NCBI GenBank assembly: GCA_031459385.1
Contig: JAVKIP010000006.1
Coordinates: 1-64,000 of the forward strand
Length of the DNA stretch: 64,000 nt
DNA from: Candidatus Fervidifonticultor secundus
GTDB lineage: Bacteria > Sysuimicrobiota > Sysuimicrobiia > Sysuimicrobiales > Humicultoraceae
Reading direction: 5' to 3'
The first letter of the stretch is position 1. Every line of letters starts with the position of its first letter. The notes under the pieces are model-generated. The model saw only the letters and a program-made list of their open reading frames with translations, ran no database searches and was not told the origin of the DNA. Positions 1 to 64,000 of this stretch are shown in pieces. The position numbers were made by a program, and so were the translations under genes.

Positions 1-224
1 GGAGGCCTGAGCGCAAGGACATGGGAAGCGCTGAAGGAATTACTATCGCATCGGAAGGGAGGTGAGGTCTCTCCGAGCCAGCGACTCGTCGCTCCGCTCC
101 GCCGGTGATCGAGATTGCTGGACTGAGTGATCGGGAATTCGCGGAACGACCGTTCGGAACCACGCTGAACTGGGTGTTCGAATTCAGTGAAATCCGCACA
201 CTACCCTGAGCCCCTGCAGGGGCC

Positions 225-668
225 TCACCCGCTACCGCTTCCTCCGACAACTTCCCTCGCGAGGTGCACGGCTTCGTCAGCGAGGGCCAGGGCCTGCTTG
301 GCGTCGGCCTCGCTGAAGAGCTCCCATGGCGTCTTCCACGCGGCCTCGTCTCCGTAATCGCTCTGCGCGTGGATGTCCGGGCCGAGAAGCCGTGCACATT
401 CCGTGATCCGCTCGACCCGCGCCCGGACCTCTGCCGGAAACCGGCCCTCCTCCAGGGCCTTTCGCAGCAGGACCGCCGGGTTGTGGGTACGCCCGAGCGG
501 TCCCAGCAGGGCAAGCACAGCCTTGCCGGCGTTCTCGACGGCAAGCTGGCTGTTGTCCACGCACGAGCGCCAGCGTGCAATACCCAGGTCCTGGCGAGCC
601 TCGTTCAGGAAACCTTCGGCGAGGTTCAGCCGGTACGCGCTCTCGCTGCCTGGCGAACTTCGCCTCAT
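225..668 (-). CDS. HEPN domain protein (putative toxin of an MNT-HEPN pair)
   Basis: LAEGFLNEARQDL...SQLAVENAGKAVL...GRTHNP pattern typical of HEPN; ATG at 668 overlaps the MNT stop (ATGA at 665-668). Confidence 0.8.
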   Translation of the reverse strand: MRRSSPGSESAYRLNLAEGFLNEARQDLGIARWRSCVDNSQLAVENAGKAVLALLGPLGRTHNPAVLLRKALEEGRFPAEVRARVERITECARLLGPDIHAQSDYGDEAAWKTPWELFSEADAKQALALADEAVHLAREVVGGSGSG

Positions 669-1132
669 GCCTTCAGCCTCGGTGCCCAAGGCCCGGTTGG
701 CTGCTTCCTCCAACGCCACTCATAGCCTTCCTCGGTCCACTCCCGGTAGAGACCCAGGTCCTCGATGAGCCGCCGCAAGTGCGAGAGCCGCTCCGCCAGG
801 TAACCCCGCGGGTCGTAGAGGATCTTCCCGTCCAGGGCAATGTCCAGGTAGAGAGAGGGCGAGTGGTCCTCGAACTCCTCCGGCGTTCTTGCGAGGAATG
901 AGACGGCCTCACACCCCGGAGGCAGGAGCTGCTTCAAGAAGATGAGGCGTTCCAGGGGACTTTCCGGCAGGCCCTGAACCACGACCAGCAGGTCCCAGTC
1001 GCTCTCCTGGTCCGCCTGGCCGCGGGCCCGGGAGCCGAAGAGCGCCACGGCCACAAGGCGATCACCCAGGGCCTTGCTCAGGGCCTGCACCGTCAGGGCG
1101 GCGACGTTGTGCTCAGGGGCTTGCGACTGCAT
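665..1132 (-). CDS. Minimal nucleotidyltransferase (MNT, putative antitoxin)
   Basis: LFGSRARGQADQESDWDLLVV = GS-x10-DxD motif; translationally coupled to downstream HEPN. Confidence 0.85.
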   Translation of the reverse strand: MQSQAPEHNVAALTVQALSKALGDRLVAVALFGSRARGQADQESDWDLLVVVQGLPESPLERLIFLKQLLPPGCEAVSFLARTPEEFEDHSPSLYLDIALDGKILYDPRGYLAERLSHLRRLIEDLGLYREWTEEGYEWRWRKQPTGPWAPRLKA

Positions 1133-1625
1133 CGGCTACTTCCTCCTCAGCGGAGGGTTCCTTGGCGGAGAGCTCCTGCAGGCTCCGTTGGATCTCGGCA
1201 AGTTCGGGGTCGGTGAGCCCCCAGAGCCTTGCCGCCTACCGGTCGATCTCTGCGTCGATGCGTCTCAGGACCGCAGCATCCTCGCGTCTTACGTCTTCGT
1301 GGGCGCCCTCGATGTAGTCCCGCACCTGACGGATCGAGTTCCTGGTGGCCGCATCCGGCGGCTTCTTCAGTGTACCGGGGCGTTCGTACTCAACGACGAG
1401 CCGGTTGAAGACCGCGTCGGCCCGTCCGGTTGCGAGCGTGTACTCAGCGTGGGCCAGCTGGTCGAGCCCGACCTCGCGGCAGAAATCGTCCAGGAGTGGC
1501 TCAATTGCCCGCCGGAAGTCGGCTTCACCGGGTCCTTTGGGAAGGATTCCGCGAAGCCTCTGTTGCAAGGACCTCGCCCAGGAGCGGGTCAGAGTTTGAC
1601 GTTCCCCGGGGCTGAGGGTGGGCAT
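1113..1625 (-). pseudogene. Internally deleted type IIG/N6-methylase restriction-modification enzyme remnant
   Basis: N-terminal GRADAVFNRLVVEYERPG segment joined in frame (near 1305) to a C-terminal AHE...EIDR*AARLWGLTDPELAEIQRSL tail; in-frame TAG at 1236-1238; no methylase motifs left; GGAG RBS before ATG 1625. Confidence 0.6.
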
Positions 1626-1859
1626 TGCCTGTTCTCCGCCTGTTGGGCTCAGTTTTGCATCGGGAGATTTCGCTCCCGCTCGACAGTTCCCCCTCACTCT
1701 GCCTTCAGGCGCCCGGGAAGCCGCTCCGCCCCCTCAGCGCGGATTTCGAGGTAGCGCCGGCGATGACTTGGAATCCGCAGCTTGAGGCCAGGCTTAGCTG
1801 CCACCGACGGTTCCAGGAATGGGTAGACTGGGGAGTGCATCCCCTTAGCCGAGTCCCCG

Positions 1860-3119
1860 CTACACCTTTCCGCAGCAGTGCTTGTACTTCCGCCCCGACC
1901 CGCAGGGGCAGGGGGCGTTGCGGCCGACCTTCTGCACACTGGCTGACGAACCGACCGGTTGCAGCAAGCCCTGCGGGTCGCCAAACCGGTCCGCCAGCGA
2001 GCCGGCTTTGGCCAGCAGGAGCGCCTTCGCCGGGCCGACGGCCTCGACACCCTGCTGGATCAGCCAGCGGCAGGTTTGCCGGACGAACGCCACCTGGTCC
2101 AGGTCGCCCTGCCACCGCCTGCGGGCTGCACGGCGCGCGGGCTGCCGGGATCGGAGCTCCCACTCGCGGTCGTCCACGGCGTCCAGCAGGTCGAAGAGGT
2201 CCTCGATGCCGGCCTCACGGGCCACGTCGAGGAACCCGACTTGGAGGACTGCCGCGTCCAGGGCGGTCTCGGGGCAGACGGGGATGCCGGTGGGTTCCTC
2301 GATGGGCGCGTGGCAGCGCTCGCAGGTCTCCGAACCTTCTGCATCGCTGTCCGGCGCCATGGCCAGGATCTCCTCCAAGGGGCGCAGCGGCAGGACCTGG
2401 CGCCGATGGCGGAAGGCTTCGTGCCTGCGCGCGACGAGCAAAATGCCGATCCATGACGGCTCGATTCCTCCCTCCAGCGCGGGGAGGCGCCGGTAGCGCA
2501 GGCGCCAGTCCGCTTTCCACAGGAAGGCAGGGCGGCGACGCCAGTGGAGGTCTCGGATGGCGTCCTCGAACTCCAGGCGTTGCCACGGCGCGCACACTCG
2601 GTAGGCCTCGTACAGTCGGGGAATGACCTCGGGGCGCCCCTGATCGGCCAGCGCCAGGGCCAGGACATCGCCCAGGTCATGGTCGCGGACCAGCGCGTCT
2701 GCCAGCGCGGCGTAGGCGAGGTCGTCGGCGATCCAGCCCAACGCCGCGTAGGCGCAGGCCCGCTGGGGGCTCTCTCCGGTCTGTGCGACCTGGCACAGGG
2801 CGGGGACGGCAGGGGAACCGATCACCGCCAGCGCTTCGCACGCCGCCGGCGCCAGTAGGTCCAGGTCGGTCCGGCACATCTGGCGTACCAGAGGATCCAC
2901 CGCGAACGGGGACCGGGACTGACCGAAAAGGACCACGAGCCAGAGCAGGTCGCGGTCCTCATCCTCCTGCCAGCGGAGCAGGGCTTCCGCCAGCATGGGC
3001 ACCACGTCGTCCCCCGCTGCCAGGACCTGCTCCATGGCACGCACCGGCATCCCGACATGCCACGTGGTGATGCGGTCGATCAGATCTTCGACTGCGGCCG
3101 GCCGAAGATGGTGTGCCAT
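1860..3119 (-). CDS. HEAT-repeat protein with C-terminal SEC-C zinc-binding motif
   Basis: C-terminal KVGRNAPCPCGSGRKYKHCC; HEAT-like helices (AACEALAVIGSPAVPAL, AYAALGWI). Confidence 0.8.
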   Translation of the reverse strand: MAHHLRPAAVEDLIDRITTWHVGMPVRAMEQVLAAGDDVVPMLAEALLRWQEDEDRDLLWLVVLFGQSRSPFAVDPLVRQMCRTDLDLLAPAACEALAVIGSPAVPALCQVAQTGESPQRACAYAALGWIADDLAYAALADALVRDHDLGDVLALALADQGRPEVIPRLYEAYRVCAPWQRLEFEDAIRDLHWRRRPAFLWKADWRLRYRRLPALEGGIEPSWIGILLVARRHEAFRHRRQVLPLRPLEEILAMAPDSDAEGSETCERCHAPIEEPTGIPVCPETALDAAVLQVGFLDVAREAGIEDLFDLLDAVDDREWELRSRQPARRAARRRWQGDLDQVAFVRQTCRWLIQQGVEAVGPAKALLLAKAGSLADRFGDPQGLLQPVGSSASVQKVGRNAPCPCGSGRKYKHCCGKV

Positions 3120-3121
3120 GG

Positions 3122-3439
3122 CTACACCGCCACCCCCTCGCGGACCGCCTCGGCGACGGTGGAAATCTCCGCGGACTTCCGGGCGAACTCCGCGGGCGTG
3201 TAGCAGAGCGGCTGGAGGTCCACATCCAGATCCCAGAGGTCCAGGACCGCGCGGAGGCGGTCGGGCCAGGGAATACCCTCAAAAGCCGGCGAGACCAGGA
3301 TGAGGTCGTAATCGCTGTCCAGCAACTCATCGCCCCGCGCGCGCGAGCCGAAGAGGATCACCCGTTCCAGCGGAAAGCGTGCGCCCACCGCCTGAAGGAA
3401 CCTGCTCAACCCCGACCGGTCAATGCCGCGGTGACCCAT
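3122..3439 (-). CDS. Minimal nucleotidyltransferase (MNT)
   Basis: ILFGSRARGDELLDSDYDLILVS, GS-x10-DxD; 105 aa; overlaps the HEPN 3' end. Confidence 0.85.
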   Translation of the reverse strand: MGHRGIDRSGLSRFLQAVGARFPLERVILFGSRARGDELLDSDYDLILVSPAFEGIPWPDRLRAVLDLWDLDVDLQPLCYTPAEFARKSAEISTVAEAVREGVAV

Positions 3440-3795
3440 CGGTGCACCCGCTCCGCCGCTTGCAGTAGCGTGGAGGCCCTCCGCTCATCGTAGTTCTCCG
3501 CCGGCACGCCATTGGCCGCGTCCGGGTACCGGGAGGCCGCGTATTCGGGGTTGAGGAGACGAAGATCGCTCAGCACCTCCTCGGGCACCTCTAGCAGCCG
3601 CCCCAGTTCCACCAGGTTATGGGTCTTCGGAGGCATGCTCCGCCGGAGTTCGATGATGGTACCCTTCAGCCACTTCTCCGCCGCCTGGTGGCAGGCGAAC
3701 GCCGCTGCGAAATGGAATCCGGCGCTGGTACTGGCCCTGGCGTGGGCCAGATCGGCATCGGCCTGAACAATCCACCGCCGCGCTTCCTCTCGCAT
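3406..3795 (-). CDS. HEPN domain protein
   Basis: WIVQADADL..A, FACHQAAEKWLKG, PKTHNL, YAASRYPD motifs; GGGAGG RBS upstream of ATG 3795. Confidence 0.85.
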   Translation of the reverse strand: MREEARRWIVQADADLAHARASTSAGFHFAAAFACHQAAEKWLKGTIIELRRSMPPKTHNLVELGRLLEVPEEVLSDLRLLNPEYAASRYPDAANGVPAENYDERRASTLLQAAERVHRWVTAALTGRG

Positions 3796-4221
3796 GGACC
3801 TGACCTCCCAACAACATATTCGCGGCGTCGCGGGGAAACACTCCCTCGAGGGTAACGGCACGAAGCATCGCGGTCGACTCGAGGGAAAGGGTCAGCGTAT
3901 TCACTTCGAGAAGAGTTGGGGAAGGTGGCGTCGCTTCGGACTCTGCTGGCAGGATAGCCCCCCGGGTGCCGCAGCGTCGCCCGGGCCACCGCGGATGCAC
4001 CGGCGTGGCGCCGAGCCGTTTTTGCACCTCGATCCCGTACGCTTTGGTTCTGCTGGGCGTTGCCGAACTAGATTAACAACAACACGCTCAGCGACCGCAG
4101 CCAGCGCCTGAACTGCGGCACTACAAACCTGTGCCGGACGTGACCACCTCGACGGTGCCACGCCCCGGAGCACGAGACCCCCGCCTTTGGTCGCCATGCG
4201 CGTCGGCGGGCACGCGCGCCG

Positions 4222-4513
4222 CTACGCTCTCGAGTTGCCCCTCCGCTGTCGCCACCATTCTTTGAGGACTATGCCGAGAAACGTCACATCATCGACAAGG
4301 TAGCGACGCCACAGGCGGCGCGGTTCGTGGGCGAGACGCCAGAGCCACTCTAAACCCCGCGCGCTGCAGCCAGCGGGGGGCGCGGGACTTGATACCCGCA
4401 GCGGAGTCGACGGCCGCGCCGCAGCAGATCGCAACGGTGCAGGCGAGGCGGCTCGATGCCGATGAACGAACAGTTCCTGCTTCGGAGAACCGAGCCTACG
4501 AAAAGCAGATCCT
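4222..4513 (-). pseudogene. WecB/TagA/CpsF glycosyltransferase C-terminal remnant, multiply frameshifted
   Basis: Across alternating frames: DLLFVG / LGSPKQELF / VAICCGAAVDSAAGIKSRAPRWLQRAG / LEWLWRLAHEPRRLWRRYL, the family C-terminal motifs in order; 5' part missing. Confidence 0.75.
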
Positions 4514-4780
4514 TCCAGATCTCGTGCCTGTAGGCCCCGCGTCACCGGGCCTCCGGAGGACGCCGAACTTCAGCAGGATGCGCGCCGCCCGATGGGACGC
4601 TACCGGGCGAGCTGGCCGGGCAGTGCGGCGGCCCAGGCCCGCCCCAAACCAGCCTATTGAAGTCGAGCACCGCCAGGTCGTCGGCCGTCAGCGCCGACGG
4701 CGTCGACGACCCCAGCGGGGGCCCGCCGGGTCCGACGATGGGGTGCAACCCCTCCGCGGCGTAATAGCCTTGAGCCGCTG
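4514..4780 (-). repeat. Degenerate, internally deleted copy of the adjacent NMT1/THI5 gene
   Basis: 4514-4660 aligns to 4877-5026; 4657-4692 to 5239-5274; 4693-4780 to 5625-5713 (colinear, with substitutions and 1-bp indels). Confidence 0.9.
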
Positions 4781-4857
4781 TTGCGGGCACACACGGCCCG
4801 CGTCGCCCGGACTCCCCCGTCGTGGCGTGGGTCACAACCTGGGAGGCGCAGCCCTAG
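4776..4857 (+). repeat. Degenerate direct-repeat copy of the 3' end of the PilX-like gene (about 14837-14922)
   Basis: ccggactcccccgtcgtggcgtgggtcacaacctgggaggcgcagccctag vs ccggactcgcccgtcgtggcgtgggtcacgacctgggaggagcggccatag. Confidence 0.9.
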
Positions 4858-5891
4858 GGCTTTCCCGTGGCCAACCTCCAGATCTCGTGCGTGTAGGCGC
4901 CCGCGTCAGGAGGCCTCCGGAGGGCGCCGAACTTCAGCAGGATGCGCGCCGTCCGATGGAACGCCACCGGGTCGAGCCGGCCGGGCAGTGCAGCGGCCCC
5001 GGGCCCGCCCCAGACCAGCTTGTTGACCTCGGCCATCATCCATGTCTGGTGGGCGCGGTCCAGCCTGGGATTCTCCTTCAGTACGAGTTCCACGCACTCG
5101 GCCGGATGGGCCCGGCAGTACTCCCAGCCCTTGAGCGTGGCGCGGAGGAAGCGGACGGCCAGGTCCTTGTGCGCGGGCTCTTGCAGCCAGCCTTCGTTGA
5201 CGACAATGCCGTCCTCCAGCACCGCCGTCCCTTCGCGGTTGAAGTCGAGAATCGCGAGGTCGTCGGCCGCCAGCCCAGCCTGGAGGATGTGCCAGACCTC
5301 GTCGTAGCTCATGGCCGCCGTGGCGGCCACCTCCCCGGCGAGGAACAGCGCCACGTCCGCCCGCTGCTGCACGAGCGTGACGTCACGGGCGCCCAGCCCG
5401 TACTTCTCCAGCGTCGCCAGCAGGGGGTACTCGCGGCCGCCGAACCAGACGGCAACCCGCTTGCCCCGATAGTCGCGCGGGGAGACCGTGCCTGCGCCCT
5501 TGCGCGAGACGTGCCGGAGGCCGCCCGCAGCGAAGAGCTGCGCGATGTGCTGCACCGGTACGCCGGCATCCTGCGCGACCAGCACGTCGACGAGCCACGC
5601 CACACCGAACGCCGCCTGACCCCGGCCGACGGCGTCGACGACGGCTGTGGGGGTGCCGCCAGCTTCGACGGCGGGGCTCAACCCTTCCGCGGCGTAGTAG
5701 CCCTGGGCCGCTGCGGCGTAGAAACCGGCGAAGCGCGCCTGAGCGTTCCCGGGCACTCGCACGCGGTGGCGCAACACTCCGTCGGTGTATCTGCGCCCGT
5801 AGGTCGCGCCAGCCAGCACCGCAATGGCGATAACGATGAGCCAGGCCCAGCGTCGCGGCGTCAATGACCTATGCCCGGGGCGCCCCATCAC
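4854..5891 (-). CDS. ABC transporter substrate-binding protein, NMT1/THI5-like
   Basis: QARFAGFYAAAAQGYYAAEGL, AAMSYDE, FLRATLKGWEY motifs; N-terminal hydrophobic helix; GTG start overlaps the stop of the giant gene. Confidence 0.8.
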   Translation of the reverse strand: MMGRPGHRSLTPRRWAWLIVIAIAVLAGATYGRRYTDGVLRHRVRVPGNAQARFAGFYAAAAQGYYAAEGLSPAVEAGGTPTAVVDAVGRGQAAFGVAWLVDVLVAQDAGVPVQHIAQLFAAGGLRHVSRKGAGTVSPRDYRGKRVAVWFGGREYPLLATLEKYGLGARDVTLVQQRADVALFLAGEVAATAAMSYDEVWHILQAGLAADDLAILDFNREGTAVLEDGIVVNEGWLQEPAHKDLAVRFLRATLKGWEYCRAHPAECVELVLKENPRLDRAHQTWMMAEVNKLVWGGPGAAALPGRLDPVAFHRTARILLKFGALRRPPDAGAYTHEIWRLATGKP

Positions 5892-8800
5892 TTGCTGTGA
5901 ACGACGACGTTCCCGCCCTTCAGCCCCTGGGCGCTGAAGCTGCGGTACGACACGCCGTTCTTGTCGTAGACCTTCAGCGCGTAGGAGTCCACTCCGATAC
6001 CAGAGCTCTGACCGCTGTCGGTCGCCTCGGCGGTGAACGTCGCGTTCCCGTCGCTGTAGAGCAAAGACCCATCACCCGCCCGGTTGATCTGAATCGTGCA
6101 CTTGCCCTCCAGCGTCCCCGTCATCGGGTAGCCCGATGCGTTGGTCTTGAACTGCAGCGCTGTTAACGAGTTGCTCTTGATGATGTAGTCTGCCGCCACG
6201 CCATTGTACATTCCCCGGTACACATAGACCATTTGGCCTTGCGGCTGGGCCTTCTTGTTGTACCGTGCGTTGAAACCAAAATTGCCATGGGAGTAGTCAG
6301 GGGCGGGATCCTCGATCCATCCACCGCCCGTGATGAACTGACCTGTATTATTGTAAAACGCGATGGTCGCTGTCTGCGCATACGGGGCGACATACCACGT
6401 ATTCGTACCTCCGCTCGGCCCGACCACACGCGCTACCACACAGTAGGTCTGCTCGTTCAAACTCATGTAGCTGTGCTCTGCCGTGCCGATGCCGTCACCC
6501 GGGGTGCCCGTATCCTGCACCTGCGCGAGGAGAACGACGGAGGGATTACCACTGTTGCAGCTACCGCCAGTGTAGATCCCGAACTCCACCCACATCTTCG
6601 TGACGTCGCCAATCGTAGCGCCGCCGCCTGTTTCCACGCCGGCGCCCACAAACGAGGCGGCCGCGCTGTCCCACACCGTCGCGCGAAGCATGAGCGACGT
6701 CCCGACCCGGGCGATCGTGCCGCCCGTGTACTCCACGGCCGCGTCCTCCCGGCTCACCGTGATCGTCACTGTGGTCTCGCCGACGTTGCCGCCGTCGGTC
6801 GTGTCGCTCACCTGGATCGTCACCACATAGTCGCCGGCCTCAACCTGCGGGGCGCCCGCCAGGGTCCAGCTCCGCGATCCGGGAACCTTGTTGTCGGTGG
6901 AGCCGAGCGTCAGGCTCAGGCCGGCGGGAAGCCCGGACACGGAGGGTCCTCCATTCTTCGCGAAGGTCGTCGTGGCCGCCAGAAGCGTTCCCGCCGAGTC
7001 TGCGTCTGTGGCGGTCACGGTCACGGGATCAATGGCGTCGGTGTACTGCGTCGACCGCGAGCCGACATTGGCTACAACGACAGGGCTGTCATCGTCGTCT
7101 TTGATCGTTCCTACGCCCTGGCCGTCGGAGATCTCGAAGTCGCCGGTGCCAGACAGATTCGCGAAGAGCGTCTCGTTGTCTTCATCGACTAGGTCCGGGC
7201 AGACTGTTACCGAGAACTTTCGCATCACAGGAGTATCGGAGCTTGCATCGAACGTAATCGACCCGCTGGCACTGACGTAGTCGACGTTGGAATCGCAGCT
7301 AGCTCCAGCAGCCGCCGTCGCGCCGGCGCTAGTCGTAGCGTAGTTTACGGTCGCGTCCAGTTCGGTGGCACCTGTCCTGGTCACGGTGAACGTGAGGGTA
7401 GAGGTCCCACTGTCGCCCTCGTCGGCCGTCACGTCGTCGATGCGCAGGAGGGGTGGAGCGTCGTCATTTTCGATGACCCCCTGGCCCGTCCCGTCACCGA
7501 TCGTGGCGTCGACCGGGGCGCTGAGGGTCACCTGGAAGGTCTGGTCCCGCTCGTAGACCTCCTCCCCACACACCTGTACCGTGATCGTCCCGCTGCCCGC
7601 CGCCGCCGGGATCGACAGCGTCCCGCTCGCCCCCTTGTAGTCCGGCGTCCCCGTGCTCCCACAGGCCGTGCCCTCGCTCGCCGCCACCGGCGCTGTCCCC
7701 GTAGGCGCTGTGGCATAGGCCACCGTCGCGTCCAGCTCCGTGGCCCCCGTCTTCGTCACCGTGAAGGTGAAGCCCGTCGTCCCGCTGTTCCCCTCGCTGG
7801 CCGTCACGTCGGCGATGCGCAGGACGGGCGGAGCGTCGTTGTCGAGAATCGTCACGGTGGCGCTGCTCGGTGAGCCGACAATGTAACCGCTCCCGGCAGC
7901 GAGGGTCACCACGACCGTCTGGCTACCCTCGTATACGGCGTCGTCGACGGGCGTCACCGTGATCATCGCGCTCGTGGCGTTTGCGGGGATGGTTACCGAC
8001 CCCGTGAGCGCCGCATAGTCGCTCCCCGCGGTCGCCGTACCGCCCACCGTGTAGTTGACGGTCAGAGCCGTCGGATCCGCCGTGGTTCTGGTGACGGTGA
8101 AGGTCCCCGTGTCAGGCCCCGCTTCGGCAGCGCTCGCATCGCTCGCCGTGATGGTCACAACCTGGGACACGGTCACGCTCGGCTGCGAACCCTGGATGGA
8201 GAACAACTGGCTGCTGCAATTTGGGTTCCCATAGGCGCTCGTTGTCCATGTCTTCGTGCCTCCGGTGGTCGCCGTCGCTGTGAACGTGACGACGACGGTA
8301 CCGTTAGGATCGATGCTGTTCGACGCCGCGCCGGTTCTTTGCGTTTCTATCGCGCCGGCATTGACTGTCGGCTGGCTCCAGGTGCGTAAGGTCGGGCCTG
8401 GGTCCGTCGCCGCCACGCTCATGTTGGCCGGGTTGCCTGCGCCGGCGGGGATCGTCACCCTGACACAGTCCATGCTCTCGCCGGCATTGCTGGTATTGGT
8501 GATCGTGAGCGTGTAGGTTGTGGCGGCCCCGACGTTGGTCGAGGTCGGCGAGATCGCCGCGGTGAAAAAGCGCGCAGCCGCCGTGTAGGGACCGACGTAC
8601 GGCCCGCCTTCTCCCACCGGTTGCGCGCCGGCTGGCTGCACCGGCTCCGTGCTCGTGTCCGCCATCGCCCGGGCCAGGTTGATGCGGCCGTTCCCCGTCT
8701 GCTCCTGCGTGCCCGCACTATCTGCCGTGCGGGCCAGGCGCCCGACAATGATCCCGTTAGAAAGCGCCGGATCGGCGGCCTTCATCAGCGCCGCCGCGCC

Positions 8801-11800
8801 AGCCACGATGGCGGACGCCGGCGACGTGCCGTGGACCGACGTGTAGCCCCCGCCCGCGGCGGTCGTCTGGATCTGTACGCCGGGCGCGGCCAGGAAGGCG
8901 GCCGGACCGTAGTTACTGCCTTCCACCAGCCAGTCGTTCTCGTCGGTGGCCGTCACGCCCACGACCCCGCGGTTGCCGGCCGGGAACGTGGGCGTGCTGC
9001 TGCCGCCGTTGCCCGTGGCGGCCACGACCACCACGCCCTTGGCCCAGGCGTAGTCGATCGCGTACTGCAGCGCCTGACTGAAGCCCGGGGCGCTAAACGC
9101 CATGAGGATGACGTCCGCGCCGTAATCTGCAGCCCAGACGACGCCGGCGACGATATCGCTGTCTTGTCCCACCCCCTGCGCGTTCAACACGCGCACGGGC
9201 ACGATCTGCACGCCCGCGTAGCCGACGCCGGCAATGCCGGCGGCGTTGTCGGTAAGGGCGGCGACGATGCCGGCCAGCCACGTACCGTGCCCGTTGGGGT
9301 CGGTCAGCCCCTGCGAGCCGTCGTCGGTGCCGTCGACGATCGCCGTGCCGGGCACGACTCGCCCGGCGAGTTCGGGGTGGCTGGCATCCACACCGGTGTC
9401 GAGGATCGCTACCTTCGCGGTCCCGGGGGGCGTGTAGTTGCCGAAGACCTGGTCCCAGCGGATTCGCGGCAACGCCCACTGCGCCGGATAAAGGAGGTCG
9501 GACGGGTCCGCCTGGGCCGCACGGGTCTGGTCGACCTCCGCGCTCAGCACCTGGGGATCGGCCTGGTACTTTGTCAGGGCGGTCTCGACCTGGCTCGCGG
9601 GTACGTCCACGATGTGCAGCCGCAGGGCCGCGATGACCTGCCGCTGGACGCCGCCGTTGCGCTTGATGATGGTCGCCTGCTCCCCCTCGGTCAGCCCGTC
9701 GACCAGCGTCACCAGGAACGTCACGGGCTCGATGGTGACGTCAAGCGCCCGGGACGCGGGGCTGACGTTGCCGGCCGTGTCGACGGCCCGGGCGCTCAGG
9801 CTGTGGGCGCCAAGCGCCAGAGGCCCGCTGGTGAAGACCCAGGCGCCGGTGGGGCCCGCGGCCGTCGTCCCGAGCGGCGCGGCGCCGTCGAAGATCAGCA
9901 CGACGGCCCCAGCTTCGGCGGTGCCGGTAAGGGTCGGCGTGTCGTCGGTCGTGATATCGTCGCTGTCTGAGAGGCCGGTGTCGCTGGCCGGCAACAGGTC
10001 AGGCGGCGAGGGCGCCGGTGGCGCGGTGGTGTCGACGGTCAAAGACAGCGTGCCTGACAGCAGGCTCGCGTTCCCGGCCAGGTCAACGGCACGCGCCGCG
10101 AGGGCGTGCACGCCATCTGTGAGGCCGCCCAGCGTGAGCATCCAGGCGCCGTCGGGTGCCGCCACGGCCACACCCAGCAGGGCCTCGCCGTCGAACACCT
10201 GCACGCGCGTCCCTGGCTCGGCGCTACCCACCACGGTGGGCGTGGGGTGAGCGGTGATATCGTCGTCATCCTTGCCGCCGGTGTCGCTGGCCGCCACCAG
10301 GTCAGGCTGCGACGGTGCTGCCGGCGGCGTCTTGTCGATGTTCAGGACGACGAGCGCCTCGGCGGCGTTCTCGGCGTTATCGGTACAGACGCCGATGACG
10401 TGCTGCCCGGCCCCCTCGACGCTGCGGGTCTGGGCACCGCTGCCGGAGCGGACTCCAGACAGCGCGTCGGTGCAGTCGAACGCCACGGTGACGTCGGTGT
10501 TGTGCCATCCGTCGGCGTTGGCCGGCGGAGTCACGGTGGCCCTGACCTCGGGCGGGGTCCGATCGATCTTCACCACCACCTCGACCGGCACCGACTCATT
10601 GCCGGCGCGGTCGGTGCAGGTACCCCGCACCGGCGTTCCGTCCGCTGGCGTCTCGCCGGTGAGGGTCACCGGCGACGCACACGTCTCGACACCGCTGGCC
10701 TCCGCGCCAGAATCCTCGCCGGCGAACGTCACGGTCACGTCGTCGCGGTTCCAGCCCTGAGCGTTGGGCGCCGGGTCGGCGTGGGCCGTCACCGCCGGTG
10801 GGGTCTTGTCGATCCGGTACGCGGGTGTCTCGAAGGTGGCGGTGTTCCCCGCGCGGTCGGTCACCGTAACCCTGCCGACGACGGCCGCGCCCTCCTGGGA
10901 CAGCACCAGCGGGTTGCCCGCCGGGTCGGTGCTGGCCACACCGGAGAGCGTGTCGGCCGTGCTGTAGGGCACCGCCACGTCGGTGCGGTGCCAGCCGGCG
11001 GCGTTCGGCGCAGGCGTGGCGTCGCCGAAAATCAGCACCGGCGGCGTCCGGTCGATGTTTATGCCGGTCACCGTCAGTGACACGGTGTTGCCGGCGCGGT
11101 CGATACACGTGCCGCTCGTGGACTGGTCGGCCCCTTCGGCCAGCAGCAGCCGCGGCGGGGGCAGGGTGCTCTCGACGAAGCCGGAGAGCGCGTCCTCGCA
11201 CGCAAAGGTCACCGTGACTCCGGTGTTGTTCCAGCCGGCGGCGTTCGGCGCAGGATCGCGCTGCGCCGCGATGGTGGGCGCGGTCTTGTCGACGTTGACG
11301 TCGGTGACGGCGGCCGTGGTGGTGTTGCCGGCGACATCGGTGCAGGTGCCGGTTGCGGCCTGGCCGGCGCCCTCGCCGAGCACCTGAGGCGCTTCCGGCG
11401 ACAGCTGCGCCACCCCCGCGAGGGCGTCGGTGCAGGTGAAGGCCACGGTGACGTCGGTGTTGTTCCAGCCGTTGTGGTTGGGCTCGGGGCTGCGGCTCGC
11501 GGAGAGCACGGGCGGCGTCTTGTCGATGTTGAACGCGGGCGAGGCCACGACGGCGGTGTTGCCGGCCCGGTCGCGCACCGTGACGTCGCTCGTCACGCCC
11601 GCGCCCTCGGCCGAGATCACCAAAGGACTGGCGGCCGGGATCGTGGTGTCGACGCCCGACAGGGCATCGCCTGCGACGAAGGGTACGGCCACGTCGGCGT
11701 TGTACCAGCCGGCGGCGTTGGGGACGGTCAGGGGGGCCTCGAACGTGACCACGGGCGGCGTCCGGTCGATGTTGATGCCGCCCACGGTGGCCGTCGCGGT

Positions 11801-13648
11801 GTTGCCGGCCCGGTCGGCGCACGTCCCGCTGGCGGTCTGGCCGACCCCCTCCGCGCTCAGGAGGACCGGCGTGGGCCCGGTGCCCGGCGTCACGCCCGAG
11901 AGCGCGTCGGTGCACGTGAACGTCACCGTGACGTCGGTGTTGTTCCAGCCGAAGGCGTTGGGGGCCGGCGACCGGCTGCCGGTGACGGTCGGCGGCGCCG
12001 TGTCGATCCTGACGGTCAGGCTGGCCGAGGCGCTGTTCCCCGCGCCATCGACGGCCGTGCAGGTGACCACGTGGTCGGCCGCGTCCCCGCTGACGCTCAC
12101 GCTGCGGCTGGCGGTCGGCGTCCCGCCACCCGACAGCGGCCCCTGGCTCAGCCCGCCGCGCGAGTCGGTGCAGGAGAGGCTCACGACGCGGGCGTCGTCC
12201 GTGGCGGTGACGCTGCCGGGAGCCGGCGATGTGGTGAACCAGCCGTTGGCGCCGTTCGGGACGAAGGCGATGGTGACGGAGGGCGCTGCCGTGTCCACGT
12301 ACAGGGTCCGGACCGGTGACTTCTCCGCCAGGCGCGTCCAGACCAGCTGCATCGGACCGTTCTGCGGGCTCGCGAGCCAGTCCACGCTGGTTTCGGCTAC
12401 CTGCAGGTCGCACTGGGCGCCGTTTGGGGTACCGCCCTTCTCTGTGCACCCCGAGGCGCCCCACGCACTAGACCCGGTGCTGGTGGTCTTGAACGACACG
12501 ACCCCTGTGTTCGTCCCGAAGAAGGCGTAGAGTCGGTCGGCCGCAGCGGACGTCTCGATGGAGAGGGAGGCCGTGGTGATCGTGCCGTCCGACGGCATGG
12601 CGGTAACCTGAACCGGCGCCCCCCACGACTCGACTGTTCCGGCGGCGGCCGCCCGCCGCGAGTAGACGCCGGTCCCCACACCCGCGGCGCTGCCACAGTC
12701 GGCGCAGTCCTTGACGTAGAGGAGATGCGCGACGCCGTCGCGGTCGACGACACCAGACAGTGACGTGCCGAACCCCAGGCGGCCGGCGCCGGCGGTCACT
12801 GCGCCCAGGAGTTGCACCGGGCCCAGTGTGTACGCGGTCCCGTCGAAGTTCGAGATGTTGCGCGCATGGAGCGCGTTGTACGCGCCGGCGCGCGCCGCGG
12901 CCACGAAGCCCAGCAGGGCGCCTGGTCCGCTGAATGGCAGCAGCAGCGGCAGGTCCTCGGCGCCGGCGTCGGGGGTGGTCAGGAGGTCGACGGGCGGCTG
13001 CAGCCAGGTCGGCAGGTCGTCGGGATCGGGCGCCACGGTGCCGAGGAGGCTGATCACCCCCTGTGCGCGCCGGTAGGCGATGTGTACGCGGCCCGCCCGG
13101 TCGCGCGCGATCACCGGCCGCACCGAGCCGGGCGCCGCGACCCGCGCGCCCACGTCCTGCTCGGGCCCGATGGTGACGGTACCGTCGTCGGCGATCCGTA
13201 TGCGGCGGTACCAGACCGGGCTGTAGTCGCCCTGCGCGTAGGTGACGTAGACAACCAGTTGCGTGCCGTCGTCGTGGACCCAGAGGCTGGCGGTGACCGT
13301 GGGCGGATCGCTGTTGTCGCGCTTGAGGCGCCCCGTCACCGGATTGGGGTCCACCGGCGCCCAGGTGGCGCCGGTGTCGGTCGACCGGAACAGCCACAGG
13401 CCACCGGGCAGCCCGCCCGGTGCAGGCATCTCGGGGTTGGAGACGACGACCAGCGCGTACGAGTGGCGCACGCCGCGCGGGTTCTTGAACACCTTGCGCT
13501 GCGTCTCATGCGCCGTTGCCGCGACCGCCCGAATCTGCCCGGTCAGATCGTTCGCGTTGCGCACCAGCGGCCCCGACGGCGCGGCGGCCGCCACCGTAGC
13601 GAAGGTGGCGGAGGCCACCACCTGCGGCGTCTGGTCATACACATGCAC
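5888..13648 (-). CDS. Giant multidomain surface protein: Asp-box/propeller-like N-region, Ig-like repeats, S8 subtilisin protease, Calx-beta domains; probably 5'-truncated
   Basis: S8 triad VAILDTG / NGHGTWLAG / HGTSPA with oxyanion ATGN; repeated NxxGWxNTDVTVxFxCxDALSG units; PDL..SDTG..DDIT..TPT Ig-like units; Calx-beta-like TITASDASAAEAG and LRIADVTASEG; RSTDTGATW Asp-box; no signal peptide at the apparent start. Confidence 0.85.
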   Translation of the reverse strand: MHVYDQTPQVVASATFATVAAAAPSGPLVRNANDLTGQIRAVAATAHETQRKVFKNPRGVRHSYALVVVSNPEMPAPGGLPGGLWLFRSTDTGATWAPVDPNPVTGRLKRDNSDPPTVTASLWVHDDGTQLVVYVTYAQGDYSPVWYRRIRIADDGTVTIGPEQDVGARVAAPGSVRPVIARDRAGRVHIAYRRAQGVISLLGTVAPDPDDLPTWLQPPVDLLTTPDAGAEDLPLLLPFSGPGALLGFVAAARAGAYNALHARNISNFDGTAYTLGPVQLLGAVTAGAGRLGFGTSLSGVVDRDGVAHLLYVKDCADCGSAAGVGTGVYSRRAAAAGTVESWGAPVQVTAMPSDGTITTASLSIETSAAADRLYAFFGTNTGVVSFKTTSTGSSAWGASGCTEKGGTPNGAQCDLQVAETSVDWLASPQNGPMQLVWTRLAEKSPVRTLYVDTAAPSVTIAFVPNGANGWFTTSPAPGSVTATDDARVVSLSCTDSRGGLSQGPLSGGGTPTASRSVSVSGDAADHVVTCTAVDGAGNSASASLTVRIDTAPPTVTGSRSPAPNAFGWNNTDVTVTFTCTDALSGVTPGTGPTPVLLSAEGVGQTASGTCADRAGNTATATVGGINIDRTPPVVTFEAPLTVPNAAGWYNADVAVPFVAGDALSGVDTTIPAASPLVISAEGAGVTSDVTVRDRAGNTAVVASPAFNIDKTPPVLSASRSPEPNHNGWNNTDVTVAFTCTDALAGVAQLSPEAPQVLGEGAGQAATGTCTDVAGNTTTAAVTDVNVDKTAPTIAAQRDPAPNAAGWNNTGVTVTFACEDALSGFVESTLPPPRLLLAEGADQSTSGTCIDRAGNTVSLTVTGINIDRTPPVLIFGDATPAPNAAGWHRTDVAVPYSTADTLSGVASTDPAGNPLVLSQEGAAVVGRVTVTDRAGNTATFETPAYRIDKTPPAVTAHADPAPNAQGWNRDDVTVTFAGEDSGAEASGVETCASPVTLTGETPADGTPVRGTCTDRAGNESVPVEVVVKIDRTPPEVRATVTPPANADGWHNTDVTVAFDCTDALSGVRSGSGAQTRSVEGAGQHVIGVCTDNAENAAEALVVLNIDKTPPAAPSQPDLVAASDTGGKDDDDITAHPTPTVVGSAEPGTRVQVFDGEALLGVAVAAPDGAWMLTLGGLTDGVHALAARAVDLAGNASLLSGTLSLTVDTTAPPAPSPPDLLPASDTGLSDSDDITTDDTPTLTGTAEAGAVVLIFDGAAPLGTTAAGPTGAWVFTSGPLALGAHSLSARAVDTAGNVSPASRALDVTIEPVTFLVTLVDGLTEGEQATIIKRNGGVQRQVIAALRLHIVDVPASQVETALTKYQADPQVLSAEVDQTRAAQADPSDLLYPAQWALPRIRWDQVFGNYTPPGTAKVAILDTGVDASHPELAGRVVPGTAIVDGTDDGSQGLTDPNGHGTWLAGIVAALTDNAAGIAGVGYAGVQIVPVRVLNAQGVGQDSDIVAGVVWAADYGADVILMAFSAPGFSQALQYAIDYAWAKGVVVVAATGNGGSSTPTFPAGNRGVVGVTATDENDWLVEGSNYGPAAFLAAPGVQIQTTAAGGGYTSVHGTSPASAIVAGAAALMKAADPALSNGIIVGRLARTADSAGTQEQTGNGRINLARAMADTSTEPVQPAGAQPVGEGGPYVGPYTAAARFFTAAISPTSTNVGAATTYTLTITNTSNAGESMDCVRVTIPAGAGNPANMSVAATDPGPTLRTWSQPTVNAGAIETQRTGAASNSIDPNGTVVVTFTATATTGGTKTWTTSAYGNPNCSSQLFSIQGSQPSVTVSQVVTITASDASAAEAGPDTGTFTVTRTTADPTALTVNYTVGGTATAGSDYAALTGSVTIPANATSAMITVTPVDDAVYEGSQTVVVTLAAGSGYIVGSPSSATVTILDNDAPPVLRIADVTASEGNSGTTGFTFTVTKTGATELDATVAYATAPTGTAPVAASEGTACGSTGTPDYKGASGTLSIPAAAGSGTITVQVCGEEVYERDQTFQVTLSAPVDATIGDGTGQGVIENDDAPPLLRIDDVTADEGDSGTSTLTFTVTRTGATELDATVNYATTSAGATAAAGASCDSNVDYVSASGSITFDASSDTPVMRKFSVTVCPDLVDEDNETLFANLSGTGDFEISDGQGVGTIKDDDDSPVVVANVGSRSTQYTDAIDPVTVTATDADSAGTLLAATTTFAKNGGPSVSGLPAGLSLTLGSTDNKVPGSRSWTLAGAPQVEAGDYVVTIQVSDTTDGGNVGETTVTITVSREDAAVEYTGGTIARVGTSLMLRATVWDSAAASFVGAGVETGGGATIGDVTKMWVEFGIYTGGSCNSGNPSVVLLAQVQDTGTPGDGIGTAEHSYMSLNEQTYCVVARVVGPSGGTNTWYVAPYAQTATIAFYNNTGQFITGGGWIEDPAPDYSHGNFGFNARYNKKAQPQGQMVYVYRGMYNGVAADYIIKSNSLTALQFKTNASGYPMTGTLEGKCTIQINRAGDGSLLYSDGNATFTAEATDSGQSSGIGVDSYALKVYDKNGVSYRSFSAQGLKGGNVVVHSK

Positions 13649-13671
13649 GGTATAGGTACACCGCGGCAGCC

Positions 13672-14922
13672 TTGCGCCTCGCCGAGGCAGGTGTACACCG
13701 TGCGCTGGCCGTGCTCGAGTCCTCGGCGCCCGACGGCGGACCGGGACGCGTGTGGCGTCCGGCCACGTACGAGGAGCGCCGGCGCTTCCACGGCATTGAG
13801 GGGCGCTTTCGCCTGTCGCTCACCGACGAAGCCGGCGGCGTGATCCTCGTCGCCAGCACCGGCGAGGTCGGAGGTATCGTCCGCCGCGTGCACGCGCGAG
13901 TCGTGTTGGCGTCACCGCTCCTGGGTGCCGCGCTCCACGCGGCAGGTCTCGTGCAGCTGGGCAACCCACCCGGGGCGACGGTGATCGTGCCCTACGGCGA
14001 TTCCGTCGCCGACCGCCGGTGGGCGCACCTCTCGACAGCCCACGGGGTCTGGTTCGAGTCGGTCGCCGTATCGCTGAACGCGCCGGGCATGCCCCACGAC
14101 CTCGCGGCAGGCCCGGCCGACCCGCCGGGGAGCTTGCGGGACGCGACGGCCGCGGCCTGGCCCCAGCCGGCACGGCTCGTCATGGCGCCGGGTGCACTAA
14201 TCACGCTGGGCCAGACCGCTCTGGCCACGGTCCAGCCGCTGCGCGCCGCCGGCGTCAACCTCGACGGCGAGGTGCGCACCCTGCGCGGGCCCTTGCCGCC
14301 GCCTGAGGTAGACCGCGAGTACTACCAGGGGCTGGCTGCCGCCAACCTGAGCAACGCAGCCGTGAATCAGGCTGCGGGCGCCGCGCACCGCGACGACCGG
14401 CTGGAGCGGAAACAAGAGAGCCTGTACAGTCCGGCCGAGTTCGCGCGCGTCCTGGCCTACCTGCGGCGCACGCCGGAGGCGGTGCTGCGTGGAACGGTCT
14501 ACGTTCGAGGCGGCGTCGCCCTCAGTGACGGCGACCGGGTGCGCATCACGGGCGGGACGCTGGTGACCGACGGCACGGTGCACGTGGTGCACGGGGGCAC
14601 GCTGGAGATCGTGCACGACATGGCAACCCGGTCGCTTGCCGGGCTGCTGGTCCTCGAGCCAGGCGCCGTCGTCGTCTCCCACGGGGGACGCCTGCGTGTG
14701 CACGGCCTCGTGTACGCTGGGCGCACCTTCGACGCGGGCGCCGAGGCGACTGTCGACAGCGTGGGGGCCGTGCTCGGTGCCGACCCGCGCATCAGCATCA
14801 GGAACCACGGCGCCCGCGTGGTCATCCGGTACGATCCGGCCGTGATGGGCACGCCAGGGCTCCGCGTCGCCCCGGACTCGCCCGTCGTGGCGTGGGTCAC
14901 GACCTGGGAGGAGCGGCCATAG
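13672..14922 (+). CDS. PilX N-terminal-like protein with beta-rich C-terminus; probably 5'-truncated
   Basis: AALRLAEAGVHRALAVL resembles the PilX_N A..AEAG...A motif; C-terminal GLVYAG/GAVLG/IRYDP; weak TTG start, no RBS, no prepilin-like hydrophobic N-terminus. Confidence 0.55.
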   Translation: MRLAEAGVHRALAVLESSAPDGGPGRVWRPATYEERRRFHGIEGRFRLSLTDEAGGVILVASTGEVGGIVRRVHARVVLASPLLGAALHAAGLVQLGNPPGATVIVPYGDSVADRRWAHLSTAHGVWFESVAVSLNAPGMPHDLAAGPADPPGSLRDATAAAWPQPARLVMAPGALITLGQTALATVQPLRAAGVNLDGEVRTLRGPLPPPEVDREYYQGLAAANLSNAAVNQAAGAAHRDDRLERKQESLYSPAEFARVLAYLRRTPEAVLRGTVYVRGGVALSDGDRVRITGGTLVTDGTVHVVHGGTLEIVHDMATRSLAGLLVLEPGAVVVSHGGRLRVHGLVYAGRTFDAGAEATVDSVGAVLGADPRISIRNHGARVVIRYDPAVMGTPGLRVAPDSPVVAWVTTWEERP

Positions 14923-15607
14923 CACCCGAGCCCGCCCGGGTCGCCGCAACGACTGCCACCATCTCGAAGAGCAAGTTCGCGGCCAGCAGCGACGTCAGGT
15001 TGGCGTGGTCGTAGGGCGGCGAGACCTCGACGAGGTCTGCCGCGACCAGGCGGACCCCGCAAAGCGCCCGGATGACCTCCTGCGCCTGGAGGCTCGTGAG
15101 CCCCCCGACCTCCGGTGTGCCGGTGCCCGGCGCGAACGCCGGGTTGATGCCGTCGATGTCGAACGAGAGGTAGACCGGGCCGTCGCCCAGCGCGGGCAGC
15201 AGGTGGGCCAGCACCCATTCGATGCCGTGCCGTCCCACCTCCTCCGCGCGGACCACCCGCACCCCGTGCGCACGCCCGAAGTCGAAGTCGGTGCGGTCGT
15301 ACACCGGGCCCCGGATCCCGATCTGGACGGCGCGGCGCCCGTCGAGCACCCCCTCCTCCAGGGCGCGCCGGAACGGCGTGCCGTGGAAGTAGCGGTGGCC
15401 GAAGTACTGGTCCCACATGTCCTGGTGCGCGTCGACGTGGACCAGGCCCACGGGCCCGACCCGCCGCGCGACGGTCCGCAGGATGGGCAGCGACAGGGCC
15501 ACGTCGAGCCCGCGCGAGTCGCGGGTATGGGGCAGACGCATGAAGGTGGCGAGTTGCGCGAAGCGCGGCGACGCGAACGCGTCAGGTGGGCGGAACTCCG
15601 TGGGCAT
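14897..15607 (-). pseudogene. speB: Agmatinase/ureohydrolase with in-frame internal deletion
   Basis: PRFAQLATFMRLP, VHVDAHQD, HGTPFRRA, SFDIDGINPAFAPGTGTPEVGG, DLVEVSP present; GLDVAL is joined directly to SLPILR, so the GVPFD...GPxxIR...GGDH segment is absent; 236 aa. Confidence 0.8.
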
Positions 15608-15751
15608 CTCCGACCTCCCGTGTGGCGGGAATCCTCGTCTAGAACTCCTGGGAGACGGGCAGAAACCTCCCGAAACCTCCGGTGGGGCGGCGGCATGCTC
15701 GGGCCATCCGTTCGACCCGACCGCTGCGCCGCCGGGTGAGGTGATGCAGTC

Positions 15752-17113
15752 ATGCCGCGGACCACGGTGTTTCTCCTGCTGGACGGCGTCCCGCTGCGCG
15801 AGGTGGGGGCGCCGTCGATCGCGCTCTGCGCGCTCGCCGCGGCACCGGACGGCACGCTGGCGGCGGTCGGGACGCGTCGCGTCGCGTGCGCGGACGAGCG
15901 CGCCTGGACGGGCCTGCTGCGCGAGCTGCGCGCCGGCGGTGCCGTCGGGGATCCTCTCCTCGTGTGCTGCGACGGCGCCCCGGCGGTCGTCCGCGCCGTG
16001 GAGGCGGTCTTCCCCCACGCGGCGGTGCAGTATAGCATTCCCCACCGGCTGGCGGCGCTGCGCCGCATCGTGGACGACCGCAGGAGCGTCGGCTGCGTGG
16101 CGGAGGCCCGCAGGATCTTCCAGGCCGCCGACCGCGAGGCGGCTGCAGCCCGCTTCCGCGCATGGCGCGCCCGCTGGCTCGCGCGGGGCGAGCGCGCCCC
16201 ACACGACCTGGAGGAGGACCTGGCGCGGTGCCTGGCCTTCTACCGGCTGCCACAACACCTTCGGGCCCGGGCGCGGAGCGTCACCGCCGTGCGGCACGCG
16301 ATGCGCCGTGCGCAGTCGCCGGGGGCCGCGCAGCGCCCGCTACCGCGCCCGGAGCCGCCCCACAAACCAGTGCCCGAACCCCTCTCGCCCTCGCGTCCCG
16401 AGCCTGCGCCCGCGGAGGCCCCTGTGGGGGCGATCATCCTGGGCGGCGCGCAGGGGTCTTCCGGGCTCTCAAGGCCCCGGCGTACGGCTGCCGTGAGGCT
16501 GTGGGCAGCCGCCGGCACAGCCGCCCTCATCGCCACAGCTGGCGCCCCCTATCTGCCCGGGCTGGCCCGCCGGCCCTCCGGAGCCGCTGAGCTCGCCACA
16601 GCGTCGTCCGCGGCTGCAGTGGCGCCCATGGCGCCGGCGCCGGTGGCCGGCGAGGCCCTCCACCAGGAGGACCGGGCCCTGGCGAGTGCCCCGGCATCCG
16701 CCCACCAGGAGGACCGGGCCCTGGCGAGTGCCCCGGCATCCGCCCACCAGGAGGACCGGGCCCTGGCGAGTGCCCCGGCATCCGCCCACGGGGACGCAGG
16801 CACAGCCGACAGAGCTGCCGCGCAGGCCCTCGCACCGTTCCCTGCCCGCGGCGAGCGGACGCGGGGTGTCAACCTCGTGCTGACCGCCACCGGCCGGTCG
16901 TGGCTGCGGGTCACGGTGGACGGAGTGCGGGTCTTCGAGGACGTGGTGCGGGCCGGCGAGATCCGACAGTGGACGGCTCGCCGGATGATTCAAGTCCGGG
17001 CAGGGAACGCCGGCGCGGTCGATCTCACGGTGAACGGCCGGCGGCTCGGGGTCCCGGGACGAGTGGGGCAGATCGCGTCGCTGGCCTTCACACCCTCCGG
17101 CGCTAGGCCCTGA
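15752..17113 (+). CDS. Fusion protein: degenerate IS256/Mutator transposase core + TM helix + repeat linker + RodZ C-terminal (DUF4115) domain
   Basis: FLLLDG, W..LL.EL, LVCCDG, AVEAVFP.A.VQ...H, L.FYRLP..L match IS256 core; SWLRVTVDG..VFE...AG, IQVRAGNAGAVDLTVNG..LG..G..GQ match DUF4115; GAGGTGA RBS 7 nt before ATG. Confidence 0.75.
   Translation: MPRTTVFLLLDGVPLREVGAPSIALCALAAAPDGTLAAVGTRRVACADERAWTGLLRELRAGGAVGDPLLVCCDGAPAVVRAVEAVFPHAAVQYSIPHRLAALRRIVDDRRSVGCVAEARRIFQAADREAAAARFRAWRARWLARGERAPHDLEEDLARCLAFYRLPQHLRARARSVTAVRHAMRRAQSPGAAQRPLPRPEPPHKPVPEPLSPSRPEPAPAEAPVGAIILGGAQGSSGLSRPRRTAAVRLWAAAGTAALIATAGAPYLPGLARRPSGAAELATASSAAAVAPMAPAPVAGEALHQEDRALASAPASAHQEDRALASAPASAHQEDRALASAPASAHGDAGTADRAAAQALAPFPARGERTRGVNLVLTATGRSWLRVTVDGVRVFEDVVRAGEIRQWTARRMIQVRAGNAGAVDLTVNGRRLGVPGRVGQIASLAFTPSGARP
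16661..16789 (+). repeat. Three identical in-frame 42-bp tandem repeats encoding HQEDRALASAPASA
   Basis: caccaggaggaccgggccctggcgagtgccccggcatccgcc at 16661, 16703 and 16745. Confidence 0.97.
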
Positions 17114-17229
17114 CCGGCCCGCGCACCCAGCTCCGCCGCGCCGCGTGGCCGAGAGGGAAGCGCGCCCGGGGTCCCGAAGAGTCGCCCCGCGCGGCGTGTG
17201 CCTGACGTCCGTGCCCGCACATCGCTTTC

Positions 17230-18186
17230 ATGACCTCCATCACCGATGTGCCCGGCATTCGCGTGGGCCACGAGACCGACCTCGAGGGCCTCACGGGGTG
17301 CACCGTCGTGCTCTGCGAGGCCGGCGCCACCGCCGCGGCGGAGGCGCGCGGCGCGGCCCCGGGCACGCTGGGCCTGTCGGTGCTCCACCCCGGCAATCTC
17401 GTCCAGCAGGTCCACGGCGTGCTGCTCACCGGCGGCAGCGCCTTCGGCCTGGCCGCCGCCGACGGCGTCATGCGCTACCTGGAGGAGCGCAACTGCGGCC
17501 TGGACACGCGCGTGGCCCGCGTCCCCATCGTCTGCGGCGCCGTGATCTTCGACCTGGCGGTCGGCTCCCCGCGCGCGCGGCCCGACGCGGCCATGGGGTA
17601 CCGGGCGTGCCAGCACGCCACGGCCGGTCCCGTCGCGGAAGGCAGCGTGGGCGCCGGGACGGGGGCGACGCTGGGAAAGGTGCTGGGGCCCGCGCACGCC
17701 ATGAAGGGCGGCGTGGGCTCCTGCAGCGTCCGGTTGCACGACGGCGCGGTGGTGGGCGCGCTCGTCGTGGTCAACGCGCTGGGCGACGTGATCGCCGAGG
17801 ACGGAACGATCCTGGCCGGTGCCCGCAGCCCCCAGGGCGGGTTCGCGGACTCGGCGCGCTCCCTCCTCCGCCGCCCGCCCGACGCGGTCTTCGCCACGAA
17901 CACCACCCTGGCGGTGGTCGCGACGTCGGCGGCGCTCAGCAAGGCGCAGTGCTGGCGGCTCGCCGTGCAGGGACACGCGGGGCTGTCACGCGCCATCGCG
18001 CCGTCGCACACGCTGTTCGACGGCGACACGGTCTTCGCGCTGGCGACCGGCGCGCACCCCGCCGGCGATCTCACAAGCCTGGGCGAGGCCGGCGCGCGCG
18101 CAGTCGCCGAGGCCACGCGGCGGGCTGCCCGCGCGGCGCGCGGGCTGGGCGGCGTCCCGGGCTACGCCGACCTGCACTCCGCCTGA
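17230..18186 (+). CDS. P1/S58 (DmpA-like) peptidase family protein
   Basis: SITDVPGIRVGH, TGCTVVL, LTGGSAFGL, EGSVGAGTGAT, KGGVGS, VNALGD, NTTL, HTLFDGDTVF. Confidence 0.9.
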   Translation: MTSITDVPGIRVGHETDLEGLTGCTVVLCEAGATAAAEARGAAPGTLGLSVLHPGNLVQQVHGVLLTGGSAFGLAAADGVMRYLEERNCGLDTRVARVPIVCGAVIFDLAVGSPRARPDAAMGYRACQHATAGPVAEGSVGAGTGATLGKVLGPAHAMKGGVGSCSVRLHDGAVVGALVVVNALGDVIAEDGTILAGARSPQGGFADSARSLLRRPPDAVFATNTTLAVVATSAALSKAQCWRLAVQGHAGLSRAIAPSHTLFDGDTVFALATGAHPAGDLTSLGEAGARAVAEATRRAARAARGLGGVPGYADLHSA

Positions 18187-18261
18187 GGCTGCCCTGCTGG
18201 TGCCGCAGCGGCACGCGGCGTCGGGGCGCGCATGCGGGGCACCGCCGCGAGCGCACCACGG

Positions 18262-18270
18262 TGTTATGAT
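18262..18270 (+). promoter_or_regulatory. Putative extended -10 promoter (TGn TATGAT)
   Basis: tgttatgat about 45 nt upstream of the 18316 start in a very GC-rich background. Confidence 0.45.
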
Positions 18271-18315
18271 ACTCGCAGGCTCTGGCCCCGGCGGACGGGC
18301 TAAGGAGCGTGAGAC

Positions 18316-19116
18316 GTGGACCTGGCGATCTCCACCTTCGCGGCCGTGCGCCGGCCGCTGCAGGAGGCGGCGGCGGACCTGCTGGCCGCGGGCGTCGGTA
18401 TCGAGATCATGTGCGAGCCGCCCCACGCGTGGCCGCCGCCTGTTCCCTGGTCCCACGGGCGTGTCGTCGCGCTGCACACCCCGATCCTGGGCCTGAACAT
18501 CGCCAGCACGAACCCTGGTATCCGCGAGGAGTCGGTAGCGCAGGTGATCGCCACGATCCATGAGGCGGCGCGGCTGGGCGCGCGGGGCGTCGTCGTGCAC
18601 CCCGGCATCCCGCCCTACCAGGAGATCTTCCCCCGCGAGGCCGGGCTGCCGCACGCCGTCGCGTCGCTGTGCCGGTGCGCCGACGCCGCCGCAGCGGCCG
18701 GCATCGACCTCTACCTGGAGAACATGCCGGCGGTCGCGCCGGCCGACGGCGCCCCCCGCATCGGGTTCGCGTTCGGCGTGCGCTACGAGGAACTGCGCGG
18801 CCTGTTCGAGCAGGTGCGCCACCCCGCGCTGCGGTTGTGCCTCGACGTGGCCCACGCCTACCTGGCCGGCCCCGAGGTGCTCCAGGCGCTGCTCGCGGAC
18901 CCGGATGTGGTGCACGTGCACGTCAACGACAACCGCGGCCGACGCGACGACCACCTGGCCTGGGGCGACGGCGAGATCAGCCAGGCGGTCGACCTGCAGC
19001 GCGACCTGCCGCCGTGGGTGCGCACCGTCGTGATGGAAACCGCTACGATCGACGCCGCCCGCCGGTCGCTGGCGCGGGCGGGGCTGGACGCGACGCAAAG
19101 GAGGCCACGCAGATGA
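18316..19116 (+). CDS. Sugar phosphate isomerase/epimerase (xylose isomerase-like TIM barrel)
   Basis: LNIAS.NPGIRE.S, VVHPG, LYLENM, CLDVAHA, HVHVNDN.G..DDHL..GDG; AAGGAG RBS. Confidence 0.85.
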   Translation: MDLAISTFAAVRRPLQEAAADLLAAGVGIEIMCEPPHAWPPPVPWSHGRVVALHTPILGLNIASTNPGIREESVAQVIATIHEAARLGARGVVVHPGIPPYQEIFPREAGLPHAVASLCRCADAAAAAGIDLYLENMPAVAPADGAPRIGFAFGVRYEELRGLFEQVRHPALRLCLDVAHAYLAGPEVLQALLADPDVVHVHVNDNRGRRDDHLAWGDGEISQAVDLQRDLPPWVRTVVMETATIDAARRSLARAGLDATQRRPRR

Positions 19117-20678
19117 CGCGGACCGCACAGGTCGCAGGCGCGGGCCGGACGCCGGCGCGCCGGAGCCTGGGGCCCATCCTGGTGGTGGCCGTGGTGGCCG
19201 CCGCCCTGGCCGGCGGCCCGCCGGTCGGGGCGCAGGCGCCGCGCGACCGCTTCGTCTTCGCGCTCTCGGGGGGGCCCGACACCCTCGATCCGCAGGCCAC
19301 GGCGGCCACGCTGTCGTTCCAGGTCAACAAGAGCCTGTACGACACGCTGGTCGAGCCCGACGACGAGGGGAAGCTGGTCCCGGCCCTGGCCGAATCGTGG
19401 GCGGTGTCGCCCGACGGCCTGACGTGGACGTTCCGGCTCCGCGCCGGCGTGAAGTTCCACCACGGGAAGACGCTCGACGCCAGCGACGTGAAAGCCACGT
19501 TGGAGCGCATCCTCGACCCGGCGACGCGCTCGCCCAAGCGGGGCGACTTCGGCAGCATCCGCAGCGTCGAGGCGCCCGACCCGCTCACGGTGCGCATCAC
19601 GCTGGCCGAGCGCTTCGCCCCGTTCCTGGCCACGCTGGGCCAGGGTTGGGGGGCCATCCTGCCGGCCGACCTCATCGCCCGGCGGCACGACTTCGGGACG
19701 CGGCCGGTGGGCACCGGCCCCTTCATCGTCGCCGAGTGGCAGCGCGACTCGTTCATCCGCCTGCAGCGCTTCGACGGCTACTGGGTGCGGGGGCAGCCGC
19801 GGCTGCGCGAGGTGCTGATCCGCTTCGTCCCCGAGCCCGCGGTGAAAGTGGCGGGGCTGCTCTCGGGCGAGTTCGACGCCATCGACGCCATCGGCCCCCT
19901 GGACCTGCCACGCGTGCGGGCCAACCCCAACGTGCGGGTCATCCGGCAGGTGACCAGCCTGATCAACGTGCTGGCCATCAACAACAGCCGGCCCGCGCTC
20001 CGTGAGGTCCGCGTGCGGCGGGCCCTGTGGCACGCCATCGACCGCCGGCAGGTGCTCCGGACCGCGTACGGCGAGGAGTCCATCGTCTCCAACGTCTTCA
20101 TGGACGTCACGAGCCCGTACTACGTGGACCTGCCGGAGCCGTATCCGTACAACCCCGAGCAGGCGCGCCGCCTGCTGGCCGAGGCGGGGTACGGCGGGGG
20201 CCTGACCCTGGACCTGGCCCTGCCGCAGCCCTACCAGGCCCACATCGAGGCCGGGCAGCTGGTGCAGGGCATGCTGGGGCGCGTGGGCGTGACGGCCCGG
20301 ACGCGGGTCGTCGAGTGGGGCTTCTGGCTGTCGCGGATCTACGCCGGCGGTGACTACGACCTGACCATCATCGGCCATACGGGCAAGCTGGATCCCGACG
20401 GCCGGCTGGCGGGATTCGGGGACCCCGGCCGCGTACCGCCCAACTACGTCCGCTACGACAACCAGCGCGTGGCCGACCTGATCCTGGCCGGGCGCATCAC
20501 CACCAATCCCGACCACCGCAAGCGTATCTACACCGAGGTGCTGAAGAAGATGACCGAGGACGTCATGCTGATCCCCCTGGGCACGCCGGTGCTCTACATG
20601 GGTACGCAGCGCGGGGTGCGCGACTTCCGCCAGCTCTACGCGATCGACACGTTCGACTTCCGGAAGACGACGAAGTGA
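19113..20678 (+). CDS. Peptide/nickel ABC transporter substrate-binding protein (family 5)
   Basis: Signal peptide; TLDPQ, LYDTLV, PALAESW.VSPDGLTWTFRLRAGVKFH, PVGTGPF; ATGA overlap with upstream gene. Confidence 0.9.
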   Translation: MTRTAQVAGAGRTPARRSLGPILVVAVVAAALAGGPPVGAQAPRDRFVFALSGGPDTLDPQATAATLSFQVNKSLYDTLVEPDDEGKLVPALAESWAVSPDGLTWTFRLRAGVKFHHGKTLDASDVKATLERILDPATRSPKRGDFGSIRSVEAPDPLTVRITLAERFAPFLATLGQGWGAILPADLIARRHDFGTRPVGTGPFIVAEWQRDSFIRLQRFDGYWVRGQPRLREVLIRFVPEPAVKVAGLLSGEFDAIDAIGPLDLPRVRANPNVRVIRQVTSLINVLAINNSRPALREVRVRRALWHAIDRRQVLRTAYGEESIVSNVFMDVTSPYYVDLPEPYPYNPEQARRLLAEAGYGGGLTLDLALPQPYQAHIEAGQLVQGMLGRVGVTARTRVVEWGFWLSRIYAGGDYDLTIIGHTGKLDPDGRLAGFGDPGRVPPNYVRYDNQRVADLILAGRITTNPDHRKRIYTEVLKKMTEDVMLIPLGTPVLYMGTQRGVRDFRQLYAIDTFDFRKTTK

Positions 20679-20742
20679 TGCGCCAGACGGCCCGGTACGT
20701 CGGCCGTTCTCCCCTACGTGCCCGCGCGTAGCGCGCGGGGCC

Positions 20743-21684
20743 ATGCCGTTCGTCCTGCGGCGACTGCTGGCGGTGGTGCCCACGGTCCTCGTGGTCGCCA
20801 CCGCCACGTTCCTGGCGCTCCAGGTCATCCCGGGCGATGTGGCCACCATCATGCTGGGCACCGACGCGCGACCCGAGGACGTCACCCGGCTGCGGCGCGA
20901 GCTCGGCCTGGACCGACCCCTGCTGCTGCGCTACCTCGAGTGGCTGGGCCAGCTGGCGCGCGCCGACCTGGGCACGTCCGTCTCGTACCGCGAGCCGGTG
21001 GCACGCCTGGTGGCCCAGCGCCTCCCGGTCACGATCTCGGTGGCGCTGGCGGCCATGGTGGTGGCCCTGGGCGTCGCGCTGCCGCTGGGTATCGCGGCCG
21101 CGCGCCGCGCCTGGTCGGCGCTCGACCTGGCGGCGCTGGCGGGCTCGCAGCTGGGCCTGGCGGTTCCGACGTTCTGGCTGGGGATCCTGCTGCTGCTGGG
21201 CTTCGCGGCGGCGTGGCCCGTCTTCCCGCTGCAGGGGTACGTGGCGCTCGCGCGCGATCCGGCGCAGTGGCTGCGGCACCTGGCGCTGCCGGCCCTGGCG
21301 CTGGGCCTGGAGCGCGCGGCCGCCCTCACGCGCCTGGTGCGGGCCGCAGTGCTGGACGAGTTGCGCCGCGACTACGTGCGCACGGCCCGCAGCAAGGGCC
21401 TGGGTGACGGCGCCGTCTTGCGGCGCCACGTCCTGCGCAACGCGCTGATCCCGGTGCTGACCGTGGCGGGCCTGCAGCTCGGCTTCCTCCTCGGCGGCAC
21501 CATCGTCATCGAGCAGGTCTTCGGCCTGCCGGGCCTGGGCCGGCTGCTGCTGCAGGGGATCTACGCGCGGGACCTGATCATCGTGCAGGGCGTGGTGCTG
21601 GCCATCGCCACGATGTTCGCGCTGCTCAACCTGGCCGTGGACCTGCTCTATGCGGCGGTGGACCCGCGCATCACCTACGACTGA
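20743..21684 (+). CDS. Peptide ABC transporter permease (DppB-like)
   Basis: PGD, LGLDRPL..RY..WL, DYVRTARSKGL, HVLRNALIP, VDPRI. Confidence 0.92.
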   Translation: MPFVLRRLLAVVPTVLVVATATFLALQVIPGDVATIMLGTDARPEDVTRLRRELGLDRPLLLRYLEWLGQLARADLGTSVSYREPVARLVAQRLPVTISVALAAMVVALGVALPLGIAAARRAWSALDLAALAGSQLGLAVPTFWLGILLLLGFAAAWPVFPLQGYVALARDPAQWLRHLALPALALGLERAAALTRLVRAAVLDELRRDYVRTARSKGLGDGAVLRRHVLRNALIPVLTVAGLQLGFLLGGTIVIEQVFGLPGLGRLLLQGIYARDLIIVQGVVLAIATMFALLNLAVDLLYAAVDPRITYD

Positions 21685-21687
21685 CGC

Positions 21688-22578
21688 ATGACGACGCGGC
21701 CATCGTCCCTGCACGTGCTCGTCGCGCCCGACCTCGGGGCGCGGCCGCGCCTCCGGCGCCGCCGCAACCCGCCGCTGCTGGCGGGCGGCGCGCTGGCGCT
21801 CGCGCTGGTGGCGCTGGCGGGGCTCGCCCCCCTGATCGCGCCCTACGATCCCACCGCGCTGGACCCAGCCGGTCGCCTGGCGCCGCCGGGCGGCGCGCAC
21901 CTGCTGGGCACCGACCGCCTGGGCCGCGACGTTGCCAGCCGGCTGCTGCACGGCGGCCGGGTCGCCATGGCCGTGGGCGCTACCGCCGTGCTGATCGGTG
22001 CGGGCGCTGGCGTCCCGCTCGGGCTCGTCTCGGGCTACCGCGGTGGCTGGCTCGACGGCGCGATCATGCGCGTCATGGACGGGCTGGTGGCGTTTCCTGC
22101 GCTGCTGCTGGCCATCATGATGATCGCGGCGCTGGGTCCGGGCCACGTCCAGGCGATGCTCGCCATCGGGATCGTGCTGGTCCCGGTCTTCGCGCGCCTG
22201 AGCCGCGCCCAGGCCCTGGCGGTGCGCCACCAGGAGTACGTGCTGGCGGCGCGCGCACTGGGCGCGCCCGAGCGGCGCATCGTAATGCGCCACGTGCTGC
22301 CCAACATCGCCGGCCCGCTGCTGGTCCAGGGCACCGTGGCGTTCTCCGGGGCGGTGCTGGCCGAGGCGTCCCTGAGCTACCTGGGACTGGGGACGCAGCC
22401 GCCGACGCCGTCGTGGGGCGGCATGCTGCAAGAGGCACGCGACGTGTTCTTCATCGCCTGGTGGATGGCGATCTGGCCGGGGGTAGCCATCGCGGCGGCC
22501 GTGCTGGGCCTGAACCTGCTGGGCGACGGGCTGCGCGACCTGCTGGATCCCAGGCTGCGGGGCGGGCTGGGACGGTAA
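21688..22578 (+). CDS. Peptide ABC transporter permease (DppC-like)
   Basis: HLLGTDRLGRDV.SR, EYVLAARALGA, HVLPN, EASLSYLGLG, NLLGDGLRDLLDPR. Confidence 0.92.
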   Translation: MTTRPSSLHVLVAPDLGARPRLRRRRNPPLLAGGALALALVALAGLAPLIAPYDPTALDPAGRLAPPGGAHLLGTDRLGRDVASRLLHGGRVAMAVGATAVLIGAGAGVPLGLVSGYRGGWLDGAIMRVMDGLVAFPALLLAIMMIAALGPGHVQAMLAIGIVLVPVFARLSRAQALAVRHQEYVLAARALGAPERRIVMRHVLPNIAGPLLVQGTVAFSGAVLAEASLSYLGLGTQPPTPSWGGMLQEARDVFFIAWWMAIWPGVAIAAAVLGLNLLGDGLRDLLDPRLRGGLGR

Positions 22579-22603
22579 GCGCTCGCGACGCCGGGGAGGT
22601 AGA

Positions 22604-23857
22604 GTGATCGACCAGGCACGCCTGCACGATCTGGCCGCGCGCGCCGCCGCGGCCGTCGATCCGGACGACGTCGTCGGGCTGACATGCGCCCTTGTGCGCA
22701 TTCCCAGCGTGGTGCGGCCCGCCAACCCGCAGGCGACGGAAGCGGCGGTGGCCGCGTACCTGGCCGACGCCCTCCGCGCGCGGGGCCTGGCCGTGTCGAT
22801 CCAGGAGGTCGCCCCCGGCCGACCCAACATCCTCGCCGACTGGGAAACCGGCCGGCCCGGCCGCGGGGTGATCCTCGAGGGGCACACCGACGTCGTCACC
22901 GAGGGCGACCCCGCCGCCTGGACCTACCCGCCCTTTGACGCGGTGGTGGCCGACGGCCGCATCTACGGCCGGGGAGCCTGCGACATGAAGGGCGGGCTCG
23001 CAGCGGCCGTCGTGGCCCTCGACGCGGTGCGCCGCGCCGCGCCAGAGCTGCCGGGGCGGGTGCGCCTGGCCGCGCTCGTCGACGAAGAAGGCCTGATGCT
23101 GGGCGTGAAGACGTTCGTGCGCGCCGGCGGCTGCCGCGGCTTCGACGCCGCGGTGGTGTGCGAGCCCGAGGAGAACGAGATCTGCCTCCACCAGAAGGGC
23201 GCCATGCGCGTGCGGGCCACGTTCACCGGGAAGATGGCCCACGGCGCCATGCCGTACGCCGGCGCGAACCCGATCCCCTGGGCGGCGCAGTTCGTGCTGG
23301 GCCTGGGCGACCTGGAACGTGGGGAGCAGGCCCGCCACGGCCGCCACCGCTTCCTGGGGCTGCCACACCTGACGCCGACGACCGTGCGCGCGCCGGTGCA
23401 CGGCGAGCCGCAGTTCAACGTCATGGCTGGCGAGGCGCAGATCACGGTCGACGTGCGCACCATCCCGGGGCAGGATCACGCCGCGCTGCTGGCCGCCATG
23501 GAGGCGCTGGCCGGCCGGATCCGCGACGGGGATCCGCGCGCGGCAGTCCATCTCGATCTGGTCGACGACCGGCCGTGGACCGAGACGCCGGCGGCGGCGC
23601 CCATCGTGCGGGCCGTGGAGCGGGCCTGCCTGGTGGCGCTCGGCCGGCCGCCGCGCTACGGCGGGGTCCCGGGTGCCACCGACGGCACCTTCCTGCACGC
23701 GTGGGGCGGCCTTTCGGTCGTGACCATCGGGCCGGGCAAGCGCGAGGTGCCCCACCAGGTCAACGAGTACGTGGAGATCGAGGAACTGGTGGCGGCTGCC
23801 CGCCTCTACGCCGCGGCGGTCGTCTGCTACCTGGGAGCGGCCGCAGCCGGGGTGTGA
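22604..23857 (+). CDS. M20 family metallopeptidase (ArgE/DapE-like deacylase)
   Basis: EGHTDVV, YGRGACDMKGG, DEE, CEP, AHG, ATD, HQVNEYV. Confidence 0.9.
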   Translation: MIDQARLHDLAARAAAAVDPDDVVGLTCALVRIPSVVRPANPQATEAAVAAYLADALRARGLAVSIQEVAPGRPNILADWETGRPGRGVILEGHTDVVTEGDPAAWTYPPFDAVVADGRIYGRGACDMKGGLAAAVVALDAVRRAAPELPGRVRLAALVDEEGLMLGVKTFVRAGGCRGFDAAVVCEPEENEICLHQKGAMRVRATFTGKMAHGAMPYAGANPIPWAAQFVLGLGDLERGEQARHGRHRFLGLPHLTPTTVRAPVHGEPQFNVMAGEAQITVDVRTIPGQDHAALLAAMEALAGRIRDGDPRAAVHLDLVDDRPWTETPAAAPIVRAVERACLVALGRPPRYGGVPGATDGTFLHAWGGLSVVTIGPGKREVPHQVNEYVEIEELVAAARLYAAAVVCYLGAAAAGV

Positions 23858-23911
23858 CGTCGCGGCGCGCCCGGAGCGCATTCCGGGCGCCCGATACGAG
23901 GAGGGAGATCC

Positions 23912-24703
23912 GTGGACTACCGGCAGTTGTTCCGGCTGGACGATCGGGTGGCGCTGGTCGCGGGCGGGGCCTCGGGTATCGGCGCCGCGGCCGCGCAGGC
24001 GCTCGCAGCGCACGGCGCCCGCGTGGTGGTCGCCGACCTCAACGTCGACGGCGCGCGGGCCGTGGCCGGCGCGATCCAGCACGACGGCGGGCGCGCTGAG
24101 GTCGAGCCCGTGGACGTCACCGACCCGGCCAGCGCCGCGGGCGTGGTGGCGCGCGCGGCCGGGCGATGGGGCGCGCTCGACGTGCTCGTGGTGACGCCCG
24201 GCATCAACATCCGCAAGCCGCTGCTGCAGTACTCCGACGACGAGTTCGACCGGGTCGTGCTGGTGAACCTGAAGGGCAACTTCCGCCTGATGCAAGCCGC
24301 CGGCGCCGTCATGGCCCCGCGCGGCCGCGGCAGCATCATCGTCCTCTCGTCGATCCGCGCCCTGGTCGTCGAGCCCGGCCAGGGGGTCTACGCGGCGACG
24401 AAAGCCGGCCTGCTGCAGCTGGTGCGCACGCTGGCGGCCGAGCTCGGCCCCCAGGGCGTGCGCGTGAACGCCGTGGCGCCGGGCGTGGTCGAGACCCCGC
24501 TGACGCGGCCGATCCAGGACCACCCCGACTGGTACCGGGCCTATGCGGCCAAGCCGGCGCTGGGCAGGTGGGCGAGCCCGGACGAGATCGCCGGGCCGAT
24601 CGTCTTCCTGGCCTCCGAGGCTGCCAGCTACGTGACGGGCTCGCTGCTGCTGGTCGACGGCGGCTGGACGGCGGTGGACGGCCGGTTCACGCCGCCCCTG
24701 TGA
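23912..24703 (+). CDS. SDR family NAD(P)-dependent oxidoreductase
   Basis: GGASGIG, YAATK, VRVNAVAPG, VDGGWT; GGAGGGAG RBS. Confidence 0.9.
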   Translation: MDYRQLFRLDDRVALVAGGASGIGAAAAQALAAHGARVVVADLNVDGARAVAGAIQHDGGRAEVEPVDVTDPASAAGVVARAAGRWGALDVLVVTPGINIRKPLLQYSDDEFDRVVLVNLKGNFRLMQAAGAVMAPRGRGSIIVLSSIRALVVEPGQGVYAATKAGLLQLVRTLAAELGPQGVRVNAVAPGVVETPLTRPIQDHPDWYRAYAAKPALGRWASPDEIAGPIVFLASEAASYVTGSLLLVDGGWTAVDGRFTPPL

Positions 24704-25761
24704 CCACGGAACGCGCCGGCGCGGCGACCGGGCCCGAGACGGCTGCGGCGGGGCGCGTGGCCGAGGCGCCTGATGCGTCGCGCGCCGGCGGGCTCGCGCG
24801 CGATGCGTTCGACGCCAGCGTCATCATCTCGACCTACAACTGCCGGCAGGAGCTCGGCGACATGCTGGCCGACCTGGCCGCGCAGGAGGGCGCGTTCGAG
24901 GTCCTGCTGGTCGACGACGGCTCCACCGACGGCACGGCCGAGATGCTCGAGACGCTGGTCTTCCCGCGGCCGCTGCGCATCTTCCGTCAGTCCAACCTGG
25001 GGCTGTGTATCGCGCGCAACCGCGCCGCGCACGAGGCCCGCGGCCGCGTGCTGCTCTTCCTCGACCCCGACCTGCGCCTGGCGTCGGGGCTGGTGGCTGC
25101 CCACCTCCGGCACCACCGGGAGCAGCCGCGCCTGGCGGTCCAGGGCCCTACGATCCAGGACCCCGCCACCCTGCGGACGACCTTCATGCGCGCCCGCTAC
25201 CTGCTCCCCGCACTGCCGCCGCGCCGCCGCCAGGACATCTCCCACGCGTACGTGGCGGCGCGCAACTTCTCGGTGGCCCGCGACGCTTTCATCGACGTCG
25301 GCGGCTTCGACGAGACGTTCCGCGGCTACGGCTTCGACGACATCGACCTGGCTTACCGCCTGCGCCAGGCGGGGGTGCGCATCGTCTACGAGCCCGCGGC
25401 CGTGGTTCGCCACGTCCACGTACTCGACCTGGCCGGCGTGATGCGCCGGCAGCGCGAGGCCGGATGGAACGCCGTCCACCTCTGGCGCAAGCACGGGCGG
25501 CCGCACAACCTGGCGCTGCTGGCCGAAATCCACCCGCTGCTGCTCCCGCTCAAGTGGCTGGTGTACCGCACGGGGGTGGTGACGCGGCTGGTGCGCACCG
25601 TGCTGACGTGGGCAGAGCGGCACGCCCTCCTCCCCCTGTGCAGCGAGTGCTACAACCACCTGATCTGGCGCGCGTACTACGAAGGCGTCGCCGCGGGGCT
25701 GCGCGCCGGGCGCGGGCCGGATCGGGGCGGTTCCGGCTTCTCGGACTCCGGCAAACTTTGA
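24700..25761 (+). CDS. Glycosyltransferase family 2
   Basis: SVIISTYN, VDDGSTD, ARNRA, LFLDPD, GGFDETF.GYG.DD.DL.YRL; GTGA overlap start. Confidence 0.85.
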   Translation: MTTERAGAATGPETAAAGRVAEAPDASRAGGLARDAFDASVIISTYNCRQELGDMLADLAAQEGAFEVLLVDDGSTDGTAEMLETLVFPRPLRIFRQSNLGLCIARNRAAHEARGRVLLFLDPDLRLASGLVAAHLRHHREQPRLAVQGPTIQDPATLRTTFMRARYLLPALPPRRRQDISHAYVAARNFSVARDAFIDVGGFDETFRGYGFDDIDLAYRLRQAGVRIVYEPAAVVRHVHVLDLAGVMRRQREAGWNAVHLWRKHGRPHNLALLAEIHPLLLPLKWLVYRTGVVTRLVRTVLTWAERHALLPLCSECYNHLIWRAYYEGVAAGLRAGRGPDRGGSGFSDSGKL

Positions 25762-25764
25762 TGC

Positions 25765-26166
25765 CTACCCTCCTGCGGCGTCGCGGACGGTCGCAATCGC
25801 CTCAACCTCCACCATCCACTCCGGCCGGGCCAGGCTGCTCACCACCACCGCCGTGCTCGCCGGGTAGAAACCCAGCGGGCCGAAGACCCGCTTGCGGATC
25901 TCGCGGACCATGGCCAAGTACTCCAGGCGGGTGACGAAGATCGTGAGCTTGACGACCTGGTCGAGGCTCGAGCCCCCGGTCTCGAGCATGCGGCGCAGGT
26001 TGGCGAAGACCTGGCCGGTCTGCGCCCAGATGTCGTCGCGGCCGACCAGGTTGCCCTGCTCGTCCATCGCCACCTGGCCCGAGATGAAGAGGAAGCCGCC
26101 CACCCGGGCGGCCTGCGAGTAGCCCAGCGTCTCGTTCACCTCGAACACGGTCGGCATCAGCGTCAT
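25765..26166 (-). CDS. RidA/YjgF family protein
   Basis: GYSQA, FISGQV, VVKLTIF, PAST.V.V..L..P...VEVEA. Confidence 0.9.
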   Translation of the reverse strand: MTLMPTVFEVNETLGYSQAARVGGFLFISGQVAMDEQGNLVGRDDIWAQTGQVFANLRRMLETGGSSLDQVVKLTIFVTRLEYLAMVREIRKRVFGPLGFYPASTAVVVSSLARPEWMVEVEAIATVRDAAGG

Positions 26167-27004
26167 CCTCCTCCCTGATCGTGTGGGATGGACCGGGGTG
26201 GCATCCCTCTTCTTGGTCCTGCACCCGGTACCTCGACAGCCTGGTCGACCGACCAGGCGGGTGTGGGGAAAGGCGCATCAGCCGGCGGAGAACCGGCGAG
26301 GACGAACACCGCCACCTCTACCGGGCCGTGCGCGCCCTGCACCGGGACCAGGCCGATGTCCGCGCTGCGGCTGGGCCCGGTGATGAACGTGAGCGCCGAG
26401 GGCAACGGCGCGGGCACCCCGGCACCGGCCCCCGCTGGCGCCGCGGCGGGCCCGGCGCCGGCCCCCGGCCCGGCTGCAAGCCGCTCGAACAGCGCGGGCA
26501 GGTCCGGCAGGATGCGGTCGGCCCGCAGCACCGCCACGTGCAGCGGCGGCAGGAGCGAGAACAGCCGCGGCCGCCGCGCGTCGGCAGGCAGCACGAGCGA
26601 GGCGCTCTCGGCGATGCCCCAGGCCGCGCCGGTGAGCCCGGCGTCGGCCTGCGCCACCACCTCGACCGGCGCACCGGGCGCCATCGTCTCGAGGCCGCCG
26701 GCGGCCAAGTGCGCGGCGATGGGCGCGACCTCGGGGTCGTCCCAGGCGACGATGCGTCGGGCCTGGCGGGCGGCGAGCCAGACCACCGCCCGCGCCGTCG
26801 CCTCCTCCGCCGACGCGCACACCTCGACGGTGGCGGCCACAGCGCGGCCGCGCTCGACAAACAGGGCCACGGGGTCAGCGCAGGATTGCGCCCGGGGCAG
26901 CGCGGGGAGTGCGGCAGCCGGTGCGGGCCCGGGCGCGCCGTGCGCCGCGGTGGGCTGCGCCGCGTGCAGCGCCGCCCGCACGCGCCCCAGGACGATCTCG
27001 CGGC

Positions 27005-27008
<4 letters not shown>
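26163..27008 (-). CDS. lutC: Lactate utilization protein C (LUD domain)
   Basis: MSREIVL.RVR.AL, SLLPPLHVAV, FITGPSRSADI...VQGAHGP; ATGA-coupled to lutB. Confidence 0.85.
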
Positions 27009-28410
<1,402 letters not shown>

Positions 28411-28414
<4 letters not shown>

Positions 28415-29133
28415 GGCGCCGCCAGGATCTCCGCCAGGTGCACCGCGCGGGCGCGGCTGCCCCGGCGCTGCAGCCCGCCTGCCAGGTGCATCAGGCACGA
28501 CGCGTCGGTGGCGGTGACGACGTCGGCGCCGCTGGCCTCCACCGCGTCGAGCTTGCTCGCCAGCATCGCCCCCGAGACCGGCGCGAACGTCACCGCGAAG
28601 AGCCCGCCGAACCCGCAGCACTCCTCGGCCCGCGGCAGCTCCACCAGGCGCAGGCCCCGGACCGCCCGCAGCAGTCGCAGCGGCTCCTCGCGCAGCCCGA
28701 GCCCCCGCAGCCCGTGGCACGACGGGTGGTAGGCGACCGCGGCGTCGAAGCGCGCCCCCAGGTCGGTGCGCCCCAGCACGCGCACGAGGAACTCGCTGAG
28801 CTCATAGGTGCGACGCGCCGCCTCGGCTGCGCGGCCTGCCCGCGCCGGGTCGTCACGGAACAGCCGGGGATACCACTCGCGCACCATCGCCGCGCACGAC
28901 CCCGACGGCGCCACGATCGCCGGCGCGTCCGCGAACACGTCCAGGAAGCGCGCGGCCAGCGCCCGCGCCTCGTCCCAGAAGCCGTCGTTGAACGTGGCCT
29001 GGCCGCAGCAGGTCTGCGCGGCCGGGAACGTCACCGCGCAGCCCGCGCGCTCCAGCACCCGCACCGCGGCCTCGCCGATCTGCGGAAAGAGCTGGTCGAC
29101 GAGGCAGGTGACGAAGAGCGCGACGGGTTCCAC
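28411..29133 (-). CDS. lutA: Lactate utilization protein A (CCG domains)
   Basis: LFVTCLVD, QTCCGQ, PSGSC, YHPSCH, ECCGFGG.F, DASCLMH. Confidence 0.93.
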
Positions 29134-29143
29134 GCCGCCTGGC

Positions 29144-29896
29144 TCAGCGTTCGGCCTGCAGCGCCGCGCGCGCCACCTCGGCGGCCGCCGGCACCCGCAG
29201 GCCCTCGGCGGCCAGCACCTGGGCCAGGGCGCCCAGCAGCAGCACGACGTGGCGGGCCTGGGAGGAATGGCCCATGAGCCCGATGCGCCAGATTGTCCCG
29301 CGCAGCTGCCCCAGCCCGCCCGCGATCTCGATCCCGTAGTCGTGCAGCAGCCGGGCGCGCACGCGCTCGTCGTCTGCGCCGGCGGGCACGCGCACCGTGG
29401 TTAGCGTGGGCGCCCGGTCGGCCTCGGGCACGAACAGCTCGAGCCCCAGGGCCTCCAGCCCGCGCCAGAGCATCCGCGCGTGCCGGTGGTGGCGCGCCAC
29501 CCGCGCCTCGACGCCCTCCTCGACCACCAGCCGCAGCGCGGCGTGCAGCGCATACACCAGCGGCACCGGCACCGTGTGGTGGTAGACGTGCAGCGGGCCC
29601 CAGTACTGCCACAGCGCCTCCAGGTCGAGGTAGCCGGCCGTGCACACCACCAGCAGCGCCTCGTCCGCCAGCAGGTGGCGCAGCGTGGCCTCCATGCCCG
29701 CGGTCCCGGTGCCGGAGACCGGGAGCGTCAGCTCGTTGCGGGTCTGAAAGACCCGGCGCAGGAGGCCGACCGTCTCGTCCAGGAGCGGCACGAGGGCGGG
29801 ATCCATGTGCCCGCACTGGGGCCGACTCATGGCCTCGACGACGGCGGGCGGGAGCAGGCTCGGGCCGGGACCCAGCAGGACGCGCTCGGACGACAT
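29144..29896 (-). pseudogene. Alanine/serine-glyoxylate (class V) aminotransferase with in-frame internal deletion
   Basis: LLGPGPS, SGTGTAGMEA, YHHT.P, IEIAGGLG, WRIGLMG present; VCTAGY is joined directly to LDLEALWQYW near 29631; the HxETSTG, VD and QK (PLP-lysine) region is absent. Confidence 0.8.
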
Positions 29897-29928
29897 GGCC
29901 GGAGGTGTCGTTCGCCGTGCCGGACCGA

Positions 29929-31380
29929 TCACCTACCCGTCACGCGGCTCGCCGCCCGCTCGACGGCCAGGGCGTAGAGCGCGGCGTACCGCTCCGCCGC
30001 CCGGTCCCAGGAGAAGTCGAGGCGCATCCCGGTCTGCTGCAGCCAGCGCCACAGGCCGGGATCGCGGTAGGCGGCCAGCGCGCGGCCGACCGCGGCGAGG
30101 AACGCCTCGACGGTGTACGCGTCGAAGACGAAGCCGTTGGCCCGGCCCTGCTGCAGGGTCTGCGGCGTCAGGTCCACCACGCTGTCGGCGAGGCCGCCGG
30201 TGCGCCGCACGACCGGGACGGTGCCGTAGCGCAGGCTGTAGAGCTGGTTGAGCCCCGACGGCTCGAAGCGCGATGGCATCAGGAAGATGTCGGCACCGGC
30301 CTCGATGCGGTGCGCCAGCCCTTCGTCGAAGCCGATGCGCACCCGCACCTGCGCGGGCCAGCGGCGTTCGGCCCGGCGCAGCGCCGCCTCCAGCGCGGCG
30401 TCGCCGGTACCGAGCACGACGAGCTGCGCGCCGGCCCGCACCAGGGCCGGCAGGGCTTCGACGACGAGGTCGATCCCCTTCTGGGGGACCAGCCGGGCGA
30501 TCACGGCCAGCAGGGGCGCCTCGGGCGCATCCGGCAGGCCGACCTCGCGCTGCAACGCGGCCTTGCAGCGCGCCTTGCCCGAGAGGTCGTCGGCCGAGTA
30601 GGTGGCCACCAGGTAGGGATCGGTCGCCGGATCCCACTGCGTGTAGTCCACGCCGTTGAGGACGCCGAACAGATCGGCGCTCCTGGCGCGCAGCAGCCCG
30701 TCCAGGCCCATCCCGTGCTCGGGCGTCTGGATCTCGCGCGCGTAGGTCTCGCTCACCGTGCTCACGAGATCCGCCCAGACTAGCCCTGCCTTGAGCACGT
30801 TCACGCGGCCGTGGTACTCCACGCCGTCCATCGTGAACGCTTCAGCCGGCAGGCCGGTGAGGGGGAACTCTCCGATGGGGAAGATTCCCTGGTGGGCCAG
30901 GTTGTGCACGGTGAACAGCGTCGCCAGCCGCGGCCCCTCCCACCGCACGTAGGCAGGCAGCAGCGCCGCGTGCCAGTCGTGGCAGTGCGCGAGGTCAGGC
31001 GCCCACACCTCGCGGAGGACGGCCAGCGCCGCCCGGCAGAGGAAGGCGAAGCGCAGCAGGTTGTCGGGGTAGTCGCGGCCGCCCTCGCCGTAGATACCGG
31101 GCCGGTCGTACAGGGCAGGTGCATCGACGAACCAGAACGGCACCTCGCCCGGCGCGCGGCCCTCGAGCAGTCTCCCCTCGACCACCTGACCGCCGAGCCG
31201 GGCGTGCAGCGGGCACACCGCCGCCAGGCCGTCGCGTGGGGTGCCGCGGTAGCACGGCATCAGCACGCGCACATCGTGCCCCAACCGTCGCAGCGCCGCC
31301 GGCAGCGCGCCGGCCACGTCGGCCAGCCCGCCGGTCTTCGCGAACGGCACCGCCTCGGCGACGCAGAACAGCACCTTCAT
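29929..31380 (-). CDS. glgA: Glycogen synthase
   Basis: AEAVPFAKTGGLADV, HCHDWH, TVHNLAHQG, MPSRFEP.GLNQLY. Confidence 0.95.
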   Translation of the reverse strand: MKVLFCVAEAVPFAKTGGLADVAGALPAALRRLGHDVRVLMPCYRGTPRDGLAAVCPLHARLGGQVVEGRLLEGRAPGEVPFWFVDAPALYDRPGIYGEGGRDYPDNLLRFAFLCRAALAVLREVWAPDLAHCHDWHAALLPAYVRWEGPRLATLFTVHNLAHQGIFPIGEFPLTGLPAEAFTMDGVEYHGRVNVLKAGLVWADLVSTVSETYAREIQTPEHGMGLDGLLRARSADLFGVLNGVDYTQWDPATDPYLVATYSADDLSGKARCKAALQREVGLPDAPEAPLLAVIARLVPQKGIDLVVEALPALVRAGAQLVVLGTGDAALEAALRRAERRWPAQVRVRIGFDEGLAHRIEAGADIFLMPSRFEPSGLNQLYSLRYGTVPVVRRTGGLADSVVDLTPQTLQQGRANGFVFDAYTVEAFLAAVGRALAAYRDPGLWRWLQQTGMRLDFSWDRAAERYAALYALAVERAASRVTGR

Positions 31381-32741
31381 GCGTGCGGGGCCGGGGCGAG
31401 CAGGCCGAGCCACAGGTCGTTCACGTTGGTCCGCGTCGGCCCGGTGATGATCAGGTCGCCGAGCGCTGCGAAGAACGGGTAGGTGTCGTTCTCGGCCAGC
31501 GCCCGCGCGGCGTCCAGCCCCGCGGCGCGGGCGCGCTCGAGCGTGGTGCCGTCCACCACCGCGCCGGCGGCGTCGGTGGGCCCGTCGGTGCCGTCGGTCC
31601 CCAACGCGGCGACCAGCGCCTGCGGCAGGCCGTGCAGGGACCACGCCGCCGCCAGCGCGAACTCCTGGTTGCGCCCGCCGCGGCCGCCGCCGCGCACCGT
31701 CACGGTGGTCTCGCCGCCCATCACTAGGCAGACGGCCTCGGCTGCGGCGGCCTCGCGTGCCTGGCGCACCAGGGCTCCGAAGCGCGCGCCCGCGACCCGG
31801 GCCTCGCCCTGCACCGCAACGCCGCACAGCCGCGCGCGGTAGCCCAGGGCCCGCGCCTGCTCCACCGCCGCCGCAGCCGCCAGTGCCAGGTCGCCGACGA
31901 TCACGGTCCGGGTGCGGGCGAACACAGGATCACCGGGCTTGGGCGTCTCCGGCCGCCGGCCTGCGGCGCCCGCTTCCAGGTACGCGCGCGCCGCCGCTGG
32001 CAGCTGCCCGCGCAGGCCGTACCGGTCCACCACCGCCAGGGCGTCGGCGAACGTGGTCGGATCGGGGACCGTCGGCCCCGACGCGATGGCGTCGGGGGGG
32101 TTCCCCAGGACGTCCGAGAGCGCCAGCGTGACCAGGTGGGCCGGCGCGGCGGCGCGCGCCAGCCACCCGCCCTTGATGCGCGACAGGTGCTTGCGCACGC
32201 TGTTCACCTCGGTGATGGCAGCGCCGCTGCGCAGCAACAGGTCGGTGGTGGCGATCTTGTCCTCCAGGGAGACGCCCGCCGCCGGCAGCGGCAACAGCGC
32301 GGAGCCGCCGCCCGAGAGCACCACGAGCAGCAGGTCGCCGAAGCCGGCCTGCTGCGCGATCTCCAGCACACGTCGGGCGCCGGCCTCGCCCGCGGCGTCG
32401 GGCAGCGGGTGGCCGGCTTCCACCACCTCGACGCGCTCCAGCGCCATCCCGTGCCCGTACTTCGTCACCACGAGCCCGCCGGTCAGCCGCGGTCCCACCA
32501 CGTCCGCCAGCGCCTGCGCCATGGGCGCTGCGCCCTTGCCGGCGCCGACCACCCACACCCGCTCGACCGTCCGGAGGTCGCAGGCCCATCCGGCCACGTG
32601 GAGCACCTCGTCCTCCACGCGCACCGCGCACGCCACCGCGGCGGCAGGGTCCGCGGCGGCCACGCCCGCCTCGAGGATCTGCGCCGCGTGGCGGCGCAGT
32701 GTCGCGGTCTCGCCGTGGAAGAGCGCCGCGCCGACCTTCAT
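31377..32741 (-). CDS. Glycerate 2-kinase (MOFRL family)
   Basis: GAGKGA, AGHPLPD, SGGGSAL, RKHLSRIKGG, SDV, IASGPT, GGETTV, GGRNQE, GTDGTDG, GPTRTNVND. Confidence 0.93.
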   Translation of the reverse strand: MKVGAALFHGETATLRRHAAQILEAGVAAADPAAAVACAVRVEDEVLHVAGWACDLRTVERVWVVGAGKGAAPMAQALADVVGPRLTGGLVVTKYGHGMALERVEVVEAGHPLPDAAGEAGARRVLEIAQQAGFGDLLLVVLSGGGSALLPLPAAGVSLEDKIATTDLLLRSGAAITEVNSVRKHLSRIKGGWLARAAAPAHLVTLALSDVLGNPPDAIASGPTVPDPTTFADALAVVDRYGLRGQLPAAARAYLEAGAAGRRPETPKPGDPVFARTRTVIVGDLALAAAAAVEQARALGYRARLCGVAVQGEARVAGARFGALVRQAREAAAAEAVCLVMGGETTVTVRGGGRGGRNQEFALAAAWSLHGLPQALVAALGTDGTDGPTDAAGAVVDGTTLERARAAGLDAARALAENDTYPFFAALGDLIITGPTRTNVNDLWLGLLAPAPHA

Positions 32742-33565
32742 CCCGCGGGCGCGCCGGCAGGCAGCGCCGGCCACCACGGGCCGGCCGCGTTGGGCCGCAC
32801 CGCCTCGACCCGCACGGCCACCAGCCCGTCGGCTGCCAGCGCCGCGCGCACGGTATCGCGCGCCAGCGGCGCCAGGTTGTTCACCTCGCTCAGGTGGACC
32901 AGGTGCACCGTCTGCAGCCGTCCGGTGGCGGCCGCCACGGCCGCGCGGGCCGCGGCCGCGTTGGAGAGGTGGCCGCGGGGGCTGGCGATGCGGTTCTTGA
33001 GGAACCACGGGTACGGCGAGACCGCCAGCAGCTCCACGTCGTAGTTCGCCTCGATGACCAGCAGGTCGGCGCCACGGGCGTGGTCGACCAGTTCGTCGGT
33101 GACCTCGCCCAGATCGCACGCCACAACCGCGCGTGCGCCGTCCCTGACCAGCACGAACCCCACGGGCTCGGCCGCATCATGGGGGACCGGGAACGGCGTG
33201 ACCTCGATGCCGCCGACCGCGAACGGGCGATGCGCCCGGAAGACCTCGAGGGGCGCACCGGCCAGGCTCTCCCCACAGGCCCGCAACGTCGCCTCGTTGA
33301 GCAGCACGGGGGCACCGGTGGCGCGGGCGAGGGATGCGGCACCCTTCACGTGATCGTCGTGCTCGTGGGTCAGGAGGATCGCCGCCAGCGGGATCGGCCC
33401 CGCGGCGTCCACCTCCCGCAGGAGCAGTTCCGCCGGGAGCCCGGCGTCGACGAGCACGCGCGCGCCGGCCGCCTCGACCAGCACCGCATTGCCCGCGCTG
33501 CCGCTACGCAGCACCCGCACGCGCAGGGGCATGGCGGACGATGAGGAGGACATCGACCCCGGCAC
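32738..33565 (-). CDS. MBL-fold metallo-hydrolase (YycJ/WalJ-like); start may be 33532
   Basis: SGSAGN, THEHDDH, PHDA, EANYD, YPW.LK.RI...GHLSN, HLSEVNN. Confidence 0.88.
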   Translation of the reverse strand: MPGSMSSSSSAMPLRVRVLRSGSAGNAVLVEAAGARVLVDAGLPAELLLREVDAAGPIPLAAILLTHEHDDHVKGAASLARATGAPVLLNEATLRACGESLAGAPLEVFRAHRPFAVGGIEVTPFPVPHDAAEPVGFVLVRDGARAVVACDLGEVTDELVDHARGADLLVIEANYDVELLAVSPYPWFLKNRIASPRGHLSNAAAARAAVAAATGRLQTVHLVHLSEVNNLAPLARDTVRAALAADGLVAVRVEAVRPNAAGPWWPALPAGAPAG

Positions 33566-33680
33566 CTCGGAGGGCTTCGGTGACGCGCCACGCGCTCCTG
33601 CCTGCGCCGGGCCCCAAAGACGCGGCCACAGGCAGCGCAGGCCGGGGCCGCGCGCGCAGACCGCAGGCGGCGCGGCCTCC

Positions 33681-34058
33681 CTACCCGAACCCCAGCTCCT
33701 CGAGCCGGTCCTCGTCGAGTCCGAAGTAGTGCGCCAGTTCGTGCACCACCGTCTTCCGGATCTCCTCGCGCATCTCGTCCTCGCTGGCGCACGCTTCCTC
33801 CAGCGGGCCCTGGAAGATGGTGATGATGTCCGGCAGGCGATAGGGCTCCAGCGGGCTGCGCTCGGGCAGCGGCGTGCCCTGGTAGAGCCCGAACAGCAGC
33901 TCGTCGGACTCCAGGCCGACCGCTGCGAGCTGCTCGTCGGTAGGCCAGGCCTCGATGGCCACCTCGATGTTGTCCAGCGCCCGCTGGAACTCCGGCGGGA
34001 TCCGGCGCAGCGCCTCGGCCACCAGTTGCTCGAACCGCCTGCGCGTCGTACGGACCAT
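33681..34058 (-). CDS. Zincin-like metallopeptidase (DUF1025-type)
   Basis: LFGLYQGTPLPER, PD.ITIFQ.P, TVVHELAHYFG. Confidence 0.88.
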   Translation of the reverse strand: MVRTTRRRFEQLVAEALRRIPPEFQRALDNIEVAIEAWPTDEQLAAVGLESDELLFGLYQGTPLPERSPLEPYRLPDIITIFQGPLEEACASEDEMREEIRKTVVHELAHYFGLDEDRLEELGFG

Positions 34059-34094
34059 CAAGGTGAGGATAGCACGGCACGGCGCGCCGCAGCC

Positions 34095-35627
34095 CTACGG
34101 TTCCAGCCAGTCCCGCGCGCGCTCCACCGCGCGCCGCCACCCGCGCAGCGCGGTCTCGCGCCGGCCGGCGTCCCAGGCCGGCTCGAACGTGCGGTCGGCG
34201 CGCCACAGCCGCCGCAGGGCATCGAGCGACCCGAAGGCGCCGGCGCCGAGTCCGGCGGCGTAGGCCGCGCCCAGCGACGTCGTCTCGCGCACCGCCGGCC
34301 GCACCACCGGCACGCCGAGGATGTCGGCCTGCAGCTGCATGAGGAAGTCGTTGGCCGCGGCGCCGCCGTCGACCTTGAGCACGGTGACGGGCTGCGCGCT
34401 GTCGGCCACCATGGCATCGAGCACCTCGCGGCTCTGGAAGCAGATCGCCTCCAGCGTCGCCCGCACCAGGTGGGCCTTCGTGACGTAGCGCGTGAGACCC
34501 ACGATCGCCCCGCGGGCACGCATGTCCCAGTAGGGCGCGAACAGCCCCGAGAACGCCGGCACGAAGTAGACACCGCCGGCGTCGGGCACCGACCGGGCCA
34601 GGCCCTCGGTCTCGGCTGCCGAGGCGATCAGGCCCAGGTTGTCGCGCAGCCACTGCACCGCGGCGCCGGTCACGGCGATCGACCCCTCCAGGGCGTACGC
34701 GCGCAGCGGCTCGCCACCGGCCCGGGCCACCACGTACGCGGCGGTGCCGAGCAGGCCGCGGGTGCTCCAGGCCGGCCGGGCCCCGACGTGCTGCAGCAGG
34801 AAGGAGCCGGTTCCATAGGTGTTCTTGGCCTCGCCCGGCGCAAAGCACGCCTGGCCCACCAGGGCGGCCTGCTGGTCGCCCAGGATCCCGCACACCGGCA
34901 CGCGCGCGCGAAAGGGGCCAGCGGGCGAGGTGACGCCGTACGGCTCCGCAGGCGCCGACGGCCGGATCGCCGGCAGCGCGCCGGGCGGCACGCCGAAGCG
35001 GTCGAGCAGCACAGGGTCCCAGGACAGCGTCTCCAGGTTGCACAGCAGCGTGCGCGACGCGTTGGTCGGGTCGGTCACGTGCGCGCCGCCCGCGGGGCCG
35101 CCCGTGAGGTGCCAGGTGAGCCAGGTGTCGATCGTGCCCAGGCGCAGGTGCCCGGCGGAGGCCAGCGCGCGGACCTCGGGCACGCGCTCGAGGAGCCAGC
35201 GGATCCTCGTGGCCGAGAAGTACGTGCTGATCGGCAGGCCGGTGCGCCGGCGAACGTCGTCCTCCCAGCCGGCGTCGATGAGCGCCCGGCAGTCGGGCGC
35301 GGTGCGCACGTCCTGCCAGACGATGGCGTTGTACAGCGGCCGCCCGGTGCGCCCGTCCCAGGCCACGGTGGTCTCGCGCTGGTTCGTGATGCCCACCGCC
35401 AGCAGGTGGCCGGGGGGCGCCGCTGCCAGCGCCTCGGCGACGACGGTCTGCGTCCGGTCCCAGATCTGCGCCGGGTCGTGCTCGACCCAGCCCGGCTGCG
35501 GGAAGAGCTGGTCGTGCTCGCGGTAGGCGGAGGCCACCGCGCGCCCCGTGAGGTCGAAGAGCATGCACCGCGTGCCGGTGGTGCCCTGATCGATGGCGGC
35601 CAGGTACTCGCTGCTCGCTCCAGCCAT
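34095..35627 (-). CDS. glpK: Glycerol kinase
   Basis: AIDQGTT, GITNQRETT, AIVWQD.RT, TD.TNASRT, GDQQAAL, KNTYGTG, YALEGS, VDGGA. Confidence 0.95.
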   Translation of the reverse strand: MAGASSEYLAAIDQGTTGTRCMLFDLTGRAVASAYREHDQLFPQPGWVEHDPAQIWDRTQTVVAEALAAAPPGHLLAVGITNQRETTVAWDGRTGRPLYNAIVWQDVRTAPDCRALIDAGWEDDVRRRTGLPISTYFSATRIRWLLERVPEVRALASAGHLRLGTIDTWLTWHLTGGPAGGAHVTDPTNASRTLLCNLETLSWDPVLLDRFGVPPGALPAIRPSAPAEPYGVTSPAGPFRARVPVCGILGDQQAALVGQACFAPGEAKNTYGTGSFLLQHVGARPAWSTRGLLGTAAYVVARAGGEPLRAYALEGSIAVTGAAVQWLRDNLGLIASAAETEGLARSVPDAGGVYFVPAFSGLFAPYWDMRARGAIVGLTRYVTKAHLVRATLEAICFQSREVLDAMVADSAQPVTVLKVDGGAAANDFLMQLQADILGVPVVRPAVRETTSLGAAYAAGLGAGAFGSLDALRRLWRADRTFEPAWDAGRRETALRGWRRAVERARDWLEP

Positions 35628-35729
35628 CCTGCGCTAGGCCCTCCCGCGCCCGGTCGCCCCTCTTGCGGGCCGGCGCGCTCTTGTGGCAATCAAAATAGCA
35701 GGGGAGATTCGCGTGATGGAGGTATGGCC

Positions 35730-35903
35730 ATGCCCGTGCGTCTTCAAGTGCGCGACGCCGCAGCCGAGGCGCGCCGCGAGGTCTCGCGGATCGCCAAGGA
35801 GCTGGAGTCTCTCTCCAAGTACCCGTCCAGCGAGGACCTGGCCAAGCATCTCAAGGCGCTGACGAAGGCCCTGGACCGGTTCTTCGCGGAAGTGGCCGGC
35901 TAG
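35730..35903 (+). CDS. Small (57 aa) helical hypothetical protein
   Basis: GGAGG 7 nt upstream of ATG 35730; fills the glpK-solA gap; natural composition MPVRLQVRDAAAEARREVSRIAKELESLSKYPSSEDLAKHLKALTKALDRFFAEVAG. Confidence 0.7.
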   Translation: MPVRLQVRDAAAEARREVSRIAKELESLSKYPSSEDLAKHLKALTKALDRFFAEVAG

Positions 35904-35935
35904 CCCCTGCGGCATGCCCGCGGCGCCCGGCCGCA

Positions 35936-37063
35936 TCAGCCCTGGAACCGGGTCGCGCGGAACAGGCGCAGGTCGAAGGCGCTGCCGCCCTCGAGGGCGA
36001 GGTCGGCCATGATCTCGCCGACCACGCTGCAGAACTTGTAGCCATGGCCCGAGAACCCCGCGGCCACGCACACCCGCGGGGCGCCCGGCAGCGTGTCGAG
36101 GATGAAGTGCTCGTCGGGCGAGTTGGTGAACAGGCACGTCTTCAGCGCCATGGTCGGGCCGTCGGCGTCCGGGAAGTAGCGCCGCAGCCCCTCCCGCACC
36201 ACGGCCTCGTCGGCGGCGGTGACGTCGCGCCCGACGGTGTCGGGATCGACCTGCTCGTGCCGGTGATGGTACCGACCGATCTTGAACCCGGGCACGCCGA
36301 AGACCGGGAAGCCGTAGAAGCGGCCTTCCGGCGCCTCGAGGTTGAAGACGGGAAACGCGCCCAGGCGGAACAGCGCCGGCCGGCGCGGCTGCGCCCACAG
36401 CAGCACCTGGCGCTCGGGCACCGCCACCGGCGCCAGCACCGGCACCAGCCGGCCCACCCACGGGCCCGCCGTGATCACCAGGCGGCCGGCGCGGTAGACG
36501 GCGCGCTCGGTGCGCACCTCGACCTGCAGGCCGTCGGTCTCCCACCCGAGCACACGCTCGCGGGCGTGCACCTCAGCGCCGGCGGCTTGCGCCAGCAGCA
36601 CGTGCGCCACGATCGCCCGCTCTGACAGCACGAACCCGCCGTCGGGCTGATAGACGGCGACCATCTCCGGCGCCAGGCGGTAGCCGGGATACCGGCGGGT
36701 CAGCGCGGCGGCGTCAAGCACCTCGTGCGGGAGGTGGTGCAGCGCACAGGAGCGCAGCGAGCCCTCGATCGTGACGCTGCCCGGCAGCCCGGCGTCGATC
36801 CCTCCGGTGATGTAGAGCAGCGGCTCGCCGAACCGGTGCTGCAGCTCGTGCCATAGGGCGTACGCACGGCGGAGCAGCGGGACGTAGGCCGGGTCCTCGA
36901 AGTAGGCCAGGCGGATGATCCGGTTGACCCCGTGGGAGGAGCCGCGGTCGTGGGGAATGTCGAACTGCTCGAGCCCCAGCACGCGGGCCCCGCGTGCCGC
37001 CAGGTGGTAGACCGCCGCGCTGCCCATCCCGCCGACGCCGATCACGATCACATCGTAGGTCAC
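35936..37063 (-). CDS. solA: N-methyl-L-tryptophan oxidase / monomeric sarcosine oxidase
   Basis: VIGVGGMG, GSSHG..RIIR, C.FTNSPDEHF, GFSGHGYKF. Confidence 0.9.
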   Translation of the reverse strand: MTYDVIVIGVGGMGSAAVYHLAARGARVLGLEQFDIPHDRGSSHGVNRIIRLAYFEDPAYVPLLRRAYALWHELQHRFGEPLLYITGGIDAGLPGSVTIEGSLRSCALHHLPHEVLDAAALTRRYPGYRLAPEMVAVYQPDGGFVLSERAIVAHVLLAQAAGAEVHARERVLGWETDGLQVEVRTERAVYRAGRLVITAGPWVGRLVPVLAPVAVPERQVLLWAQPRRPALFRLGAFPVFNLEAPEGRFYGFPVFGVPGFKIGRYHHRHEQVDPDTVGRDVTAADEAVVREGLRRYFPDADGPTMALKTCLFTNSPDEHFILDTLPGAPRVCVAAGFSGHGYKFCSVVGEIMADLALEGGSAFDLRLFRATRFQG

Positions 37064-37091
37064 GGCTCCGCCCGCCCGTGCGCGCGCCGGC

Positions 37092-38225
37092 TTACATCAG
37101 CGCCTGGCGCAGACGATGGCCCACCACCTCGACGTCACCATCGTCCAGGGTGTGCGCCGCCAGCACCAGTTCTTCTCCCTCGACGCGCACGCGGATGCTC
37201 GGGTCGCCCGCACGCAGGGCCTGCTCCACCCCGGCGGCGGTGGTCCCCGCGCGCGCCCCGTCGAGGCGCACGACGAGCCGCTTCCAGGGCGAGGGCTGCT
37301 CCCAGACGACCTCCGCGCTCACCCCCGGGACGCCCTCGATCGCGGCCGCGATAGCCCGCAGGCGCCGCTCCTGGTCGGCAAGACGCGCCTGGTGGTCCAG
37401 GGCGAACCACTCCTCCAGCGCGACGACCGTGGCGATCACCTCGTGCCGGTCGACCTTGTAGCCGCGCCCGATGGCGTGGTTGTCCGCGCTCTCGTACGCG
37501 ATGAAGTTGTTGAGGACGACGGCCTCGACCGCCGCGCGCGTGCCGCACACCACGCCGGTCGAGTTGGTCGAGCCGAAGTACTTGGCGCCGAAGCACACCA
37601 GGTCGGCGCCGCTGCGCCCCGCCAGCCAGGTCATGCGTTCCAGCGGGTACACCTCCGCCGCCGCGTCGACCAGCACCGCGACCCCGCTGCGGCGCGCTAT
37701 CGCCACCACGTCGGCGAGCGGCAGCACGCCGGGCGTGCCCTCGGCCTTGGCCAGGTACAGGATGCCCGCCGTGCGCGGGCCGATGGCGGCCTCGAGCTGC
37801 GCGGCGGTCGCCCCACGCGCGTCACCCACGGGCACGAGCCGGCCGCCCACCACTGTCGGCGCCCGGTCGTAGTGATAGCGCGTGGCGGCCTGAATCAGGA
37901 ACTCGTGGCGCAGGCCGTCGGTGACGGGCAGGCGGGCGATGCGCGCGGGATCGGTGCCGGTCATGATGGCCGCGGCCCCCAGCGCCAGCCCGGCGAAGCA
38001 CCCCGAGGTCACCACGGCCGCCTCGGCGCCCAGCCGGGCGGCGAGGGCGCGGCCGGAGCGGTCCAGCAGCTCCGCCATGTCCACGAACGCGTCGTTGGCC
38101 GCAGCCATGGCGCCCAGCACTCGCGGCGACAGGCGCGATCCGCCCAGCAGGGTCATGTTGCCGCAGGCGTTGATAGTGCGGCGGACTCCCAGCATCTCGT
38201 ACACGTCTGTCGTCGCGCGGTCCAT
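37092..38225 (-). CDS. SelA-like PLP-dependent enzyme
   Basis: INACGNMT.LGGS, VDAAAE, DLVCFGAKY, IGRGYKVDRHE. Confidence 0.8.
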   Translation of the reverse strand: MDRATTDVYEMLGVRRTINACGNMTLLGGSRLSPRVLGAMAAANDAFVDMAELLDRSGRALAARLGAEAAVVTSGCFAGLALGAAAIMTGTDPARIARLPVTDGLRHEFLIQAATRYHYDRAPTVVGGRLVPVGDARGATAAQLEAAIGPRTAGILYLAKAEGTPGVLPLADVVAIARRSGVAVLVDAAAEVYPLERMTWLAGRSGADLVCFGAKYFGSTNSTGVVCGTRAAVEAVVLNNFIAYESADNHAIGRGYKVDRHEVIATVVALEEWFALDHQARLADQERRLRAIAAAIEGVPGVSAEVVWEQPSPWKRLVVRLDGARAGTTAAGVEQALRAGDPSIRVRVEGEELVLAAHTLDDGDVEVVGHRLRQALM

Positions 38226-38450
38226 GCTCGCCTCCATGCGTCCAGGCGTCCGGTGGGATCGGGCCAGATGCGGCCACCGCAGGCTGTAATTACACCGTCG
38301 CCCCGCGGTACCTGCCGGGGCGAATGCGCCCGTGAGCCGTGGGCACAGCCGGCGACCACGGCAGAAGACCACCCGGACGGCGGGCAGACGTGCGCCAGAT
38401 GCGCTGCCGCAATCGGAACGTGCGAACTGGGTGCGGTCGGCCGCCCGGGA

Positions 38451-40454
38451 CTACGCCGGTGCCGTTACCTGCGCCAGCGCCCGCGTGATAGACGCCCAGC
38501 GCGCGGCCACCTCGGCCATGTACGCGGCCTCGGCCTGGCGGCCCTGGCGGTGCAGGCGCACCGCCTCCTCCGCGTACTGCCGCACACGGGCGGGCGCCTG
38601 GTCTCCTCCCGCCGCCTGGAGCCGCCGCGCGTCGCACCGCACGGCGTCGGCGCGGACCGGGTTCCCCGCCGCCTCGCACGCCGTGGCGAGCACCTCCAGC
38701 AGTTCCAGCCGATCTTCCACGGGCACGCCCGGCGCGTCGAGGAGTGCCTCCAGGCGCTCGACCGCCTCGGCCGCCAGGCCCAGCGCCAGCTGCGCTTCCG
38801 CTGTCAGGCGCTCGACCTGACGGCACGCGGCCACGTCCCCGGCGCTGGCAAAGATGCGGCCGTAGCGCTCCAGCCGGCCCAGCACGCCGCCGACCTCGCC
38901 GGCGCGCAGGTCCAGCCGCGCCAGGGACATCTCCGCCTGCGCCTCGCCGACCAGGTCGCCGCTGGCGCCGGCGAGCCTGGCGGCCTGCACGAACGCCGCC
39001 CGCGCCTCCCGCAGCGCGCCCATCGCCTCGTACGCGCGGCCCATGTGGCGCCAGTACCGGGCCGCGGTCTGGCCGGCCGACGCCGGCGCCGCGCCCATGG
39101 CCGCGGCCAGCGCACGCATCGTCCGCTCCGGCACGCCGGCGTTGCGCTCCGCCCGCTTGATCGTCGTCACCTCGAAGCCGGCCCGCTCGGCGAGCTGCTC
39201 CTGCGTCCAGCCCAGCGCCATGCGCAGCGCACGGATCTCCTGGCCGGTCGGTGCGGGTGCCGGGACCTCAGGGCCGCTGCGGTCCCCCCGGCCGCCCACG
39301 CGCCCGGCAGCCCGGACGGCGGCATCGAGCAGCGGCACACTCGCGCCGCGCGTCGTTCCGGCCGAGGTCCCCATCGCCTGCGTCGCCTCGGCCCGGCCGT
39401 CCCGCCCGTCGGTCGCGCACGCCCGGCCCAGATCGCACTGCGCGTCCACCTCGGCCGCCAGGGCCCGCGCCACGCGCCGCTCGCGCGGTGAGGGCTGCTG
39501 CCGGATGGCCTGGCGGAGCCGGAGGAGCACGGGGACGATGTCGGCCAGCACCGGCGGCCTCCCGAGGCTGCAGGCGAGGTCGAACGCCAGCGCCGCAGCC
39601 TGCACCCCGCCGGCAGGATCGTGCTGCCCCAGGGCTTCCGCCGCGACCGCCAGCGCCGAGGCGTGGGTCGCAACGTCCAGGCGCGGGCCGGCCTCGTTCA
39701 GCAGCGCACGCACGCTCTGGACACTGCCCGTGAGATCCCCGCGGCAGAGCCGCAGACGCGCGAGCTCGACGCGCACGCTGGCGGCGCAGGCGGGGCGCTG
39801 CCGGCACTCGCGTTCGGCGCGGTTCAGCGCGACCTCGGCACGGTGAATCTCGCCCAGTTCCATCAGGGCCCGGCCGCCGCCGCACAGCGCTTCGGTTGCC
39901 CGCGCCAGCCGGCCCGCCTTCAGCGACAGCCGCCGCGCGCGGTGGAAGGCGCGCAGGGCCTCGCGCGGCCGGCCGCGCGCGCGGAGGACGGATCCGAGCA
40001 CGATGCAGGCGTCCGCGCCCGTGGCGGCATCGCCGCTGGTCGCGGCCAGCCGCACCGCCCGCCCGGCCGCCGCTGCAGCCATGCGCAACCGGCTGCACGC
40101 GTAGCACGCCCGCGCCAGCCCCGCATACAGGCGGGCGAGCACCGCGGGCGGCGCGTCGGCCTGCCGGGCCAGGCGCAGCGCCTGGCGGTAGCTCTCTGCG
40201 GCGCGCTCGTGGGCGCCCGCGCGGGCCGCCAGGCGCCCGGCGTCCTCGAACAGCTCTGCCGCCTGCGCCGGCGCCTTGGGGGCTGCGATGGCCGCGGCAC
40301 GCGCAAGCAAGGCCTGGGCCTGTCCGGCCCTGCCTGCCTGCCGGTAGCCGTCCGCCTGCCGCAGCAGTTCCTCAAAAGTCACCGCGAGCTTCCCTGCACC
40401 CTCCCGCCGGTTTTGGGTCCCGGTGCCCTCGAACAAGTCGCGCCGACGGTGCAA
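38451..40454 (-). CDS. TPR-repeat protein with internal XRE-family helix-turn-helix (start uncertain; GTG at 40383 has a better RBS)
   Basis: IRALRMALGWTQEQLAERAG....TIKRAERN HTH flanked on both sides by Ala-rich TPR-like helices. Confidence 0.7.
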   Translation of the reverse strand: MHRRRDLFEGTGTQNRREGAGKLAVTFEELLRQADGYRQAGRAGQAQALLARAAAIAAPKAPAQAAELFEDAGRLAARAGAHERAAESYRQALRLARQADAPPAVLARLYAGLARACYACSRLRMAAAAAGRAVRLAATSGDAATGADACIVLGSVLRARGRPREALRAFHRARRLSLKAGRLARATEALCGGGRALMELGEIHRAEVALNRAERECRQRPACAASVRVELARLRLCRGDLTGSVQSVRALLNEAGPRLDVATHASALAVAAEALGQHDPAGGVQAAALAFDLACSLGRPPVLADIVPVLLRLRQAIRQQPSPRERRVARALAAEVDAQCDLGRACATDGRDGRAEATQAMGTSAGTTRGASVPLLDAAVRAAGRVGGRGDRSGPEVPAPAPTGQEIRALRMALGWTQEQLAERAGFEVTTIKRAERNAGVPERTMRALAAAMGAAPASAGQTAARYWRHMGRAYEAMGALREARAAFVQAARLAGASGDLVGEAQAEMSLARLDLRAGEVGGVLGRLERYGRIFASAGDVAACRQVERLTAEAQLALGLAAEAVERLEALLDAPGVPVEDRLELLEVLATACEAAGNPVRADAVRCDARRLQAAGGDQAPARVRQYAEEAVRLHRQGRQAEAAYMAEVAARWASITRALAQVTAPA

Positions 40455-40575
40455 ATTGCTCTGGTCCTGCCCGGGTTGTTCCCGTACAACAGAGTCGCTA
40501 GACGTGAAGTTTTCCGTCCCGGGACCCGGGACGGGGCCAGGTGGTGCACCGCACGCGGCGCAGGGGGAACTGCGC

Positions 40576-40650
40576 GCGGCGGGCGACGGAACGGCCGGTT
40601 GCCACCAGCAACGCCGGAGCCCTCAGCCGGTCTCATCCGTCGCCCGCCGC
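40576..40650. repeat. Perfect 15-bp inverted repeat enclosing an inner hairpin, upstream of the HD-GYP gene
   Basis: gcggcgggcgacgga (40576-40590) / tccgtcgcccgccgc (40636-40650); inner gttgc-cacca-gcaac. Confidence 0.8.
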
Positions 40651-40691
40651 CGCGGGCGCAGCACGCGGCGGCACGCGCAGGAGCGGATGCG

Positions 40692-41441
40692 ATGACGCAG
40701 GACACTGTGATGGCGACACGGGTGGCCGAGTGGATCGAGCGCGACGAGCGGCTGGAGGACCTCGAGCGGGCGTACATCGGCACGCTGCTGGCGCTGAGCG
40801 ACGCCGCAGACGCCCGGACCGAGTACCGCCCCGGGCACGCCCGGCGCAGCGGCGAGCTGGCCGCGCACGTTGCCCGCGCTCTGGGCCTGCCGGAGGACCA
40901 GATCGAAGCCGTTCGCTACGGCGCCATCCTCCACGACGTTGGCCAGATCAGCGTGCCCGAGGAGATCCTGCGCAGCCCCTGCCCGCCCACGGTGGAGGAG
41001 TGGCGCCTGATCCGGGGCCACCCCGCAGCCGGCGCGCAGATGGTGGCGGCGGTCCCGCGCCTGGCCCACATCGCCGAGATCGTGCGCGCCCACCACGAGC
41101 GCTGGGACGGCCGAGGGTACCCGCTGGGGCTGCGCGGCGAGCAGATTCCCGTGGGCGCGCGCATCGTGGCCGTGGTGGACGCGTACCTGGCGATGATCGA
41201 AGACCGCCCGTACCAGTTCGCGCGCACCCCCAGGGAGGCGATGGCGGAGGTGGAGCGACGCGCCGGCACGCAGTTCGATCCTCACGTCGTGGACGCGTTC
41301 GCCGTGGTCATGGCCCGGTGCGACGTGCCGGCGGACGATGGACCGGACGCCGACGACCGCACCTGGCAGCCGCTGCGTGATAGCCTGAGGCGCCTGGTCC
41401 GGGCCACGCGCGCACGCCAGGGCGCCGCCCACGCCGACTGA
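40692..41441 (+). CDS. Stand-alone HD-GYP domain protein
   Basis: ILHDVGQ, IRGHP..G, HHERWDGRGYP.GL.GE.IP, DRPY, GTQFDP; AGGAG RBS. Confidence 0.88.
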   Translation: MTQDTVMATRVAEWIERDERLEDLERAYIGTLLALSDAADARTEYRPGHARRSGELAAHVARALGLPEDQIEAVRYGAILHDVGQISVPEEILRSPCPPTVEEWRLIRGHPAAGAQMVAAVPRLAHIAEIVRAHHERWDGRGYPLGLRGEQIPVGARIVAVVDAYLAMIEDRPYQFARTPREAMAEVERRAGTQFDPHVVDAFAVVMARCDVPADDGPDADDRTWQPLRDSLRRLVRATRARQGAAHAD

Positions 41442-41584
41442 CCGCGCCGCGGCGCTACGCCGCGCGGGCTGATCGCCGCCGGCGCCGGCCCCACGCCGGA
41501 ACCGGACCACGCCGCGCGCACGGGGGATCGCCACCACCCCTGCCCCAGGGGACTCTCGCGGTGCGGGGTCGAACCACAAAATTC

Positions 41585-43945
41585 ATGATGCGTTCCTCCG
41601 CAGCGATGCTGCGCCGGCTGGGCGCCGGCGTGCCCGTCGAGACGCTCTGCGCCGCCCTGGGGCTGACGCGCGCGGCGTTCGACGCCTGGTGGCGGGCGGA
41701 AGTCGCGGCACGGGTGCCGCCCACCGCGGGCACCGTCTCCGCTGGCGCCCCGGGCCCGGTCAGGATCCTGCGCGACCGCTGGGGCATCCCGCACATCGTC
41801 GCCGAGGGCGACGACGCGCTGTTCTTCGGGTTAGGCTTCGCCATGGCGCAGGATCGCCTGTGGCAGATGGACTACCTGCGCCGCCGGGCGCTCGGGCGCC
41901 TGTCGGAGGTGCTGGGCCGCGACGGTCTCGAGCTGGACATCGTGGCGCGCACCGTCGGCCTGCACCGCATCGCCCGGGCGCATCTCGACCGCCTCCCCGC
42001 GGGCACCGTCGCGGTCCTCGACGCCTTCTCGGCCGGGGTCAACGCGTGCATCGCCCTGCGGGGGGAGCGTTTGCCCATCGAGTTCTCCCTGCTCGACTAC
42101 GCGCCCGACCCGTGGACCCCGCACGACTCCCTGGCCGTGCTGGCGGAGCTGCGCTGGTACCTGACCGGCCGGCTGCCGGTGATCGCGATCCCCGAGCTGG
42201 CCAAGCGGGCGCTGCGCGACCAGACCCTCTACCAGGCGTTCCTCACGCCCGAAGCCGGCGACGAGACGATCGTGCCTGCGGGCGCCGCTCCCCGTGCGCG
42301 GCGGGTCGAGCCCGTCACCGGCGGCGGAGCCGGCGAGGGGCCGGGCAGCAACAACTGGGCCGTGGCCGGTCATCGCAGCGCCACCGGCAAGCCGCTGCTG
42401 GCCAGCGACCCCCACATCGCGTTCGGGGCCCCGAACTGCTGGTACGAAGCGCACCTCTGCGGCGGGTCGGTCAACGCCGCGGGCATCGCCTACGTGGGCG
42501 CGCCGGCGCTGCTCATGGGCCGCAACGCGCGCGTGGCGTGGGGCATCACCAACAACCTCTGCTCGCAGCGCGACCTCTACCAGGAGCGGACCGACCCCGC
42601 GCATCCGGGCGCGTTCCTCTACGACGGCCGGTGGGAGCCAGCGCAGGAGATCCGTGAAGAGATCACGGTCCGCGGCGAGCCGGACGTCGAGCTGGTGGTG
42701 CGCTGCTCGCGCAACGGCCCGCTCGTCGACCACCTGCTGCCCGGCCCCCTGCGCGAGACCGGCCCGGTCAGCCTGCGCTGGCTTGGCGCCGAGTTCAGCG
42801 ACGAACTCACGTGCCTGCTGGACGCCGCGCGCGCCGACAGCGTGGCCGCCTTCCGCGCCGCGCTGCGCGACTGGGGCGTGCCAACGTTCAACTTCGTCCT
42901 GGCCGACGTCGACGGCCACATCGCCTACCAGTGCGCCGGCCGTATCCCGATCCGCGAGCAGTGGGACCGCGCCTACCGGCCCGGCTGGGACCCCGCGCAC
43001 CAGTGGAAGGCGTTCATTCCCTTCGACGACCTGCCCGCGGTCGTCGACCCGCCGGCGGGGTGGGTACGCACCGCCAACAACCGCAACGCCCCCCCGGACT
43101 TCCCCTACCCGCTGTCGGGGACGTGGAGCAGCGGCCTGCGGGCCCGACGCATCCGCCAGATGCTGGAGGCGCAGGACCGGTTCACGGTGGACGCCTTCGC
43201 CCGCATGCAGCTCGACGTGCTCTCCCTGCGCGCGGTCGACGGCGTGCCTCCCCTGCTGGCGCTGCTCGACGGCGCCGGCGACCCGCGCCTGGCCGCCGCC
43301 TCAGCCGTGCTGCGCGCCTGGGACCGCCGCATGACCGTCGACGCCGTGGGCGCGATGATCTTCGAGGTGTTCTTCGCCGAGTGGTGCCGGACCGTGGCCG
43401 CCGAGCGCTTCCCGGCCGCCATCGTCGATCTCATGGCCACGGCCAGCGCCGGCCTGGCCCTCGCGCTGCTGGCCGACGACCCCTGGGGATGGTTCGCCGG
43501 TGGCGATCGCGCTGCCGCCGCAGCCGAGGCGCTGCGGCGCGCTCTGGACGTCCTCGAGGCCCGCTTCGGCGCCGACATGCAGGCCTGGACGTGGGGCCGC
43601 ATGCACACGATCCCGCTGCGCCACGTCCTCTCGGGGCGGGGCGACCTGGGGGGGCTGCTCGACCGGGGCGGCGACCCCGTGCACGGCAGCGGCGTCACCG
43701 TCTGCAACACCGGCTATGATCCCAACTACCTGGCCAGCCTCGGCGCCAACTATCGCCTGATCGCCGATCTGGCCAGCGATCCCCCCGGCCTGTGGGCGGT
43801 CGATGCCGCAGGCACCTCGGGCGAGCCCGGGAGCCCGCACTACTGCGACCAGCTGCCCGAGTGGCTGGCCGGGCGGTACCACGTCATCCCGCTCGACCGC
43901 GACCGGGCGGAGCGAGAGGCCGCGAGCGTTCTGGTCCTCGAGTAG
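41585..43945 (+). CDS. Penicillin acylase family (S45) Ntn-hydrolase with an HTH-like N-terminal extension
   Basis: RDRWGIPHI, AQDRLWQMD..RR..LGRLSE, GSNNWAV (beta-chain Ser), LASDPH, TANN, SPHY.DQ. Confidence 0.9.
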   Translation: MMRSSAAMLRRLGAGVPVETLCAALGLTRAAFDAWWRAEVAARVPPTAGTVSAGAPGPVRILRDRWGIPHIVAEGDDALFFGLGFAMAQDRLWQMDYLRRRALGRLSEVLGRDGLELDIVARTVGLHRIARAHLDRLPAGTVAVLDAFSAGVNACIALRGERLPIEFSLLDYAPDPWTPHDSLAVLAELRWYLTGRLPVIAIPELAKRALRDQTLYQAFLTPEAGDETIVPAGAAPRARRVEPVTGGGAGEGPGSNNWAVAGHRSATGKPLLASDPHIAFGAPNCWYEAHLCGGSVNAAGIAYVGAPALLMGRNARVAWGITNNLCSQRDLYQERTDPAHPGAFLYDGRWEPAQEIREEITVRGEPDVELVVRCSRNGPLVDHLLPGPLRETGPVSLRWLGAEFSDELTCLLDAARADSVAAFRAALRDWGVPTFNFVLADVDGHIAYQCAGRIPIREQWDRAYRPGWDPAHQWKAFIPFDDLPAVVDPPAGWVRTANNRNAPPDFPYPLSGTWSSGLRARRIRQMLEAQDRFTVDAFARMQLDVLSLRAVDGVPPLLALLDGAGDPRLAAASAVLRAWDRRMTVDAVGAMIFEVFFAEWCRTVAAERFPAAIVDLMATASAGLALALLADDPWGWFAGGDRAAAAAEALRRALDVLEARFGADMQAWTWGRMHTIPLRHVLSGRGDLGGLLDRGGDPVHGSGVTVCNTGYDPNYLASLGANYRLIADLASDPPGLWAVDAAGTSGEPGSPHYCDQLPEWLAGRYHVIPLDRDRAEREAASVLVLE

Positions 43946-44026
43946 CGCGACGCGTGACGGCGGGCGTCGGCCAGGGCGGTCGCCGGTCGGCACCTCGGCC
44001 CCGCCGTCTGGCGGCCGCGCCGATCC

Positions 44027-44055
44027 TTGACGTCGGCAGAGACCGCCCATACCGT
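44027..44055 (+). promoter_or_regulatory. Putative sigma70 promoter of the sugar ABC operon
   Basis: TTGACG-N17-TACCGT. Confidence 0.5.
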
Positions 44056-44110
44056 TTTCTGTAGAGGGAACCTGACGTCCGCGCTGGCGCGGTTCGCCGG
44101 AGGTGCACCG

Positions 44111-45382
44111 GTGCACATCAGGTCTGTGGTGCGCAAGGCCGTGGTCCCCGTCCTGCTGCTCGTCCTCGTGCTGCCTCTGGCGCCTGCGTTTCCGCAACCC
44201 CGCCCGACGCTGAAGATGATCTGGGTCGGCTGGCCCGAGGCGCACATCGTGCCCCTGGTGCAGGCCGCGGCGGCCGACGCGGGCGTCGAGGTCGACCTCG
44301 AGCGCATCCCGTTCGGCCGCCTGTTCGAGACCCTCGACATCCGGCTGGGCGCGCGCACCAGCACGCCCGATGTCTACGCGGTCGACGGTCCGATGACGGC
44401 CTCCTACGCGGTGCGCGGCCACCTGCTGCCGCTGGACGACGTCTTCACCGCCGACGAGAAGCGCGACTGGCTGCAGGCCTGCGTCGACCAGGGGACGTTC
44501 GACCGCAAGCTGTACTCGGCGCCGGTCGTGACCAGCTCGCAGCTGCTGTACTACAACAAGACGCTCTTCCAGCGCGCCGGCATCCCGTTTCCGCCGGCCG
44601 ACGTCCGGCAGCGCTGGACCTGGGAGCGGGTGGTCGAGGCCGCCCGGAAGATCGCCCGTCCGTCCGAGGGCATCTGGGGGATCGTGCTGGAGCAGACCGA
44701 TCGGCCGTACCAGATCCTGCCCCTGGCCCAGTCCAAGGGCGCGGCCGGCATCAGCCCCGACGGGCTCCGGGCATCCGGCTACATCAACTCCCCCGCGTTC
44801 GTGGAGGCCATGACCTTCTACCAGCGGCTCTTCAACGACTGGCAGGTCAGCCCCAAGGGGCTGTTCGAGATCCCGCAGGTCACGGAGCTGTTCGGCACCG
44901 GCAAACTCGCCATGCTGGTGGGAGAACTGTGGAACCTCCGCTTCCTCGAAGCCTACAAGGGCCTGAGCTGGGGCGTGGCGCCCCATCCCTACTTCCAGGG
45001 CGGGAAGGTCGTGACGCCCACGGGCTCGTGGCACGTGGGCATCAACCCGCGCACCGAGCGGCGGCGCGAGGCGATCGCGTTCGTCAAGGCGTTCGTGAGC
45101 AGCAAGGAGAACGCCATGCTCTTCGACCTGACCCGGCGCACGCCGTGCCGCCGGTCGGTGTACCGGCAGAAGGCCGGCGACTTCTCGCTGGCGCCATGGC
45201 GCATCGTCCTGCACGAGCTGGCCAGCACCGCCATCCCGCGGCCCTTCACCCCGGGCTTCCGGGAGTACGAGAACATCCTCCAGCAGGCCCTCCGCGACAT
45301 CCAGCTGGGGGCCGACGTGAAGACCACGCTGGACGCCGCCGCGGCGCGCATCGACCGGGAGCTGGTGAAGTACCGGCAGTGA
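44111..45382 (+). CDS. Carbohydrate ABC transporter substrate-binding protein
   Basis: Signal peptide; LYYNKTLF..AGI, WTWE, FGTGKLAM; GGAGG RBS before GTG 44111. Confidence 0.88.
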   Translation: MHIRSVVRKAVVPVLLLVLVLPLAPAFPQPRPTLKMIWVGWPEAHIVPLVQAAAADAGVEVDLERIPFGRLFETLDIRLGARTSTPDVYAVDGPMTASYAVRGHLLPLDDVFTADEKRDWLQACVDQGTFDRKLYSAPVVTSSQLLYYNKTLFQRAGIPFPPADVRQRWTWERVVEAARKIARPSEGIWGIVLEQTDRPYQILPLAQSKGAAGISPDGLRASGYINSPAFVEAMTFYQRLFNDWQVSPKGLFEIPQVTELFGTGKLAMLVGELWNLRFLEAYKGLSWGVAPHPYFQGGKVVTPTGSWHVGINPRTERRREAIAFVKAFVSSKENAMLFDLTRRTPCRRSVYRQKAGDFSLAPWRIVLHELASTAIPRPFTPGFREYENILQQALRDIQLGADVKTTLDAAAARIDRELVKYRQ

Positions 45383-45482
45383 GCGTCCAGGCGCGCGGGT
45401 CCCGCTGCGAGGGTCCCGCTGTGAGCGTTCTGCCGTGAGCGTCCCGCTGTGAGCGTTCTGCCGTGAACGCCCCGCCGTGAGC
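45379..45482 (+). repeat. 14-bp tandem array (consensus about GTGAGCGTYCYGCY), 7 units plus a partial, spanning SBP stop to permease start
   Basis: Units start at 45379, 45393, 45407, 45421, 45435, 45449, 45463, 45477. Confidence 0.9.
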
Positions 45483-46349
45483 CTCCGTCGCCACGAGGCG
45501 GCCCTGCCGTACCTGCTCATCGCGCCGGCCATCGGCGGGCTGTTGCTGTTCCGCGTCTACCCCATGGTCCTGGCCCTGTGGCAGAGCCTCCATACCGAGA
45601 CGCTGGACGGCCTGCAGCGGTTCGTGGGGCTGGCCAACTACCTGGCGATCTTCTCCGACCCCCACGTCTGGAGGGCGATGCGCGTCACGGCCGTCTTCAA
45701 CTTGATCGTCAACCCGCTGCAGATCGCCCTGGCCCTGGCCCTCGCCCTGCTCGTCAACCGTCGCCTGCCCGGCATCGGTCTCTTCCGCACCGCGTACTTC
45801 CTGCCGATGACCGTCTCGCTGACCATCACGGCCATCATCTGGAACCTGGTGCTGAACCCCCAGCTGGGACTGGCCAACGGCATCCTGGTACGGCTGGGCC
45901 TGCCGCCCCAGCCGTTCCTGATCAGCGAGCGCCAGGCGCTGGGGTCGATCATCCTGTTGGCCACGTGGAAGGGCGTGGGGTACTGGATGGTCTTCCTGCT
46001 GGCCGGGCTGCAGCAGATCCCTGCCACGGTCTTCGAGGCCGCGAGCCTCGACGGCGCGACGCCCTGGCGGCGGTTCTGGGCCGTGACGTTCCCGCTGCTG
46101 CGCCGCGTGCTGGCGTTCGTGCTGGTGGCCGATCTGGCCATCAACATCCTGATGTTCGTCCCCGTCTACCTGCTGACGGGCGGCGGGCCCCACGGCTCGA
46201 CGGAGCTGCTCATGTTCCACGCGTACCGCGTCGCTTTCGTCTTCCTGGACTGGGGGCGGGCGACGGCGATCTCGGTGCTGATCGTCGCCGCGCTGCTGGC
46301 GATGACCGGGGTTCAGCTGCGCCTGCTGCGGGCGGAGTTCGAGTACTAG
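45477..46349 (+). CDS. Carbohydrate ABC transporter permease (MalF-like)
   Basis: FVGLANY, FRTAYFLP, LAGLQQIP...EAASLDGA. Confidence 0.92.
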   Translation: MSLRRHEAALPYLLIAPAIGGLLLFRVYPMVLALWQSLHTETLDGLQRFVGLANYLAIFSDPHVWRAMRVTAVFNLIVNPLQIALALALALLVNRRLPGIGLFRTAYFLPMTVSLTITAIIWNLVLNPQLGLANGILVRLGLPPQPFLISERQALGSIILLATWKGVGYWMVFLLAGLQQIPATVFEAASLDGATPWRRFWAVTFPLLRRVLAFVLVADLAINILMFVPVYLLTGGGPHGSTELLMFHAYRVAFVFLDWGRATAISVLIVAALLAMTGVQLRLLRAEFEY

Positions 46350-46351
46350 CC

Positions 46352-47245
46352 GTGGCCGAGGCCCTCGGGTCGCGCATCGCTCCCGCCCGCACCGTGGCCC
46401 TCGGCTGGCGCCGGACGGGCTGGTCGCGGGTGGCCCTCTACGCCGTCCTCACCCTGATCGCCGTGGCCATGCTCACCCCCCTCTACTGGGCGCTGCTGTC
46501 GGCGGTGCGCCCGCAGGAGGTGGTCTTCCAGCACGTCCGGCCGGTGAGCTGGCGGACCTTCGTCCCCCAGGAGCTGACGCTGCAGTACTTCGGCGAGGTC
46601 CTGACGCGCACACGGTTTCCCCGGGCGCTCGCCAACAGCCTGTTCATCAGCCTCACCACGGTGGCCGCCGGGCTGCTGGTGAACTCGCTGGCCGGCTTCG
46701 GGTTCGCCAAGTTCGACTTCCGGGGGAAGGGGCCGCTGTTCGTGGTGGTGCTGCTGACCTTCATGATGCCCTTCGAGGCCATCGTGATCCCCCTGTACAT
46801 CCTGATCCGGCGGCTGGGATGGGTGGATTCGTACCTGGCGCTGATCGTGCCGGCGATCCCCCACGGGCTCTCGATCTTCCTGTTCCGGCAGTTCTTCGCC
46901 GAGTTCCCCAACGACCTGCTGGATGCCGCGCGCATCGACGGCGCCCCCTGGCGGACGATCTACTGGCGCATCGTCGCGCCCCTGTCGGCGCCGGCGTTCA
47001 TCAGCGCGGCGGTGATGCTGTTCATCCTGCAGTGGGACGCGTTCTTCTGGCCGCTGGTGGCCGCCAACTCGGCCGCGCACACCGTGGTGCAGGTCGAGAT
47101 CTCCCGCTTCGTCATGCAGGAGTCGACCTCGTGGGGACGCCTGTTTGCGTCGACGGCGATGGCCATCGGCGTGCCGATGACGCTGTTCTTCGGCCTGCAG
47201 CGGTACTACGTGCAGGGCATGACGGCCACGGGCCTGCGGGTCTAG
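46352..47245 (+). CDS. Carbohydrate ABC transporter permease (MalG-like)
   Basis: LANSL, FLFRQFF..FP.DL.DAARIDGA, W..FFWPL, QRYYVQG. Confidence 0.92.
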   Translation: MAEALGSRIAPARTVALGWRRTGWSRVALYAVLTLIAVAMLTPLYWALLSAVRPQEVVFQHVRPVSWRTFVPQELTLQYFGEVLTRTRFPRALANSLFISLTTVAAGLLVNSLAGFGFAKFDFRGKGPLFVVVLLTFMMPFEAIVIPLYILIRRLGWVDSYLALIVPAIPHGLSIFLFRQFFAEFPNDLLDAARIDGAPWRTIYWRIVAPLSAPAFISAAVMLFILQWDAFFWPLVAANSAAHTVVQVEISRFVMQESTSWGRLFASTAMAIGVPMTLFFGLQRYYVQGMTATGLRV

Positions 47246-47322
47246 CCCGGCGCGGCAGCCCGGCCGGGGCAGCGCTCCCGGCGTGGGCCGCGGCGGCTCC
47301 GGCCCGGCACAAGGAGGGAGAC

Positions 47323-48300
47323 GTGGCGCACGGGGAGCCCCCGGCGGTGCTGCTCGACGTCGACACCGGCCACGACGACGCCTTCGCCATCCTGCTGGCG
47401 GCGCGCCGGCTGCGCGTCATCGGCATCACCACGGTCTGCGGCAACGCGCCGCTGGAGCGCACGACCGAGAACACCCTGAAGATCCTCGAGGCGGCGGGCC
47501 TGACCGACATCCCGGTGGCCGCCGGCATGGCGCGCCCGTTGCTGAGCCCGCCGCTGCACGGCCCCGAGATCCACGGCCCCTCAGGCCTGGACGGCTACGA
47601 CTTCCCGCCGCCCCGCCTCCGCCCCGATCGGCGCCATGCGGTGCCGTTTCTCATCGAGGAGATCCGGCGTCACCCCGGCTGCTGGCTCATTCCCACCGGG
47701 CCGCTCACCAACATCGCCGTGGCTCTGCGGGAGGCGCCCGACCTCAAAGACGTCCTCGCCGGGATCAGCCTGATGGGCGGCTCCACCGAGGGCGGCAACG
47801 TGACGCCGGCCGCCGAGTACAACATCTACGCCGACCCGGAGGCCGCCGCGGTGGTCTTCGAGTCCGGCATTCCCCTGTGGATGGCCGGCCTGAACCTGAC
47901 GCGGCAGGCCCTCACCACCGACGACGAGGTGCGCCGGCTGCGGGCACTCGGCACCCTCCTGGGCCGGGTGGCCGCCGACCTGCTCGACTTCTACAACGGC
48001 ACCGCCCGGCGGGTGTTCGGCCGGCCGGGCGGCTACCTGCACGACCCGTGCGCCGTGGCCTGGCTCATCGACCCGGCCGTCGTGGTGTTCCGCCCCGCCC
48101 ACGTCGCGGTCGAGCTGCACGGGACGCTCACCCGCGGGGCAACCGTGTGCGACCTGCGCCACGTCACGGGCACCCCGGACCAGATCCAGGCCCTCGAGGG
48201 CGTGCGCCGCGGCAGACCGCCCAACGCCCAGGTAGGCATGCACCTCGACCGGGCGCGGTTCCTCGACCTGCTGCTGGGGGCGCTCGGCGAGTACCCGTGA
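47323..48300 (+). CDS. Inosine/uridine-preferring nucleoside hydrolase
   Basis: DVDTGHDD (DxDxGxDD), TGPLTN, GNVTPAAEYN, HDP; AAGGAGG RBS. Confidence 0.92.
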   Translation: MAHGEPPAVLLDVDTGHDDAFAILLAARRLRVIGITTVCGNAPLERTTENTLKILEAAGLTDIPVAAGMARPLLSPPLHGPEIHGPSGLDGYDFPPPRLRPDRRHAVPFLIEEIRRHPGCWLIPTGPLTNIAVALREAPDLKDVLAGISLMGGSTEGGNVTPAAEYNIYADPEAAAVVFESGIPLWMAGLNLTRQALTTDDEVRRLRALGTLLGRVAADLLDFYNGTARRVFGRPGGYLHDPCAVAWLIDPAVVVFRPAHVAVELHGTLTRGATVCDLRHVTGTPDQIQALEGVRRGRPPNAQVGMHLDRARFLDLLLGALGEYP

Positions 48301-48329
48301 GCCTGGGCCCGGGTGCGTGCCGGACCCGT

Positions 48330-48560
48330 GGCGCAGTTCACCCTGCCAGGCCCGCCGCCGCACCCCGTTCGGGATCATCCGCATGGCCAGCGCCAAGAAC
48401 AGCGTGCCCATGACGCGGCTGGAAACGTGCACCCCGGTCACCGCCCAGCCCCCGCGGCAGCAGCTCGGCGCACAGCAGCACCAGCCACCGGGTGAGCATG
48501 GTGAGCGCGATCGATCGCCAGCTCCACCAGCCCCAACCGCAGCGCCACCGCTGGCGCGCC
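48330..48560 (-). pseudogene. MarC family membrane protein C-terminal remnant (frameshifted)
   Basis: SIALTMLTRWLVLLCAELL in one frame, then VTGVHVSSRVMGTLFLALAMRMIPNGV in another; no intact start. Confidence 0.5.
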
Positions 48561-48582
48561 TCCACTGCCGGCCGAGAAACGA

Positions 48583-48591
48583 TGCTACAAT
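48583..48591 (+). promoter_or_regulatory. Putative extended -10 promoter (TGn TACAAT) of the TTT operon
   Basis: tgctacaat about 40 nt upstream of the tctC start. Confidence 0.5.
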
Positions 48592-48629
48592 ATCTAGTGT
48601 CACCACTGTCGAGTGCGGGAGGGATGGTC

Positions 48630-49589
48630 ATGGATCGCCGGAGGCTGCAGGTGGGCGCGCTGCTGGCCACGGTCGTGCTCCTCCTGTCGAGTGCGGCGGG
48701 ATGGGCCGCCTACCCGGAGCGCCCCATCCGGTTCATCGTCCCCTGGGCCGCAGGGGGCGACACCGATGCGATCATGCGGGTCGTCGCCCGCGGCCTCGAG
48801 AAGGACCTGGGGGTCCCTGTGGTCGTCACCAACATCCCAGGCGCGTCGGGCACCGTGGGCGCCCGCGAGGCCAAGGCTGCGCCCGCCGACGGGTACACGG
48901 TGTTCGCCGTGCACGACTCGATCCACACCACCTTCTATACCGGTGTGGCCGAGGTCAACTACTGGGACTACACGCCCGTGTGTCTCATCACCTCCACGCC
49001 GTCCATCGTGGCCACGCACCCGCTGCGGTGGCGCGCCATGAAGGAACTCATCGAGGACGCCCGGAAGCGACCCGACGAGGTGAAGGCGGGCGCCACCCTG
49101 GGTTCCACGAGCCACTTCTTCCTGGCCCTCATTGAGAGGAAGGTGGGCGCACGGCTGTGGCGGTACGTGCACTACGAGGGCACTGCGCCACGCATGACCG
49201 CTTTGATGGGCGGCCACATCGATGTCGCGGAGACCAACCTGACCCAGATCGACAAGATGCGGGGCGGCCAGATGCGCCTGCTGGCCATCGCCACCGACAA
49301 GCGCCACCCCGAGGCGCGGACGATCCCGACGCTGAAGGAACTGGGCATCGACGTCGTCTACGCGGTGAACCGCGGCCTAGTGGTGCCCCGGGGGACGCCC
49401 GAGCCAGCGGTGGCGCGGTTGGAGCAGGCCTGTGAGAAGGTCGCACGCGATTCGGCGTTCGCCGAGGCGATGCGCCTGCAAGGGACCGACGTGCGGTTCC
49501 TCAACCGCCAGCAGTACACCTTCTTCCTGCGGGAGAACGACGCGCTGAACAAGGGGCTGGCGGACGCCCTCGGCTACCGCCGGCGCTGA
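48630..49589 (+). CDS. tctC: Tripartite tricarboxylate transporter substrate-binding protein
   Basis: YPERPIRFIVPWAAGGDTD, NIPGASG.VG, ADGYT, PTLKELG, RGL..P.GTP. Confidence 0.9.
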   Translation: MDRRRLQVGALLATVVLLLSSAAGWAAYPERPIRFIVPWAAGGDTDAIMRVVARGLEKDLGVPVVVTNIPGASGTVGAREAKAAPADGYTVFAVHDSIHTTFYTGVAEVNYWDYTPVCLITSTPSIVATHPLRWRAMKELIEDARKRPDEVKAGATLGSTSHFFLALIERKVGARLWRYVHYEGTAPRMTALMGGHIDVAETNLTQIDKMRGGQMRLLAIATDKRHPEARTIPTLKELGIDVVYAVNRGLVVPRGTPEPAVARLEQACEKVARDSAFAEAMRLQGTDVRFLNRQQYTFFLRENDALNKGLADALGYRRR

Positions 49590-50122
49590 TGCGGCGTCCC
49601 GGACCGATGGGATGGGACGGCGTCGTCGGACTGCTGCTGCTGGCCCTCAGCGTCTGGCTGTGGCGGACTGCCGGCGAGATCCCGCAGCCTCCTTTCCTGC
49701 CGCTGGGTCCGGACTTCTACCCGCGCCTGCTGCTGGCGCTGCTGGCGATCCTGGCGGTGGCCCTGGTCGCCGCCGACCTTCGGGCACACAGGCACCGCCT
49801 CGAGGGCCCCCGCTCGCCCTCGACAGACCGGCGAGCGGAGCGCCCGGAGGGCGCTCCGGCGCCACAGGCAGGGCTCCGGGCCCCGACGCGCTCCCGCGTC
49901 CTGTGGACCTACGTCCTGTTCGGCGCCTACGTGACCTTGATGCCGGTGCTGGGGTTTCGCCTGGCGACGTTTGCGTTCGTCGCAGCCCTGACGTTGGTGT
50001 TGGGCCCCCGTACCCCTGCGCACGCCGCAGTCAGCCTGGGCAGCGGGCTGGCCACAGCCCTGCTGACCCATGTGATCTTCGAAACCTCCTTACGCATCCT
50101 GCTGCCGCGAGGCGTCTGGTAG
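49589..50122 (+). CDS. tctB: Tripartite tricarboxylate transporter small permease (start may be 49607)
   Basis: LGPDFYP, LGF..AT, F...L.I.LP.G; four hydrophobic segments. Confidence 0.82.
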   Translation: MRRPGPMGWDGVVGLLLLALSVWLWRTAGEIPQPPFLPLGPDFYPRLLLALLAILAVALVAADLRAHRHRLEGPRSPSTDRRAERPEGAPAPQAGLRAPTRSRVLWTYVLFGAYVTLMPVLGFRLATFAFVAALTLVLGPRTPAHAAVSLGSGLATALLTHVIFETSLRILLPRGVW

Positions 50123-50125
50123 GCG

Positions 50126-51661
50126 ATGAGCAGTCCCTGGCTGGACGCGCTGGTCGCGGTGCTGAGCCCGCACGTCTTGGTCCCTATGACGATCGGGGTG
50201 GCGGCGGGGCTGATCGGCGGCGCCGTGCCCGGTATCACCATCACCCTCACGGTGATCCTGGTCCTCCCCTTCACCTTCGGCATGGACCCTCTCCAGGGGC
50301 TGGCCACCATGATCGGTGTCTACGTGGGCGGCGAGTCGGGCGGACTGGTGACCGCCACGTTGCTGGGCATCCCCGGGACACCGTCGGCCATCGCCACCAC
50401 TTTCGACGGCTATCCCATGGCCCGGCGCGGCGAGCCGGGCCGGGCGGTATGGCTGGGCATCTGGGCCGGCCTGCTGGGCGGCCTGCTGGCTGGCATCCCT
50501 CTGGTGATGGGCGCCCTGACGCTGGCGCGTCTGGCCCTCTCGTTCGGCCCGTGGGAGTACTTCAGCCTCTTCGCTTTGACCCTCAGCATCGTCTCAGGCC
50601 TTTCCGAACAGTCGCTGCTGAAGGGCCTCCTCTCCGCCACCGTCGGCCTCCTGGTGACGGTCATCGGCTCCGATCCCATGATGGGCGTGGCCCGGTTCAC
50701 CTTCGGGCATGAAGTGCTGCGCAGCGGGTTCCCCTTCCTCGCGGTGCTGATCGGCGTCTACGCCTTTGCCCAGCTGATGAGCGAGCTGGAACGGCAGGCA
50801 CGGCCGGGCGCAGCCGCCGTCCGCCCGGTGGACCTCTCCGTCTCCCACCTGAGGGTGATCCGCGAGATCCTGGGGCAGTGGGGCAATCTCGTGCGGTCCA
50901 CCTTGATCGGTCTGTGGATCGGCATCCTGCCGGCGGTGGGCGGGTCGGCGGCCAACGTGCTGGCCTACGACCAGGCCAAGAAGGCCTCCCGCACGCCTGA
51001 ACGGTTTGGCGCGGGCATTCCCGATGGCATCATCGCCAGCGAGTCGTCCAACAATGCCAACATCGCCGGGTCACTGGTCACCATGATGGCGTTCGGCATT
51101 CCTGGCGATGCGGTCACGGCCGTGATGCTCGGCGCCCTGATCATCCACGGCATCGCCCCAGGGCCCACGTTCATCGCCTCGCGTCCCCATCTGGCCTATG
51201 GCATCTTCGGCGCGTACTTTACCGCCACCATCCTCACGGTGCTGGTAGAAGCCGGTCTGCTGCGCATCGTCTTGCGGGTGGTGCGGGCACCGCTGCACCT
51301 GCTGGTGCCCGTGATTCTGGTCCTGGCGGCGGTGGGGACGTATGCCCTCAACAACCTCATCGCCAACGTGTGGGTGCTGTTCGCCTTCGGCATCGTCGGC
51401 TACCTGATGGTGAAGACGGGCTTCCCGCTGGCGCCGTTGATCCTGGGGGTCATCCTGGGCGACCAGATCGAGGTGAACCTCATCCGGGCGCTGATGACCG
51501 AGCCCAACCCGCTGCTATTCGTCACGCGGCCGCTGTCCGGGCTGATGCTGGCACTGGCCGTGGGCAGCTTTGCCCTGGGCGTGCTCCAGCAGCGCCGGCA
51601 GGCCCGCGCCCGCACGACACCGGCCGTGGTCCCGCCCGCGCAGGCCGCGGAGGCGGGATGA
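50126..51661 (+). CDS. tctA: Tripartite tricarboxylate transporter large permease
   Basis: GAVPG, PGTPSA.ATTFDGYPMA, ESSNNA, GIPG, GI.PGP. Confidence 0.93.
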   Translation: MSSPWLDALVAVLSPHVLVPMTIGVAAGLIGGAVPGITITLTVILVLPFTFGMDPLQGLATMIGVYVGGESGGLVTATLLGIPGTPSAIATTFDGYPMARRGEPGRAVWLGIWAGLLGGLLAGIPLVMGALTLARLALSFGPWEYFSLFALTLSIVSGLSEQSLLKGLLSATVGLLVTVIGSDPMMGVARFTFGHEVLRSGFPFLAVLIGVYAFAQLMSELERQARPGAAAVRPVDLSVSHLRVIREILGQWGNLVRSTLIGLWIGILPAVGGSAANVLAYDQAKKASRTPERFGAGIPDGIIASESSNNANIAGSLVTMMAFGIPGDAVTAVMLGALIIHGIAPGPTFIASRPHLAYGIFGAYFTATILTVLVEAGLLRIVLRVVRAPLHLLVPVILVLAAVGTYALNNLIANVWVLFAFGIVGYLMVKTGFPLAPLILGVILGDQIEVNLIRALMTEPNPLLFVTRPLSGLMLALAVGSFALGVLQQRRQARARTTPAVVPPAQAAEAG

Positions 51662-52506
51662 CGACGGCCGGCGCGCTGCGGCCCTGGACGCACGGCGCCG
51701 TCACCGCCCTCGGCCTGGCGGGTTTCGGTGCCATCGGGCAGCGCGTGGCCGTGGCGGTGGAGCGCACGCTGCCGATGCTGCACCTGGCCGCCATCACCAG
51801 CGGTGATCTGGACAAGGCCCGCGCCCGGGCCGCCACGCTCCTGCAGACGCCGCCGCCCGTCGTGCCCCTGGCCGAGCTGGTGGCGCTGGCCGACGTGGTG
51901 GTGGAAGCCGCACCCGCGGCGGCCTTCGACGGTATTGCCACCGCGGTGCTGGAGGCCGGCAAGCTCCTGCTGGTGGTCAGCGGCGGCGCGCTGCTCGACC
52001 GCTACGACGCCTACACCGACCTCGCACGGCGCCGTGGCGGACGGCTCTACGTGGCCTCGGGGGCCGTCGGCGGCCTGGATGCCCTGGCGGCCGCCGCGAC
52101 CGGCGAGGTAGACGCCGTGGTCATGACCACCCGCAAACCCCCGGCCGCGCTGGCTGGCGCGCCGTACCTGCGCGCGCACGGCATCGACGTCCTGGCACTG
52201 GCCGCCCCGCAGGTCGTCTTCGAGGGCACCGCCCGCGAGGCGTGCCGGGGCTTCCCCGCCAACGTCAACGTGGCCGCCGCCGTCAGCCTGGCGGGCATCG
52301 GCCCCGACCGGACCGGGGTGCGCATCATCGCCGACCCCCGCGTCACCCGTAACATGCACGAGGTCGAGGTTACCGGGGCCTTCGGCCGGTTTTGCATGCA
52401 GGTCGAGAACGTCCCCACCGAGAACCCCCGCACCGGCGTCCTGGCCGCCCAGTCGGTGGTGGCGGCGCTGCGCAAGCTGGCGGCACCGGTGTGGGTGGGG
52501 ACGTAG
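51658..52506 (+). CDS. nadX: L-aspartate dehydrogenase family
   Basis: GFGAIG, VVEAA, SGAVGGLD, RKPP, FEGTAREA...FPANVNVAA, NMHE, ENPRT; ATGA-coupled to tctA. Confidence 0.88.
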   Translation: MTTAGALRPWTHGAVTALGLAGFGAIGQRVAVAVERTLPMLHLAAITSGDLDKARARAATLLQTPPPVVPLAELVALADVVVEAAPAAAFDGIATAVLEAGKLLLVVSGGALLDRYDAYTDLARRRGGRLYVASGAVGGLDALAAAATGEVDAVVMTTRKPPAALAGAPYLRAHGIDVLALAAPQVVFEGTAREACRGFPANVNVAAAVSLAGIGPDRTGVRIIADPRVTRNMHEVEVTGAFGRFCMQVENVPTENPRTGVLAAQSVVAALRKLAAPVWVGT

Positions 52507-52823
52507 GAGCGGGGTTACCGGCGGGTGAGCGCCAGCACGCGCCGGCGCGCGACCAGATCCCGCACGATCAGCCGCACAGGGCCGGGCCGTACCTCGTTGA
52601 ACTCATGGCCCGCACAGGGCTAGCGCGCACATGGCGGTGTTGGCCCGGGGTGACCGGTCGCGGGTGGTCTACGTCAGCCACGAGCGGAGCGCCACAGGCA
52701 GCTGCAGGGAGTCTGGCGCCAAAGGTTCGCGGTCGACGACGAGGAGTTCCACAGGAGACCCCGCGTGCTCACGGACGTCGCCGGACGCCTCTCCCGGAGC
52801 TCCGCACGAGGGACACGGGGCTG

Positions 52824-53957
52824 CTACGCCCCGAGGCCCCACGGCCCCACCTCCACCAGCCGCTCTACCTCAGCGCGTCCCGCACCCGCAATGCCGAGAC
52901 GCTCCGCGGTGAGCCCGACGCGCCGGTAGTCGACACCGGTCGCCACCGAGGCCAGCTGGATGAACGCCTCCACCGTGGGCACCGGCGCGCCTGCCGCCTG
53001 TGCAAAGGCCAGCAGGGGTACCAGGCCGTAGCCGATGTCCTCCTCCATGTAGCGGCCCTCGAGACTGGCCGGGCCCCGGATGTAGCGGTTGGGCACGCTG
53101 TCTCGCAGCGCCTCAAACACCGAGCCCGCCTGCCACGCGCGGCGCGAAGTGTATCCCGCCTGGTAGAAGGTGTCCAGGAACGTCGGCGCGTCGATCCCGT
53201 AGGCGGCGGCCACCGCGCGGCGCTCGCGGTCGAGGGCCTCAATGGCCCGGGCCACGGCCGGCGTGGTGCCTTCATAGTAGTAGAAGAACTGGCCGGCGGT
53301 GTGCTCGATCCAACCGGCGTTCATGACGGTCCCCGGCGGGTGCAGCACCGCGTTCAGGTTGGTGAGGGAGGTGGCCAGCACCGTGGGGACCAGCTGGGTC
53401 TGGGGGTAGTAGCGGGCGAGCCGGCGGTACGCGTCCTCCCGGGCGGCGACCGGCAGGATCCCCACCCGGACGGCGCGCGCAGGGCCGGTGATGTTGACCC
53501 GGGTCGGCGAGGCCATCCGGCAGATGTACGTGAGCGTGTTGAGCTCGGCGATGGGCGCCCGCGGTGCCCGGCGCTGCGCCAGGAGGCGAGCCACGTTGAG
53601 GGCGCTACCCGTGTTGCTGGCGTTGAGCACGATCAGTTGCTCGGGCTGCAGGCAGTCCGCCAGAGCCGCCGCGTAGTACGCATGACCGGGCGCCGGCGCC
53701 GTCACCATCACCATGTCAGCTCCGCGCACGGCCTCGGCCACCTCGGTGGTGATGCGCGCCACCGGCACCGTGGCGTCGCCCAGCGCCCCGGTCATCTCCA
53801 CCGCGCCCAGGCGCTGGAACGGCGCCAGGCGCTCGGGGCTCCGGTTGCAAAGCGCGACCCGAAAGCCCCGCAGTCCCAGGTCCGCCGCAGCTGCGACTCC
53901 GCCGTTTCCCGCGCCCAGCACGGCCACGTCGACCCGATCGTCCATGCTTACCCCCAT
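52824..53957 (-). CDS. NAD/NADP octopine/nopaline (opine) dehydrogenase family
   Basis: VLGAGNGG, LTN.NAVLHP, FYYYEG, D.ER.AVA, RY..EDI.YGLVP. Confidence 0.88.
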   Translation of the reverse strand: MGVSMDDRVDVAVLGAGNGGVAAAADLGLRGFRVALCNRSPERLAPFQRLGAVEMTGALGDATVPVARITTEVAEAVRGADMVMVTAPAPGHAYYAAALADCLQPEQLIVLNASNTGSALNVARLLAQRRAPRAPIAELNTLTYICRMASPTRVNITGPARAVRVGILPVAAREDAYRRLARYYPQTQLVPTVLATSLTNLNAVLHPPGTVMNAGWIEHTAGQFFYYYEGTTPAVARAIEALDRERRAVAAAYGIDAPTFLDTFYQAGYTSRRAWQAGSVFEALRDSVPNRYIRGPASLEGRYMEEDIGYGLVPLLAFAQAAGAPVPTVEAFIQLASVATGVDYRRVGLTAERLGIAGAGRAEVERLVEVGPWGLGA

Positions 53958-55105
53958 GCCACGCGGTACCGGGCCAGCTTCTCAGGGTCCACGGTGATGC
54001 CGAGCCCCGGGCCCGTGGGGACGTGCAACGCACCATCGCGGTAGAGGAAGGGCTCGGTCACGACGTCGTCCACGTAGATCCGGCCGGCAACCTGCGTCTG
54101 CTCCTTGCCCTGCACCGTGGTGACGGGAATGATCGCCGGCAGCGTCACGGCCGCGGATGCGGCGGCCAGGTGGAGGTTCGCCGCGTTGGCGATGCCGAAC
54201 TCGATCGAGCCCCCTAGGTCTGCCTCCATCCCCGCAGCCTCCAGAACGGCCGCCATCTGGCGGGCCCGGTAGAGACCTCCTGGCTTGGTGACGTACAGCG
54301 AGACGTACCGGGCCGCGCCTGCCTCGCGCAGGTGCAGGACGTCCCGAGGCGTCCAGGCACTCTCATCCGCCATGAGGGGCACGCTCACCGCCCGTGCCAC
54401 CGCCGCCAGCTCGTCGATGCCCTCCGCGGGCTGCTCGGCGAACGCCAGCCCGTACGCCTCCATGGCCCGGATGGTCCGGATCGCGACGGGTACCGTGTAG
54501 CCCTGGTTCGCGTCCAGTCGGATCTCCACCCCGGACCCCACCGCGGCTCGCACGGCTTCCACCGCGCGCACGTCGCGTATCGGGTCGGGACCGCCCTTAA
54601 CCTTGATATGCCGGATTCCCTCTCCGACCACCTGCCTCGCCTCGTCCGCTGCCGCCGCCACGTCCATGAGCCCGAGACTGTGCCCGACTGCGATCCAGTC
54701 TCGGACCTTCCCCCCCAGGAGGTCGTAGACGGGCACGCCGAGCGCCCGGCCCTTGAGGTCGTGGAGGGCGATGTCGAGGGCGGCCTTGGCGTAGGGATGT
54801 CCCTTCACCACCTGGTCCATCACGTGGTGGACGCGGGGGATGTCGAAGACGTCCACGCCGGCCAGCGCGGGAAGGATGAGGTCGATGAGCACGTGGCGTA
54901 CCGTCTGCGGGGTCTCGCCGTAGTACCGCATATAGGCCCCGCCCCAGTCCGGCAGGCACGGGGTCTCGCCCCATCCCTCCACTCCGTCCTCGCCGTGCAC
55001 CCGCGCCACCACGTACCGACCGATGGGCCCCCGTAGCCCGGCCCACCGGTGCGCGCGCCGCGTCGGCAGCCCCACCAGCATGAGCTCCAGGTCGACGATC
55101 CTCAT
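53948..55105 (-). CDS. Enolase superfamily enzyme (mandelate racemase/muconate lactonizing family)
   Basis: GWGE, AKAALDIALHDL.G, KVK, LDANQ, EQP, ADES. Confidence 0.88.
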   Translation of the reverse strand: MRIVDLELMLVGLPTRRAHRWAGLRGPIGRYVVARVHGEDGVEGWGETPCLPDWGGAYMRYYGETPQTVRHVLIDLILPALAGVDVFDIPRVHHVMDQVVKGHPYAKAALDIALHDLKGRALGVPVYDLLGGKVRDWIAVGHSLGLMDVAAAADEARQVVGEGIRHIKVKGGPDPIRDVRAVEAVRAAVGSGVEIRLDANQGYTVPVAIRTIRAMEAYGLAFAEQPAEGIDELAAVARAVSVPLMADESAWTPRDVLHLREAGAARYVSLYVTKPGGLYRARQMAAVLEAAGMEADLGGSIEFGIANAANLHLAAASAAVTLPAIIPVTTVQGKEQTQVAGRIYVDDVVTEPFLYRDGALHVPTGPGLGITVDPEKLARYRVAWG

Positions 55106-55144
55106 GATCCTGCCACCCGTGCCTGCTGGTCCGACGCCTGCCGC

Positions 55145-56491
55145 TCAGTACGACCGGAGCAGGCGGCCCGCCGGAGGCCCGACCGGCTGGCCGTCGCGGA
55201 AGGCCACCCGTCCGCCCTTGATGGTCAGAACCGGCCACCCCTTGAGGGTCATGCCGTGGGCCGCGGTCTTGAGGGGTGAGGATGTGGTCTGCGGACTGAC
55301 CACGCGCTCCTGCTCCATGTCCACCAGGACCAGGTCGGCGTCCTTGCCGACGGCGATGGCACCCTTGCGGTCGTCGATGTGGTAGAGTCGCGCGGGGGCG
55401 AGGCACGCCACGCGCACGAGATCGTGCACCGTGATACGGCCCTTGTGCACTCCCTCCGAGAGGAGCAAGGGCAACGCCACTTCGATGCCCGGCATCCCGG
55501 CGGTCACGCGCCAGAGGTCGTCGGTCTCGTGCTTGTCGCAGGAGATGTGGTCGGTACCCACGGTCGCGATGGCGCCCGACCGCAGACCGGCCCACAGGCG
55601 TTCGCCGTTGGCACGGTCGCGCAGCGGCGGGTTCATCTTCCCGATAGCACCGATCCGGTTGCCGGCCTCTTCGGGGAACACGGTGAGGAACTGGACCAGG
55701 GTTTCCAGGATGAGGGGCCGCCGCGTCCACTTCGCCGCCGCCTCGATGCCCTCGGCAGCCGCCATGTGGAGCACCACGGCACGGCACCCGGTGACCTCAC
55801 TGAGGTAGGCCATGGTGTGGATGTCGGCAACCTCGCAGAAGGCCGGGCGCGCATCAGTCCACGCCTGCAGGTCTCGCCGTCCCGTGGCCTGGATCGCCGG
55901 GAGCGTATAGCGGACGATCTCGACGTCCTCGCAATGCAGGGCGCACAGCCCGTCGAACGCCGCGCACTGCCGCATGGTCAGGTACGCGTCGCCGTCGTCG
56001 AGGGGCTCGATGTCCAGCTCCGCCACGGCCCTCACACGGTAGTCCAGATGAAGCTTGTAGCATAGCACCCCGAAGCGTTCCCGGTACAGCGGGATCTCCT
56101 CGATATGCTGGGGGGTCTGGATCTGCAGGTGGACCAGCACGTCGCAGTAGGAACGCGCGGCCACCACCTGCTCCCAGGCGGGGTAGGCCTGCAGGTAGGA
56201 GGTCTTGGCCCGCATGTGGGGCATCATGACGGTGGTGCCGCCGGCCAGGGCGGCCACGCTGGTCTGCTCCACGTCCACGTCGAACGGGTAGTGCACCCCC
56301 AGGTGGATGTGGGGCTCCACCCGCCCCGGCAGCAGGACGTGCTCGCGCCCATCGACGACCTCTTCGGCCCGCGGGGGATCGCCGTCACCGAGACCGACGA
56401 TCTTCCCGTCCCGGACCGCCACCCAGCCGTGGAAGATGGTTTCGGGGGTGACGACCCGGCAGTTGCGGACGACCAGGTCAACGCCCGGCAT
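55145..56491 (-). CDS. Cyclic amidohydrolase (dihydroorotase/allantoinase/hydantoinase-like)
   Basis: PHIH, ALAGGTT, CYKL, LHCED, KMNPPLR, GTDH, KGAIAVGKDADLV. Confidence 0.88.
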   Translation of the reverse strand: MPGVDLVVRNCRVVTPETIFHGWVAVRDGKIVGLGDGDPPRAEEVVDGREHVLLPGRVEPHIHLGVHYPFDVDVEQTSVAALAGGTTVMMPHMRAKTSYLQAYPAWEQVVAARSYCDVLVHLQIQTPQHIEEIPLYRERFGVLCYKLHLDYRVRAVAELDIEPLDDGDAYLTMRQCAAFDGLCALHCEDVEIVRYTLPAIQATGRRDLQAWTDARPAFCEVADIHTMAYLSEVTGCRAVVLHMAAAEGIEAAAKWTRRPLILETLVQFLTVFPEEAGNRIGAIGKMNPPLRDRANGERLWAGLRSGAIATVGTDHISCDKHETDDLWRVTAGMPGIEVALPLLLSEGVHKGRITVHDLVRVACLAPARLYHIDDRKGAIAVGKDADLVLVDMEQERVVSPQTTSSPLKTAAHGMTLKGWPVLTIKGGRVAFRDGQPVGPPAGRLLRSY

Positions 56492-57110
56492 GGGCCACCT
56501 CCAGCATGGCCAGCACCTGGTCGGAAGTCACGACGGCGCCGCAGTACTGGGCCCAGACCGCCAGGGCCATCTCGTGCCAGTCGCGGCGCACCCCGCCGAT
56601 GCAGTCCGATACGATGAGCAGGTCGTAGTCGCGCATGTACGCCTCCCGGATGGTGGTGTCCACGCAGGCGTTGGTGGTGGAGCCGGTGATGATCAACGTG
56701 CGGCGGCCCAGGATGCGCAGCAAGACTTCCAGCCGCGTCCCGTAGAACACGCTGAACTTGTGCTTTTCGATCAGGTGGCTGCGCGCGTCGATCAGCGGCT
56801 TGAGCTCGTCTACGATCTGGGCGTCCCACGTACCCGGCTGACAGGCGAGCCGGGCGCGCTTGGCAGTGTGTGGCTGGATCCGGTGCAGGGTCCGGGTGCG
56901 GTCCTCCGGCAGATGGTGCTGCAGGCTCCAGATGTCCGGAATCCCGACGGCCTTGCACGCCGCGATCAGGCGCCGCAGCGGCGGGACGATGGCCGCCAGG
57001 AGGCTCATGTCCACGCCGCTCAGGCCCAGGGTCCCCTCCAGGTGGAGGAAGGCGTTTTGGGCGTCGATCACCAGCAGCGCCGTGTCGTGGATGTCGAGGG
57101 TGTAGTTCAC
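56478..57110 (-). CDS. Isochorismatase-family cysteine hydrolase
   Basis: ALLVIDAQN, KHKFS.F..T.L, G.TTNACVDTT.R.A. Confidence 0.9.
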   Translation of the reverse strand: MNYTLDIHDTALLVIDAQNAFLHLEGTLGLSGVDMSLLAAIVPPLRRLIAACKAVGIPDIWSLQHHLPEDRTRTLHRIQPHTAKRARLACQPGTWDAQIVDELKPLIDARSHLIEKHKFSVFYGTRLEVLLRILGRRTLIITGSTTNACVDTTIREAYMRDYDLLIVSDCIGGVRRDWHEMALAVWAQYCGAVVTSDQVLAMLEVAHAGR

Positions 57111-57207
57111 GGGGATCCCTCCTTGATCGAAGGTCCGGCGGACGGACCGATGCTGCGTCCGGCGTGCCCGGGCAGCGCCGCGTCGCGCGGCACGAGGTCC
57201 CAGGTCG

Positions 57208-58137
57208 TCACGGCGCGCTCAGCTCCTTGGCCAAGATCCGCGTGATCCCCAGCCACTGGCTCAGACCCACCGTGCGGGGTGCGCGGCCGCCCAGCCCGCG
57301 GGCCCACACCGTGCGCACGCCCAGCTCCCGCGCGGCCTCCCGGTCTACGCCGCCCGGGGGGCCGCTCAGATCGATCAGCACCGGCTCAGGCCCCAGGCGC
57401 GCCAGGACCTCGCGCGTGAACAGGAGGGCCGGTGCGGTGTTGAAGATCACGCACATGCCCGGAGCCCGGTCGGCCAGGGCGTCCAGCGCGATCACCTCGC
57501 ACCCCATCGCCCAGGCCCGCGCCAGCTGCACGGGGTTGCGGGCGGCCACCGTCACGTGGGCCCCGAGCCCCCGCAGCGTGGCGGCCAGCACGGCCCCGAT
57601 CCGGCCAAACCCCACCACCATGCAGGGGTGGCGGTGCAGCGTGACGTCCGTGTGCTCGACGGCAACCCGAATGGCGCCCTCGGCGATGGCCGGCGCGCGG
57701 AAGAGCATCAGGTCTTCCTCCGCCTCGTACTCCCGCAGGCGCAGACCCAGCGCTGCGGCCGCCTCCGCCATCTGGCGGCTGGCGCGGCCCGTGATGAGGA
57801 TACCGCCGGGGCGCACGTCCCGTAGGCTCTCGGTGTCCACCACCAGCGCGCTCGGGGCGTGCGGGGCGAAGAGGCTGCCGTCCGGTCCGGGCAACGGTAC
57901 CGGGCAGATCACGATGTGGGCGCCGCGCACCGCCTCAGCCACGGTGGCGCTCGCCGTGCCCGTCGGGTCCAGGGTCGGCGGCAGCCCGCACGTACGCACG
58001 CTGGCACCACACCGGGCGGCCTGGCGAGCGATCTCCACCTCGCGGCCGTCGCCACCCAGCACCGCCACCACGTATCCGCGCAGGTCCAGCGCGGGGACGG
58101 CACCTGCCACCGCCGGCGTGTTCGTCGCGGCGCTCAC
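57208..58137 (-). CDS. Dipicolinate synthase subunit A (DpaA/SpoVFA)-like NAD-binding protein
   Basis: VAVLGGDGRE, AIAEGAI..A, VVGFGRIG, VAAR, IFNTAP, IDLSGPPGGVD, GL.GR.AP; GTGA overlap start at 58137. Confidence 0.8.
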   Translation of the reverse strand: MSAATNTPAVAGAVPALDLRGYVVAVLGGDGREVEIARQAARCGASVRTCGLPPTLDPTGTASATVAEAVRGAHIVICPVPLPGPDGSLFAPHAPSALVVDTESLRDVRPGGILITGRASRQMAEAAAALGLRLREYEAEEDLMLFRAPAIAEGAIRVAVEHTDVTLHRHPCMVVGFGRIGAVLAATLRGLGAHVTVAARNPVQLARAWAMGCEVIALDALADRAPGMCVIFNTAPALLFTREVLARLGPEPVLIDLSGPPGGVDREAARELGVRTVWARGLGGRAPRTVGLSQWLGITRILAKELSAP

Positions 58138-59258
58138 GGTCGGGAGGTCACCTCCATGGTCCACAGCTGCCGTGTGTCGTACCGGTCCGTCAGCACCTCA
58201 CATCCGTCTGCGGTGAGTACCACCGCGTCCTCCAGCTGCATCCCCAGCGTAGGAAACGTCACCAGGGGCTCGATGGCCAGGACCATGCTTTCCTGGAGCA
58301 TGATGTCCGCATAGCGGTTGAGGTAGGGCTCTTCGTGCAGCGTCAGCCCCAGCCCGTGCCCCAGGAAGTGGAAGGTGGGCAGCCCCCACGCTTCCATGCG
58401 CTCCACGTAGGCCCGGTAGACCGCCCGGCTGCTGGCGCCGGGCCGGAGCATCCCCAGGGCCCGCGACCGGCAGTCCACCAGCTTCTGCCACAGCGCCCGC
58501 TGCTCGTCGGTCGGCTCGCCCACCACGGCGGTGCGAGCCACGTCGCAGACGTAGTGCGCCACGGTGCCGATGACGTCGATGCGGACGACCTCTCCGAGCC
58601 GGATCTCCCGGGCCGTGGGCGGCCCGTTGAGCATCGGCGTGCGCTCGCCGGCGGTGACGCTCAGCATGGTGAGGACATCCCCCCCGGCGGCGCTGAACGC
58701 GTCGGCGATCCGCCGTCCGATGTCGGCCTCCGTCATGCCGGGCCACCACGTCCGCAGGGCCTCGTGCGCCACCTGCTCGGCGATCTGCGCCGCCCGGCGC
58801 AGCCGGGCGACCTCGGTCGGCGTCTTGACCATACGCAGGGCCGCCAGGTCCTCGTCGATGGGCACAAGCCGGTCGCCCCCGTCCAGGGCTCGTTCGAGGA
58901 GAAGGTAGTCAGCGTGGTTGAGGTAGCCCGCCTCGACCCCCACCCGCCCCTGCAGGCTTCGGGCACGCATCGCCTCGGCCAGCAGGAGCACCGGTTTCTG
59001 GGTGAACTCGTTGTACGGGGTGATGCGGGACACGTCCGCATGCGCGCGCGCGTGCCCTTCCTCGACGTCCACCACGAACAGCTCGGGCTCACCCTCGCGC
59101 GGCACGAGGACGATGGCGTGCCGGTGTCGGACGATCCGCTGGGACGGGATCACCGCGCCCGTGGTCCAGCACACGTGCTCCGGCGCCATGAGGATCATCG
59201 CCTCCAGCCCCCGGCGGTCCATCGCCTGGCGGAGACGTTCGCGGATCTCCTCGGGCAT
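58134..59258 (-). CDS. M24 family (Xaa-Pro peptidase/creatinase-like) hydrolase
   Basis: LRMVKT..E, RID, Y.CDVART, GHGLGL..HEEP, IEP, QLED. Confidence 0.9.
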   Translation of the reverse strand: MPEEIRERLRQAMDRRGLEAMILMAPEHVCWTTGAVIPSQRIVRHRHAIVLVPREGEPELFVVDVEEGHARAHADVSRITPYNEFTQKPVLLLAEAMRARSLQGRVGVEAGYLNHADYLLLERALDGGDRLVPIDEDLAALRMVKTPTEVARLRRAAQIAEQVAHEALRTWWPGMTEADIGRRIADAFSAAGGDVLTMLSVTAGERTPMLNGPPTAREIRLGEVVRIDVIGTVAHYVCDVARTAVVGEPTDEQRALWQKLVDCRSRALGMLRPGASSRAVYRAYVERMEAWGLPTFHFLGHGLGLTLHEEPYLNRYADIMLQESMVLAIEPLVTFPTLGMQLEDAVVLTADGCEVLTDRYDTRQLWTMEVTSRP

Positions 59259-59280
59259 CGTCCATCCTCCGGGTCGGCGG

Positions 59281-60714
59281 TCAGTCGTAGGTGGTGCTGA
59301 CGGTGGGGGTGACGCCCGGCCGGATGCCGGCCCGCTCGATGACCCGGCGGGCGTGCTCCCGGGCCAGGGCGTAGACCTCCTGCTCGTCGACGGTCAGCAC
59401 CTGCCGGTCGCGCAGCACCACCTGACCGTCGACCAGGACGGTGTGGATGGAGCAGACGCCAGCGGAGTACACCAGGGTCTGGACCGGGTCCCCGTACGGA
59501 ACCCAGTCGTAGTGGTCCAGGTCGAAGAGCACCAGGTCGGCCTTCTTCCCCACCTCGATGGAACCGATCTCGTCGTCCCACAGAAGCGCCCGGGCGCCGT
59601 CGATGGTGGCCATGCGCAGCGCCCGGTGCGCCCCCACGAGCGAGGCATCCATTCTGGCGTCCTTGAACAGGCCTGCTGCCAGGTACATCTGCCGCAGCAT
59701 GTCCAGCGAACCCGCCGCGGACGGGCCGTCGCACCCCAGGGCCACGGTGATGCCCGCCTGCAGCATCTCAGGGTACTGGCCGATGCGGGTGGCGCCCTTG
59801 GCCAGCTTGAGGGACGTCCCGGGACAGAAGGCTACTTTGGTGTCCGTCTCGGCCAGGTACGCGAGCTCCTCGTCGCGCACGGCCACCACGTGGGCCAGCA
59901 CCAAGTTGGGCGCCAGGGCTCCCCACTCCCGCAGGAGCGTCACGGGCCACTTGCCCGTCTTCCGCTCGCTCACCCGGGCTTCCTCGATGGAGGACGCGAT
60001 GTGGTAGGTGGTACCGACGCCCAGCCGGCGGGCCAGGGCGGGGGCCCCGGCGTGGAGTTCGGGCGAGCAGGGTTCCTTGCCTTCGATGTTCACCCACACG
60101 CGGATGCGGCCGCCGGCCGCGTTATGGTACTGCCGGACGCAACGCTCCAGTTCCTCGAGGGCGGCGGTCGCCGACGGGAAGAAGTGGCGCTGGACCATCT
60201 CCCGGGTCCAGTGGGGCGGCAGCGTCTCGGGCAGGCGGTCGGCGGCGTGGCGGCCGGTGACCGCGCGGATCCCCACGCGCTCCAGCGCCCGGACCACCGC
60301 GCCCAGGTCCGACTGCGCCCCCATGTCCAGACAGCACGTGGTCCCGGTCCTGAGCATCTCCACGCCCGCCAGCAGAGTGGCCACGTACTCGTCTTCCGGA
60401 CGCATCGCCGCGTAGACCGGTTTGGCCCAGTGGAAGACCCACGGGCGCGTCGACAGGGTGTCGGGGAACACCCCGCGGGCCAGCTGCTCGGAGAGGTGCA
60501 CGTGCGCGTCTACGAGCCCGGGCATGACCAAGCGGCCGCGGCCGGAGATGACGTCGTCGAAGACCGTGTCCTGATAGCGGCGGCGAATCGCGTCCGCGGG
60601 CCCGATGGCCGCGATCCGTGTGTCCTCGACAACAATCGACTGTTCGGTGAGCACGCGGTCATCCGGGTCCACCGTCAAAACCACATCGGCACCGTCGATC
60701 AGCAGGCGTCCCAT
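59281..60714 (-). CDS. Amidohydrolase (SsnA/AtzA/MTA deaminase-like)
   Basis: PGLVDAHVH, GTT, LAHVV, LGCDG, MATIDGARAL, GSIEVGKKADL. Confidence 0.88.
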   Translation of the reverse strand: MGRLLIDGADVVLTVDPDDRVLTEQSIVVEDTRIAAIGPADAIRRRYQDTVFDDVISGRGRLVMPGLVDAHVHLSEQLARGVFPDTLSTRPWVFHWAKPVYAAMRPEDEYVATLLAGVEMLRTGTTCCLDMGAQSDLGAVVRALERVGIRAVTGRHAADRLPETLPPHWTREMVQRHFFPSATAALEELERCVRQYHNAAGGRIRVWVNIEGKEPCSPELHAGAPALARRLGVGTTYHIASSIEEARVSERKTGKWPVTLLREWGALAPNLVLAHVVAVRDEELAYLAETDTKVAFCPGTSLKLAKGATRIGQYPEMLQAGITVALGCDGPSAAGSLDMLRQMYLAAGLFKDARMDASLVGAHRALRMATIDGARALLWDDEIGSIEVGKKADLVLFDLDHYDWVPYGDPVQTLVYSAGVCSIHTVLVDGQVVLRDRQVLTVDEQEVYALAREHARRVIERAGIRPGVTPTVSTTYD

Positions 60715-60718
60715 GGCG

Positions 60719-61117
60719 TCAGCGGTCGTGGAGTTCGATGCGGGTGCCGTCGGGATCGCGCACGTAGATGGAGGTTCCGTACCGCGGGGTGATCACGGGC
60801 CCCTCGTAGGGCAGGCCGGCCGCCTCCAGCCGCGCCCGCACCGCCGCCAGGTCGGCCACGCGGAACGCAACGTGGTCCACGGCCGGCACCCCGGGGCCAC
60901 GGCCGGCGGGCAGCACCGTCAGGCCCAGACCCTCCGCCAACGCCACCAGCGGCCGCCCGTCGCGCAAGGTCGCCCGCTCGCGCACCGTGAACCCCAGCAG
61001 GCTCACGAAGAACTCCTCGGCGGCAGCCAGGTCCCGCACCTGCAGAAGGAGGTGCGTGAGGCCCGCGGGCTGCTCCCCGCCGGGGGGCCGCGCCCCGCCA
61101 CGGCCGCTATCCGCCAT
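60719..61117 (-). CDS. VOC/glyoxalase family protein
   Basis: HLLLQVRDL..A..FF..LLGF, DHVAF.V.DL, YVRDPDG..IEL. Confidence 0.88.
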   Translation of the reverse strand: MADSGRGGARPPGGEQPAGLTHLLLQVRDLAAAEEFFVSLLGFTVRERATLRDGRPLVALAEGLGLTVLPAGRGPGVPAVDHVAFRVADLAAVRARLEAAGLPYEGPVITPRYGTSIYVRDPDGTRIELHDR

Positions 61118-61301
61118 GCCGGTCCGACCCCAGCACCCCGGCGCGCGCCCAGTTCTCCCGGGGCACCTCGTGAATGATCACGTGCAGGTGCTCTGGAGAG
61201 GCGCCGGCGTGGACCACCATGGCCTCCGTGATGGCCCGCACCAGCGCCCGCCTTTGGTCCAGCGTCCGCCCTTCCCACATCTCCACAACCACCACAGGCA
61301 C
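61107..61301 (-). CDS. 4-oxalocrotonate tautomerase family protein
   Basis: (M)PVVVVEMWEGRT.DQRR.L...IT, HVIIHEVPRENW.RAG; GTG at 61301 is correctly spaced from AGGAGG and gives Pro-1. Confidence 0.9.
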   Translation of the reverse strand: MPVVVVEMWEGRTLDQRRALVRAITEAMVVHAGASPEHLHVIIHEVPRENWARAGVLGSDRHGG

Positions 61302-61351
61302 CGGCATCCTCCTTTCCCGGGTCGCGCCCGGTCAGCGCGCAGCGCCCGCCG

Positions 61352-62113
61352 TTACTTCCAGCGGATTAGTAGTCGGTCGACCAGCTGCACCGCGTACGAG
61401 GCCAGTAGCGCCATCGTCATGATGGTAGCGATCACGGCGTACAGGTGCGTGATCAGGAAGACGTTCGCATAGCGCACGAGGAACTCTCCCAGCCCGACCA
61501 GCGCCAGCAACATCTCGCCGACCACAAGCCCCTTGACGCCGTTCACGATGCCCAGCTGGAGTCCCACCATGATCGCTGGCAGCGCCGCCGGCACGTAGAC
61601 GCGCAGGAACAGCTGTAGTTCCCCGGCCCCGTAGCTCCGCGCCATCTCCACCAGCCGGCGATCGGTCCCCTCGAACCCGGTTCGAGTATTGACGACGATG
61701 ACGAAGAACGCAAACAGAAACACCGTGACGACTACGACCACGTCGCTGATGCCGAACAGGGTGATCAGCACCGGCACGAACGCCACCAGCGGCGCCGACA
61801 TCATAACGTTGAAGAACGGGTCGAAGACCAGGCCCAACAGGCGGAAGCGGCCGAGCACCAGCCCGCTCACGATCCCCCCGGCGGTGGCCGCCCCGAACCC
61901 GATGCCGAAGGCGACGAGGCTCTTCAGGACCGCCGCGAGGAGCGGCCCGGCCTGTAGGAGTTGCCACCACACCCGGGCGACCGCCGAAAACGTCGGCAGG
62001 AACAGGGACAGATCCAGCCGGCCGACGGCTTCCACCGCCATCACGAACGCGACGAGGGCCCCGAGCGTCGGGAGCCCGTCCGCCATGCCTTCACGCCGGG
62101 TCGCGCGGTTCAC
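61352..62113 (-). CDS. NitT/TauT ABC transporter permease
   Basis: EMARSYGA, P.ALP.I..GL.LG, VVGEM; GTGA overlap with the ATPase stop. Confidence 0.88.
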   Translation of the reverse strand: MNRATRREGMADGLPTLGALVAFVMAVEAVGRLDLSLFLPTFSAVARVWWQLLQAGPLLAAVLKSLVAFGIGFGAATAGGIVSGLVLGRFRLLGLVFDPFFNVMMSAPLVAFVPVLITLFGISDVVVVVTVFLFAFFVIVVNTRTGFEGTDRRLVEMARSYGAGELQLFLRVYVPAALPAIMVGLQLGIVNGVKGLVVGEMLLALVGLGEFLVRYANVFLITHLYAVIATIMTMALLASYAVQLVDRLLIRWK

Positions 62114-62901
62114 TGCATATCCTTCAGAATGCCCCACAGGTCTTCCACCAGCCTGCCGAATGCGGGACTCGCGCGGGTCGTCTGGGACGAGCGCGGACGC
62201 GGCAGGTCCACCTCGATGATCCGAAAGAGCCGGCCGGGCCGCGGGCTCAGCACGAAGACCCGGTCGGCGAGGTAGATGGCCTCGTCCATGCTGTGCGTGA
62301 CCAGGAGCACGGTCTTGCGCTCGTCCGCCCACAGGGCGAGCAGGTCGTCCTGCAGGAGGCGGCGCGTCTGCTCGTCCACCGACGCGAAGGGCTCGTCCAT
62401 GAGCAGGATCTGCGGATTGACGGCCAGCGCCCGTGCCAGCCCCACCCGCTGCTGCATCCCGCCCGACAGCTGGTGCGGGTAGTGGTGCTCGAAGCCCGCC
62501 AGCCCCACCTTGGCGATGACGCGCTGCGCGATCGCGTGCCGTACCGGACGGCGGACGCCCCGTACCTCCAGTCCGAACGTCACGTTGCGCAGCACGTTCG
62601 CCCACGGCAGCAAGGCGAAATCCTGGAACACCATGGCCCGGTCCGGTCCAGGCCCGGTCACGGGGGCTCCACCGATCTCCACCCTGCCCGCATCGGGCCC
62701 GATGAGCCCGGCGACGATCTTCAACAGAGTGGTTTTGCCGCATCCGCTGGGACCGATGATAGCCACGAACTCCCCGGCTTCCACGGACAGCGTGACGTTG
62801 TCCAGGACCCGAACGCGGCCGAACGCCTTGGAGACCCCCCGAATCTCGATCCCCAGGGGATGCGCCGCGCTCCGTCGGACCTCGGTGACCGGACTGGCCA
62901 T
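62110..62901 (-). CDS. NitT/TauT ABC transporter ATP-binding protein
   Basis: GPSGCGKT, LSGGMQQR, LLMDEPF, VTH. Confidence 0.93.
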   Translation of the reverse strand: MASPVTEVRRSAAHPLGIEIRGVSKAFGRVRVLDNVTLSVEAGEFVAIIGPSGCGKTTLLKIVAGLIGPDAGRVEIGGAPVTGPGPDRAMVFQDFALLPWANVLRNVTFGLEVRGVRRPVRHAIAQRVIAKVGLAGFEHHYPHQLSGGMQQRVGLARALAVNPQILLMDEPFASVDEQTRRLLQDDLLALWADERKTVLLVTHSMDEAIYLADRVFVLSPRPGRLFRIIEVDLPRPRSSQTTRASPAFGRLVEDLWGILKDMQ

Positions 62902-62909
62902 GCTCGCGC

Positions 62910-63662
62910 CTACCCCCGCCAGTGCAACAACCGCGTCTCCACCTGCTGCAGTCCGGTGAGGAGGAGCAGCGCCGCCAGGATGACGCTCAGCACCGCGGCA
63001 AACATCCGGTCGAACGCGAACACGCTGCGGGCGTCCACGATGAGCCGCCCGACCCCGAACGGCGCCAGCAGCAGCTCGGCAATGACCAGCCCGATGAATG
63101 CCCGCGACAGGCCGTACCGCATGCCGGCCAGCACCATGGGCAACGCGCTGGGAAACACCACCATGCGCAGGATCTGCAGCCAACGCGCGTTGAAGGCCCG
63201 TGCCATCTCGTACAGCCGGCCGTGGACATCACGCACACCGCCGTAGGCGTTGGTGGCGACGAAGGGCATGCTGAAGATGAACACGATCAGCGCCGACGAC
63301 GTGATGCGCACCCCCATGGTGAGGATGACGAGCGGCACCAGCGCTGCCATGGGCATCGTGATGAGCAGGTCGAGGTACACGCGCGCGATGCGGCCCAGCG
63401 GCCGCACGAGCCCCATGAGCAGGCCAAATGGGACGCCGAACAGCACGGCGGCCCCGTAGCCAAGGAGGAACGACTGGGCGCTGATCCCAAACGCCCGGTG
63501 GAGGGCGCCCGATCCCAGCAGGTCGGCGAACGCCTGCATGGTGGCGGTGGCGGTGGGAAACGCGAAGTTGACGGGCGCCCGCCCTGCCCATTCCCACGCC
63601 CCCAGCACCCCGAGGACGACCGCTCCCCGCAGACCCCACACTAGCGCCCGTGGCTCCCTCAC
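62910..63662 (-). CDS. NitT/TauT ABC transporter permease
   Basis: EMARAF.A, PSALP..LAG.R, VIAELL. Confidence 0.88.
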   Translation of the reverse strand: MREPRALVWGLRGAVVLGVLGAWEWAGRAPVNFAFPTATATMQAFADLLGSGALHRAFGISAQSFLLGYGAAVLFGVPFGLLMGLVRPLGRIARVYLDLLITMPMAALVPLVILTMGVRITSSALIVFIFSMPFVATNAYGGVRDVHGRLYEMARAFNARWLQILRMVVFPSALPMVLAGMRYGLSRAFIGLVIAELLLAPFGVGRLIVDARSVFAFDRMFAAVLSVILAALLLLTGLQQVETRLLHWRG

Positions 63663-63685
63663 GCCGTCACGCTGCCTCCCGCAGA

Positions 63686-64000
63686 CTACCGCCGCCCGAG
63701 CTGCTGCAGCACCGCCTCGAGCGGTTCGGGTGAGAAGAACGTCCCGGGCTTCCACTTCATGACCGGACCCGAGATGTTCCGTGCGTCGACCTGGAACTGG
63801 AGGTTGTCGATCGCCCCCCGCCCGCGCAGCCGGTCGATGCCGCCGTTGGGGTCGAACACCCGGATCACCTCGCGGATCTGGGTCTCCAGCTCCGCCGGGG
63901 ACATCTCCTTGAAGAAGTCACCGCGCTCGCGCACCCAGTAGGTGGGGTCGGCGAGACCTCGCCGATACGACTCCAGGATGCGCTGAATGACGAGGCGGAC
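63686..64000 (-). CDS. Partial (3' end) probable ABC substrate-binding protein, continues beyond the window
   Basis: Open frame directly upstream of the NitT/TauT permeases; sequence too short for a motif call. Confidence 0.5.
   Translation of the reverse strand, partial: VRLVIQRILESYRRGLADPTYWVRERGDFFKEMSPAELETQIREVIRVFDPNGGIDRLRGRGAIDNLQFQVDARNISGPVMKWKPGTFFSPEPLEAVLQQLGRR

Follow-up and report, generated by a model that had tools for sequence, protein, structure and literature searches.

That hosts can recruit DDE transposases is well established for eukaryotes, where the recruited proteins as a rule still have their DNA-binding parts. FHY3/FAR1 and MUSTANG of plants, which were domesticated from Mutator-like transposases, are nuclear proteins that have lost mobility and retain the DNA-binding region, used for their role as transcription factors. 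To our knowledge, capture of this kind has rarely been described in bacteria. RodZ is a bitopic bacterial protein with its N-terminus inside the cell, in which a helix-turn-helix (HTH) head binds MreB and a Pro/Ala-rich stalk leads to a C-terminal RodZ_C domain (DUF4115). Concerning the transposases, the IS256-family enzyme ISCth4 TnpA (PDB 6xg8, 6xgw, 6xgx; PMC7780238) has a dimerisation domain (1-56), an NDB domain (56-108) and an HTH domain (108-165), followed by the catalytic domain, which is RNase H-like and interrupted by a four-helix insertion. The gene presented here joins a disabled IS256 core to a predicted membrane anchor and to RodZ's outer domain, and this architecture is confirmed as that of a real, conserved bacterial protein. 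It shares with the plant proteins the capture by a host within the Mutator/IS256 superfamily and the loss of mobility, but it has given up the DNA-binding region and has its core on a membrane tether.

The gene is located at 15,752-17,113 on the forward strand of the window, i.e., the whole stretch of 64,000 nucleotides that was analysed, and encodes a 453 aa protein followed by a stop codon, with no internal stops. An ex-transposase core, a linker, a predicted transmembrane helix, a stalk and RodZ_C follow each other in this single frame. A Shine-Dalgarno-like GAGGTGA, read off the sequence, lies 7 nt ahead of the ATG (15,738-15,744, forward strand); the uninterrupted frame and the ribosome-binding site had both been given in the first-pass annotation, and both were read correctly. 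The third-position GC of the ORF is 0.86, in a range of 0.86-0.94 that is coding-like. Alignment to the corresponding loci of G002, a genome of the same genus, and to the metagenome locus L052 extends some 120 bp beyond the ATG on its upstream side, from 15,630. Scans with sigma-70 and intrinsic-terminator consensus patterns, which are uninformative in a genome of 73% GC, returned 0 promoter or terminator sites.

The N-domain (aa 1-190; 15,752-16,321, forward strand) is an IS256/Mutator RNase H-like core with the four-helix insertion domain and is predicted to be cytoplasmic. Pfam Transposase_mut (PF00872) matches aa 23-177 with positions 182-335 of its 379-position profile (E-value = 1.2e-16; 61.1 bits, cut-off 21), and the NCBIfam IS256 model (NF033543) matches aa 6-176 with positions 122-299 of 338 at 67.9 bits, below its cut-off of 150. 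The AlphaFold2 (AF2) model of the domain has a pLDDT >90 and the order b1-b2-b3-a1-b4-a2-b5 plus helices. Foldseek placed the ISCth4 transposase folds 6xg8, 6xgx and 6xgw first in the PDB (E-value = 5e-10, 187-195 columns), all of the top five matches being ISCth4 chains, and the profile match to 6xg8 reached an E-value of 7e-19. The ESM Atlas structure search returned only Mutator transposase clusters, while the ESM Atlas feature search gave no match. The kinship with IS256 transposases, which had been proposed from the letters alone, is therefore borne out by both profile and structure. The IS256 match begins at residues 1-23 of the protein, and from the Pfam and NCBIfam match positions it follows that the first catalytic strand comes directly after the start of the protein, as had been noticed earlier, and that the N-terminal part of IS256 enzymes for dimerisation and DNA binding (dimerisation, NDB and HTH domains, approximately 165 aa) is absent. 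The C-terminal tail of these enzymes is also gone, and what has been added instead is the linker, the membrane helix, the stalk and RodZ_C.

Alignment with full-length IS256 transposases, together with the profile against 6xg8, allowed the active-site motifs to be assigned, with QYSIPH aligned to Q-x-C-W-x-H and RSVTAVRH to RTTNxIER. The first catalytic Asp, D11 in FLLLDG (codon 15,782-15,784, forward strand), is kept and is Asp in 11 of the 12 RodZ_C-clade sequences covering the site. The second, D74 in CCDG (15,971-15,973, forward strand), is Asp in 12/13 sequences of that clade. QYSIPH (aa 93-98; 16,028-16,045, forward strand) corresponds to the former Q-x-C-x-x-H motif, where Cys has become Ser95 in this protein and is Ser in 13/13 clade members, although 35/36 full-length IS256 sequences have Cys there; the His, H98, is kept (12/13). 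SVTAVRH (aa 176-182; 16,277-16,297, forward strand) corresponds to the former TTNxxE(R/S) motif, in which the catalytic Glu has been replaced by Arg181. The Glu is found in none of the 13 RodZ_C-clade sequences (basic residue, R or K, in 12 and Asn in one), compared with 36/36 full-length IS256 transposases. The first-pass annotation had recognised both altered motifs, and the alignment agrees with it. Compared with ISCth4 TnpA, both Asp residues and the His of CxxH are thus kept, whereas the Glu and the Cys are lost. Residual metal binding or chemistry may persist, given that D11, D74 and H98 remain in place. The N-domain has a pI of 10.9 and a net charge of +11, and the core pI lies at 8.9-11.2 in all 11 RodZ_C-clade sequences. 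A homodimer prediction with two copies of the N-domain scored 0.00 against a mark of 0.42.

The core is followed by a Pro-rich disordered linker (aa 191-245; 16,322-16,486, forward strand; 14 Pro in 55 residues, pLDDT <60), which is poorly conserved and ends in the basic cluster RPRR. Next comes a predicted single transmembrane helix (aa 246-264; 16,487-16,543, forward strand), modelled by AF2 at 246-262, with four Lys and Arg residues before it and two after it. The helix is weakly hydrophobic in this protein, its best 17-19-mers having Kyte-Doolittle values of 1.3-1.4 against 1.57-2.24 at the aligned position of 11 homologues. The protein begins directly with strand b1 in the AF2 model, so that a signal peptide is absent, and a single-pass placement with the N-terminus in and the C-terminus out is predicted, with the basic cluster ahead of the helix. 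The extracytoplasmic stalk (aa 265-372; 16,544-16,867, forward strand) is rich in Ala and Pro (36 and 11 in 107 residues, pLDDT <50) and contains a perfect 42-bp tandem repeat of 3.1 copies (16,660-16,789, forward strand) with the 14-aa unit HQEDRALASAPASA. P0002, a protein 97% identical to this one, has one repeat unit fewer. The protein ends with the RodZ_C beta domain (aa 373-446; 16,868-17,089, forward strand), eight strands at a pLDDT of approximately 95 that are predicted to lie outside the membrane; Pfam RodZ_C (PF13464) matches aa 376-443 (E-value = 3.1e-17; 62.7 bits, cut-off 23.9). Linker, helix, repeat stalk and DUF4115 domain had all been named in the first reading and are found again here by PF13464, AF2 and the repeat array, the helix being weakly hydrophobic.

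The predicted bitopic plan with its N-terminus in, the Pro/Ala-rich stalk and the C-terminal RodZ_C are shared with RodZ, but an ex-transposase core takes the cytoplasmic place of the HTH. No HTH family was matched in the Pfam scan of the protein at E-values up to 10, and the RodZ equivalog model scored 19.1 bits against a cut-off of 208. A canonical rodZ (L002) of the order HTH-TM-RodZ_C is present elsewhere in the genome, next to cinA (HTH_25, E-value = 1.3e-20), which answers the question of whether the genome has one. The RodZ_C part is 45-53% identical to that of canonical RodZ proteins in relatives of the same bacterial family (L061-L063), revealing a probable origin of the tail from rodZ; a comparison of this part with PDB sequences gave nothing below an E-value of 0.2.

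The joined architecture is not confined to the window. Both Pfam domains are present in 12/12 near-length database matches (42-97% identity), and the same arrangement was found in genomes G002 and G012 and in the metagenome loci L052-L054. A peptide-pattern search, whose patterns are narrow, located two loci in genome contigs and six in metagenome contigs. When 1.84 billion representatives were searched with a profile, the top 28 matches (at least 177 bits) all began at residues 1-46; full-length transposases came next (at most 168 bits), with the match beginning near their residue 165. Selection was estimated with NG86, from which all quoted dN/dS values are taken, as YN00 gave nan in 6 of 18 region pairs. 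The N-domain had dN/dS values of 0.35 [0.23-0.55], 0.36 [0.23-0.57] and 0.275 [0.19-0.43] (bootstrap intervals), RodZ_C 0.10-0.23, and linker and stalk together 0.55-0.66. By these comparisons of coding sequences the whole architecture is shown to be under purifying selection. The gene evolves faster than its neighbours, which have dN/dS values of 0.12-0.14 against 0.27-0.36 for the N-domain and are 88-91% identical to G002 at the protein level, compared with 58-66% for this gene. The stretch is contained in four DNA runs of a single hot-spring study, which are possibly its source, and in no listed RNA run. Contigs in three of these four runs, which may thus be the source sample itself, bridge 15,400-16,689 and with it the core-linker junction without differences, while the Logan contigs end inside the 42-bp repeat.

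Synteny study showed that the downstream neighbours are common to the window, G002 and L052, with S58, TIM-barrel and SBP5 genes adjoining the RodZ_C form in all three. The upstream flank is rearranged in this genome, and the adjacent gene, of the arginase family, is itself not complete. In G001, another genome of the same genus (94% complete), the locus is collinear with that of G002 except for a missing segment of 1.69 kb, which contains exactly this gene. Since G001 lacks the gene and 17/34 genomes of the bacterial family lack any member of the protein family, it is dispensable, an accessory rather than an essential gene. Comparison of the RodZ_C-form neighbourhoods of G012 and L054 with the window and between themselves revealed no common gene, so that genomic context gave no functional lead, and the RodZ_C-form neighbourhoods showed neither a conserved neighbour nor a partner gene. 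The first-pass annotation had considered this its best candidate for an undescribed system, a description that does not hold, as the gene stands alone, in surroundings that vary, and does not form a multi-gene system. PADLOC assigned no defence family to P0001, to three relatives or to the upstream 416-aa ORF. The gene is not bordered by terminal inverted repeats, in agreement with the earlier reading; the best inverted pairs are GC-rich, of at most 35 nt and 71-89% identity. Unlike IS256 elements, which carry such repeats, the RodZ_C-type ex-transposase is syntenic and occurs in one copy in the genome. Because it lacks inverted repeats and occurs only once, the gene is not mobile. Domestication had been preferred to a fresh insertion from the start, and the joined architecture in 12/12 matches, the dN/dS of the transposase part and the synteny with G002 support that preference. 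Each of the refuting conditions that the first-pass annotation had set turned out in favour of its reading.

N-truncated IS256 cores form a single clade (support 100/100) with identical truncation boundaries across all of its subclades. Members are present in 17/34 genomes of one Armatimonadota family and in 0/60 genomes of six sister families; the protein family is therefore restricted, among the genomes surveyed, to one hot-spring Armatimonadota family. It is small and, as far as the literature was searched, has not been described in print. The RodZ_C clade (98/95) is sister (88/94) to clade C3, whose two members have a weakly hydrophobic C-terminal segment without RodZ_C. Most family members are C-terminally tail-anchored and keep D-D-E (Glu in 16/16 sequences, second Asp in 15/16), and 18 of 25 representatives end 0-5 residues past the helix. 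Like the protein presented here, with which they share the truncation boundaries, the single clade and 42-51% identity in the core, the tail-anchored forms have a long disordered linker followed by a membrane helix; unlike it, they have acidic linkers, the complete triad and a place in the gap between yraN and comM. Comparison of 55 pairs of tail-anchored relatives gave dN/dS values of 0.11-0.40, at dS values mostly of 0.7-1.5, which is near saturation. None of these forms occurs in this genome. In six loci from four genera the tail-anchored gene is flanked by yraN and comM within a housekeeping cluster, with dprA and topA also nearby. It runs opposite in strand to its neighbours in 6/6 syntenic loci, so that it does not belong to their operon. 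Its position near comM and dprA raised the idea of a role in natural transformation, which is unsupported, given the opposite strand; the yraN-comM-dprA-topA arrangement is widespread without this gene.

Several observations could fit an assembly chimera or a functionless pseudogene, in which a decaying IS256 fragment happens to run on into a gene resembling rodZ: the transposase part is cut at both ends and has lost its catalytic Glu, the upstream flank is disturbed, G001 lacks the gene and contigs break within the 42-bp repeat. However, the same joined frame recurs in 12/12 independent database clusters and in the five further genomes and loci named above, and the spread of identities excludes that the homologues are copies of one misassembled sequence. 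Identical truncation boundaries in all clades, bootstrap upper bounds of at most 0.57 for the N-domain, the coding-like third-position GC and the junction from core through linker to helix, bridged in runs that are possibly the source sample, speak against decay as well, and we regard this reading as hardly credible.

The loss of catalytic residues also bears on whether the protein is still an enzyme, i.e., a nuclease or strand transferase that is tethered to the membrane and acts on DNA at the envelope, such as incoming or replicating DNA. In the RodZ_C clade the Glu has given way to a basic residue or Asn, and the Cys, which is important for catalysis in the ISCth4 class of transposases according to the ISCth4 paper (PMC7780238), is invariably Ser. 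Against this stand the conserved D11, D74 and H98, the very basic core and the tail-anchored relatives with full D-D-E beside yraN, comM, dprA and topA, although the latter are on the strand opposite to those genes at every syntenic locus. A retained enzymatic role is thus considered unlikely. Tn5 has an N-truncated transposition-inhibitor protein, and a truncated transposase might similarly poison or sequester active IS256 enzymes at the membrane, which would agree with the missing DNA-binding N-terminus and the retained core, with the full-length IS256 transposases of related genomes (L045-L048, 29-36% identity to the core) and with the few IS256 copies in this genome. It is very improbable nonetheless, as it offers no reason for an extracellular RodZ_C domain and as this genome's own IS256 copy, L004, is just 27% identical over 163 residues. 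The tail-anchored relatives, moreover, occupy a fixed housekeeping locus in four genera whatever the IS content. Finally, it is chiefly the N-terminal dimerisation domain that keeps the ISCth4 dimer together (PMC7780238), and this domain is missing here.

These data make it probable that the gene is a domesticated (exapted) remnant of an IS256-family transposase that now serves its host as a membrane protein, a catalytically disabled, RodZ-like scaffold. The RodZ_C branch most likely arose from a tail-anchored form through gain of a rodZ-derived outer domain and loss of catalysis. A tail-anchored, N-truncated ancestor would have come first; one branch would then have acquired the outer segment and only afterwards lost its activity, an order of events that we infer from a partly unresolved tree. 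The first-pass annotation had proposed that a dead core replaced the HTH of RodZ, which stands as regards the lost catalytic residues but not as regards the direction, since it was probably the ex-transposase that received the domain from rodZ. In the cytoplasmic membrane the protein would lie with its N-terminus in and its C-terminus out, and RodZ_C may use the docking site of RodZ's own outer domain, either on the cell wall or on the elongation machinery. The disabled core, strongly basic and flexibly tethered, would act as a module for binding nucleic acid or protein and not as an enzyme. Taken together, these features would describe a transmembrane scaffold that resembles RodZ but differs from it in the cytoplasmic head, a non-catalytic function that is suggested by the architecture.

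A wider reading, which we put forward as speculative and rather doubtful, is that one Armatimonadota family domesticated the bare IS256 DDE core as a membrane-tethered module and diversified it into paralogues. These would be a tail-anchored D-D-E form, encoded beside yraN, comM and dprA, that is possibly an enzyme processing DNA while bound to the membrane, several dead forms, and a RodZ_C form coupling a DNA- or protein-binding head to the cell-wall elongation machinery. If true, this would be, as far as the literature was searched, the first bacterial domestication of a DDE transposase into envelope proteins. The family reverses the pattern known from eukaryotes, as the DNA-binding and dimerisation domains were dropped while the core and its insertion domain were kept and tethered to the membrane, and paralogues with and without the catalytic triad arose within it. 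A natural series is thereby available, from the mobile enzyme through the tail-anchored D-D-E form to dead forms, only some of them with an outer RodZ_C, which could reveal the options for reuse of a bare transposase core. The family further shows that a cytoplasmic head different from the HTH that binds MreB can be joined to RodZ_C, which bears on the role of RodZ_C itself.

The ORF at 15752–17113 (forward strand) is an uninterrupted frame of 453 codons with GAGGTGA 7 nt ahead of it, as the first-pass annotation had stated and direct reading of the sequence confirmed. The identity of its product (P0001) is nearly certain. In the HMM scan that the annotation had proposed, two Pfam domains exceed their curated cut-offs, namely Transposase_mut at aa 23–177 (profile positions 182–335 of 379) and RodZ_C at aa 376–443. 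The NCBIfam IS256 model aligns aa 6–176 to its positions 122–299 of 338; the score, 67.9 bits, stays below the cut-off of 150. Between the two Pfam domains lie a Pro-rich linker, an Ala-rich hydrophobic segment following RPRR, and an Ala/Pro stalk that contains a perfect tandem repeat (42 bp × 3.1) at 16660–16789. The closest relative (P0002, 97% identical) departs from P0001 by precisely one 14-aa repeat unit, having two units against three in the window, a count that is itself uncertain because short-read contigs break there. Third-position GC is 0.86 overall and 0.90–0.94 over the first 600 nt, like that of the adjacent genes, and inverted repeats of the kind that bounds insertion sequences were again not found flanking the ORF. 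Logan contigs from three of four runs, labelled hot springs metagenome, cover 15400–16689 without difference and end in the 42-bp repeat, thereby bridging the junction at 16300–16500; they are not taken as independent support, since the runs may be the source sample.

An AlphaFold2 model was built on a 73-row alignment of chosen database relatives and the genome's own RodZ, leaving out fragments and odd-length matches (mean pLDDT 74.8). Residues 1–190 are modeled with pLDDT above 90 in an RNase H-like order of strands and helices followed by a helical bundle, residues 246–262 form a helix, residues 373–446 an eight-strand domain (pLDDT about 95), and the rest is disordered. In a Foldseek search of the PDB, five chains of the ISCth4 transposase rank first (6xg8, 6xgx, 6xgw; E-values 5e-10 to 3e-8 over 187–195 columns), ahead of retroviral integrase cores, and the sequence profile of the N-domain also reaches 6xg8 (E-value 7e-19), so that structure prediction agrees with the IS256 assignment. 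In the published ISCth4 description (PMC7780238), the catalytic domain carries D175, D241 and E348, is preceded by N-terminal domains, and encloses an insertion domain (261–325) bearing C262/H265. P0001 starts a few residues ahead of the strand with the first Asp, and its homology stops one helix past the Glu position; it is therefore a bare catalytic and insertion module, and the domains preceding the ISCth4 catalytic domain are absent, as proposed earlier for the DNA-binding region.

Concerning the active site, P0001 was aligned with nine full-length IS256 transposases from the loci and 36 from the representative library. The first Asp (D1) is found in FLLLDG and the second (D2) in CCDG, while Q-x-C-W-x-H reads QYSIPH and RTTNxIER reads RSVTAVRH, so the altered motifs stand as first described and both the catalytic Glu and the Cys are gone. 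Among the 36 library transposases, Glu is present in 36, D1 in 35, D2 in 36 and the Cys of CxxH in 35. The corresponding figures for the clade joining core and RodZ_C (n = 13) are 0/13 for Glu (R, K or N instead), 11/12 for D1, 12/13 for D2 and 0/13 for Cys (all Ser). Among truncated cores, Glu is kept in 16/16 of the main group with a C-terminal helix (tail-anchored forms), and it is found in 0/8 of the other, minor groups.

The architecture of P0001 is conserved under purifying selection and is not accidental. A word-indexed search returned 12 proteins of 425–523 aa with 42–97% identity to P0001, all 12 with both Pfam domains, and the joined frame is also present in G002 (same genus), in G012 (another genome) and in three metagenome loci (L052–L054). 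Pairwise NG86 estimates with bootstrap intervals gave, for the N-domain, dN/dS of 0.275 [0.19–0.43] for window–G002, 0.35 [0.23–0.55] for G002–L052 (dS 0.35) and 0.36 [0.23–0.57] for G012–L054 (dS 0.28). Specifically, the selection test that had been suggested on the transposase-derived part places it at 0.275–0.36 with upper bounds of at most 0.57, the RodZ_C part lies at 0.10–0.23, and the linker, helix and stalk jointly at 0.55–0.66. Two relatives are named in their sources merely "RodZ domain-containing protein". One RodZ_C-fusion relative (P0006) is labeled a Gammaproteobacteria MAG, possibly a binning error, as all other placed relatives are Armatimonadota.

P0001 belongs to a wider family of N-truncated IS256 cores. 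Relatives without RodZ_C are open frames of about 350–450 aa whose first ~190 residues are 42–51% identical to the window N-domain; they are truncated at identical boundaries and continue through a long acidic linker to a hydrophobic helix lying at the extreme C-terminus. A profile of 20 N-domains, searched against 1.84 billion representatives, gave 8210 matches (E ≤ 1e-3) with a clear break in their ranking. In the top 28 (at least 177 bits) the match begins at residue 1–46, whereas matches of at most 168 bits are ordinary transposases of about 400 aa in which it begins near residue 165. Among the top 28, 27 are of the truncated type and the remaining one (P0036) is a genuine transposase cut at its 5′ end. 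The 25 newly found (P0014–P0038) include 18 with a hydrophobic 17-mer (score at least 1.69) ending 0–5 residues from the C-terminus, four without one, one weak case, one short fragment and P0036. RodZ_C was found in four of 29 scanned sequences, counting P0001. The tail-anchored relatives P0014–P0028 have strongly acidic linkers (D+E 13–41 vs K+R 6–18, two short or cut linkers excepted) and a conserved juxtamembrane motif, D-L-S-x-D-x-x-F-x-x-W-L-x-x-x-R-R, ahead of the terminal helix; neither is present in the RodZ_C clade.

Across 94 genomes of the lineage, matches of at least 160 bits, counted as the truncated type, fell in 22 places. In the window's family, 17 of the 34 genomes (8 of 12 genera) carry such matches; across six sister families none of the 60 does, and the IS256 matches there are all ordinary ones (at most 130 bits). 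Two positive genomes (G010, G019) are unpublished, and the conclusions are unchanged without both. In one sister-family genome (G077) the IS256-type matches number at least 15 and several of them score identically, which resembles a recent IS expansion. The window's genome has no tail-anchored copy. Its IS256-type copies (C8:70733–71552, C8:74069–75046 and C42:7–573) comprise one apparently intact ORF (455-aa frame), one broken by stops and one lying at the end of a contig. None of them is close to the domesticated core; the intact one, L004, shares 27% identity with it over 163 residues.

A fixed locus is shown as well. The tail-anchored form occupies one conserved position in six loci of four genera (L032, L033, L034, L038, L040, L044; D-D-E kept), between yraN (UPF0102) and comM and on the strand opposite to the cluster, whose order is ffh - ylqD - rimM - trmD - rplS - lepB - rnhB - yraN - [gene] - (MOSC or HAD) - comM - dprA - topA. 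In the window's genome some 6.8 kb separate yraN from comM, and ORFs in this interval by eye resemble hemE and hemB. For the RodZ_C form, the window, G002 and L052 share downstream neighbors (S58 peptidase, TIM-barrel protein, SBP5; 88–91% identical). The window's upstream flank differs from that of G002 and L052, and ~15630 is taken as a rearrangement breakpoint, as homology to the G002, G001 and L052 loci ends there. Upstream lies an arginase-family gene (14900–15613, reverse strand) matching profile positions 95–278 of 280 from residue 39, about one third of the domain seemingly gone in frame. Farther off, a 2586-aa ORF (5888–13648, reverse strand) with many repeated Ig-like segments and, by eye, a subtilase-like D-H-S catalytic region may be a giant surface protease. 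Neighbors are unrelated to the window's in G012 (P-type ATPase, Usp, and a RES-domain ORF directly downstream, L029 4539–5255, reverse strand) and in L054 (SnoaL, ApbE). G001, from the same genus, aligns collinearly with G002 on either side, yet is without a 1.69-kb segment containing exactly the fusion gene (L065, G001:C121, ~5043–5050 vs L031, G002, 8316–10009; flanks 93–95% identical), a presence/absence polymorphism with no obvious target-site duplication at the G001 junction. Between the window's genome and G002 the fusion protein is 58–66% identical and the core DNA 71–72%, against ~85% for the flanking DNA; with divergence so much stronger than that of its flanks, the fusion gene behaves as a fast-evolving accessory gene.

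The truncated cores have a single origin. In an IQ-TREE phylogeny of 35 cores with nine full-length transposases as outgroup (C4_L030, RZ_P0013 and TA_G010_L019 omitted as partial rows; P0002 not included because its core is identical to that of P0001), they form one clade (100/100), and the RodZ_C forms make up a clade of their own inside it (98/95). The sister of this RodZ_C clade (88/94) is a small clade of two sequences without RodZ_C that have lost D2 and Glu and carry an Ala-rich, weakly hydrophobic C-terminal segment (in P0034, a relative of these two, the score is as low as 1.48). Around both, the tail-anchored D-D-E forms fall into an unresolved grade; they may yet be monophyletic, as in 10% of bootstrap trees. 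The simplest reading is one truncation, followed by membrane tethering, duplication and, in one branch, outer-domain gain with loss of Glu. The outer domain shares 45–53% identity with RodZ_C in canonical proteins of HTH-TM-RodZ_C architecture from the same bacterial family (L061–L063), which points to a rodZ-derived donor, and only 33–38% with the genome's own RodZ.

That separate canonical rodZ, whose presence the first-pass annotation had asked about, does exist in this genome. Full-text literature searches retrieved nothing on bacterial IS256 domestication or on a transposase–RodZ_C fusion; the domesticated-transposase papers found are eukaryotic. As for its working, P0001 has no signal peptide, since its N-terminus is strand b1, and has four basic residues before the predicted helix and two after; it would sit in the membrane N-in/C-out. 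The cytoplasmic head is probably non-catalytic. Its pI is 10.9 (8.9–11.2 in 11/11 clade members), and so strongly basic a head could yet bind nucleic acid or some acidic partner, while the outer domain may bind the same target or targets as that of RodZ. Taken together, the inferred topology, the non-catalytic basic head and the outer domain suggest, with moderate confidence, that P0001 is a RodZ-like transmembrane scaffold with a former transposase as its head.
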